This document shows, in pieces, positions 1 through 64,000 of a stretch of DNA of 64,000 nucleotides. The notes beneath the pieces were generated by a model. It ran no database searches. It was not told the origin of the DNA and saw only the letters and a list, made by a program, of their open reading frames with translations. Every line of letters begins with the position of its first letter. The first letter of the stretch is position 1. This stretch comes from Phaeosaccion multiseriatum (taxonomy: Eukaryota > Protista > Ochrophyta, other classes). The stretch covers positions 1,798,001 to 1,862,000 of the forward strand of contig OZ218961.1 in assembly GCA_965112735.1 (NCBI GenBank), read 5' to 3'. A program made the position numbers and the translations under genes.

Positions 1-635
1 CCTCCCACGCTCCTTCTTTCTCCTGCTCTACCCGCACTCTCTTGATCCTCAGGCATATTTCCTCGCCATCAATTGTGTCGGGAGCTGTTCTGCTGCAATT
101 AAATGCCTCACTCCATTCAAGACGCGTCTCCTTTCTACTCGGAAATCAGCAGCAAAGCATCACGCTATTCCCCCCTGCTTCCGGGTGGTCCTCTTGTGTG
201 CCTTGTGTGGTCCTCTTGTGTATTAACCCCTTCTGCTGCCAGTGGCCGTGGCTTTGCTGTTCGCACGAGCGCACAGGTAGGAGTTGTTTTTTTTTTGCAG
301 GGTGCCGCCGATTCTCAGATTTTGACGGGGAAATCGAAACGCCGATGGCACCAGATGTGTGCCGAACGAGGAGGGGGGGCACGGAAACCAAAGAATGAAA
401 TCGATTTTACAATCTTAAGGATTTCTTAATTTGGGGGAGCCAGGCCTGATCACTGAGTATGGTCGGCGCATACCACAGTCATGTCCAGGGCCGACGGCAG
501 AGCTTGCTTCCTCCGACTCGCCTCCAGCCATCACGTCTGCCCTTCCCTCCCCTCACTCACTCACGCACTCCCTCCCTCCCTTCCACCTTTACTCTCTCAT
601 CACTCATTGACTGACTCACTCCCTCCCTCCCTCCC

Positions 636-2881
<2,246 letters not shown>

Positions 2882-3052
2882 GTTGGAGTGTGTGCGTGTT
2901 TATCTTTCGATCCTTGCTTCCTATGGATATCTCCTATGGAGCACCAACACACGCAGCAAGATGGAATAACCACCTCATCCCGACGATAATTAAAGAGACG
3001 GGATCAGACATTTGTTAGGCGCAAGGATTAGATAGATTCTCGCTCCAGAGCC

Positions 3053-3247
3053 ATGCGGGCTTTCAGCATCAATATCCTGTCCCTTATAGTGTTTGCCTTG
3101 TTCACTATTGCGCCTTGGGCTTCCCATTGCTTTGTTACACCCACTCCAACAAGACATGGCGTGCAGCAAAGGAGACTGAAGGGCAGCGAGCGGATGATGA
3201 CCATGGAGAGCAGCACCGAACTCGCTGTCTTTGGAGGAGGCTGCTTC

Positions 3248-3294
<47 letters not shown>

Positions 3295-3999
3295 CCCTTC
3301 TCACTCCCACCCCTCGCCTTCACCTAGGTGCATCGAGGCTTGCTTTAGGCAGCTAGAGGGGGTAAAAAAGGTGGAGAGCGGATATGCGGGAGGCTTGCAG
3401 GAGAACCCGACATACGGGGTACGTGGTAAACTATGCGCCTTGAGAACCCCGCCGACAAGCTTACTCAGCTACCGCTGACCCCCCCCCCCCCATGTCTTCT
3501 TCCTACTGCAGAGTGTTTGTGGGGGCTACAGTGGCGGACATGCAGAGGTGAGAGAGATCCAGCGATGTGCTTGCAGTAGATGCGGTTGTACACCTCTCGA
3601 GGCGACGAGCGAGCTAACCACCCCTCTCCTTCGCATCTCTTGTCTCCTCGCTCTCCCCTCGGCTTTGCTTCTTCCTCTCTTTCACTCTCTCTCCTTCTCT
3701 CTCTATACTATATGCACCACTAACAACAGGTCGTGGGGGTGGAGTACGACCCTACTCAGGTGGACTTCCGAGAGCTGCTCGAAATACACATGGCCGCACA
3801 TGACCCCACCCAGGGCAACAGACAGGCAAGCACAACAAGCAAGCAAGCAAGCAAGCAGGGGCACCCTTGGTGTTCCTCTACACATTTGTCTCTATACTTC
3901 TCGCTCTACCCCCCCTTCCCTCTCACCCAGATGCTGCTCTTGTGCATGACGTGGGTCTCAGAGAGGAGGAGAGGCATCACATCTATCCATCCATCTGGC

Positions 4000-4072
<73 letters not shown>

Positions 4073-5403
4073 GTCTGTCTACCCTCTCCCACCCGCGCTG
4101 TTGGCGGCTGTAAGTCTTTATCGCCAACCGCTGAGCTTCTGCTCACACTCTCACTCCCGCCATCCCTCCCTCCCACCTTTCTTCCCCCCCCTCCCCTCTC
4201 ACCCCTCTCTCCTCACCCCTCTCCCCTCCCCGCACCCCCTCCCCTCAGGGCCTGGATGTGGGTTCTCAGTACCGCTCTATCGTCCTGTACTCCACAGAGC
4301 AGCAACGCATCGCGACCGAGGAGATACTCGAGGAGTTAGGTGAGTACGGTGGCGAGATTGAAGGAGTGAAATACAAGTGAGGAGGGTGGGGAGGGAGGGG
4401 AGGAGATGCTTGAGGAGTTAGGTGAGCGTAGTGCAGTAGTTGTTCTATGGCTTTGAACCTGCTGAACATCATCGCTGGACTTCTCACTCTCATTCTCAAC
4501 CCCACTCTCACTCTCTCTCTCAATCTCGCTCTCACTCTCATTCTCACTCTCACTCTTACTTTCACTCTCACTCGTCCTCCTCCACACTCTATCTTTCACT
4601 CTCACTCTCACTCCTCCTCCTCCTCCACCACCACCACCACCACCACCACCCCACAGAGACCAAGTACGCCGGCAACCCCCTCAACGCGGTGGCTAAGATG
4701 AGCGGCCTGAAGAAGAGAATCGTCACCACCGAGGTGTCACCGCTCACTAAATTCTATCCAGCAGAGAAGGTGCATCAGGACTACTACAACAAGTGAGTGT
4801 TTGTGCATCCCCCAGTCAAGACACCCTCTTTTAAGTCAGTGAGGAGAGACCTACTGACTTACTGACACCGTTCGGCCTCCTGTAGCAGGAGGATCCCCGC
4901 ATCCCCCAGCTCTCAGCCCTCAGCCCCCGCGGTGACCCTAACCCTCTGCAAGAATCCTCTACTAAAGCCCCCTTGCCCTATCTCACTCCCGCCCCCCTCT
5001 CCCCACCCCTTCCCCACCCTCCCCACCCTTGCTGCAGGAACAAGTACATCCCGTACTGCGTCATGAACGTGGTGCCCAAGCTCGTCAAAGTGGGGCCCAA
5101 GGTAGGTAGGAAGGAAGGGAGGGAGGGAAGAGGGAGGGAGCGATGGACAGAGGGAGGTGGAGAGAGGTGGTAGGTCCAGCACACCACGCTTACACACACA
5201 CAGGCACACACACACACACACACATCCACACACACCCCTCCACCCCGCTCTGAATCTCTCTCTCTGTCCCGATCCCCTCCCACCGCCTCTCTCTCTCTCT
5301 TCCTCTCTCTCTCTCTCTCTCTCTCGTGCTCGCATGCTCACGCCGCCCGAAGGTTGCCGCATTAAACGACCGTACGAGGAGCAGCGGCAAGTTGATTGAT
5401 TGA
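3053..5403 (+). CDS. msrA: Peptide methionine sulfoxide reductase A, probably plastid-targeted (8 exons)
   Basis: The spliced product contains GGGCFWCIE, SGYAGG..NPTY, GHAE, HDPTQGNRQGLDVGSQYRS, FYPAEKVHQDYY and YC. The N-terminus has a hydrophobic signal peptide ending SHC-FVTP. One GC-AG intron (3826-4248). The last exon (5353-5403) is less certain. Confidence 0.92.
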
Positions 5404-6117
5404 TTGGAAAGGAGTGAGTGAGTGAGTGAGTGAGTGAGTGAGTGAGTGAGTGAGTGAGTGAGTGAGTGAAAAATGGCCCCTAAATTGTTCCTCCCTCTAT
5501 TCCTCAATTTATTGTAAGCTCCTTTTCGTAGGACCGTTGTGCCTCCTTCTTTGGGGAGGTCTGAGTAAGCAGCACCGTAGAGGCGAGGGAACCTGTTATT
5601 GCTCTATTTTATTTTGTTTTGATTTTAGTCTTTGATTTTATTTTGTTGATGTTTTATAGTCATAGAGTTGAATAGGGGGGGGGGGGGTGGCCATGTGTAG
5701 AGAGAGAGAGAGAGATCTTCTCCCATCGGTCACTGCGCAAGTGAATTGCAAAAAGCTGTTTCAATATACCCTGTGAAAGGTACTTGAGCCGTGTGGTTTA
5801 AACACATACCCTGAAGCGTTTTAATTTTAATTCTAATTTTAATAATTACTTTGAATTAAAAATTAAATATAGTTTTTTTATAGCAAACAGAAGCTTCAAT
5901 GGGTGAGAGGGCCGTTCTCTCTTCGAGGGCGTTGTCGTCGGGGGGACAAAACTATCGCTTGCGCGCCCGTCTCTCTCTCCTCTCTCTCTCAATCTCTCCC
6001 TGCTGCCTCTCCCTGCCTCTCTCTCTCCCCCTCCCCGCCTCTCTCTCGCTCTCTCCCTACTGCCTCTTCCCTCCCCTCGCGTCTCTGTATAGTGCTCTCT
6101 CTCTCTCTCCCTTGCAC

Positions 6118-6617
6118 CTATAGACGAGTCTTCCTCGCGTACCGGAACGGCAATCGCTGTTGAGCCTTTTTCCACCTGCAAGGCGAAGGGAGGGGAGGGG
6201 AGGGGATGGCAGTGGATAGAGAGGGGCAGGAAGAGGTGGGGATGGCAGTTTATGTGGAGAGGAGGGGGGGAGATGGCAGTGGATGGGATGGAAGGACGCG
6301 ACAGACAACGACAGAGAACAGAACAGGTAAGACAAAGGTCAGAAGCAAAAACAGTAGCACGACAGGCAGAACAGAATAGAACGAACAGACGAGGGCATGA
6401 GCACAGCTCTCGACAGGCACAACAGAACAGACAAACAAGGGGTCAGGCAGGGAAGGAAGGCACCACACGCCGGATCACATCAAGGCTTAGAAGTCTCTCT
6501 CTTCTCTCGATCTCTTGCCCTCTTTCTCCCTCTCTTTCTCCCTCTCATCTCTCACTCTATCTCTCTCCCTCCCCTTTCCCTCTCCCTCTCTTTCTCTGTC
6601 CTTTCTTCCTCTCTGTG

Positions 6618-6651
<34 letters not shown>

Positions 6652-8623
6652 CCCTTCTCTCCCACTCACGATTGTCTCGCATCCTTGGACAGCTCCGCCC
6701 TCCGATCCTTGCCTGCGACTCCCTTTCCCACCGCCGCCACCGACCCCGCGACCCTCCTCACCACCCCCTGTAGCACTCTCTGACGCTTGTTGTTGCCTCC
6801 CTTAGCACCGGGACTGAGGCGCCTTCGCTGCCTCTCCCCTTCCTCAGAACTGGTGGGAGACAAAGACCCCCTCAAGAGGGCCATGCCCAGACCGAGGCCG
6901 GGCCCGCCCACCTCTCCAGGCCGGGCAGAAGAAGCATAGCCGCCACCACCACCACCATGAGAGGGCTCTTGCCTATCTCCTCCCCCTTCCCCTCCCCCCC
7001 CCCTCCTCCTCCTCCTCCTCCTCCTCCTCCCACGGCGCTATTGTCCCTACCCCTGTCTTGAGCGTCCCTGTCCTGCTCCTGCTGCCCCTCCTGCCCCTGT
7101 ATCACCAACTGCTGAGGGTCCGCCTGCCTGAGCGCGCTGCTGTACATGCGAAGCACGTCTTCGCCCAAGTACTCTCTCGGGGTAAGGTCGAGAGCTTTGA
7201 GCATCAGGGTGAAGTGATACGACACGTGGAGTATATCTACCCCCAGCGATAGTCCGAGGGCAGCAAAGACTCCAAACTCTGCTTCCAGCACCTCCTTTTT
7301 GCTGAGCTGTAGCAATTGGTGATACAGCAGCAGCAGCAGCAGGAGGAGGAGGAGGAGGAGGAGGGTGGGGGGGCACGGGGGTAAGACAGGGATGGAGGAC
7401 CTTAATGAATCTACCCGCCCCAGCCCGATCAGCGAGACCAACGCAGCCCCAGCAGCAGTGGCATCCCACTCCACCCCACCCCGCTACCCCTCCCTTCCCT
7501 CGCGCCTCTCTCCACCCGCCCCCCCCCTCCCGGCCGTCTCTCTCCCTCCCTCCTCCCTCTCTCTCTTTCTCCCCCGGTGCCCCCCCTTCCCCTCTCCCTC
7601 TTGACACACCTGCCATTGTCTGTCCACCACACCCCACAGCTTTTCCGTGCTCACACCTCCCTCCAGTAACCCCCCTCCCGGCTCGTTGAACTTGAACGCC
7701 AACGACAGACACGCTGACATGGCCAATCGACGAGTGGGTTTGTTGACCATTCCCATCAGGCACAGGCGTTCGAAGTACACCGTCGCGAGCGCTACAGTCG
7801 CGATTTCGATGCCAGCTCGGTGGCAGCCTTGCAGGGCTGTGTGTATGGTGGGTGGGTGGATGTGGTAGGAGGGAGGGAGGAAGCGAGGGAAGGAGGGAGG
7901 GAGGAAGGGAGGAACGGAGGGAGGGAGGGAGGGAGGGAGGGAGGGAGGAACGGAGGGCGGGAGGGAGGAAGGGAGAGGGCGAGAGGGAGACAGACAGAGA
8001 GACATGGATAGAGCGTCAGTCAGCCATTCCTTATCCCCCCTCCCTCCTCCCTCCCTCTCTCCCTCCCTCCCTCCCTCCCTCCCTCCCTCCCTCCCCCCTC
8101 CCTCCCTCCCTCCCTCCCCTCCCCTCCCTCTCTCACTCACTCACTCACTCACTCACTCACCTTGTCTCTTGAGTGAGCGGATCTTGCTCAGGGTAAGGGA
8201 GGAGGGCAGATCGGGGTGCTTCTCTCTAAACTGCTCATTGAGCTCCTTAATAAGTTCCTTGGGCTTGACGAATCGCAGCACAGAGCAGATCACAGGGCCG
8301 ACATTCGCGTCACCTGAGGGAGGAGGAGGAGGAGGAGGAGGAGGAGGAGGAAGAAGAAGAAGAAGAGACACACGCACACAGATAGACAGATAGACAGACA
8401 AGAGACAAACGAGCAAGAGGAGGAGACAGACAAACAGACAGACAGACAGATAGATAGACAGACAGACAGACAAAGAGACGGACAGATACATATAGAGAGA
8501 CGGACAGACAGATAATAAAGAGGTGAGGCGAGGCGAGGCGAGGCGAGACGATAAGAGCAGGAACGAGTTGGAATGAATGAATGAGCGAAGGAACGAAGTA
8601 CACAATGAACGAAGACAGGCACC

Positions 8624-8701
<78 letters not shown>

Positions 8702-9566
8702 AACTCAACTCACTCACCCACCCACCCACCCACACACTCACCCGTCATGACAGGCCGACTACCGCCCGTTTTAAAAACACAGCTACACCCGCACACACGC
8801 CAACACACATACACACACACACACACTCTCTCTCTCTCTCTCTCTCACCCGTCATGACATGTCGACTGCTGCCTGTCTTGATGGCAGGGTCGTCGAGGAA
8901 GCCCGGCTCGTAGGGTTTCTCCCCCACCGGGAAGTGGTGATGATGATGCAGGTGGTGGTGATGATGGTGGTGGTGGTGGTGCTTGGGTTCCCCATGCTGC
9001 TTGCTCCCTTGCGAGGAAGAAGAAGGTTTGTCCTTCTCGTTGTTGCTCTCGTTGCTCTTTCCCGCTCCACCCCCTCCTCCTCCCCCTCCCTCCCCTCCTC
9101 CTTCTCCTCCCTTGTTCTCCTCTGTATCTCCATTCCGACTCACGGCCACCACTCCTTCACCCTCCCTCTTATCTACAGCACCACCACCTTTGCTGACCAC
9201 TCCTCCTCCTGCTGTATCACCAACCGCCACTGCTTCCTTGGCCACACACGCCGCGCAGTACTCCCTCTGCCCCCCCCCCAGCAGATGGGAGTAACTGTAG
9301 CCCCTCCAGTCTCTCACGGGGGCCTTGAATGCCTCCGCCCCTCTGTGGTCGGCAAGCATTTGCCTTTGGCGCTTCTTCTCTTCCTCTCGGGGCTTGAACT
9401 TGATAATGCTGCCTACACACGTGGGGTAGTTCTGCAGGGGGGGGCAACGACGGAAGATGGACGAGAGAGAGGGGGGGAGGGGGGACGGGAGGGGAGAGAG
9501 TGAAGCAGAGAGAAAGTAGAGGGAGACAGAGAGAGAGAGAGCGCGACACACACACACACACACGCC

Positions 9567-9623
<57 letters not shown>

Positions 9624-10349
9624 TGCTGGCGGAGAAGAAGAGCCTACCCTCGAGCACCCCCTCCGTGCCGATTTGCTTCTCCCACCGCCGGAGCTGCGCA
9701 GCGCTGTGCCCGGCGTTGGACGCCGCTGGACTGGCGCTCTGTCGCATGGCAGGACCGAGCCGATACCTGTTCCGGGGGGGAGGGGGGGGGAGGGGAGGGG
9801 AGGGGAGGGGAAGGAGGGTGTCACCCATTCACTCGCTCAGTCAGTGAGTCCGTGGTACTCACTCACCTCATGGCCAAGGGCATTCGGACATTCGCTGGTT
9901 CCACCCCTGGGAGGCGCCGCCCGGGGGCTACAGGGTCTCCTCTGACTGCAGCATCGACCGCTGGGCCGACGGGTGGGACAGGCCTGGGTCGATCCCCCAT
10001 CTAGAGCAGTTGGTGATACAGTGAGGCCAGGGGACAGGATGCGACAGGACAAATGTCTAAGTAAAAAAGTGACTGCTTCATTCTTTTTGCGCTTGGATTA
10101 ACCTCTCTCGACACAACCAGAGATTGAGAGGCAGAGAGGGGGAGACTTTGAGAGAGAGAGAGAGAGGTGGAGAGAAACAGGGAGAGATACAGAGAGGAGG
10201 CAATAGAGGAGAGAAGGAAGAGAGAGAGAGAGAGAGAGAAAAGAGACAGGGGAGAAAAGATGGAGATGGAGGTAGAGAGACGAAGAGGGAGAGACAGACA
10301 AAAGATGTAAAAAAAAGAGAGAGAGAGCAAGAGAGGGACAAAAGAGGGA

Positions 10350-10395
<46 letters not shown>

Positions 10396-11694
10396 GGAGC
10401 AGCTCGGCTCCCATCCCGCCCTCCCCCCTGCCCCCCTGCCCTCCGCGCCCTCTGCAAAGCAGGCAAAGAAGGCACCTACCTGATCGGCATCTGAGAGTGA
10501 TTCGTCGTCGCTCGCAAGGTGCCCTTTGCCCGCCTCCCTGTCCCCCCTGGAGGCTGCCCCCCCTCCTCCACCCCCGCCTCCTCCTCCACCTATCTCCGAG
10601 AGCATATTTCGGAGCTTCTTCCCGACCTGGCTTGGCGACGCCTGACCCCCTCCTCCTCCTGGCTCCGGAGCACCAATTGTATCATCGATATCTCCTTCGC
10701 TGACGTCTGCGGCGGCCGTTCCCGCGTGAAGGTTCCGCACCTGTGTTCAGATGAGGGGGATGGCAGTGGATGGGAACCGGGGGGGGGGGGAGCCTATAAG
10801 AAAAGTCAAAGCGCGTGTCCGAAGATAACATGAAAGAGGCAACCACTCTATGGAGGACTGATCGATTCCGCTCCTCACACGCACAACACGTCCCCCCACT
10901 CCTCCCATTGGACACGATACGAGAGAGAACATCACTTCCTCCATCCACTCAGGCAATGCCTCACTAATGACTAATGACTAAGGACCTCGTGACTCATGAC
11001 TCGCCTGCTTAACCATCGTCCCCTCATTGGCCATGTGGATGTTGGTGAGGAAGTCGAGGGCGGCAATCTCTCGCGTGGCCCACTTCTGCCGCCCGGAGCG
11101 TTGGGCGACAGGGAAGATGCGTTGCCTACGCCGCTGCAGCACGGGGTGCTGGAAAGCGCCCATCGAGGCCACGGCCGGTGAGGAGGACCTAGAGCTGCTG
11201 GCACTAGCGCCGGAGGTGGTCACAGCGGCAGCAGCGGCAGCAGTCGTGGCGCCGCTGCCGTTGACAACGAGCTCGTCGACCAGAGAGACTCCTGGGCTCG
11301 TTGAAAGACTCGCTGCTCTCCCAGTCTTCCTCTGCACCGAGAGTGGCCGACGCCCCTCCGAGTCCCGTCCTCCCCCTCCTGCGCGAAGAGTGCGAAAGAG
11401 AGGCCCCCCAATGTGCTTCTCCTCCCTTCGATGCTGGTCTTCACCCCTTGGTGAAGAGGAGGACGCTGACCTTCCGAGTGTCCTGTGCTCGACAGCGTCA
11501 TCCTCCTTCTCATTCTCGGCCTTGTCTTGCTCAGTGGCGACTGTCCTTGACTGGACGTCGCCCTCCTGCCCGTTCTCGGCATTGTCTTGCTCTGGCGTGA
11601 GTGTCCCGGACTCGAAAGTGTCGCCCTCCTTCTCATTCTCGGCATTGTCTTGCTGGGCCCCGCTGTCTTCTTCAGGGACAGATCCTATTAGCAT
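6118..11694 (-). CDS. CABLES-like (CDK5/ABL substrate family) cyclin-fold protein, multi-exon
   Basis: Motifs 'AALDFLTNIHM', 'YEPGFLDDP..KTG', 'KELNEQFREKHPDL..LTLSKIRSLKR', 'TVALATVYFERL...NKPTRRL..ACLSLAFKFNE', 'KEVLEAEFGVFAAL' match the CABLES family pattern. The start ATG (11694) and last exon (6176-6118) are uncertain; an alternative stop lies at 6872. Confidence 0.78.
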
Positions 11695-11904
11695 CTTCAA
11701 AATTCGCAGTCTGTCTTTCTCTACTCTCCTACATACTACTCGCAGGCTCGTAGCTCGAGGCGAGAGGAGGAAGTGGGAGTCTTCGAATCCACAGAGTCGA
11801 AGCTGTGATCCGCCGTCGGATGTTATTTGAAACTGTATCGGAGAGCTTTTCCACTTCGAAATTTACCTCATGGCGCGGTAGCAGTCGCTGTGCTCGGCCC
11901 TAGG

Positions 11905-17742
<5,838 letters not shown>

Positions 17743-18650
17743 CATCACAGGTGGAGAACCAACCCTCTCTTCCGTATTGTGTTGTAAGCCCACAAAGCTT
17801 CGCATCTCCTCGCTGGGTGGGCCCTCGCTCGGGTGATGTGAACGTTTCATGGTCTTGATGTCTTGATGGAGGCCCTCTTCCGTCGACGCTTCGGGCTCTC
17901 TCCCCTCGGTTAGGAGGTCATGCTAAGCTGTGGCGTTGATGACACGGGTGCCCTCCCTCTGCGCTCTCCGTGAAGGAGTATGGTCTATGCCTGAGATTGC
18001 TTGGATGCTTGGCAACGCAGCTGACCGCCAGACTGTCAACGGTCTCCGAGTAACCGTCAGATGACATGATGGTATGTATGCCCACAAATGTTGGATATAT
18101 GAGGGCGGCCACTCTCCTTCTCGGTGCCACCACTACCATGAGCCATCGCTGAGGCCTTCTCTGAGGCTCTCTATCATCAGATGGCAGTAGATGGCAGCAC
18201 ACGGCATTAGAAACTACTATGGTAGTAGGGATGGCAGCAGATGCTTTGCTACACAAAGTGGAAGCAGGGAGGAGCATATGTCAAGGGCTTTTAGCAGTGC
18301 TCGGCTCTGCTTCCCTACCTCTGCTGCTGAGCAAACCCCGCCATGCCATTGACATGTGGACACACAAACGGCTGCACACACCAAACACCTTCGGAGCAAG
18401 TCGACACGACGGGCTCCTCTCGCGCGGTTTCAGTCCGCTGCTCGTCTTCGGATCAGACCACCTCCCTTTCTCCTCTTGGCTCTCTCTCTCTCTCCCTCTC
18501 TTTTCACCGACACAAATGACACAACAGTGTTACATTGTATTAACTAAAACGACAGAGAGAGGTCAGCGGCTGCTCTCTTCCGTCTATTCAGATGCTCATA
18601 TGCTCATCCGCAATCTTTCTAGTAGGTGCTCATCTGCTATCTGTTTCTGT

Positions 18651-19295
18651 CTAGTACGTCTGGACGGGGTCCATGACCTGGAATTGGGCCACGCTGTTCC
18701 CTCGTACCACGATGGTACCCATGTTCTTCGTCTGAGTGGGTAAGGGGGGGAGAGTGGTGGGTGTGTGGGTGAGGGAGAGAGGGAGGGAGGGGGGGAGGGA
18801 GTGAGTGGCGTAGTGACAGGAGGTTAGGGACACGAAGAAAAGCAAGAGGGGGATATGGGAGGCAAGGAGTGAAGTCAGTGTGGAAGCGAAAGAAAGAGAC
18901 CAACGCCCGGTACAAGGGCAGCATCCCTTCGAAACAAGTCGTCTGAGAGCAAACAAAGGGGGCGACCAAGAGCTAAGACTGCTTCATCCAACGCCTTCAT
19001 CTTTTTCGTGCGTGCGTAGGCCCTTCATCATAAGTGCGTGCAACTCTTTTATCTTGCCATACGTTGCTGGCTTACATGTGCTGCTCCTTCGTGTGTGTAC
19101 CTCCTCCTCCTCCACCCCCTCACCCCATCTCTTCTCCCTTACCTCCGATGTGGTCACGTCAAACGCCTCCTCGAGCACGAGGTTCATGAACTGGTCGTAC
19201 CCTCTCAGTAAGCCCTTTACTGAGCGGTTCCCATTGAGCTTCAGGATCAGGTTTTTGTCCATGAAACGCTTAAGATCAGGCCCCCCTCGCGCCAT
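18651..19295 (-). CDS. SNRPG: Small nuclear ribonucleoprotein G (SmG)
   Basis: Exons 19295-19143 and 18731-18651 give [43 protein letters not shown]...[11 protein letters not shown], i.e. the Sm1 and Sm2 motifs typical of SmG. Confidence 0.93.
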
Positions 19296-19915
19296 CTTGA
19301 GCGATCTGCTCTCCTCCTCCCCCTACTCCTCCTCCTCCTCTCGCTGTTGCTGCTGGTGCTGCTGCTGGTGCTGCTGCTGCTGCTTCTTCTTCTTTTGAGT
19401 CTTCTTCTTCTTCTTCTTCTTCTTCTTCTCCTGCTGCTGCTGCTGCTAGCGTCTGCAGGGTATCGACAGAGCGACAGGGGAGGAGCACGAAGCAAAGGGT
19501 GTCAGCGTTGCAGCGGGAGAGGGAAAGCGCCCAGTGCAAGCGCAGCAACTCTTTGCAGCCAATCAGTCAGCCAGGCACACGCATCTGCGAAGAAGGACGG
19601 CAAGGTAGACATGGCCACGAGAGGGAAATGCCGCTCTGGGAAAGGCCCCTCTCATCCCCACCCGTGAAACCAGTCAAGTCTCGGCGCACGCCGCTCTACG
19701 AAGATGGAGAAGAAACGCTGCATTACACAAGCGATCACCCCCCTCCAGGCCCCCTTATCATCCACCTCACCTTCTCTTGCTGCTCCTCAGCTTGAGTAGG
19801 CTCTCAAAGAGAAATCGGATATACGCCCTTTTCCTACCAAGTGTCAGGACCCAAAATGGTGTCAGGACGAGGTTTCGCCCATCACAGAGAGGGAAAGAGA
19901 GAGAGAGAAAGAAAG

Positions 19916-21215
19916 ATGGCAGGACTACTGCAGAAGGTGTACCAGACTGGGCTCGGCAGGGCGTCCGGGTGGTACCGTGGATGGATGTGCTCTCGTCTTA
20001 AGCCGTACGGTAAGTTGGGGGCAAGGATCAAGAGTAGTGACGCGAGGGTAGAGAGGAGAGAGAGGAGGGGAGTGAGGGAGGGTTGGAATACGGGCTGGTC
20101 CTCATCTCGGTGATATCTCTAAGCTCTTCGGAGTGCGGGGGATTGCTCAGGACGGGATGCGCAGCCCAGCCAGCCACCAGTCGCTGGAATGGAACCCCCT
20201 CGCCCACTCCCCTCTCCCGTCTTCTCTCCCTCTCTCTCTCCCCTCTCTCATTCAGTGCATCAAGTCCTCTTCTCCCTATCTACGCAGACTATGATTGTAT
20301 CGCCAGCGCAATAGCTTCCGCCCTTGGAGCTGCTATTGTTGGTTCCCTCCTTCTCAAACAGCACCTCATCCCTCTTCCCCCGCACGCCTCGTGACTGTCG
20401 ATGCTTTCAATCCCCCACCCCCTGCTGTGAGCAGGTTTACAGGTGGAGGACCTGTACGACCCCCTTGACTGCCCCGTCACAGCGGAGGCGCTTAAGAGGT
20501 AAGATTTCCTGCTTCCAGAGCCTCGCAGCCCCAAAATGACCGCGACTAGTGCGTGTGGGTCTCGTCTGCGAGAAGCCAAACACCCTGGGACAGGACAGAA
20601 GATCCTTCACTTTGCCCCAGTCTCCATTCTCACCAGCCCGCTTCCTTGCACCCGAATCCACATCCAACGCCCCCTGTCTCTCTGCTTTGCCCGCTGGCGC
20701 CAGATTGACTCCTACCGAGGCCAACGACCGCAACCGTCGAATTTTGAGAGCGATTGACTGCAGCTACAAGCGAAAGATGCTGCCAGAGTCTTTCCAAGAG
20801 ACATTCGACCCTTTTGCCAAGGTACGAAGAAGGATAAGGGAGGCTCTTTGAGGAAGAGAGGAGGACCCCTAGACTGCACTATTGAGTCAGGAGTCAGGAA
20901 AGCAGTGGGGGGGTCCTCTTACTTGTGTGTGGGGGGGCTGCTGTGTTTCAACAATCCATTCCAGGGTGGTCCTTCTATTACTAGTGCTGTCACATCGAGG
21001 GAAGAAGGAAGGAGAGCGCTGCTTGTCCTCGCCTAGAGAGAGACAAGCGACGAGGCAATCGGTGCGCAGCGGCAGTCAAGCAATCTGACGCGGATACCCC
21101 ATCCTATGCCCCCCCGTGTCCACACACACAGCCTTACCTGCAGAAACACATTGAGGCAATCGAGAAGGAGAAGGCGGAGAGGCTCGCAGTCAACAAGACT
21201 TACTCGGATGTTTAA
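19916..21215 (+). CDS. QCR7: Cytochrome b-c1 complex subunit 7
   Basis: Four exons give ...LKPYGLQVEDLYDP...EALKRLTPTEANDRNRRILRAIDCSYKRKMLP...PYLQKHIEAIEKEKAER..., matching the UCR_14kD family pattern. Confidence 0.88.
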
Positions 21216-22079
21216 TGATGATGTACACATTTAGAAGGCGGCATGGCCGATTGCCGATGGTGGAGCAGGAGGGAGGGAGGGAGGGAGGGAAGGAGGGAGG
21301 AAGGGCCGCGGGCGGCGAAGGAGGGGTGGATTGGCATCAAGAACGAGGGGGTCGACTCGCTCGACTTGTGAAGGAGTGGGGGTACGTACATGTTGAGAGA
21401 GAGAGAGAGGAGGGCGACCATTTTGTTCGTTAAAATAAATGTATCTGACTGAGTATGGTGTCGGACAGAAAGTAAAAAAAAGTGTCGTGTATGGCATTCA
21501 TTGTTCATCACATTGATTTTGTTTTTTGGGGTTGAGATGGGCAAAGAAAAGTGAAAGTTGTTGCTTGTATGTTGTGCATCTTTGCACCACGTCATCATTT
21601 GAGACACGCCAAACAAAGCTTAACAAAGCTTGGTCTTGTTTCTTCTTCCCTTCCCCCCAAGTGACTCTATAAGCAGCCAAGAGCAGCAGCAACTAAGCAG
21701 AGCAGTGGAGCACCGCACAAAAGGCGTGCGCTTCCTCCTCCTCCTCCTCCTCCTCCTCCTCCTCTCGAGCCTGGTCCTTCATAACTCACTGACTGACTTG
21801 ACCAGTCCGTCGCTATTCATCCTCTCAGACTGACTGACTGATTGACTGACCGACTTGACTGGTCCTGAGTGAGTGTTTGTGGTGACACTCCGTTCACGCC
21901 CCTCCGAGTTTCTCCCGAGTCCTTAAGCCTAGAGGGTCCTCTCTCTCTTTGCAAGAACAGGACGGGACGAGTCACAAGCTCCTCGCATCTATGCCTCCAT
22001 ATATATAATATATATATATATTATATATATATATTATATACATATATATGTGTGTGTGTAAGTTTATGTAACTGCATGC

Positions 22080-22660
22080 GCCGGCTGCCTGTAGACGTTG
22101 GATGCCTTTGATCGGGGAGGGGAGAGGGGAGAGCGAGAAAATTGGTGAGGAAGGATGAAAGGGTGGGGGGAGATGTGACGAGGGAGGAAGGAGGGCGTAA
22201 TGAGGAAATACCATTGATTGCAAACACTGCGATCATACTGTTAAGAGAGGGGGCAAAGGGGGAAATGAGGAGATGGAAGTGAAAAGAAATGTCGAATGGG
22301 GTCTTTACGCTCACGGGGCGAGAACCCCGAGGGGGACTTGGGCACACCGTCGCTATATTTACCACCTGTTTCTCTGGGCTGTCCAGTAGCGCTGCAGAGC
22401 CAAGGGGGAGGGCTGAGCAGTGACTCTAAAAAGGCAGCCGCACACAAAGGCAAAAGACAATCAATAAATCAACAATCCCAGAAATCCCACATACAAGTTG
22501 GGGCCCAAATGATCACCGGGTTGCTCCCCTCCTCACACAAGCCAACACGCGCGCTCACTCACTCCCTTAGTTAGTTACTCACCGAGAATCGTCACCACGC
22601 CGCATAGACTTGGGCGACACAGAGCTCATAGAAGGCCTTCATGCCATGTTCTCCTTCGCC
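22080..22660 (-). pseudogene. Decayed duplicate of the carrier gene's exon4-intron-exon5 unit
   Basis: AAGGCCTTCTA...GTCTATGCGGCGTGGTG...G|GTGAGT (donor 22582) resembles the real AAGGCCTTCTA...GTCTGTGCAGCGTGGTG...G|GTGAGT. AG|GCATCCAA (acceptor 22106) resembles the real AG|GTATCCAA. The reading frame is disrupted. Confidence 0.65.
22287..22441 (-). ncRNA. Putative box H/ACA snoRNA, copy A (inside a duplicated intron downstream of the carrier stop codon)
   Basis: The minus strand folds as hairpin (GGCTG...CAGCC), then H box AGAGAA (22375-22370), then hairpin (CGGGG-TTCTCG-CCCCG apex), then ACA-TTT (22292-22287). It is 181/182 identical to copy B. Confidence 0.6.
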
Positions 22661-22775
22661 AGACATCAAAAAAGACATGTGTAGAAGGAAGAGTGGTATG
22701 CCGAAAGCCCGCTACTCCCTCACTCCCTCCCTCCCTTGTATGGAGAGGTTAGCAGAACATACCAGGGTTCAGCAC

Positions 22776-25367
22776 TTAACGCGCCGGAGCGCCTCTCCCC
22801 GCACCCTGCTTCTGCTGATACTGTGTGATGAAGGTGATCAAATCCGCCACCGCCGTGGGCGTCTGTCTGTCCTCCCTAAGCAAGAGAAGCCTCTCCCTCT
22901 CCTCCTCCAACATCAGCTGCTCACTCTTGGTCATCCTCTTCCTCTTTTCACCCTTGCCCTTACCCTTGCTGGTGCTGCTGGCTGGTGCTGGCAATGCCCC
23001 CTTGCGAGGGAGGAGCACCGGGGAGGAGCTGGCACCCTCTCTGGACAGGAGGCCCTGCCCCGACAAAGCCCCGACGCTCGCCTTGTGCTCTCTGTCGGCC
23101 TCCTGCCTCGCTCGAAGGCCGATGAGCCGCTTCTTTGAAGCCTCGTAAATGCCGAATTGGATACCTGGAGGAGGAGGAGGAGGAGGAGGGGGAGGGGAAG
23201 AGGAAGGAAGAGGAGGAGGAGAAGAAGGAGGGGTGAGTAATGCACTGGATTGCGCACGGTACTTAGGAGGGGGGGGGTGAGTGAGAGGAGATGGAAGTGA
23301 AAAGAAATGTCGAATGGGGTCTTTACGCTCACGGGGCGAGAACCCCGAGGGGGACTTGGGCACACCGTCGCTATATTTACCACCTGTCTCTCTGGGCTGT
23401 CCAGTAGCGCTGCAGAGCCAAGGGGGAGGGCTGAGCAGTGACTCTAAAAAGGCAGCCGCACACAAACGCAGTCCCAAGGCAATCCCATCGTGTGAACTCC
23501 CCCCTCACCCAAGCCCCCACGCACTCCCTCCCTCCCTCCGTCCCTCACACACCAACCACCCCCCCCCCCCTCCCTCCCACACTCACTCACCCATCATAGG
23601 CACCACGCTGCACAGACGAGGCAGAAGGGACCGGTAGAAGGCCTTGACGCCCTCCTCCTTGGCGACTTTGCGGATGCAGTCCACCACTCCCTTGTAGGCC
23701 AAGTTACCCGCCTGCACCATGGTGGATATGCATTAACGAAGGATGGGTTTTTAAAAACAGGTTAGCGGTGGTGGAAAGGGGAACGGGTGACGGAGGTACT
23801 TGCGTTAGGTAATAAACTTCCGCGGTGTCTCAAGGTTCACGTTGCCGTATGGTTCATGTGTATGCTCATGTTGCATCGCACCTCGTCTGCTACTTGTGTA
23901 ACGATGCGTGTCTTGACCGTGTCCAGCGGGATCATGAGACACACGGTGGCCCCCGCCCCTGCCGCCCCGAGCAAAAAGTTCTCCGTATCTGTGGCCTTTC
24001 GACCCGTCTTGCGAAAGTGAAGCTCCTTGAATTGCTGGAAGAAGACCCAAGTGAGGCTGTAGCTCGGGATCTTTTGCACCAGGGAGGCGCTCCAGCCGCG
24101 GTAGAAGCCAGCTACCCCTTGCTCTCGGGCGATGGTGCGGACTCCGGTGAATAGGTTGGGGTACACACCTGAGAGAGTGAGTGAGGGAGGGAGAGGGAGA
24201 GAGTGAGAGGGAGCGAAGTGAGTGAGTCAGTGAGTGAGTGAGTGAGTGGGGGAGTGAGTGAGGGAGGGAGTGCGTGAGGTAGTGCGTGAGAGGAGAGAAT
24301 GGAGTGTGAGGAGTGAGTGTGATGAGTGAGAAGCGTGAGTAAGTGAGATGAGAAGACCCCCCTCTCTATCTGTACCTCTGTCTATCTATATGTATACCCA
24401 GAGCTCTCTCTCTCTCTCTTTGTCACTCACCAGCCATGATTCGATCCGTGATTACCATCTGCGGAGTGCTAACTACCGAGCAGATGGTAGTGGCCACTGC
24501 TGAGCTGAAGAAGTCCACAAGGAAGCCCGCCTTGCCCTCGCAGGGCACATATTTGGAGGTTAAGTCCTTCACTGCCTCCACCGTCGCGAAGCTGAAGGCT
24601 CCGTGCGGCAGGGAGAGGATGAATTGAGCCCCCGCGCCTCGGGTGAGGGTCTTGAAGATGGTACGAGAGGTGAGGGAGCTGAGCTGTTGAGCGGTGTCCT
24701 TGCCCTGCAGGAGCGTCTTGACCACGTTCAAGGGTTGCATGACTGCGGTGGGGGGTTGAATGGGGGCAGGCAAGAGGAGCAGCAGGAGGAGGACCAATAT
24801 AGGGAGAGACGTGAGTGAGCGGGGTTCCTCCAGCTTCAAGGCAGCCCCTTGCGCAACCGTACAATTCGTTCTAGGGTGCCTCTGCCTACTACCCACCCCG
24901 AGTCCCGGCTACTAAAGCATGTGCATCCTCGCGGTGGCGAAGGTCTCACCTGTCTGCGCCACACTCCGCGAGACTGCTCCGGCAATCATGGAGTCGAAGA
25001 AGGACACATGAGTCTGCGCTCCCTCCACACGCTTCCCCTTTTTGGAAGCCGGCGGTGCAGGAGGCAGCAAGACCTCCACCTCCTCCTTGCTTGTTCGCTG
25101 CTTCAATTGCTGTCGCAGCCCTCCCCACTGTTGCCGGCCCCATCCCCTGAGCATCTCTCCCGACCCCTGTGAACCCTCAGACCTGCTCCTTTTGTGAGGC
25201 AGTTGCGTGGTGGTGGATAGGACCGGCACACTTCTGCCCAGCGCCCCTGGGATGGAAGAGGCAGCTCCAACGAACGCAAGCATCACTCCAGGAAGCAGCA
25301 TCGCCACCCTCGCTCTCTTCGTACGGCTGCGCCGAGGCCTCACACGCTCTGAAGCGTTGGAACTCAT
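22776..25367 (-). CDS. Mitochondrial carrier family (SLC25) protein, SAM-carrier/MFL1-like, with N-terminal extension (possibly plastid-targeted)
   Basis: Five exons with three carrier repeats: QPLNVVKT, TPQMVITD..GVAGFYRG, IPLDTVKTR..YKGVVDCIRKVAKEEGVKAFYR..IQFGIYE. The start could be 25367 or 25301 (MLLPGVMLAFVGAASS looks like a signal peptide). Confidence 0.85.
23305..23459 (-). ncRNA. Putative box H/ACA snoRNA, copy B (in the last intron, 23590-23165, of the carrier gene)
   Basis: Same sequence as copy A except one base, which changes the H box to AGAGAG. It is intronic and in the sense orientation of the host gene. Confidence 0.55.
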
Positions 25368-26170
25368 GTCGAACAAAATCCTGCTTGCGGGGTTCCTGTC
25401 CACCGCAAAGCAGCAGCGGTAGCAGTAGCACACCTATCTATATTGATGGACCCCACCAACGCCTCTCTTCCCCCCACCACACGCCTTTTTTCCGGAAATA
25501 TGAGGTTTGCTCTTTGAGAACCACAAACACAGGCGCTCGAGGAAGGAGAGAAGGCTTCTCCTCCTTCTTCGGCGGGGAAGACTCTTCGACCTTATCCAGT
25601 AGAGAGCTGAGTTCAAGTCGCGATGAAGAGTGGAAGGAGTGGAAGGGGAGAAAGAGAAGCCAAGCTGTGGCTGTGGGGTTGATTGAAAGGTGTGTGCCGT
25701 TTTGCGAGGGCAAAAAACTGAAAGTTCGTACGTACCCGCAAGACCCCCCCGGCCCTCCGCGGCCGTGGGGAATATTCGAAGTGCCCCCGCTCTCGCTCTC
25801 CCTTCTCTGCCCCCCCTTTGCTCTTGTGCAGCTTGCTGTATGGAGGTCAGAGGAATAAGACGGTCGAGATATTTGAATCTCCCTTTTTTATTTCTTCTCG
25901 AGTCTTGGCTCCAGAAATAACAGAGACAATGAAAGAGGAGGAGGGGAAGAAAAGACCCCACGACTCAAGCACTTCTGCCGCTTGCTTGAGCAGTATGCCT
26001 GTCGAAGTCCTTTTGGGAGCTTTGATCCACTCAACAGCAAGGGTGAGAAAGGGAGGAAGAGGGGGAGGGAGAGAGAGAGAGACGGCAGACAAGAGATGGA
26101 AAGAGGCAGCGTAGAGGCGAAGGCAAGGAACTGAGGAGAAGCGAAGAGAGCAAGTGGAGGCGGATGCAAG

Positions 26171-28673
26171 ATGCAACGGAAAATCCCCTCCAAACTCTTC
26201 TTGTCCCTCCTTCCCTCAGCCCCTTTCCTCCTCCGTTGCGCCACCGAGCAGGACCTGCGTGCGCTGTCGTGCGTGTGCAAGCAAGAGCCTGGGAACTCCT
26301 CTTTCCCTGACGCTCGAGCCTGTAGTCGCGCAGCAGGTAAGACTAGAGGACAAAATAGCTCCTGTTGACCAGTGTTAGCCCCTTTTAGCCCCTATTTCCT
26401 CGCTACGAGGCCATCTCTTCTCCCCACTAATTAACTTGCCTTCCTCCCTCCTCTCTTGCCCAGATCTGCTCCTATTATGGGCGGAGTAGCCCCCGTCTTC
26501 GAGCCGACTGCCCAAAGTGGCGAAGGTCCTTGGACACTCTTCGCGTCGCTGAGCTTCAGCACATCAGCTGGATGCTCAGCAGGGGAGGGGACGCCACAGT
26601 GGGCTACTGGGTGAGACAGAGTGAAGACGATGCTCTCCGTTCTTTTTCACGTATGCAATTGTACTTCTACCGTTCTACCCTTGCTTTGTCTTGACCATGA
26701 AGCCTGACCTCTTCCAACGGCACCGGTACCTTCACAGGTGAGCCGGACTTGGAGCCAAAACCTGAGGCGCTATGCGGAGGGAGAGAGTCGCCGGCAGCAG
26801 CAGCAGCAGGAGCAGGAGCAGCAGCAGGAGAAGAAGAAGCTCGTTGGTGGCAGCGGCGGGCCGAAGGTCTCTCCTCAAAAGCCGAAGCGGGGCAGGCTCA
26901 GAACGGGTAAGCGGTGGCTGGCTGCTTCCATTCATTCATACTGAGGCCCCCCTTTCTCTTTGGACTCTTTGCCCGGACTAACTACCTCACTCACTCACTC
27001 ACTCACTCACTCACTGCCTCGCTTACCGATTGCAGAGAGCAACGTGATGCCTCCCTGGCCCAACGCCAATGAGGACATTCAGTGCTCCGTGCATGGCGGC
27101 CTGCGAGGCAGGGGGAGGCAGGCTGCGTCAGACCCAAACGCTTCCCCCTTCAAGGTGAAGCGGAATGCTGTGGAGGTTCCAGTATGGGAAGCATTGCGGC
27201 GGCTCTTCCCGAACAGTACCCCCTTCGAGGTGCGGTCCAGCGGCGCACGTGGGGCCAGACTTGCTTACAAACCAGAAGAAAGGGAAATGGCACAACGATT
27301 GGTGCTTCATCTTGGGTCCTGACACTCACTCTTGAGTCTGTCTCATTCTCATTCATTCATCTCGATAGATAGATATCCTATACCCTCTCACTCACCACGG
27401 CCTTGTCTGATTGCTTGCCGTCTGTCCTGTCTCACCTCGCTCGGCTGTGACTAACTGCTTTTGGTTCGCAGACAAGGGAGGGGCCGTGCGCGGGCTGCGG
27501 CGACAAGAAAGCAGCAGCCAAGGCTGTTGAGGAGAAGGTGCGTGCAGGCATGTAGGTGTATGGGCAGGCAGGCTAGAGACAGGCAGACAGATAGATAGAC
27601 AGGCAGGCAGTAGATTGAAACGCATGCATGCGTGTGTTTCCATCACCTCTTTATCTTTGAGGTTCTTCTACACGTCCCTCAAGGCATCTCTCTGTGGGGC
27701 GCTGCCATACCTCCCTCAAATCTCCCTCTCCCTCTCTCCGGTTGCCCACCCCTCACTCGCTCCCTCCCTCCCTCCCTCCCTCTCCCCCCTCCTCCCTCTC
27801 CCTCCGTCCCTCTCCTTCCCTCGTCCCTCCTCCCTCCCTGCTGGATGTGGGTGCACAGGTTCTTGAGAGCCGCCTTGTGGAGATTCAGCACCCCATTCTC
27901 AGAAAGCTCGCCTCTCGGAAGGGAGGAGTGCCCCCCTGGGCCTTACGTAGCAGCAGCAGCAGCAGCAGCAGCAGCGGTGACGCAAGCTCCACCCCTACCG
28001 CCGCCGGAGTAGCAGATGCAGCAGGGGCAGGGCTCTTCTCGCTCCTGCCGGGTATATACCAGCTGGTGCCTCGGTGCTTCCTGCAGGCCTGGAGAGGTTA
28101 CCTCAAGGACCCGAGGGCTCCTCTCCCACACATGCTAGACTTGTCCATGTTTCTCTGTGAGGGCCATGGCTTACTGCTTGTGCCTCCCCACTTGGAGGAG
28201 TGGCTGAGTGGGGAGAGAAGGAGTCTGCTCTCGGGCCGTACGGAAGACAGGTGAGTGGCAATTGATGGGGAGGGGAGGTGGAGGGGAAGAGAGGTGGCAT
28301 GGTAGTGGATGGGGAGGGGGTGACATGATCAGAGAGAGAGAGGGAGAGAGAGAGCAATGAAGGAGGCGCTGCGACGGCTCCAACCCCCCCCCCCCTTCCC
28401 CTCCCTTTCCCTACCCGCCTGGTGTTGTGTGGCGTTCTGGTGTCGTGGTGCTCTTCTCCAATCTCCCGCAGTGGCGTGGCGTGCGAGATTGTAACCGACG
28501 AGGAGTGGGAGAGGCTGACTCAGCTGTACGCGTGTGAGCTCGGCGTGCGCTTCCTCATCCCTCCTGAGAGGCATGAGAGCGTACAGTGGAGCGTACAGCG
28601 CTGCTTGCGGTGCCACTCCGGCTACATTGGGGACATACTCGACACGTGCAAGAGTCGAAAGGCGTCCTTCTGA
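26171..28673 (+). CDS. F-box-like N-terminus plus tandem USP48-type DUSP domains, with no catalytic USP domain; 5' structure unresolved
   Basis: 'DLRALSCVCKQ' is F-box-like. DUSP1: 'YWVSRTWSQNLRRY..NEDIQCSVHGGL..VWEALRRLFP..CAGC'. DUSP2: 'YQLVPRCFLQAWRGY..FLCEGHGLL..VTDEEWERLTQLY..CLRC'. An in-frame TAG lies at 26487-26489 in the simplest splice model. Confidence 0.62.
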
Positions 28674-28844
28674 TGTGATGTGGGTGTGGTGGGTGTGTGA
28701 TGCGACGTAAACAAGTCGGTCGACGCCTGAGCTATCAATTGGTAGATGGTAGTCGGAAGGAGAAAAGGAAAGGCAAAAGAGACTAGTAGCCCCTCTTTGA
28801 GGGGTGGGGAGGTTGGCTGACCGATCGAGAGTCCTTTGTTGATG

Positions 28845-29111
28845 TCGGCTCCAGGCGAGGTTTCTCGGGCTTTAGGCTTCTGGGCCGTAGCCCCCTCCAG
28901 GCTTCGGGCTTCTGGCCGCAGGCCAGCGCAGGCTTCTGGCCGCAGGCCAGTGGTCAGGCTTCAGGCTTCTCAGGCTGGGAGAAAAATGGGGGACTTGGCA
29001 GGTTTCTCGCTACTTTCTGCAGGCTTCTGGCCGCAGGCTTCTTACTTTCGGCCGCAGGCCGCCGCAGGCTTCTGCTTTATCGGGGGCCCGAGAAACCTCG
29101 CCTGGAGCCGA
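28845..29111. mobile_element. MITE / non-autonomous TIR element, 267 bp
   Basis: Perfect 26-bp terminal inverted repeats TCGGCTCCAGGCGAGGTTTCTCGGGC (28845-28870) and its reverse complement (29086-29111). Flanked by a 6-bp direct repeat TTGATG (28839-28844 and 29112-29117). Internal CAGGCTTC/GGCCGCAGG subrepeats. Confidence 0.88.
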
Positions 29112-29467
29112 TTGATGGGGAGACTGAACAGTGAACATTGTTCTGTTTGCTGCTGCTGGCGAGCGAAACGGCCCTGCCGGTGCCGAAAAGTTTCTCCCCA
29201 AATTACGTACGCTTACGTATTTTTATATTTTTGTCCTGACACCCCGGGTGGAAGCCTTTGCTTTTTTTCTCCCCTCTCGCTGACAAACTGCCTCCACCTT
29301 TTGCTCTTCCTGTCGGGGGAAGGAACGGGTGGAGCCCTGTTGCCTGCCGAGAAGATACACGCAAGAGGATCTTTGAAGTAGAAGCTCGGTTTTGTTTATG
29401 CTTTCCTGCCGGCGCAAGAGCCGGTGAGCAGAGGGGACATTCAGAGAGCACACGAGTCGACGAGGGA

Positions 29468-32400
29468 ATGGGTGACGGCAAGGGGGGCAGAAGAACAGAC
29501 GCCATGGCACCGTTTGCTGCTGGAGAGAGAAGGGCGTCGACCGGTAGCAGCGGCAGCAGCAACAACGGCAGGCGACCTTCAAGCGAGTCTCTGAGGGGGC
29601 GGTTGGGTGGGTCGGGCAGTAGAGCCTCCCCTTCCTCCGCCGCGGTTGCTGCAGCTGCGGCTGTATCTTCTACTCCGGGCCTTCGACGTAAGCGAACAAT
29701 AAGCGGTTCCCCCGTCATCCACAACTCTTCCTCCTCCCCGCCCTCGCCCTCCCTTGCGGGAGCCATGGGAATGGTGCCACCATCCGGCCCGGCAACGCCT
29801 GCGAGGGGCGCTCGGGAGTGGAGGAGGCACAGCGTGGGAGTGGGAAGGAGAGACGGGGGTTTGGAGGGTGCGATGGGTAGAGGTCTTGACGGGAGCAGTG
29901 TGGGTAGCAGCCCAGCGGCGTCTATTGATCTGGGTCTGCGAGGTGGCATAAGCTCCTTCTGCAACCTCGACTCGATCGTCAGCAGCGTCAATGGCATCAA
30001 CAGCAGCAGTGGTCCCGCCCCGCTCTCTCAGCAGCGGCATTTCATGCACATGGGTGGGGGAGGGGAAAGGGACGTTCGCAGCGGTAGTGGGACTCTGCTC
30101 AGGAGGGACAGGGACAGCAGGCATGGTAGCAGCACCATCAGGAGCATCAGCAGCGAGATCAATGGGCGCCACAGTACAGGCGGCAGTAGTGGCGGGCGCG
30201 GTAGCGGCAGTATCGGGTCCGCTTCTCTGGATTCGGACATTTACAGCGACCGCTTCATACCAAGCCGGCGCGGCTCGCGGCTAGAGGAAGCTGCATCCAG
30301 CTTTGGGGGTGGTTCGGAGGAGGGCGGGGGAGGGGCGGGGAGGAACAGACTGTCGCAAGGCGGGGGGCGGAATAGTACGGATTCCTCCTCCAACGCCGGA
30401 GGAGGAGCCGGGGGGGCAGCAGCCGGGGCAGGAGGGGGCGGGAGGGGAGGAGGGGCAGCGGGTGCGCTGAACGGAGGCGCCACGACGGGAATTGTGGGAC
30501 CGACCACCCCCGCCGCCGCCGGAGGAGCCGCTGGAGGGGGCACCAATAGCGGAACGGCGGGGGCAGCAGGAAGTGGAGCGGCGAGTGGTAGTGCCAGCAT
30601 CAATGGGGACGGACAGCTCATCTTCAACACTCTTCTGGCCAGCGAGCTGTTGGGCCATGAGCACGCGTCAGCCATGTATCACAGCGCCAATAGCAACGGT
30701 GGCGGTGCAGTCGGGGCGGGGGCCGGTGGCAATGGGGGAAGTGCGGCGGCTAGTACGAACAGCGGCGCGGGGAGAGGGGGCGGGGGCGGGGGGGGAGGGG
30801 GAGGAGGAGGGGGAGGAGGAGGAGGAGGAGGAGGAGGAGGAGGAGGAGGAGGGGGCGGAGGCACGTCGAGAGACGCGTACGACACACCTTTCACCACACA
30901 TGGGTTGCGCAGGAGCAGCGGTGGGGGCAGTGTCCGAGGGAGCTCTCCGGTGAGCTCTGTGGGGGGCGCCGAGGGCGGAGGGGCAGCGGGGGCGAGCGGG
31001 GCGGGCGGCAGCGGAGGAGGAGGCGCCAAGGGAGGAAGTGGGGGATCACCCAACGTGTTTCGGTGAGTACGTAGTGTGCGGTGGTGGACAAAGAAAGGGG
31101 CGGCAGGAGAGGAGCTCTGGCCTCTGCCCAGGGAGAAAGGGAAGAGAGAGAGGCTTGGATGGCAATGGATGACCCCTGGTGTGAAGGGAGGGGAGGGTTG
31201 GATGGCAGTGGATGAGCTTTGGTCTCTGCCCAGGACGGGAGGGTGGGGAGGGGAGGGATGCGTAGGGGATGAGTTGTTGTCTCTCTGCCCTGGGGAAGGG
31301 AGAGGGGGATGGCAGTGGATGGGGATGATGGGAGTGCCTGTGAAGGCGCACGTGGCGGAGGCCAGGCTCTCACAGCGCTTGTCGCACCACTGGGGAGGAG
31401 GAGGAGAAGAAGAAGAAGAAGAAGAAGAAGAAGAAGAAGAAGAAGAAGGAGGAGGAGGAGGAGGAGGCGAAGGAGGAGAAAAAGAAGGGAGGAGGAGAAT
31501 GAGTGGCTCTGTTCCTTTCCCTTTCCCCCTCTTTGGATTGTTTTGGTGTGGTGGTGTCTTCAGGCAGCCAGAGAGAGGGAGAGAGAAGAGAGACACACAC
31601 TGAGATCTCGGCCCTTCCCTCGGGATTGACCCCGCACGTGCATGTCCTGTGTCCTCCTCCTCCTCCTCCTCCTCCTCCTCCTCCTCCTCCTCCTCCTCCT
31701 CCTCCTCCCTCCTCCTCCCTCCCTCCCTCCCTCCGCCCCTCCCTCCTTGACCTTCAATGAATGTTAACGCCAACACCGCTACCGCCTCCTCCTCCTCCTC
31801 CTCCTCCTCCTGCTCCTCCTCCCTCGCCCCTCTCAACCAATGCTTACCGCCGAACACCAACACAACAGCTTCAAGGCCTCACGCCGAAGCTACATGGAGG
31901 ATGTTGCTGAGAGCCTGCACAGCGGGACCAGGGCGGGGCTCAACCCCATCAGTCCCGGCTCGCAGCTCCTGTCCACCCCCCGTAAGTCCCTCCGCAAGAT
32001 CCCCAAGGTATGTGAACTGTAGGCTTTTAACATGCGAACGTCTTCAATAAGGACAGTGCTTGGGTTCTTCCAGTCTTCCTTCCTTCCTTCAATGTCCTTC
32101 TTCCATCTTTGTCATCCAGTTTCATTTTCAGTGTATTTGACCCTGCCTACCCAAACCCAAACACCAACCAGTGTATGTATCGGTATCCATTATCCTTCGG
32201 TGGCTTTTACTCGAACCCAAGTCCAAGCTGCCGTCTGAAGGCGAATGTCACCCTCCCTTTAACCCATCTAGTGCCATCTACTAAAAGTAGTGTCGTGTCG
32301 TCTCTTCCTTCCCTCTGCCCCCCTCCAAAGGTGCCCTTCAAGGTGCTCGATGCTCCGCAGCTTCAGGACGACTTTTACCTTAATCTCATTGACTGGTGCG

Positions 32401-33721
32401 TTAGGGAGGGGGAGGAGCATGCGGCATGAGGAGGAGGGAGGGGGGAGAAGAGGATTGGGAGGAGGAGGAGGAGGAGGAGGAGGAGGAGGGAGGAGGGGGA
32501 GGACGACGACGAAGACGATGATGGAGGATGATGAGGGAGGGTGAGGAGGACAAGCGAAGCTTACGCAATGTCCGAGGGAGGAGGCCTATCCCTATCAACT
32601 TTTTGTATTTGTGTATCGTAGACTGAAGCTTCAGGACCTGTGCTGTGTGTTGGGGAAGGAACCAAAGAGCCCTACCCCCACCCCTTACGCAGCGCCCGCC
32701 TCTCTGACGCCTCCCTGCCCTCACTGCTCTCCTCCTCCTCCTCCTCCCCCCCCTCCCCCTCCTCCACCCATCCACTCTCCCACTCATCAACAGGAGCTCT
32801 CAGAACCAGCTGGCGGTGGGTCTGGGCTCGTGTGTGTATCTGTGGAGCGCCTGTACTTCTAAAGTGACGAAGCTCTGTGACCTCGGGAACGACAACGCAG
32901 TAACGTCTGTGAGCTGGGCGCAGAGGGGGGGCCACTTGGCTGTAGGAGCCAACAATGGAGACGTGCAGATTTGGGACACTGCAAAGGTCAAGAGCATCCG
33001 AACCATGGAGGGGCACACGGGTAGGGTAGGCTCGCTCGCGTGGAATTCGAACCAGCTGGCCAGTGGGTCGAGGGACAGGATGATCTTCATCAGAGACGTG
33101 CGAGCGGCGAGTACGGGGGGCCGAGGCAGCGGAAATTGGGTCAACAAGCTACCAGGCCACAACCAGGAGGTGTGCGGGTTGAAGTGGAGCTTCGACTACA
33201 GCCAGTTGGCATCTGGAGGAAACGACAATAAGCTCTTTGTGTGGAGTAGCCACTCGCGCACACCGCAGATTTGCTTCAACGACCACTGTGCGGCTGTCAA
33301 GGCCATTGCGTGGTCGCCTCATCAACACGGGTTGTTGGCAAGCGGAGGCGGCACAGCAGACAAGTGCATTCGCTTTTGGAACACACTCAACTCCACGAGC
33401 TTGAGCTGGGTGGACACCGGCAGTCAGGTGTGCAACCTTATGTGGAGCAAGAACATCAACGAGATTGTGTCCACACATGGCTACAGCCTCAATCAGATGA
33501 TCGTGTGGCGCTACCCCAGCATGTCCAAAGTAGCCACGTTGACGGGTCATACTCTGCGCGTGCTGTACCTGGCTATGTCACCGGATGGGCAAACCATCGT
33601 CACTGGGGCCGGCGACGAAACGCTGCGGTTTTGGAACGCCTTCCCGGGGCCCAAGAGCAAGGAGAGGGGCGGAGGCATGGGAAGTAGCCTACTTTTCCCG
33701 GGGGCAGCAGACATTCGGTGA
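29468..33721 (+). CDS. FZR1: Fizzy-related APC/C coactivator CDH1/FZR1 (WD40)
   Basis: Exons 29468-31062, 31869-32007, 32331-32395 and 32794-33721. Contains the C-box DRFIPSR, 'RKIPKVPFKVLDAPQLQDDFYLNLIDWS', WD40 repeats (LASGGNDN, AAVKAIAWSPHQHGLLASGGGTAD, GHTLRVLYLAMSPDGQTIVTGAGDETLRFW) and a C-terminal IR tail. Confidence 0.95.
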
Positions 33722-34669
33722 TTTTTTTTCGTTGATTGGAGTGACTTGAGAAAGGAAGCCGTGGAGATGGCAGGGGGGGTTGTGAATACGATTTGATTGA
33801 TTAATTATTTTAATTAAAATAATTAAAGCGATGGGACTCAAGAGAGTGTTGGAGTAAGTAGATTTAAACGCTGAATAAAAAAGAGTGCGGTCGGAAGGCC
33901 AGTTTTTCAGTCTATTACAGTACTACGAAGTACAATAAAAACCTCCCCCCTTTCTTACACACAATCGACTACTCTTTCCACGGAGTGTGAAGTGCAAAAC
34001 TTACCATTTAAGGAGGAGCACCTTCGTCCACCAGCTCCGCTTTGCCGAGTCCGCCTCAGACTGGGGGTGGGAGGAGGCATCCAAAGGAGAGAGAGAGGGA
34101 GAGAAGAGAGAGACTGGGGGGGGGGGGCGGTTTCTCGATCCCCCAAAGTCGAGCCCCCCGGTCGATTAAGGCCCTTATCGTACGCTCTACTCGATTCTGC
34201 GTAGTCCCCCCCCCCCCCCCCCTCCCTCTCTTCTCTCTCTCTCTCTCTCTCTCTCTCCTCGACCCTGCGTTGTACGTAAGTCACTGAGTCCCTGAAAATA
34301 CGACACGTAAGGTGTCCTGCAGCAGCAGCTGCTGCTGTTGTTGCTTTTGCAGTCATGTCTGTCGCTCCATCCTCCTCCTCCTCCTCCTCCTCCTCCTCCT
34401 CCCACAGAGGCTGCAGCCTGCGTCGCCACGTGACGTAGGCGTTGTCGGCGAATCCCGTCACGCCCTCTCTCTTCTCTGCGCAGGAGAACGGGCAGTCCTC
34501 CACAGGATGAACGTCCAAATGGCGTGGTAGTGTGGTAGTGTGGTAGTGTGGTAGTGTGCATGATGCCCTGCCTTTTGAGACGACTTCCCTCCCGCCCTTG
34601 CCGATGGTCAGCTTTGCTTAGGCCCTATCGCGTCCTGTCCATACGTACGGCCCCTCCTTTCTCCTCCGC

Positions 34670-34795
34670 CTGCTGCTCCTGGTGCTGCTGTTGGTGCTGG
34701 TGCTGCTCCTGGTGCTGCTCCTGCTCCTGCTGTTGGTGCTGGTGCTGCTGTTGGTGCTGCTGTTGGTGCTGGTGCTGGTGCTGGTGCTGGTGCTA
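34670..34795 (+). repeat. (CTGGTG/CTGCTG)n imperfect hexamer repeat
   Basis: Seen directly. Confidence 0.8.
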
Positions 34796-35313
34796 CTTGT
34801 GCTTCCTTCCAATACTCACGCCCTCCCTCCCCCCCGTCTCCTTACGGCATCTGTTGCCAGCTGTGCCGTCACTGACTTACTGCAGCCCAGGTGCCTCCTT
34901 GCCCCGCTGAGAGTGGGACCACCAGCAGCAGAAGGAGTGGGACATGTCGATGGCATTGACCGCCACAGTAATCGCTCCACGCTCCCGTCCAGCGAGGCGA
35001 GACGGGGTGCCGCCCCCCCTCCCGCTGCTGCCACCCCTGCAGCTGTATCATCAACTGCTGTAGATGCTGCTGCCGCTGCTCCTTTGTCTGAAGGGTTCCC
35101 CACACAGCGTTGCTGCTGAGGCTCTCCGCGCAGTCCAACTTCGCAGAGTACTACTTACAACACTCGAGGGTAAGGCCCAGCGCCAACCGGTTGGCAAGTC
35201 GCCGCCAGACCTCTCTCTCTCTCTCTCACACTCTCTCTCGTCGACCATCAGACGCGCGAACGACGGGATGAGTCCATCGCACTCAAACTCACGCTCCGAA
35301 CTCACAAATGGCA

Positions 35314-35793
35314 CTACGAGAGAGGTTCGTCTACGAAGTGGAGGTGCTGCCGCCTCTTCTCCTCTGGTGCAAGTGTTTCGGCCCAGGCCCTGTACCATTC
35401 CACAGCGAGGTCCTTGCGCACACCGGGAAAGTGCACACCGAAGGGCCAATGCTCGCGGTCCGTCTCCGACAGGTCCTCGGCATCCCCCCAACAGTCAGGG
35501 TAGGTCATGAAGTCGAGGTGGTCCACGTATTGGAAGGCGGTGCTCAGCTCGGGGTCGTGGAGCCATTGCCTGGTTAATTCTTCGAAGGCGTCCTGGTCGT
35601 TGTTGATATTCTGGCGGTGTGGAGTGGTATTGGGGAGGAAGATGGATGGATGGATGGGTGGGTGGGTGGATGGGATGGACGGATGGGTGGATGCGCGGTG
35701 AAGACAACAGATGAGGGAAGAGGGCTGGCGGCAAGGCCAATAGACCGTACAAAACAAGGGGAAAAGCACAAGCACCCTTCCTTCCCTCCCTCC

Positions 35794-35824
<31 letters not shown>

Positions 35825-37205
35825 CTTCGCTCCCTCGGCCGACATCAACTACCATACCCCGACACCAAGGACTATGCACTACTCACTCTCTTGAACCTGG
35901 CGTACCGGCCCTCCCACTCCCGCAGCAGCCGATGCCCTGTCTCACTGTTGCGCAGCATCATCGTGCCGCTCATGGCCTTCATCCTATTCTTCTCCCCCCC
36001 AATGCACTCCGCACTCACGACCACATGGGACTCGTCCGAGGTGATTTTGTCCTCCAGTCTCTGTGCAGAGTCAATAAAGTAAAAGTCAACATCGGAGTAA
36101 AAGACCCAATCGAATCCCAGCCCAAAGTAGTATTTGAAGAGCTCAATCTTGACCCAGGAGCTCCGGCGCGTGGGCTTAAAGAGGCGGTCATTGAGAAAGA
36201 AGACGGGGTAGCCATGGGTGGTGGCGTAGTGCGTCCAGTTGTCAATGGTTTCGTCGAGGTGGTACTTGTCGTAGCCAAAGTTCTCATGCTGTTTGCTGCG
36301 TTGGAATGCCGTCACGATGGCGATCGAAGGAGGAGACGAAGAAGAAGAAGGTGGAAGAGGAGGAGGAATAAGAGCAGGAGCGGCCGCTGTGCCCAGCAGC
36401 TGGAGTCTGCGGTGCTGCACAACGGATGACAAGACCGCCGGTGCTGATGCGGGCAAGATCTTCCTCTGCCCCACCACCGTACTCAGGGTCAGGTCCACAT
36501 AGACACACATCTCCTCCCCGGCGCTCTTGATGAAGCTGAGTAGGGGCGTCTCCTCAGCTCTTCCAAGGGGAAGCCTCTCCAAGACCTCCCTCCGTACAGT
36601 GGCATGCCCAAACGAAGTAGCAGCAGTTGATGATACATCACCGCCATCCGTGAGTACCTCGCTGCATGATAGCTCCACCTCCTCTGGAAGACGAAAGCTC
36701 TCGAGCTCGCTTGACATCCGAGAGAGCACTACATCCCTGCCGCCCTCGCTGCTCATCACGCGAGACACAGTCTCCATGTGCTGTGGGTGCATGACAGCCG
36801 TTTGCTGGGTGAAGGAGACGAGCTGCGAATGCGAGGCGGTTGCGCACTGCTTCCAAGCAGCTTCACCACTCTCGGACTCTCCCCTGGAGGGCAGCACTGG
36901 CACCACCTTGATGCCCAAAGAAGGGAACATGGCATCCAGCTCCTGCTCCAACCACTCCTCCTTGCTCGCCACCAACACCACCACCTGCATTCATTTTTGG
37001 TCATAATTTGGTTGGATTGATCGATCAGGACGAAACTTGCTCTCACCTCTTCGGGGAGGAGACTTTGGGCGTGCACGGAAGAAAGGAGCCGCAAAAGCTT
37101 GCCCTGCTCGACAACCGGGCCACAGGGCACACAGACTGCTATGCCGTCTGCGGTGTCTGCTGCTACTAGACTCAGTGCGGCCATGAGGAGCAGCAGCAGC
37201 CACAT
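35314..37205 (-). CDS. Secretory-pathway glycosyltransferase: degenerate GT2-like domain + GT34 (MNN10/galactosyltransferase-like) domain
   Basis: Exons 37205-37047, 36984-35887 and 35610-35314. Signal peptide MWLLLLLMAALSLVAA. GT2-like 'LLSSVHAQSLLPEEVVVLV'. GT34-like 'YATTHGY','SWVKIELF','DWVFYSDVD','SGTMMLRNS','DQDAF','VHFPG'. Confidence 0.75.
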
Positions 37206-37406
37206 GGCTGGGGAGCAGGGGCTAAGATATCGGAAAAAGGGGGGGGGGGGAAGGGGAGATTCAAGGGCAAGAGAGAAGAGAAAAAAAAAAAAAAATCCAT
37301 TTAGAGGCATACGAGTATTCGAGAGTCTTCGTCGCATTGAAAAAAAAAAAAAAGGAGGGGGTTGCGTTGACCGGGAAGTTAGAGGATTAAAGAGGATGAA
37401 TGAGTG

Positions 37407-40400
37407 ATGCGCGAGCTGATCACAAGGGAAATGCACAGCCAACAACAGTCCCCCCCAAGGGAGGGGGCGAGCTCCCATCACCAGGTGGAGAGCGTGGACT
37501 ACCCGTTGGAGCGCACGGTGCGAGGGTCCCAAGGAAGTGGGGACAAGAATGTGGAGGGAGGTGTGCTGCACAGGCTGGAGGTCGCCACGGAACGGGCCAA
37601 GAGGCTCTTCATCACCACACCCAAGGGAACAGAATTAGAGCTATACAAGAGCAAGCTGAGTCGCGAGAAGGAGGGTGCAGGTGTGTGTGTGTGTGTGTGG
37701 GTGTGTGGGGACAATTTTAGGGGAAAGAAGCACCAAACCCTCCCTTCTTCGTGTCCCGCTCTTCCCAATCGCCGACTTCGTGTCCCGCTCTTCCCAATCG
37801 CCGAACAGCACCCGCACTCCCTTCCCTCCCCTTCCGCTGCTGCTGGACCACGGCGCTAGAGACGCACCCTCTGCGGTGCGCCTCTTACCCCACCCGCCAA
37901 CCCTCCTTTTCTCTCAACTCCTCCCTATTGCTCTTCACGTTCATTTGACTTGCTGTTCTCTTCTCTCATCCCTTCCCCATTGCTCTTCACGTTCACATGA
38001 CTTGTATCTTCACCCTCTCCACGCCTCTCAGCGCTGGACGTGTTTGACGTCCTCGCTCATCTCTTCGGGTTCCAGCCAGACAATGGTAAGATGGACAGAG
38101 GCCTCGCAACCAGCTTAAAGAGAAACACGCCACCGTTAAAGGCAGACACTACTAACTATCCCCACCCCAACAAACCACCCCTTCTCCTGCTCAAACAACG
38201 CTTTGTCGCGAGCAGCTTATTATTATAAGCCTTGCGAGTCGTGTTGCTGCCATAATTTTAGCCACGAACTCTTGTTCGCAAGGCTTAAGCTGCTCGCAAG
38301 GCTTAACCTGCACAGACAGACGGCTCTTGTTCGCTGACTGACACAGCCATACTTGCATGGCGTTACGCTTTCCTATGGCATTTTTTGCTCTCATGCTTGC
38401 CCTTCTTCGATTCCTTTCCCCTACTTACTGACTCCTATCGTGCATGCCCCCCCCCCCCTCCCCTCCCCCTCCCCTCGACTCTCCACTAGTGAGGAACATG
38501 AGAGACAGTGCGGTGAGCGTCCTCGTGAGCAGGCAGATGAGCTCCAAGGGCTCGCACGAACCTGGTGAGTGACGTGAGTGACGTGTTGGTTGTTCAGCTG
38601 GTCCAACAGCTGTCCGGCTTGTTGTTAGGTTGGCTGGCACACTTTCATCCGAGAGTCAGCTGCTAGTTTGTATCAGCCCGAGAAGAGGGGGAGGGGGGGG
38701 GTATTTATTGACTTAGTAGGAATCGCCTAAGGAACTGAGTTGAGTCAAAAAGGAGGTGGACCGTGATTGGCTTGTGCCAAAACTTGTACCTATGTCCCGC
38801 TCATGGAACGATTTAATGTGCCTTTCTCTTTCTCTTTCTCTCGCTCTCTCGCTCTCTCTCTCTCTCTCTTCCCAATTTTTTCTTCCGCTGTGTTCTTCTT
38901 CTCTTCTCTCCCCGTCTGTGCATCCATTCTTTACATACATACCATCTGTCGAATAGGCCCCGTCCTTCTCCGCTACCGCAGCGAGGTCCTCCACAACTAC
39001 ACTCGCTGGTGCAAACACCTTCACACCTCCCCTGCCGACTTCGCCAAAGTCTGCGGTGAGAAGGACCACTCACGCAGCGACAGCGCCACCCGCCAAACCG
39101 CCCGGGCAGCTCTGGAAACCGCCCTCTATCTCCTCTTGTGGGGAGAGGCTGCCAACCTGCGCTTCTGTCCAGAGTACCTCGCCTTTCTCTTCCACAAGGG
39201 CGCCACGGGCATCATCAGCATCATCAAGAAGAATGATACTCGCGTCAGCGTCATGGGCGGCGGTTCGGCGTCATCACCCCCACCCACCTATCTGGAGGGG
39301 CTCATAAAGCCTGCGTATGAATTGATCGCCAAAGAGCTTAACAAGGGGGTGGGCGGGCACAGTGATGTCATGAACCACGTCGACATCAAGAACTACGATG
39401 ATGTAAGGCAACATCGATCCACTGCCATCCCCTCTCCTCCACCTTCCCCCCTTCCTCCTCCTCCTCTTCCTCCTCCTCCTCCTCCTCCTCCCCCCTTTCC
39501 TCAGTCCCTCCCCCCCCCCCCCCTACCCCCTAATCAATCACCCTTATACCCTTTGCCCCCCTCCCTCCTTCCGTCGACCCCAGGCCCACCCCGTCTTCAA
39601 TCCTAACACTCCAAGCCATCGCCCCCTCCAACCCTGCTCTCATCCACTGCCATCCCTCCCATCCACTGCCATCGCCCCCATCCACTGCCTTCGCCCCCTC
39701 CCCCCTCCAACCCTGCTCTCATCCACTGCCATCCCTCCCATCACCAGTTCAACGAGATCTTCTGGCGTGTTGATTGCCTGAGACTGGACCTTCAAACCAT
39801 GTGCAGTAAAACTAGCAAGGGGGGAGGCAGCCACTCCCTCGAAGGCAAATTCCACAAGACCTTCACGGAGCGGCAGAGCTGGTCGCTGTGTGTCTTCGCC
39901 TTCTGGCGAGTGCATACCATGCTCATCGTATCACTACATTGGCTAGTGGTGCTCAACGTGTGCAACAGGCAGAGCTACTGTAACGTCAAGTTCTTTCTCT
40001 CGCCAGTGGTGACACTGTACATTTGCTCTCTGCTCAAGGATGTGTACGATGTGTTATTCGCCATGCCGATCGTCGCCAAGGGGGGTGGGAGTTATCTCAA
40101 CATCTTCCTCGTGGCACTGAGGGGAGGCATCAAGGCTGCGGTGCTTGTGGCGCTGGCGGTGGGCATGCTGGTACGTGCCACTGGAACTCAAACTGGGGGC
40201 GGGTGAGAATGGGGAACTTTCCCACGACGTACCCTTGCTCTGCTCTGTGAGCGGGACTGAATATGCTCACTCCCTCACTCACTTACTCATCTGACTCACT
40301 CACTCTCATCCCTTACTCCCTCACTCACTCACTCACTCACTCACCTACTCTCTCACTTTCTCACTTCCTCCCTCCTCCCTCACTCACCCACCCACCCCCC

Positions 40401-43400
40401 CACCCACCCAACCCCCACTTGACTACACCCTTTCGCAAACATGCCAACACACCCCAAACAACCAACACAACTACAACATGCAAACATGCCCAACAACAAC
40501 ACTAACAGGACTCAAGTGACACCCTCATCACCACCATCTCCACCTTCGCCCTGGCCTGGAGTCTCGGGTCGGAAGCCCTCATTTGGCTCGGCTTTTCGCT
40601 CTACTTTGGCCCTTACCTCAACTTTCTTTTGGGTGTCGACGTGGTCAACCTCTACACAAGGGTGCATCGCCTGACACCTTTATTGTCACGCATCCGTTAC
40701 ACGCTGTTTTGGGTGGTGGTGATGGCAAGCAAGTTTGCCTTCTCCTACTTTGTCGTGCTGACAGCGCTTGTGAACAGCACCTTTCGGGTGTATAAGAATG
40801 ACGTGGGCAGCGCGTACAACTTTGCTGCCTTCTCCATCTCAGGTGCGATGGATGGATGGATGGATGGCAGTGGATGGATCGGATCGATCGATTGGATTGG
40901 ATGGGAATTATAGCCTGGAGGGATGGGTGGCAGTGGATAGAGGGATGGCAATGGTTTGATGAGATCAGGGTGATGGATGGCAGTGGATTTGATGAGGATG
41001 AGGGGGATGGATGGCAGTGGAGGGATGGCAGTGGATTTGATGAGGATGAGGGGGATGGATGGCAGTGGAGGGATGCAGTGGATTGGATGAGATGAGGGGG
41101 AGGGATGGCAGTGGAGGGATGACAGCGATCCATCGATGGATGGATTGCGACCGACTTGCGACGTCACGAGTTAAGAACGAGTACGGAGTGAGTGAGTTGC
41201 TATCGGTCGGAAGAGGGGCCTTTTATGTGTGTGGAAGTATGTGTAGACTTACCTTTCCCCCCTCCCCTCCATCCGCTGCCATCCCTCAGACGAGCACAAC
41301 GTCACTATCATCGCTGCCATGTGGCTCGGAGGCGTCACCGTGTACTTTGTGGATACGCACGTGTGGGTAAGTGACATAACACGCCACATTAAGTGACATG
41401 AACCTGCACACATTAACTTGAGTCGGAGGGAGGAGGAGGGTGGGCTTGACGGGGGAGAGGGAGAGAGAGAGGAAGAGAGAGGATGGAGATAGAAAGTGAG
41501 AAAGTGAGAAAGAGAGAGAGAGAGAGAGAGAAATACACGACACTCCACTACGGTACACTGCACCACACACAGGCGCACCACGCACAGGCGTGAGTGGCGG
41601 CAACCACCGAATAGCTTCATCTTCTGCACCCTTCCCTTCTTTTCTTCTTCTTCGTCCTCCTCCTCCTCCTCCTCCTCCTCCTCCCTCCCCTCCTTCCCTT
41701 GTGGCAGCCCCTCCGTTTCCCCGCCTGCTCCCCCCCCCCCTCCTTAGTAAGCACACTTCTCTACGTAATTTCTTGCTTACTAACACACTTCTTGCCCCCC
41801 CCCCCCCCCTTCCTATTCATACTCAACGCAACCAGTTCGTGCTGTGGAGCAACGTCGTTGCCGCCTGGGAGGGACTCCGCCGCCGGGTGGGTGAGGTGAA
41901 CGATTCTACCTCTACAGTTGCGGTGTTTTTCGACCTGCCCAAACGCTTCTGGCAGCACTTCCGAGGGAGGGGGTGGGGGGGCTTGCCCTCTCTGTCAGCA
42001 GGGGGTGGGGGAGGAGGAGGAGGAGGTAGGGGGGCAGCGGTGGTGGGCAGAGAGGACGTGGAGGGAGAGATGCCGACGAAGCGGGTGGTGGATAGGGAGT
42101 TTGCCCTTGTGTGGAACGAAGTGGCGAGGAGCTGGAGGTCGGAGGACATCATACACGATCAGGGTGCGTGAGCGGGTGGGAGGGGAGGGGGTGGGAGGAG
42201 GGGTGGGCGTGACGGGGGGGGGGGGGGTGTTTCTGCTGGTGCTGGCTGGGAGAGAGGGGGGAGAGGAGATGGAGAAGTATAGACGGAGAGTGAGAGAGAC
42301 AAGAGAAGAAAGTGGGGGAGAGAGACAGACAGAGAGAGGGAAAGAGAGAGAAGAAAGAGCTAGACAGAGGACAGAGAGGGAGAGAAAGGGGAGAAGAAGC
42401 ACTCGTTCAGCCACCCATGTCGAGAGGGAAGAAAGGAAGAAGAGTCGAGAAGGTAGAACGTCAGACTCATCGCCTCCTCCTGCCCCCCGTCCTCCTCCTC
42501 CCTCCTCCTCCTGCTCCTCCTCCTCCTCCTCCTCCTCCTTCTCCTCAGACCTGCTGAAGCTCCGCTACTTTGCAATTTCCACGCGGCGCTGGCAGAGAGT
42601 GGAGAAAGGCAGAGACAAGCCGTGTGACATGAAGGAGAGAGTGTCCCACACTCAGGTACCGTACTGTAAGGGAAAGGAGTGGATGGATGGGTGGATGGGT
42701 GGATGGGTGGATGGGGGAATCGGAGGCGGGGGCGGTGAGTATTGGAGGGTCTACTACATCACCTCCCTCCCTCCCTCCCCCCGCCCATCCCTCTCTCCCT
42801 TCTTCCCCATTAAATCAAAACAGGTCCTGGAGCCGGAGTTCATCTTCTCTGGGGCCCTGCAGCGCTTCGAAAAGACGGTACATGACTTTCCGAAGGAGAA
42901 CATGAAGGCCGCCGGACTGATCTCCGAATACACTCTGTTGGACAAGCGGGTGCGTGCGTGCGTTGGGTCGGTCCCTCCCTCAAGCAGCTCCAAGACTGAC
43001 TCACAACTGAAAGACTTGTCTTTTTTGCCCGCGAGTAGGTAGCCATTGCCTACTCGTGTTAAGCCCCCCTTTCTTTCGTTTTCCCCCTCGTTAAAAACCC
43101 CTCTCGCGTTAAACCTTCTTTTGAATTTTAATTTGAAAACAAACAAACAAAAAAAACAAAAAAACAAAACAGGTGCGTGACCTGGAGGGAAAGGCGGCCT
43201 CGATTGAGGCGGAGCAGAGGCAGGGGAGGCGGGGAGATGTGAACATTGCCAAGCTTGGCTTGCGCATCACCGACATGAAACAAACGTCAAAGAAGATGAA
43301 GAATAAGACTGCAGGTGGGTGCGTAGTATGTCAATGGGTGGGTGGGTGCATGAGTGGGTGCGTGAGTGAGCCGGTGGGAGGGTGGATATGGTGTGTGTGT

Positions 43401-44989
43401 GGGGGGGGGGTTTGGTGGGTGGGTGAGGAGTGGGTTGGTTTCGCTGTATATATTTGCTCGGCACCTCAAGCCCCTTTTCTTCCGAAGCTTGCTTGTTTGC
43501 TTCACTCTCCCACTGCCCTGCTGAGTTCCGTTTAATGAAATACTAAGCATCATGTAGCATCAACAAGCACCACCCTTAATCAACACAACATCAACCCCCT
43601 CATCCCCTTTAACAATCAACACTCCCCCCCCCCTTCTTTAACAACCCACCGCAGAGGAGCAGTACAGGTTTCTCAAGGCCCGAGGGGCTAGAAACAAGAT
43701 GACCAACTTGGCGTTGGAGCAGCTCGGGACCACCCTGGCCATGATGCTCGACTCCCTGTGCAGGTGAGAGGTGTATGGGTAGAGTAAAGAGTAAAGGTGT
43801 ATGGGTGTATGAGTAGAGAGAGCGTAGAGCAGGGAGAAAAAACTAGCACAGCAGAGAGCAGACGAGAGTAGTGCAGAGCAGAGCAGAGCAGAGGAGAGGA
43901 GAGGAGAGGAGAGGAGAGGCATGGTCCAATCCACCCCACCCCACCCCACCCCACTCCCCTCCACCACACCTCACCCGACCACCCGACCCTCACCCCACCC
44001 CACGCCCATGCACGCCCACCGTATGTGTGCGTGTTCCACCTGCAACACCTCTTGCACGTCCTTCGCGTGTTGGTAATACGGTAACTCGCAGAGACCCTCG
44101 TCTGTCGGACGCTTTATGGGGCGTGCAGAGGGCCGTCAAGGAGGGCAACAACCACTACAGCCAGACGCTCAGAGCTATGGCAGAGGCTGCGCGGTCCAGG
44201 CTCCTCTTCAAGGCTTGGGACCTGCCAAAGGTGGTTCAGGTGAGTGAGGGGGTGAGAGTAGTTAGTGAGGTGGGTGAGTGAGTGCATCAGTGAGTGAGTA
44301 ACTTAATGACTTGAGCTATGCTGCTCAAATGCCCCACCCCTGCCACCCCCCTACCATCCACTACCATCCACTTCCGCCGTTTGCTCTTCACTGCCCCACC
44401 CCCTCATCCCCTCCCTCCCTCCCTCCCTCCCTCCCTCCCTCCCTCTATCCCCCCCTTCCTTCCCCCTCCCTCCCTCCCTCCCTCCTCCACAGGCCCTGAC
44501 GAACCTGACCAAGGCGCTGAACAGACATGATTGGAAGGCGTGTACCAAGGAGCTCAACGCTGTCCTTCAGAGCATCGAGGCCATCCTTGACGACTCCATC
44601 CAGCCGGAGGATGGCCCCACGTACGTAGGTAGCATGGAGGACAGGAGGCACCCCCCCCCACACACACACCCATTTGCGCACCCACCTACGCACTCACCCC
44701 CCCCCCCCATTCACCCACCCATTCACCCGCCCATTTACCCACCCACCAACCCACTTACCCACATACGCACCCACCCACCCACCCACTCCCACCCCACCCC
44801 AACTCCCCGACCCCTCCTTCCCCCCACCCCCCTCTCCCCCCACCCACCCACCCACCAACCCACCCACTGACCCACCTACCCACTCACCCCCCCACTTCCC
44901 CCATCCCCCCGACCTCTCCCCCTGCAGCCCCCAGGCCAAGCTGCTCATTACGCATCTGAATAAGCTGGTACGTGCAATTCGATCCCTCC

Positions 44990-45025
<36 letters not shown>

Positions 45026-45367
45026 AAGCCAGCGGGAGTACTACGAGTGGGTGCCTGGCCCTCTCTGGTAAGAGGGCGGGGGATGCCGTGTTTCGGGAGT
45101 TTCAGAAGAGCAACAAGGTGTTTCTGCAGCGCACACAGATCTTCCTGCAGGTGAGGTGATGTTGGAGAAGACTTTAGTGACTTATGATTTGTGCACTCTC
45201 AGTGACTGATGATGTATATATACATACATTGCTTCCCTTCCCCTAAAAACCCCCTACACTGCGACCCCCTCACCCCCCCCAACGCCCCCAACCCCCCCCT
45301 CTTACGCACCCACCTACACCCACCCACACGCACACACACACCCACACGCACACGCACACGCACACAC

Positions 45368-45406
<39 letters not shown>

Positions 45407-46151
45407 CACACAGGCGAGCAGCTCTAGTGAGCCCGGGCACCTGCAGAACGACGAGGCCCTCCGACGATTGCGCTTCTTCGTCAACAGCATGTGAGTCTTT
45501 TTGAAAGAGTTTCAGTTCGTGCTGTCCGATGGAAGAGTTGGAGTTTCAATTTGTGCGCAACGCAACCACGCGACCCACACGACGCTTCGATATTTGAATC
45601 CATTTTATCATATTCGATGTTGATAAGAGCACATAACGAAAAACCACACCATCAAGCAACCAAACCACCAACCAGCACCTCTCTCATGGACCTCTCTCCC
45701 GTGCCTTTTCCCTTTTTCCCCTTGCCCCTGCCCCCCCCTCACAGGTTCGTGGAGCAGGTCAGTTGGAGTTTCAATTCGTGCAGTGCGATGGGAGAGGAGC
45801 CCCCTCTGTCTGTCGTACTCGTGTCTGTCCTGACACTCTCCTCTTGTCTGTCCTGACACCCTTCCTCTCTTGTCCTGACACCACCCACCCACCCTCTGTC
45901 CTGATACCCCCCTCTTGTCTGTCCTGACACCCTTCCTCTCTTGTCCTGACACCACCCACCCACCCTCTGTCCTGACACTCTCCTCTTGTCTGTCCTCACA
46001 CAGCCCCGAGTGGGCATCGTGGAAGCAATGCCCGCCTTCAGCACCCTCACCCCGTACTACAAGGAGGACGTGTTGTCGCAGATTGAAGACCTCAAGGACG
46101 TCACAGAAGACGGGGTGACCGTCATCGAGTGAGTGTGTATCCCCAACACGT

Positions 46152-46205
<54 letters not shown>

Positions 46206-46535
46206 TAGGGATGTTTTGTTCTTTGTTGCCATTTGTTGTCTGCACCGTAGGGGTGTGTGTGCGTGTGTGAGAGTGTGAATGTATCGATTGGGGGCATCAA
46301 GGACATCACACAAGACGGCGTCACGGATCGTCTTTCGAGTGTGTATCACCAACACGTGTGTGAGTGTGTGTACAGGTCTTGCTTTGCATACTGTTTGAGT
46401 GCCTCATCATCTGTTCTTCAATCCGTCATCCTCTGACAATCTACCCTCCTCATCCTAATCCTCCTACTTCTACTTCAACTACTACTAATACTACTACTCT
46501 CCTCCTCCTCCTCCTCCTTCCTTCCCATCCTACTT

Positions 46536-46574
<39 letters not shown>

Positions 46575-49500
46575 GTGCTGCTGCTACCCCCCCCCCCCCC
46601 CCCTTCCCCTCCTCCTCCTCCTCCTCCTCCTCCTCCTACTACTACTACCACTACTACTACTACTACTATTACTATTCCTACTGCTCCTCCCCCTCCTCCT
46701 CCTCCTACTACTACTACTGCTACTACTACTTCTGACACCAGGTATCTTCGCACCATCTACCAAGACGAGTGGAACGCCTTTGTCGAGCGCATGATCCGAC
46801 AGAACACACTCATAGACGAGGTGGCCAACCATGACGGAGAGACCAAGCTACAGATAGAGGAAGAGGTCGCAGACAAGGTGAGTGAGGGAGGGAGGGAGTG
46901 TGTGAGTGGGTGAGCGAGGGGAGGAAGGGGAGGAAGGGAGTGAGTGTGTGAGTGAGTGAATGAGTGAGTGAATGAGTGAGTGGGTGAGTGCCAAGTACTG
47001 ACTGACTGACGACTGACTGGCTGACTGACATGGCTCACTGCCGCACTGCACGCACACACACACACACGCACACACACACACGTTGGTGATACAGGAGGAA
47101 CTTATCCTCAAGTTGCTGGAGAGGATTTTGTTTTACGTCCCGAATGCAGATGACGACGAGGAGGAGAGCCACTTCTCCACCGAGCAGCTCGACCACTGGC
47201 TGGAGTTCGAGGTCAACGGGGGGGTAGGAGGAGGAGTGGCAGGAGTAGAAGGAGATGGACCACAACACATCTATGGCGACACGGAGGGGGAGGGCATGGC
47301 GGACTCAGGCTACGATGGAATGCTGATTGCCAGCACGGCAACCGCGGCGGAAGGAGGGTTGATGCCTGCCGATGGAGGAGGGAGGCAGGGAAGGGGGGGG
47401 GGGGAGCGGCCTGGCTCTCTCGGTCAGTCGTCTGCGACCTCTGGCACGTCGGCTCCCTCGGCCCCCTCCACCACCACTCAGAGGCAGAGTATATCAGCGA
47501 TGGCCGAGACCAAGAGAAGGAAGCTGCGGGTCAAGATTCTGGAGGCCCAGCTGGAGGAAACGGTGCAAGTAAGTGAGGGTGTGGGGGGACGGAGGGAGAG
47601 AGGGCGAGGAGAGGAGGAAGGGAGGGAGGGCAGGACCGAGGGAGTGAGTGAGTTGAGAGAGCTTTACTGTAATTTGTAATGCTCTGTCTGTGGTGGAAGG
47701 AGCGTATGTGCCGATGAGTACGAGATCGATCTGCCGAAGACGTACACAGTTGACACTCTTCCGTCTTCTGTACCTCTTTCACCACACACACACACACACA
47801 CATGTCATACTAAGACGGAGGTGCAGCAGTGGGCATCATTCAGAGCCCAGACCCTGGCCAGGACCGTCAGAGGGTTCATGATGTTCGGTCGTGCGGTGCG
47901 TCTCCTCGCCGCTGTGGAGGCAAAGAGGGAGTTCCAACCTCCGGAGGAGCAGGTGGCCATACGGTGCCCAGGGGCCGGCAGTTCCGGAGACGGCATCCAG
48001 GGGGGTGGGATCCTGGGCGGGGGGGGGGGATGGGGCCCTTCGATGGTGGTGAGCAATGCAACGCTTCAGACGGAGGACTGTAGGGAGTACGATAAGAGTC
48101 TTGGTTTGGCTCTGCACGCACACAGGTGAGGAGGGTGGGTGGATGGGGTGGGGCTGTATCACAGCCCGCTGTATTATCAACAGCTGTACCAACTGTATCA
48201 CCAGCTGCTGCTTGATCGCCAACTGCTGCTCTATCACCAACGGCTGTTCAAACTCTTGTCACCAACTGCTGTATCACCAACTCAGATACGTGGTGGCGGC
48301 TCAAGTGTTCAAGGCCATGAAAGGCGGCTCTGCAGCAGACAAGCAGAAGGCCAAGGACATCGAAGCGCTTGCAAGAGAATACCCCGGGCTGCACATCGCT
48401 TACGCCGATCAGAAGGATGGGAGGCACTACTCGGTGAGTAGGGGGGGGGGGAGAGGGAGGGGAAGAGGGAGGGGGAGGTGGAGGGAGGGAGGGGCAGGCA
48501 GGCAGGGAGGGAGGGAGAGGGCAAGGGAGGGAGAAAGGGTGTATACATCAAGTCATGACAACAAAATTTTAAAAAATCGAGACCACACCTCACCCCATCC
48601 CATTCACTGCCGTCCCATCCCATCCCATCCCATCCCATCCACTGCCATCCCATCCCATCCCATTCACTGCCATCCCATCCCATCCCATTCCATCCCATTC
48701 ACTGCCGTCCCATTCCATCCCATTCACTGCCATCCCATCCCATCCCATCCACTGCCATCCCATCCCATCCCATTCACTGCCATCCCATCTCATCCCATCC
48801 GCTGCCATCCCATTCACTGCCATCCCAAATGTCTCTGCAGGTGCTGGAGAAGTGGGACGAGGCGTCGGGCGGGATGGTGGAGGAGTACAGAGTAGAGCTG
48901 CCTGGCAAGATCCTGCTCGGGGAGGGCAAACCGAACAACCAAAACCACGCCCTCATCTTTACAAGAGGAGAGGCCGTGCAGGCGGTGGACATGAATCAGG
49001 ACAAGGGCTTGGAGAATGCGCTGCGCTGCAAGCAGGTGGGTTAGTTTGTATGTCAATGGGGGCGGGGGGGACGGGGGTTTGGATGTTTTTTTTTTTTTGT
49101 TTTTTTTTTTAATTTCATGACAAGACAAATCAAAGCCACTCAGAAACAACTCCAACACACTTCCATGATTCATGATCATTTAACCAACCCACCAACAATT
49201 CAAACAAACAAACAAACAAACAAACAGGTGATGGCAGAGTTCCGCTTCGGCGACGAGACGCACCCCCGCCACACTCCTCCGAACATCGGCCGCATTGTGG
49301 GCTACAGAGAGCATGTGTTCACGCACAACGTGTCCAGTCCGGCCAACTTCTTCTCTCTGCAGGTACGTGCGTAAGGATATACGTAAGGAAGGTTAGGAAG
49401 TAGTATTATAGTGGTTCAGACTTCACTTTTTTCGCTAAAACATCTGTGTTATATGTTGGTGTCTGAGCGGTGCCTATTGGCTGATGAATGCACTTGTTCT

Positions 49501-51443
49501 TCTGTCTGTGAGACATAGTTATTACGTGGAGAGAGATACAATTGAGAGGGTCATAGAAAGATGGAGCGAGGGCTAGTGTTAGAGAGAGGGAGAGAGAGCG
49601 AGAGAGAGAGGGGGGGATAGTCATGGAGAAAGAGAGACAGAAAGATAGTGTTAGAGAGAGGGAGAGAGAGCGAGAGAGAGAGGGGGGGATAGTCATGGAG
49701 AAAGAGAGGACAGAAAGAGAGAGAGGTCTCTAATCTGTGGCTCAAACCGAACCGTTTCGCGACACCCCCCCCCAACGCACGCAACACGCCCTACACACAT
49801 GACATAAATCCCACAGGAGCTGAACTTCGTAACCGCCACTCAGCGTGTGGTGAGCACTCCTCTTGAGGTGCGCTTCCACTACGGCCACCCCGACCTCTTC
49901 GACAAGGTACGCCAGTTGGAGTTTCAGTGTGTACACCCGTTGGAGTTTCAGTGTCATGACTTTGTTTAGGAGTTAGAATTGCTGTTTCAGCTTAACATTC
50001 AGCTGGAGAGTCGCCTTGCCGCGTGGTAGGGTAGGCTAACTTACCCTACCCTACCCTATATATATATACCTTAGCCTACGCTTCCCTACCCTACGCTACC
50101 CTAAACTGCCATACCTTACCCTCCCTGCCTCCTACTGCCTGCCCATATGCCCGTATGCCTGCCTGCCCATATGCTCCCATGTCCATGTCTCCGCCTGCCC
50201 ATATGCCTATAATATATTATAACCCATATACCTGTACTTTTCGCACCTACCTCCTCACAGGTGACGACCATGACGATGGGGGGAATGTCCAAGTCCAGCA
50301 AGGGCGTCAACCTCTCGGAGGACATCTTCGCAGGCTTCAATTGGGTGCTGAGAGGGGGCGTGTCAACCCAAGCTGACTACATTGAGTGCGGCAAGGGGAG
50401 GGACACCGGCGTGAGTCAAATTACGGGCTTCACGGCTAAGATCAGCATGGGCAATGGCATGCAGGTACGTTTGCTTCATTGGCTTATTTACTCGTTTGCT
50501 TCATTGGCTTGCTTCTTGTTTTCTTGGCTTGGCTCGCTTGTTTGCTCTGCTTGGCTTTGCTTGGCTTGGCAATTGGCTTATCTTGGCTTGGCTCAAGCAA
50601 GCATTGGCTTGCTCCGCTTGCTCCTTCCTTGGCTTTTGCTTGCTTGCTTGCTTGCTTGCTTGCTCGCTCGCTCGCTTGCTCACTCATTCACCACTCACCT
50701 CACGCACACACTCCCAACTCCTCCCCCTCCCTCTCTGTCCTTAAGGCCCGCTCTCGAGATGTGAATCGGCTGTCGTCTCAGTTCGACTTTGCGCGACTGC
50801 TTAGCTTCTACTACTCCACGGTTGGAGGTTTCATGAACCAGGTACTGTATAACCAACTGCTGTACCACCACTGCTGCTGTACCACCATCTGCTCTTGGTG
50901 TCTCACCACCTGCTCTGGCTATGTCACCATCCCCCCTTGCTGCACCACCAACTGCTGTACCACCAACTGCTGTACCACCCTCCAACAGGTGTTCCTCATC
51001 CTGTCCATCTTCGTGTTCATGTACAGCCGTGTGTACCTGGCCTTCGACCCCAACACCGCAGAGCTGGTAAACGCTCTCAATAACTTGGAGGGCGTTTCAG
51101 TGCAGTATACTCTGCAAGTGGGCTTCCTGCTCATTATCCCTATCCCGCTCGTCGTCGCGGTGGAGATGGGGTTGGTCAAGGCCGCAAGTACGTTCGGCCC
51201 GTATGGCAGTTGGTAGTCCACATCGTTAGTCTGACTGACTCTGTCTGACTCCTGACACCTGATACCTGATTACCCCCCCCCCCTCTGCAGGCACCCTGGC
51301 CGGTGTGCTGCTCCGCTTGGCCCCGCTCTTCTTCATCTTCTCCACAGGCACCAACGCACACTACACCAACTCGGCCATCATGGCAGGCCAGGCCAAGTAT
51401 CAGGTAAGTCAGTGACGTGCAGTTGGGGTTTCAGCTCTCTACC

Positions 51444-51491
<48 letters not shown>

Positions 51492-53112
51492 GATTTCTGT
51501 TGAGAGCTCGATCCCCCATCTCTTCCAAACAGATCCCTCTCTTACCCTCACACCCATCCGGTGTGTGCGTGCGTGTACACCAACCACACCACAGGCAACC
51601 GGGCGCGGCTTCGCCATCAGCCACGAGCCCTTTTTGCAGTCCTACAAGGCCTTCTTCGTATCACACTTCCAACCCGCCTTCGAGCTTCTTGTGCTGCTCA
51701 TCATTTACGGGGCCTACACGCCGCTGCCGGCCTACGGGTGTGTGGAGGGGAGGGAGGGAGGAAGGGAAGGGGTGGAGGGGATGAAGGGAGGGAGGAAGGG
51801 AGGGACGGAGGAAGGACGGGAGGGAGGGAGAGAGGTACGGGCATACGAATATGAGCGTAGCGCGAGAGTATATTTTGGCAGAAGTGCGGGCAGGTGTCTT
51901 TTGCCTCCCTCTCTCTCACCCCCCCCCCCTCCCTCCCTCCCTCCTTCCCTCTCTCCTCCGTCCAGCCTGGAGACCTTCTCTGTGTTCCTGGTGGTGGTGG
52001 GGTGGATGTTCGTGCCCATCATGTACAACCCTGAAGGACTCGACATCTCCTACGTACAGCACAGCGCGATTGAGTGGTGGGCGTGGATGGTTTCCGAAGC
52101 ACCAGAGGCCCGAAGCTCCTGGAGGGCCTGGTTTGATGGCTTACTGCGAGAGGACTACCAAATGATGAGGCATAAGAAGGCGGAGGCCACCGTTCGAAGG
52201 CTGCGTTTCGCATTGTTGGCCTGGGGCTTCTTCAAGAAGTTCAACGATGACGTGGAGTCCAAGCGTTTCAACTTGGCCTGGGTCATTGTCATCTCCCTGG
52301 GGGTGGTGACCATCTCCCTCCTTGTGTCACTGCGCCGCACAAACAGCAAGGAGGCCAAGAGTGACGATTCTTTCGGGGCCGAGGATCGGACCCTCCACCG
52401 CCTTGGCGCACTGCTCTTCATCCTGGTTGTCATAGGTGTCGGCATTCTTGTGCTGGCGCTCACGACGGCGGACTTTGGTCAGCTCCTCTCGGTTGTGGCG
52501 GGGCTTCTCGCCACCTTCTACTTTGTTTCGAGTGTCCTCACTCTGTGGGTGAAGGATGCAGCGAGTAAGATTGGAGCCGTGCGTACGGTGTTTTACACGG
52601 TGCATGTGGCTGTAGGCGCGGTGATTCAGCTTCCCGTGCTGCTGCTCTCTCTTCTGCCCTTCCTGGCGAGCCTGCAGACAAGGATGCTTTTCAATGCTGA
52701 GTTCTCGGATAGGTTTCAGATTGCGAGGATATTCAAGCGAGAGAAGGAGAGGCAAACGGTGAGGGAGGGAGGGAGGGAGGGAGGGAGGGATGGAGAGGGT
52801 CAGTGAATACGCGGCACTTCTGTCACTGCTACAGTCTTTATGCACCTCCCGATGTGTGTGCCTAGTGAGTTGTCTCTGAACTGATTGGCTGACTGGCTGA
52901 CTGTCTGATTACGTGACTGGCTGACTGACTGATGGACTGACTCACTGACTCACTGACTCACCGACTGACTGACTGACTGACAGACAGACAGATTGACTGA
53001 CTGATTGACCGACTGACTGACTAAGTGACTGCCACATCAAAATCCCTACCACCACCTCCCTACCTGCCATTGGCCTCTCCTTTTCTTCCAGGTGAAGCTC
53101 AAGCGGGAGTGA
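37407..53112 (+). CDS. 1,3-beta-glucan (callose) synthase, GT48 / FKS-GSL family, more than 25 exons
   Basis: Motifs in order: FGFQPDNVRN, LYLLLWGEAANLRFCPE, KNYDD|FNE.FW, KTFTERQSW, RRLRFFVNS, FSTLTPYYKEDV, YLRTIYQDEWNAF, WASFRAQTLARTVRG, GEGKPNNQNHALIFTRGE, DMNQD, GYREHVFT, RFHYGHPD, GGMSKSSKGVNLSEDIFAG, CGKGRD, ATGRGF, then C-terminal TM helices. The start could be 37407 or 37431. Confidence 0.93.
45805..45998 (+). repeat. Intronic tandem repeat of about 71 bp built on TGTCCTGACAC subunits
   Basis: CCTCTTGTCTGTCCTGACACCCTTCCTCTCTTGTCCTGACACCACCCACCCACCCTCTGTCCTGA occurs twice, plus partial copies. Confidence 0.8.
48595..48826 (+). repeat. CCATC/CCATTCACTGCCATC minisatellite, intronic
   Basis: Tandem imperfect units. 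The same ATCCACTGCC unit recurs at about 6204-6290, 31158-31320, 39640-39735 and 40860-41120. Confidence 0.85.
49574..49710 (+). repeat. Intronic tandem duplication with a period of about 72 bp
   Basis: TAGTGTTAGAGAGAGGGAGAGAGAGCGAGAGAGAGAGGGGGGGATAGTCATGGAGAAA occurs twice. Confidence 0.8.
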
Positions 53113-54827
53113 GTGAAGTCAAAGGCCTGGAGGCAAGGAAGGAGAGGGCGGGGAGAGAGTGAAGTGAGAGGAAAGGCTTTTGAGACGGGGGGACGAGCTC
53201 TAAGAGAGAAGGGGCGGTAAGACAAAGAGGGAGAAAGAGTGAGAGAGGGAGGGAGGGAGAAAGAGAGAGGGCGAGGGAGAGAGAGAGAGAGAGGGAGGGA
53301 GGGAGGGAGAGAGAGGGCGAGGGAGTGGGAGAGAGAAGGAAGAGAGAAGCGGGAGAGATACTGAGAGAGAGCATATGTATGTGCAGTGAGGAAGGGCGTT
53401 TCCCTTACCTTGTGTCACGTCCTTCGGGCCCGTCCGTGCTTCCTCGACCTTCGTCTTGGAGCGGCGCTCTAGGGACAAGAACCGAGCAAGGGGGAGGGGA
53501 GGGGAGGGGAGGGGAGGCCGAAGGCATCAATATTTTAGGTATATTTTGTGTGGTATCGTAGGATATAAGCAAGTGAGTGGGAGGTGGGTGGGTTGGTGGG
53601 TAGATGGGTGGGCAGGGGGGTGGGTACGTAGGTGGGTGTATCCGTCCAGTCCCCAGGGGGCGACGACCTACCGCAAGGGGGCGGGGGGAGGGGAGAGGGA
53701 TGGGGGATGGCGAAGCAAGCAATCAATCCCTTTCTCTGCACACCTTGGGCTCCTGACACCCCGCACAGCACCGCACCTCGCCCCAGTGACAAAGGTGGTA
53801 GCAGGTGTCAGGATTGACATCGGCACTTGCGGCCATCTGCTGCTGCCGTATCACCAACTGCTGCTGCTGCTGCTGCTGCTGCTGCCGTATCACCAACTGC
53901 TGCGGCTGCTGCTAGTAGTGGTGATGGGGGGAGGAGTGGGGCGGGATGGACTTGGGTGGAGGGGTGGTGGGAAGGTGCCCCGGTTCGTTTTTCGTTTGGG
54001 TCACGTCGAGAGGAAAGTGTTTGACCACACAGCATGACGTACTATTACATTACAGTAGGCATTCAATTAAGAGAAAGAGAAGAGAACTCTTGTCATTATT
54101 TTGAATGACCTTACTTTTTTTTTCACATTCATTTCTTTAGTTTGTTGATTTTATCTCTATTAGTGGCTTACCCCCTGGACTCATGTAAAACAAAACAAGG
54201 GAGGAGTGTGTGTGTGTGTGTGCGTGTGTGTGTGTGTGCGCTCCCGCTCCTGCAGCCGGTACCCGGAAACCGGTTTCCACTGATAACCAAGTAAACTTGG
54301 GGTTATAATGCTGCTGCACCCACCCACCCACCCATCTACTCATTCACTCACTCACTCACTCCACCACTACCGCCGATACCCCACACCGCACCACATCATC
54401 ACCGCCGATACCCCACACCGTGCGTCTCCGTCTCATCATGGTATGCGCATTGGTGGTATGGTGTGTCGCCAACCCTCGTTGCCTACTCTGTTACCAACTG
54501 CTGCTGCTGCTACTGCTGCTGCGGCTGGGTCCGCCTGATTCCGAAGGGTATTATCATAAATATATTTATCTCCATAGAGATAAATCATGTTCGTCTCTGC
54601 CCCTCCCCCACCTCTTCGACAGATGGTGTTCGTCCCCTCCCTCCCGGCCTTAGTCAGCCCAACCGCTCCATTCACTCCCTGCAGGCTCCACTGGGGTCCT
54701 TCTCCTCCCCCTCCCTCATTGTCGTCGCGCGAATGTACATCACATGGCCGCATCCCCCCACACCCCTTCACTACTCCAGTGGGCAAAGAGAGTCCTCGCC
54801 CCTCCCTCCCTCCCTCCCTCCCTCTCC

Positions 54828-57800
54828 TCATGGGAAGAAGTCAGCAATGCTGTCTACATACATATCCGGGTAAATCTTGTTCTCTTCACTCAGCAGCTTC
54901 TTCTCACTCGTCACCCCACTGAGGGTGAGGCAACTCATGAGCCCGTTGTTGGTACCGAACACAATGTCCGTGTCTAAGCGGTCTCCCACCTGAGGGGCGG
55001 TTGGAATTTGAATTTCAGTTGGGTTTTAGCCCGAGGTTGGCTTTCAATTCACCCCCTCCCTCCCTCCCTCCCTTACTCTACTCATACTCACTCACCACTC
55101 ACTTCACGTCACTTGACTCAGTCATTTCCTCCTTGACTCACTTCACCCACTTCCTCACTCACTCATCCACTCCCGCACCCACTTCGCTTCCCTCACTCAC
55201 TCTCACGCCCCTCCTCCCTGTCCCTGCCCGCACCCCCCCCCCCCTCATGCTACTTCACCTCACTGACTCACCATCATGATCCGATCTCTCTTGACCTTGA
55301 ACTTGTCGATGATGTAATTGATCATCAAAGGAGAGGGCTTGCCCACCAAGATGGGTTGTTGGTTTGTGCATCCCTTTGGCGGCGAGAGAGAGAGGGAGAG
55401 AGAGGGAGGAAGGGAGGTAGGAGGGAAGGGAGAGAGAGAGAGGGAGGGAGGAAGGAGAGAAGGGGTGGAGAGAGAGAGAGGGAGGAGAGAAGCCAGAGAG
55501 AAGAGAGAGAGAGAGAGGGAGAGAGAGGGAGGAAGGGAGGTAGGAGGGAAGGGAGAGAGAGAGAGGGAGGGAGGAAGGAGAGAAGGGGTGGAGAGAGAGA
55601 GAGGGAGGAGAGAAGCCAGAGAGAAGAGAGAGAGAGAGAGGGAGAAGAGAAGGGAGAGAGAAATAGAGAGGGAGGGAGGAGAGAACCCAGAGCAAAGAGA
55701 GAGCCAGACCGGGAGGGAGGGAGAGAAGGGAGAGAGAAGAGAAAAACTTGACATGAGATAAGAACGACGAGAGACGCATGTAAATCCTACCACACACGCG
55801 CTCACACATTGCCCACTCACCACACACACACGCACACGCACACGCATACACACGCATAATCCACTCACCACAATAGCGTTGACCATGGAACCGTTCCCCG
55901 CCCACTTCTGCGCATCGGTGAGGTGCGTAACGGCGTCTCTGTTGGTGGCAATGAATTCACAACCTATGTTCTGATTGATACACAGCTGCGCGTACTGAAT
56001 CTTGTAGTAGTTGATCTCTCGGTCAAAGCCCACAATCACCGCTCCAACGTCCTTGTCGTACGGGAGGGCGTAACCGGACTTGAGCTCCACGCGCTATTGA
56101 GATGCGGTACGGCAAGTTGGTGATACGGGAGTTGGTGATACAGGAGTTGGGTGTTAGGTGGTGGAACAGTTGGTGATACAGCAGCAGCAAGAATGAGTAT
56201 AGTACCGCTTAGCAACACGCCCCCCCCCCCCCCCCCCCGCCTCCCTCTCCACCTCCCCATCCACTGCCATTCTGAGCTGGCTGAGCGGGCCCTCGCCACC
56301 CCTCCCCGATCCCTTCCGATTGTTTTTGAGTGCGTAGAGGCTGCTCGCGTACGTGTTGCTCACTCCCACTGCTGTACCACCAATTGCCGCTGGTGATGCT
56401 CCTCCTCGTGTTGCTGTCTTTCTCCTCCCTCTCGTTCACTTCCTCCGTCTTTGCATCACCCCTCCCCTCTCTTCTTCCTGTCTTCACCTCCCAACCCCTC
56501 TCTTCCTCCCTTCCCTTTTGTTCTCCTCTCCTCCCCCCCCCCCCCCCCCCCGCTCCTTCACTGACCCACCTACCTTTTCCTTATCCTCCGGGCCGCCAAA
56601 GTAAGGAATATCGAGCAAGTCGAGTTCCTCCGTGATACCCACCTCTCCAATTACATAAACCTTCTTGCCGGTCTCCTGTTCTCAAGTACACAGCACACAC
56701 ACACAGAGAGAGAGGGAGGGAGGGAGAGGAAGGGAGGGAGAGAAAGAGAGAGAAGAGAGGATGGAGAGAGAGGGAGGGGGGAGAGAAAGAAAGAAAGAGA
56801 GAGAGAGAGAGGGAGGGAGAGAGAGAGGGAGGGGGGAGAGAAAGAGAGAGAGAGAGGGAGAGAGGGAGGGGGGAGAGAAGGAGAGTAGAGACGAGGGCAT
56901 TACGAGGTAGGAGAAGATAGCATAGATTGATGGTAGATGTGAGGCGTGGGCCCCCGAACAAGATTCACTCGAGAAACAGGGGTCTGCTGGCCTCGCTACT
57001 GCTGCTGCTGTATTACCAACTGCGGCTGCTCCCTCTGCCCTTGCCTGCCTCTGCCTATATGACTGCTCCTGTCTCTGCCCCTGCCCCATGCGATATCCCT
57101 AACCTTGAACTTGGTCTGCTCGAGGTATGCGGCGGCGGCGAAAGAGGAGGAGAAGATCTCCTCGGGATCAACCTTAAGGCCCAGAGCATCGAACTTGGAC
57201 TTGTAGCCCTGGGGCAGGTATATGGGCAGAAACATAAGGCAGTAGATAGATAGAGGGAGGGAAGCAGGGGGTGGTATGGGGGGAGAGGGGGAGAGAGTGA
57301 GAGATAGGGAGAGTTATGGAGCAGAAAAAGTGTCCTACATACATATATACACCTACACGCACACACATGCAACACAAGATAGCGGGGAGGCGACAAACTT
57401 AGGAGCGGGGCAGGGAGGGCACGGGATGGCAGGGGATGGCAGAGAGTGGCAGGGGATGGCAGAGGAGGGGCCGACACCAGCGAGCCCACCACGAGGCCCT
57501 CGGAGCTTGTCCAAAGTGCAAAGGACACCACACAGGCGTGTGGGCGTGGCGCGTGGCCGTGGCCATCGTGGATCGGACGCCCTTGCCCCCCCACCTCACC
57601 CACTCACTGACTCATGCACTTCCTCCCTCCCGTCCTCACCCACCTTCACTCCCGCCCTCTCTTACTGACTGACTAACTCACTGACCCACCTTGCGGCTCT
57701 TTGTGGAGTTGTTGGTGACAAAGAAGCACTTCTTGCCGGCAGCACGGAGCTTGTCCAGGGTTGTGGACACGCCTTCGATGATACTGTCTCCCTATAGGAG

Positions 57801-58661
57801 AGGACAGAGGAGTATGAGATGGATACACCCGGCCGGACAGGAGGGCGGGCAAAGGAGGGAAAGAGGGTGGGAAGGGGAGAGGCAGAAGGGGACGGAAGTA
57901 GTGGGTGGTGAGGAACAGGCGAGCGGAGAAAGAGAGAGACTGAGCAAAGTCGAGCACCGCAGAAGGAGTAGAAGCGGCGTTGCTCCGTGGTTCGTTGCTG
58001 CAATACTCCGAGTGCAGTTCCTCCACAATCTTCTCTTCATGCTCTTCCTGCCCTCCACCCCCCTCAAGCGGCTCAGAGGCAGAACCATACCCCCCCCCCC
58101 CCTCCCTCCCTCCCTCCCTACCTTCCAGATGACACCGTCGCAATCAAAGATGAACACGTCAGTCTTGTCCATGATTTGCGCCTGGGGGTCGACCAGGCGG
58201 CCACCAAGAGTGTTGCTCAATTTGGTGCCGGTGGAGAGGGTACGGGTTGCCCCTACTCCAGCTGTGGTTGCATCACATGGGTGTAGGTTGTGGAGCAGCA
58301 GAGGGGTGGTGGGGAGGAAGAGGGAGGGAGGAGAGTCAAGATGGTGGACTGCCGTTGAGAGAACGTCTACCCTGCTTCAGCGAGACGTATGGTTTGATTC
58401 ATTTGGCTTTGGAGACTCTCCATCGACGAGTGGATTCCCTCCGCACAGGCAGCAGAACCAGTAGCCGAGAGCCACATGCTGCCCCGCTATAAGCCTTGAA
58501 GTCTCTATTTCACAAATCCGACTTCACTAAAGGAGCGTTTTTAATCTCTTGTTTATCCCTTGTCACTCACTTGCGGCCACGGTGGGAAGAAAGGCGGAGG
58601 ACGATCCCATGAGGGACAGGAAGGACAGCGCAGAGGTGGCGGCCCGCATCGTGATGGCCAT
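54828..58661 (-). CDS. PGLP1: Plastid-targeted phosphoglycolate phosphatase (HAD IIA)
   Basis: Exon 1 58661-58571 is MAITMRAATSALSFLSLMGSSSA-FLP (ASAFAP-type leader). It is followed by FIFDCDGVIW, FVTNNSTKSR, FIATNRDA, AGNGSMV, VGKPSP and MVGDRLDTDIVFG. Confidence 0.93.
55384..55642 (+). repeat. Intronic purine-rich tandem duplication (unit about 125 bp)
   Basis: The block containing GGAGGTAGGAGGG...GGGGTGG...GAAGCCAG occurs twice. Confidence 0.8.
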
Positions 58662-58957
58662 GAGGGGAGGGAATAAAACGGAATTTGGTCGGAATGTGCA
58701 CGATGAACGATGTCGATGATGCCCCACAATTTCCCCTGGACTGCCATCCGGGAAAGCGGGGGAAGCTGAAACTGAAATAACCCTAGAAAAAACAAAAACC
58801 TTCCTTCGTTTCCTCCTCTCTCTCCTACCCTGCTGCTTGCTACAGCTGTACTGACCGCCTCCCCAGACCCGCTTTCGTTTCCTTGCAGTGGTGAACGCTT
58901 TCCTCACGGACCTCACTCGCCATCATTCAGCTAGTCCTTTGGAAATAAGGGAGAGCG

Positions 58958-60353
58958 ATGCCTGGACATCCCGGTGCCGCGTTCCTGTCCCATGGTGGAG
59001 GACCCTGCTTCTTCATGAAAGAGGGATTTGAGGGCGTGAACGAAGGCTCTGCCGCGAGAAAGAAGTACGAAGGTAGGATTTTTTCTTCTTCTTCTTGATG
59101 CCCCCCGGTGGTCCCGCCTCCTTCCTCCCTTCTTCCCGCCTTTCTGCCCGTCTCTTTTTCGGTGGCCATCTTTCTTCCTCCCTGCTCTGACCGTTACCTC
59201 TCTTTCCGTCGTCAGCACTGTCCCAAGACTGGTCCACCAAGCCGAAAGCCATTGTATTGGTTTCAGCACACTGGGAAGAGCCCAAGATCATGGTCAACAC
59301 GCAGGAGAGCCCTCCTCTCCTCTACGACTACGGTGGCTTCCCCGACTACGTGAGTGTGTGAGTGTGTGAGAACGTGAGTGCGTGGATACCACATGGCTCG
59401 TCTTCTCTGGCTATCTGCTTATTGCCATCCATCCTCCCTCCCTCCTTCCCTCTCCCTCCCTCCCTCAGACCTACAAACTCAAGTACGATGCCCCAGGCGA
59501 CACGAGCATCGCTTCGAGAGTCTTGTCCCTTCTCGAGAGCAAGGGCATTGCCCACGGCGCGGAGACGAAGCGAGGCTGGGATCACGGCGTGTTCATCCCC
59601 CTCAAGCTCATCTACCCCAAAGCCGATGTGCCCATCGTGGCCGTCAGCATGGACTCGTCACTGTCCGCTGAGTCACACCTCCGCCTCGGGGAAGCCCTGC
59701 GACCCCTCATAGGTAAGGGTGAGATGGACAGGGATGGATGGAGGGACGGGGTTTTTGGATGGGGTTTGATGCAAGCAAGCTCTGGCTGGGCGGGGATGGA
59801 TGGATGGATGGATGGATGGGGTGTGGAGTATAAAACAATGCAGAAGCTCCGTCGCCATGGTTTCTGCCAGGCTGGGCTGAGCTGGACTGACGTAAAATAC
59901 TCTACTCTGTCGCACTCCTCCCCTCCTTTCTCTCTCCCGTGTTAGACGAAGGCTGCATGGTGATAGGCAGTGGCCAATCCACACACAATATGCGCTTGAT
60001 GGACAGGTCCGCCCCAGCAGGCACGGCCCCAGAGCCCATTCAGGCGTTTCTCAAGTGGCTTAACGAAACCCTCACCGACCCCGCCTTGGACGGGCCCAAG
60101 AGGAGGGAAAGGCTGCTCCATTGGAAGGCGGAGGCGCCCTTCGCCACTGAGGTAGGTGGCGTCTTGGTTGTATGCGAGCTCTGTGGCGGCGTGTGCGAAA
60201 CATTACGTGAGCGTACACCAGGCAGGGCTTAGCTCGAAGCGCACGCACACACATATTGACCTTCCTCAGGCTTTCATTGAGACAGGGAGACCCGTGCTTT
60301 CCAACATGCTCTTCCTGGGAGCCATGTCACTTGACTCCTTCGTCTTTGGGTAG
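58958..60353 (+). CDS. LigB-family extradiol ring-cleavage dioxygenase (4,5-DOPA dioxygenase/YgiD-like), apparently lacking the C-terminal HPxxEH segment
   Basis: Five exons give FLSHGGGP, PKAIVLVSAHW, YDYGGFP, KYDAPG, RGWDHGVFIPL..YPKADVPIV, IGSGQSTHN and SLDSFVFG. Confidence 0.85.
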
Positions 60354-62889
60354 TCTTTACAGCCGGCGGGGCAGATTGGACTGTCATCAGTCGTAGCTAC
60401 GATATCCTGTGGAAGGTTGTAAGCCCAAGCCTTTGAGAGGCTGACGGGAGACTCGCTGCGGTACCAGCCCACGCCCTTACTTACATACTCTCTGACTGTT
60501 GTACGATGAAGACTGCCAAGTAGACAGCAGGTGCAAGAGGAGTACATGTAGGTAGGGCAGGCTCGGGGATCCTCTCCTCGCATGGCGGACAGGAGAGCTG
60601 CCTGAGTGACGAACGAGCAACGGGGTCACGCCATACACGAGAAGCGCTAGCTGTCACGCTACTCTCAGCTCAGCTCTCGATGCATGGTGTGTGGGTGCGT
60701 GCGTGGGTGCGTGCGTGGGTGCGTGCGTGGGTGCGTGGGTGCGTGGGGCTCGTTTTCCCCATTTGATGGCCTTCTTCCCCAACTGGTTGTGGTCTTGTGT
60801 CGACAATGGAAGCATCGCCACCACACAGAGCTGGGTCTAGTTTGAAAAGACAGAGCGGGAGCGGAGCAACTCAGGGCGACAAGGAGCGGCCGTAGCTGAA
60901 GAAGTGACCGCAGCAGCAGCAGCCGCCGCAGCCGCCGCAGTGAAACCAAAGGGCTCAGGGATGGTCGAGCACACTTGTGCTTTGACTAACTGAGTGCTTT
61001 TCCCTCCACATCGACTCTTGCGAGGCGATTGGGCTTTGGAAATTGGAGGGGGTGGAGGAATTGGATCTGTATCGCCACCCGCCCGGCTGGGAGTATGGCA
61101 CACACTTACTTGTACCAGCGGCAGAAGGATATGGGCTTCCTTTTTCTGCCTGCCTTTTTCCTGAGTCTCGCCCGAGGCTGGAGAAGGTTCTCGAAACTCA
61201 CTTAGACCCATCTGTGACTCTGGATGAGGGGGCCGCGAAGATGGGGGGTATAAACTCGACGGATGGCACTTGATGGTGGATATTCTTCAACTTGCCTCCA
61301 CTCTTCTAATGAGAGTAGCACTTGCTCTCGTGTACCTCCGGCACTTTTCTCCGGCAAGTCGAGCTCGTCAGTTGATCTCTATAGATTTCCACGAAATTGA
61401 CGGTGTCGATGGTGTCGATGAGGGTGTCAAAGTCTCCGTCGGCGTCAGCTCCAACCCCCAGAGAGACGAGGTCCGAGCAGTCCACAGAGTCCTTAGCCCC
61501 CTCCTCCTCTTCCTCACCCTCAGAAGCTGAAGATTCCTCATCGTCCAGCACCACCGTGTTAATGTTGAAGTAGTACCGGTAAGCCATGTGTCAGAAGATG
61601 AAAATTCCTCCTCCTCCTCCTTCTTCTTCTCCTCCACGGTGTCGTCAGTAAAGGGATATCTGCGCTTCATCCCCCGTAAAAACACAAAGAAGGGAGAGAG
61701 AGAAAAAGAAAAAGCTGGGACTCAGGCCACACAAAACCAAACAGCAGACGCGGTAAGTTTGGCGACACCGAAGAACCAACCCCCCCCCCCCCCCCCCCCC
61801 GTGTTGATTTCCTCTCACACTTAAGGGTGAGGGTGTAATATATATTCCTCTCGAATTTATCCTCTCGGTCTCCCCCCCACTCCCCTATTAGGAAAAGACT
61901 GTGGACAGGAGCCGCGGACAAAGGTGCTTGTCTTGTCCATCTCATCCGCCGTGGGCAGTGAGTTAATGGTGTTCCGTTCTCCCCTCAAAGTACTTAGGTA
62001 CTTGATGACTCGAATCGTCGCCAGAGTGAATGCATCCAGTGATTACGGATACAGTGATTGCTCCGATGGTCAAAAATGAATGCATTCAATTTTCAATGAA
62101 ACACATAACCTCCAAAATGGCGTCTTGCAGCCTTCAGAAAGCACACACAGCCGCGTTCACTTATATCCACCGCCGCTTGGGGCGCCACCCCCTCCTCCTC
62201 CTCCTCCTCCTCCTCCTCCTCCCCCTCCTCCTTCTCCTCCTCACTGTCCTTCATTCTATGTTCGCCTCAAGGACGAACCAACCCAACAATAGCAGCAAAG
62301 GACGCACCCACCCAACCGAAGGCCACAGTAGCTGCTGTTGACTAGCAAGGCCACTTGCCCGCCCTGTTCCTTCGAGAGTCTAAGCCCCCCCCCCCCCTCC
62401 TTATCTCCCTCTCTCTCTCTCTCTCTCCCTCCCCCTCTCTGTGTGTGTATGTGTCAAGTACCCCCACCCACCCCCCTCCTTGTGTCAACCTTGTGTCAAG
62501 CAGCCCACAAGTAAGCTCTTTGTGAGGCGGCTCATGCCCCTTGACGAGTCTTCTCGCGACCACCCACCCACCCACTCATCCACCCACCCACCCACCCACC
62601 CACCCACGCGACCCTCCACGCGTCTCCCAGTGGTAGGCCGCTACAGCCTCTCCCATGGACTTGTTGCGAAGGGGCTTACGTTCGTGCGTGCGTGCGTAAA
62701 CAGGTTCAGGTCGGGGCTATGTATTCGATCTGTTTCCTCGCCCATCCCCTCCCCTCCCCTGCCTTCCCTCCTTCTCCCTCCCTCTCACGGCTCGGTGAAA
62801 CCACCCCTTCCCCTCCTCCCCTCCCTCGTCCTTCCCCATTCTCTCACAGCACAGTGAGCCACACCCCATCCACTGCCATCCCCTCCCTC

Positions 62890-64000
62890 TCATGGGTCCG
62901 TGTGCCAAACACTGTCAAGCATCTTGACGACTTCGGGATAGAGACTCATGGTAATGGCCACCTCCGCCGTCACACGCGTCAGCCTCGGCCCCACCCCCTT
63001 GTAGAAGCCCATCACTCCCTCCTCTGACAGGATCTTGCGGACACAGTCCAAAGAGCCGCTGTACTTGTGCTGGTCAAGGCCCTGGGGAATTAGAGGCATA
63101 AAGGTAATAGTACTTAGAGGTGCTTGGGTAGAGGAAGTTCGAGTTCAGTCAGTCTAAGGAAAAAGAGGTACTCGGGGTCCTTACCCAAGCTCGCCCACCC
63201 TTGTCATCCCTTGTCTTCCCACCCTCCCTCCCACCCTCCTTCCCTCCTTCCCTCCTTCCCTCCCTCCCACCCTCCCACCCTCCCTCCCTCCCTCCCTCCC
63301 TCCCTCCCTCCTTCCCTCCCTCCCTCCTTCCTTCCTTCCCCACCTCCCTCCCTCCCTCCCTCCCTCCCTCCCTCCTTCCCTCCCTCCCTCCCTCCCGTCT
63401 CCTCTCCTCACCTGGAGACGGCTCTTGACCACATCCACACCCTGAAAGATGAGGACGGAGACAAAGCCTGCGAAGGCCCCTGCTGCTGCTGAAGTGACCG
63501 GTGTGGTTCTCCACTGGGGAGGGATGAGCTGGAACATGCCGAAGCGTGTGGCCTGCGCTGTGGCCACCTTGAACACCGTGGGTGGCATGCCTGTGTCACC
63601 AACGTGTGGGTGAGTGTGTAGGTGTGTAAGTGTGTGTGCGTGTGTGTGCGCGTGCGTGTGTGTGTGTAAGAGAGAGAGAGAGACAGACCATACGCGCGCA
63701 CGCAACACGCCTTCATCCATCCATCCATTGCCATCCATCCTTATTAACCACCCACCCACCCACCCATCCCATCCCTCCATCCCACCATCCAATGCTATCC
63801 ACCCACCACCCCCACCTCTGCACCCATTGCCATCCATCCGTCCACTTCTCCATCCTTTACCATCCCCCCACCCTCTGTCCTGACACTCTCTTACCGTGGT
63901 AGATGGCTCCGACTCCGTTCTCCTTGACGATGGTGCTCACCCCGTGGAAGAAACCCTTGTAGCGCGGAACTGTCCCGTCCGTACGGAACATGTCATTCAC
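62890..64000 (-). CDS. Mitochondrial tricarboxylate/citrate carrier-like protein, 3' part (5' end outside window)
   Basis: Three exons give RYKGFFHGVSTIVKENGV..PTVFKVATAQATRF..GAFAGFVSV..DVVKSRLQGLDQHKYSGSLDCVRKIL.EEGVMGFYKGVGPRLTRV, resembling SLC25A1/CTP1. Confidence 0.82.

What the first reader, a model, noticed from the sequence alone, without database searches (positions are those of the whole stretch)
22080..23640. Duplicated exon-intron-exon unit in which only an intronic snoRNA-like core (and the splice sites) survived
Seen: 22267-22448 and 23285-23466 match at 181 of 182 bases. Both lie inside homologous introns (23590-23165 in the CDS; 22582-22106 downstream of the stop). The duplicated flanking exon sequence has decayed heavily, with indels and a stop, but the GTGAGT donor and AG acceptor are intact. 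Inference: selection or gene conversion preserves an intron-encoded RNA, and the duplicated exons have become non-coding host exons in the 3' UTR. This would be a snapshot of the birth of a non-coding snoRNA host intron.
Basis: partly seen in the sequence, partly recalled or inferred. Interest (0 to 1): 0.75.

Follow-up and report, generated by a model that had tools for sequence, protein, structure and literature searches.

The report
Duplicated intronic H/ACA snoRNA copy
A 155-base small guide RNA of the box H/ACA type sits in an intron of an algal mitochondrial-carrier gene and again just after the gene's stop codon. The second copy lies in a decayed duplicate of that intron, and the RNA part has stayed almost identical, an ordinary way for such RNA genes to multiply.

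Summary
Window 22267-22448 and 23285-23466 match at 181 of 182 bases, and identity collapses at both ends.

The flank on the 5' side of the RNA is truly homologous: exon end, GTGAGT donor and start of the intron (z = 15.6). It has decayed to 45-61% identity, with an indel and a stop codon.

The core is best read as a 155-nt box H/ACA snoRNA on the gene's strand:
- It has two hairpins and an H box.
- Its ACA lies exactly 3 nt before conservation ends.

The genome holds only five copies. All are sense-oriented in introns of four unrelated genes (carrier twice, E1 dehydrogenase, DHHC, aconitase). Changes cluster in the upper stem and loops, with one compensatory pair.

The A/B identity runs 27 nt past the unit shared with the other copies. 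This favours gene conversion on top of selection. The single A/B difference removes the last A of the H box in the coding-intron copy.

No target is statistically supported. The rRNA hits, helix 69 included, are at chance level. U2 snRNA U41 is the best lead (10 of 500 shuffles).

Splicing of the 3'-UTR copy could not be tested. Earlier notes of this scan describe similar duplicated intronic snoRNAs elsewhere in this genome. This is a new member of a known kind, of modest interest.

The parts
23305..23459 (-). snoRNA copy A, 155-nt box H/ACA-like unit (GCGGCUG...ACAUUU) inside the last CDS intron of the mitochondrial-carrier gene
   Evidence: Alignments A2/A3; covariance model R1 scores 208 bits
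22287..22441 (-). snoRNA copy B, the same 155-nt unit inside the duplicated pseudo-intron downstream of the stop codon
   Evidence: R1 scores 209.6 bits
23285..23466 (-). A-side identity tract (181/182 to B). It extends 7 nt 5' and 20 nt 3' beyond the snoRNA unit
22267..22448 (-). B-side identity tract
23388..23393 (-). Hinge (H) box of copy A, AGAGAG. The last position is G instead of the consensus A (ANANNA not met)
22370..22375 (-). H box of copy B, AGAGAA (fits ANANNA). The three other paralogues have AGAGCA
23308..23310 (-). ACA box of copy A, 3 nt before the end of family-wide conservation
22290..22292 (-). ACA box of copy B
23165..23590 (-). Host intron A (GTGAGT...CAG). It splits the codon GGT between ...PMMG and IQFGIY... 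of the sixth carrier helix
22106..22582 (-). Pseudo-intron B (GTGAGT...AAG), homologous to intron A. Splicing not tested
22583..22650 (-). Decayed duplicate of the end of the penultimate coding exon (61% identity, indel, in-frame TGA at 22594-22592)
22776..23164 (-). Last coding exon of the carrier gene, with stop TAA at 22778-22776. The copy-B donor lies 194 nt downstream of the stop
23591..23720 (-). Penultimate coding exon (Mito_carr, E = 5e-08), source of the duplicated exon remnant
23885..24166 (-). Upstream carrier exon (Mito_carr, E = 1.5e-17)

Best explanation
The conserved core is a gene for a roughly 155-nt box H/ACA small nucleolar (guide) RNA, read from the window's minus strand, the same strand as its host genes. 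It belongs to a five-copy family in this stramenopile alga, and every copy lies in an intron in the sense orientation. This is the layout expected when the RNA is released from the spliced-out intron.

In this window an old segmental duplication of about 550 bp copied the end of the penultimate exon, the snoRNA intron and probably the first bases of the last exon. The copy landed about 130 nt (start of the exon remnant) to 194 nt (its splice donor) downstream of the carrier gene's stop codon.

The copied exon pieces drifted to 45-61% identity. The RNA unit stayed constrained, as it is family-wide. In addition, a short tract of gene conversion (182-186 bp) between the two neighbouring copies made them near-identical.

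The GTGAGT donor and an AG acceptor of the downstream unit survive. The most likely reading (inferred, not shown) is that it still works as a 3'-UTR or read-through intron that yields a second dose of the snoRNA.

Shown: the repeat, the flank homology and decay, the copy number, the intronic sense context, the H/ACA anatomy, and the identity tract being longer than the conserved unit.

Inferred: the RNA is stable, intron B is spliced, and what the RNA guides.
For: Repeat and boundaries:
- The two copies match at 181/182 and identity breaks abruptly at both ends.
- Flank homology has z = 15.6. Identity is 61% and 45% in the flanks against 154/155 in the unit.

Copy number and context:
- Only five copies exist in the genome by BLAST and by covariance model. 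No third decayed copy lies nearby.
- All five lie in introns, in the sense orientation. The hosts are Mito_carr (twice), E1_dh, DHHC and aconitase.

H/ACA anatomy:
- Family-wide conservation starts at GCGGCUG (four copies share five more bases upstream). It stops exactly at ACA+3 in the C3 copies and 2 nt later in the C1 copy.
- The hinge carries AGAGCA or AGAGAA (ANANNA).
- Each half folds as one hairpin with a lower stem, an internal pocket and an upper stem.
- The pocket tops lie 14-16 nt upstream of H and of ACA (sequence).

Variation:
- All 30 modelled pairs are kept in all five copies. One pair is compensatory (A-U to G-C) and one changes U-A to U-G.
- G-U pairs fit only the minus strand.
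- The divergent C1 copy differs almost only in the upper stem and the loops. The pocket strands and the boxes are invariant, apart from one A-to-U change at the lower-stem end of the 3' pocket strand of hairpin 1.

Other:
- There is a weak Rfam resemblance of the 5' hairpin to SNORA3/45 (14 bits, E = 1.7), sharing the pocket words and the H box.
- The A/B identity continues for 27 nt outside the unit, where the other paralogues are about 60% alike. At 65% background identity this has a chance of about 9e-6, which supports conversion.
Against: - No RNA evidence of any kind was available.
- No Rfam family reaches its threshold.
- Folding energies are not better than shuffles (z = -0.3 to -1.8).
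- Covariation rests on one divergent copy. The shuffle control is weak (93/500).
- No target is statistically supported. The best rRNA hits for hairpin 1 are matched by 63/100 and 114/200 shuffles.
- Copy A lacks a perfect H box.
- The copy-B acceptor is AAG, weaker than CAG or TAG.
- Homology on the 3' side is weak (z = 3.1).
- No relatives' DNA could be examined.
Confidence: 0.62

Rival explanations
1. The core is a real H/ACA snoRNA, but copy B is a dead by-product. It lies beyond the carrier's polyadenylation site or is not spliced. It looks perfect only because a recent gene conversion from copy A (or from B to A) overwrote it. No new host intron is being born.
For: - The identity tract is longer than the functional unit, as expected from conversion and not from selection on B.
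- The copy-B acceptor is AAG, and homology on the 3' side is barely detectable.
- A spliced intron about 194 nt after a stop codon would usually expose an mRNA to nonsense-mediated decay (general knowledge).
Against: - The seven-base donor G|GTGAGT is intact in a flank that is otherwise about 60% identical (roughly 0.03 by chance).
- The pyrimidine tract and the intron length (477 vs 426 nt) are kept.
- Copy B, not A, carries the canonical H box.
Confidence: 0.3
2. The core is not an RNA gene. It is a low-copy dispersed repeat or fragment of a mobile element that happens to sit in introns and is homogenised by conversion.
For: - No Rfam hit reaches threshold.
- No significant fold energy.
- No supported target.
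- In one copy (L004) an 8-nt direct repeat brackets a 182-nt segment.
Against: - Only five copies exist.
- There are no terminal inverted repeats, no consistent target-site duplications and no A-tails.
- All copies are sense-oriented in introns.
- Conservation ends at ACA+3, and the hinge holds an H box.
- Variation is confined to the upper stem and loops, with one compensatory pair.
Confidence: 0.08
3. The family is a helix-69 guide (snR191/U19-like) for large-subunit rRNA, as another first-stage note on this window proposes.
For: The hairpin-1 pocket pairs 7 bp (UGACUCU) 3' of LSU U2252 and 5 bp with one mismatch 5' of it. By my recollection of yeast numbering, this site corresponds to yeast 25S psi2258.
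Against: - The score (11) is below the mean best score of shuffled rRNA (11.5-11.8).
- LSU U2410 (3 bp on the 5' side and 8 pairs on the 3' side, one of them G-U) and SSU U152 score similarly.
- There is an A-C mismatch next to the target.
- Another locus (G000 C1:1745260-1745470) has 9+8 nt complementarity bracketing the UAUG of helix 69, with a flanking stem and an H-box-like hinge. A single hit to that 16-base pattern is, however, what chance predicts.
Confidence: 0.12

Closest known systems
Intron-encoded box H/ACA snoRNAs (e.g. the vertebrate SNORA families; Rfam SNORA3/SNORA45, RF00334, is the nearest model)
   Same: - Hairpin-hinge-hairpin-tail layout of about 155 nt.
- H box ANANNA and ACA 3 nt from the end.
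- Pockets 14-16 nt upstream of the boxes.
- Sense orientation inside introns of protein-coding genes.
- The 5' pocket words AGAGUCA / GCUA and the H box AGAGAA also occur in the SNORA3 consensus.
   Different: - The Rfam score is 14 bits against a gathering score of 51, so it is not a member by that test.
- The 3' hairpin has no match.
- No convincing rRNA target.
- The hosts are metabolic and mitochondrial genes, not ribosome-related genes.
Repeated non-coding exon/intron units that each host one snoRNA (SNORD115/SNORD116 arrays downstream of SNURF-SNRPN; non-coding hosts such as GAS5 and UHG). From general knowledge
   Same: A snoRNA-bearing intron flanked by exons with no coding value, lying downstream of a coding region. 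Only the snoRNA and the splice signals are conserved.
   Different: - Here there is a single extra unit, not an array.
- The RNA is of the H/ACA class, not C/D.
- The unit's origin from the host's own coding exons is still visible.
- Splicing is not shown.
Intragenomic mobility and paralogue spread of snoRNAs (snoRNA retroposons and duplicated intronic cassettes). From general knowledge, and from earlier notes of this scan on the same genome
   Same: Near-identical cores sit in introns of unrelated genes, with unalignable flanks.
   Different: No poly(A) tails and no consistent target-site duplications. The mechanism of spread is open.
snR81 of yeast and scaRNA-type H/ACA guides for U2 snRNA pseudouridines. 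From general knowledge
   Same: The hairpin-1 pocket can pair with this alga's U2 around U41: 8 contiguous pairs 3' of it and 6 pairs with one mismatch 5' of it. This is the position of human psi41 / yeast psi42. 10 of 500 shuffles reach this score.
   Different: - Three guide bases would stay unpaired under the upper stem.
- There is no CAB box in the apical loops.
- Support is marginal and came after several other target sets had been tried.

Membership tests
Box H/ACA snoRNA | Two hairpins joined by a single-stranded hinge and followed by a short tail | tested here: met
   Each half folds into one hairpin. 30 modelled pairs are kept in all five copies.
Box H/ACA snoRNA | H box ANANNA in the hinge | tested here: met
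   AGAGCA in three copies and AGAGAA in copy B. Copy A has AGAGAG and fails at position 6.
Box H/ACA snoRNA | ACA exactly 3 nt from the 3' end | tested here: inconclusive
   Family-wide conservation ends at ACA+3 in two paralogues and at ACA+5 in the third. The true RNA end is unknown without RNA data.
Box H/ACA snoRNA | Internal pocket whose top lies 14-16 nt upstream of the H or ACA box | tested here: met
   The 3' pocket strands start 14-16 nt before A72 (H) and before A155 (ACA) in the numbering of alignment A3.
Box H/ACA snoRNA | Bipartite complementarity to an rRNA or snRNA uridine | tested here: inconclusive
   rRNA hits are at chance level. ITS1 position 75 for hairpin 2 is reached by 5/200 shuffles. 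U2 U41 for hairpin 1 is reached by 10/500 shuffles.
Box H/ACA snoRNA | Stable RNA bound by Cbf5/dyskerin, Nop10, Nhp2 and Gar1 | not testable with these tools
   No expression or binding data.
Box H/ACA snoRNA | Structure supported by covariation | tested here: inconclusive
   One compensatory pair and one wobble change, both from one divergent copy. The shuffle control gives 93/500.
Rfam SNORA3/SNORA45 (RF00334) | Score at or above the family's gathering threshold (51 bits) | tested here: not met
   14.1 bits, E = 1.7, 5' hairpin only. Nothing at gathering thresholds in the whole window.
Non-coding snoRNA host intron in a 3' UTR | Lies downstream of the stop codon and its flanking exons do not code | tested here: met
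   The donor is 194 nt after TAA (22778-22776). The exon remnant has an indel and a TGA.
Non-coding snoRNA host intron in a 3' UTR | Splice signals present | tested here: met
   G|GTGAGT donor, pyrimidine tract, AAG|G acceptor (a CAG lies 16 nt further on).
Non-coding snoRNA host intron in a 3' UTR | Transcribed with the host and actually spliced | not testable with these tools
   No RNA-seq. The next minus-strand gene (Sm-like) is about 2.8 kb further on, so no other gene claims the region.
Transposable element (MITE/SINE/retroposed snoRNA) | Terminal inverted repeats, target-site duplications or A-tails; many copies | tested here: not met
   Five copies. No TIRs, A-tails or consistent TSDs. 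One 8-nt direct repeat in L004 only.

The most novel reading that the evidence does not exclude
The family is an snR81/scaRNA-like guide for U2 snRNA U41 in a stramenopile. It is kept in five intronic copies by conversion. The decayed duplicate behind the carrier's stop codon is a spliced 3'-UTR intron, so that making the extra snoRNA dose exposes the carrier mRNA to nonsense-mediated decay. This would be a caught-in-the-act step from a coding host to a non-coding host.
Probability: 0.1. Interest if true: 0.5.

Novelty: new member of a known kind. Interest (0 to 1): 0.3.

Why it matters
It gives a clean, datable example of how an intronic snoRNA gains a second copy. The host's own exon-intron-exon unit is duplicated, the exon parts decay, and the RNA plus splice signals are kept.

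It also shows short-tract gene conversion acting on the RNA core, and a possible functional hand-over, since the H-box defect is in the 'original' copy.

For annotation, it adds a five-copy H/ACA family and its hosts to a poorly annotated algal lineage. It also warns that the helix-69 target assigned to this RNA by another first-stage note on this window is no better than chance.

None of this changes current understanding of snoRNA biology.

Tried and rejected
- **Rfam at gathering thresholds:** nothing on the whole window. In E-value mode only a sub-threshold SNORA3 hit appeared. Papers naming SNORA3/SNORA45 gave no usable target; SNORA45 is listed as an orphan in PMC1636440.
- **Plus-strand RNA:** rejected, because the G-U pairs and the U-A to U-G change fit only the minus strand.
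- **Target search in rRNA:** several pocket registers were compared with dinucleotide shuffles and came out at chance.
- **Perfect-complement search of the whole genome:** no hit.
- **Search for better dedicated guides:** one plausible candidate for helix 69 (L030) and one chance hit in an exon for LSU U2410 (L031).
- **snRNA targets:** U1, U2 and U6 were found and scanned. U5 was not found by the family search.
- **Relatives:** two pattern scans of metagenome contigs gave 0 hits and 15 hits. None of the 15 matched model R1, so they are chance matches.
- **Third decayed copy near 21800:** hinted by a 22-nt repeat and rejected by the model search with filters off.
- **Transposon reading:** rejected on copy number and the lack of terminal features.
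- **Spliced model:** the host gene's exons were searched one by one by reference. They were not joined into a spliced protein.
Full report
**Observation.** The repeat finder reports the pair as 186 nt at 99%. At the same offset of 1018 bases, identity drops to background directly outside both ends. Read on the minus strand, the region is the 3' end of a mitochondrial-carrier gene. Three exon pieces match Pfam Mito_carr (E = 1.5e-17, 2.4e-07 and 5e-08). I searched the exons one by one by reference and did not join them.

The last CDS intron runs 23590-23165 (GTGAGT...CAG). It splits ...PMMG|IQFGIY..., and the stop codon TAA is at 22778-22776.

**Is the surrounding unit really duplicated?** The flank on the 5' side of the RNA is homologous beyond doubt. 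It comprises about 70 nt of exon end, the donor and the first 70 nt or so of the intron. Its local alignment score is 34 against 10.3 +/- 1.5 for dinucleotide shuffles (z = 15.6).

The 3' flank is C/T-rich and only weakly alignable (z = 3.1). A short AGGYATCCAA match at the acceptor is suggestive and no more.

Identity by segment is as follows:

| Segment | Identity |
|---|---|
| Exon remnant | 61% |
| 5' part of the intron | 45% |
| RNA unit | 154/155 |
| 3' part of the intron | 50% |

The exon remnant of the downstream copy has an indel and an in-frame TGA (22594-22592). Diverged flanks also exclude a simple assembly duplication.

**What the core is.** The whole 67-Mb assembly has only five copies: two here on contig 12, two on contig 3 (L003, L004) and one on contig 1 (L005). 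Over the aligned core they are 92-98% identical to the query copy. A covariance model built from them (R1) finds no further members in the genome. It also finds no decayed third copy in window 18000-27000 with filters off.

Aligned with flanks, conservation starts sharply at GCGGCUG (four copies share five more bases upstream). It ends at ACAUUU, that is ACA plus three bases, in the contig-3 copies, and two bases later in the contig-1 copy. Between two hairpin-forming halves lies AGAGCA or AGAGAA, which fits the H-box consensus ANANNA. Each half folds as one hairpin with a lower stem, an internal loop and an upper stem. The tops of the two internal loops lie 14-16 nt upstream of the H box and of the ACA box.

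All 30 base pairs of this model are kept in all five copies. One pair is compensatory (A-U to G-C) and one changes U-A to U-G. The G-U pairs would be A-C mismatches on the other strand, so the RNA is read from the minus strand, the host's strand.

The divergent contig-1 copy differs almost only in the upper stem and loops. The pocket strands and boxes are unchanged, except for one A-to-U change at the lower-stem end of the 3' pocket strand of hairpin 1. This is the anatomy and the variation pattern of a box H/ACA guide RNA.

Caveats:
- Covariation rests on one sequence (shuffle control 93/500).
- Fold energies are not better than shuffles.
- No Rfam family reaches threshold. The only hint is SNORA3/45 at 14 bits, E = 1.7. 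Its consensus shares the 5' pocket words and the H box.

**Context of the other copies.** Every copy is inside an intron and in the sense orientation:
- L003 lies between two exons of a thiamine-dependent E1 dehydrogenase (E1_dh, E = 1.5e-4, just under Pfam's cut-off).
- L004 lies in a DHHC palmitoyltransferase gene (E = 1.4e-24).
- L005 lies in an aconitase gene (E = 1.4e-29).

Outside the core the introns do not align, apart from C/T-rich tracts. There are no terminal inverted repeats, A-tails or consistent target-site duplications. One 8-nt direct repeat brackets a 182-nt segment in L004 only.

**Selection or conversion?** The family as a whole is strongly constrained, at 92-98% in the core with unalignable flanks. 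The A/B pair shows something more. Their identity continues for 7 nt upstream and 20 nt downstream of the unit shared with the other paralogues, in sequence that is only about 60% alike among those paralogues. Twenty-seven consecutive matches at 65% background identity have a chance of about 9e-6. A short gene-conversion tract of 182-186 bp between the two neighbouring copies, on top of purifying selection, is the simplest account.

The single A/B difference falls on position 6 of the H box. The outgroup copies and copy B have A, while copy A, in the coding intron, has G. The 'original' copy therefore carries the derived and probably harmful state.

**Does the downstream unit act as an intron?** This could not be tested.

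In favour:
- The seven-base donor G|GTGAGT is intact in a flank that is about 60% identical (roughly 0.03 by chance).
- The pyrimidine tract and the intron length are kept (477 against 426 nt).
- No other gene claims the region. The next minus-strand gene, Sm-like, lies about 2.8 kb on.

Against:
- The acceptor is AAG.
- An intron 194 nt behind a stop codon would normally mark the mRNA for nonsense-mediated decay.

**Target.** I extracted this genome's 18S, ITS/5.8S and 25S-type rRNA and its U1, U2 and U6 snRNAs (U5 was not found). I scanned them with both pockets in several registers against dinucleotide shuffles.
- For hairpin 1, the best rRNA hits are matched by 114/200 and 63/100 shuffles. 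They are SSU U152, LSU U933, LSU U2252 in helix 69 and LSU U2410.
- The helix-69 reading proposed in another first-stage note (s1-360523) is therefore no better than chance.
- A separate locus (L030) has 9+8 nt complementarity bracketing the UAUG of helix 69, with a fitting stem and hinge. A single hit to that pattern is, however, what chance predicts.
- Hairpin 2's best hit is in ITS1 (5/200 shuffles).
- The best lead overall is U2 snRNA U41, the position of human psi41 / yeast psi42 by my recollection of those numberings. It has 8 contiguous pairs on one side and 6 with one mismatch on the other, reached by 10/500 shuffles. Three guide bases are left unpaired under the upper stem.

I regard the target as open.

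**Relatives.** Two pattern scans of metagenome contigs gave nothing that matched model R1. Conservation in other species therefore remains untested.

**Comparison with what is known, and verdict.** Intron-encoded H/ACA snoRNAs, their spread to new host introns, and snoRNA-bearing introns flanked by non-coding exons are all established. Examples are GAS5, UHG and the SNORD115/116 units downstream of SNURF-SNRPN. Earlier notes of this scan report several duplicated intronic snoRNA cassettes in this same genome (s1-334012, s1-338407, s1-342232).

This is a tidy new example whose origin from the host's own exons is still legible. It has a nice conversion signature and an H-box twist. It is not a new kind of thing, and its key functional claims await RNA data.

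Noticed in passing
L030:1488-1697 (G000 C1:1745260-1745470, + strand): Candidate H/ACA-like RNA. The pocket strands of its 5' hairpin are complementary to 9 nt and 8 nt on either side of the UAUG in helix 69 of LSU rRNA. It has a flanking stem AAGUG..GGG/CCC..CACUU and an AAAUUA hinge at the right distance. The 3' half does not fold convincingly, and one pattern hit is what chance predicts.
   Followed up: partly
L004:1495-1693 (minus strand): In the DHHC-intron copy, an 8-nt direct repeat GTCCTTTC brackets a 182-nt segment (9 nt leader, the 156-nt unit, 17 nt trailer). This is the same length as the A/B identity tract. It is possibly an insertion footprint and possibly chance in C/T-rich sequence.
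   Followed up: partly
L032:1501-1685 (G000 C8:89234-89418): This alga's U2 snRNA reads UUCUAAAAC just after the branch-point recognition sequence, where (from memory) human U2 has UUCUUAUCAG. The A-run is what pairs with the U-run of the snoRNA's first pocket.
   Followed up: partly
window 18984-19295 (minus strand): Sm-like / snRNP G-type open reading frame (…[26 protein letters not shown]…). It is the next gene downstream of the carrier on the same strand.
   Followed up: no
window 16750-17290: Long perfect microsatellite of an 8-base unit (CTGTCTGT-type, read as SVCL/RQTD repeats in ORF listings), inside or next to a large low-complexity ORF with leucine-rich-repeat-like ends.
   Followed up: no
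G000 C4 and C3: rDNA units are dispersed singly over about 1 Mb of contig 4, in both orientations, plus one unit on contig 3. They are not in one tandem array.
   Followed up: no
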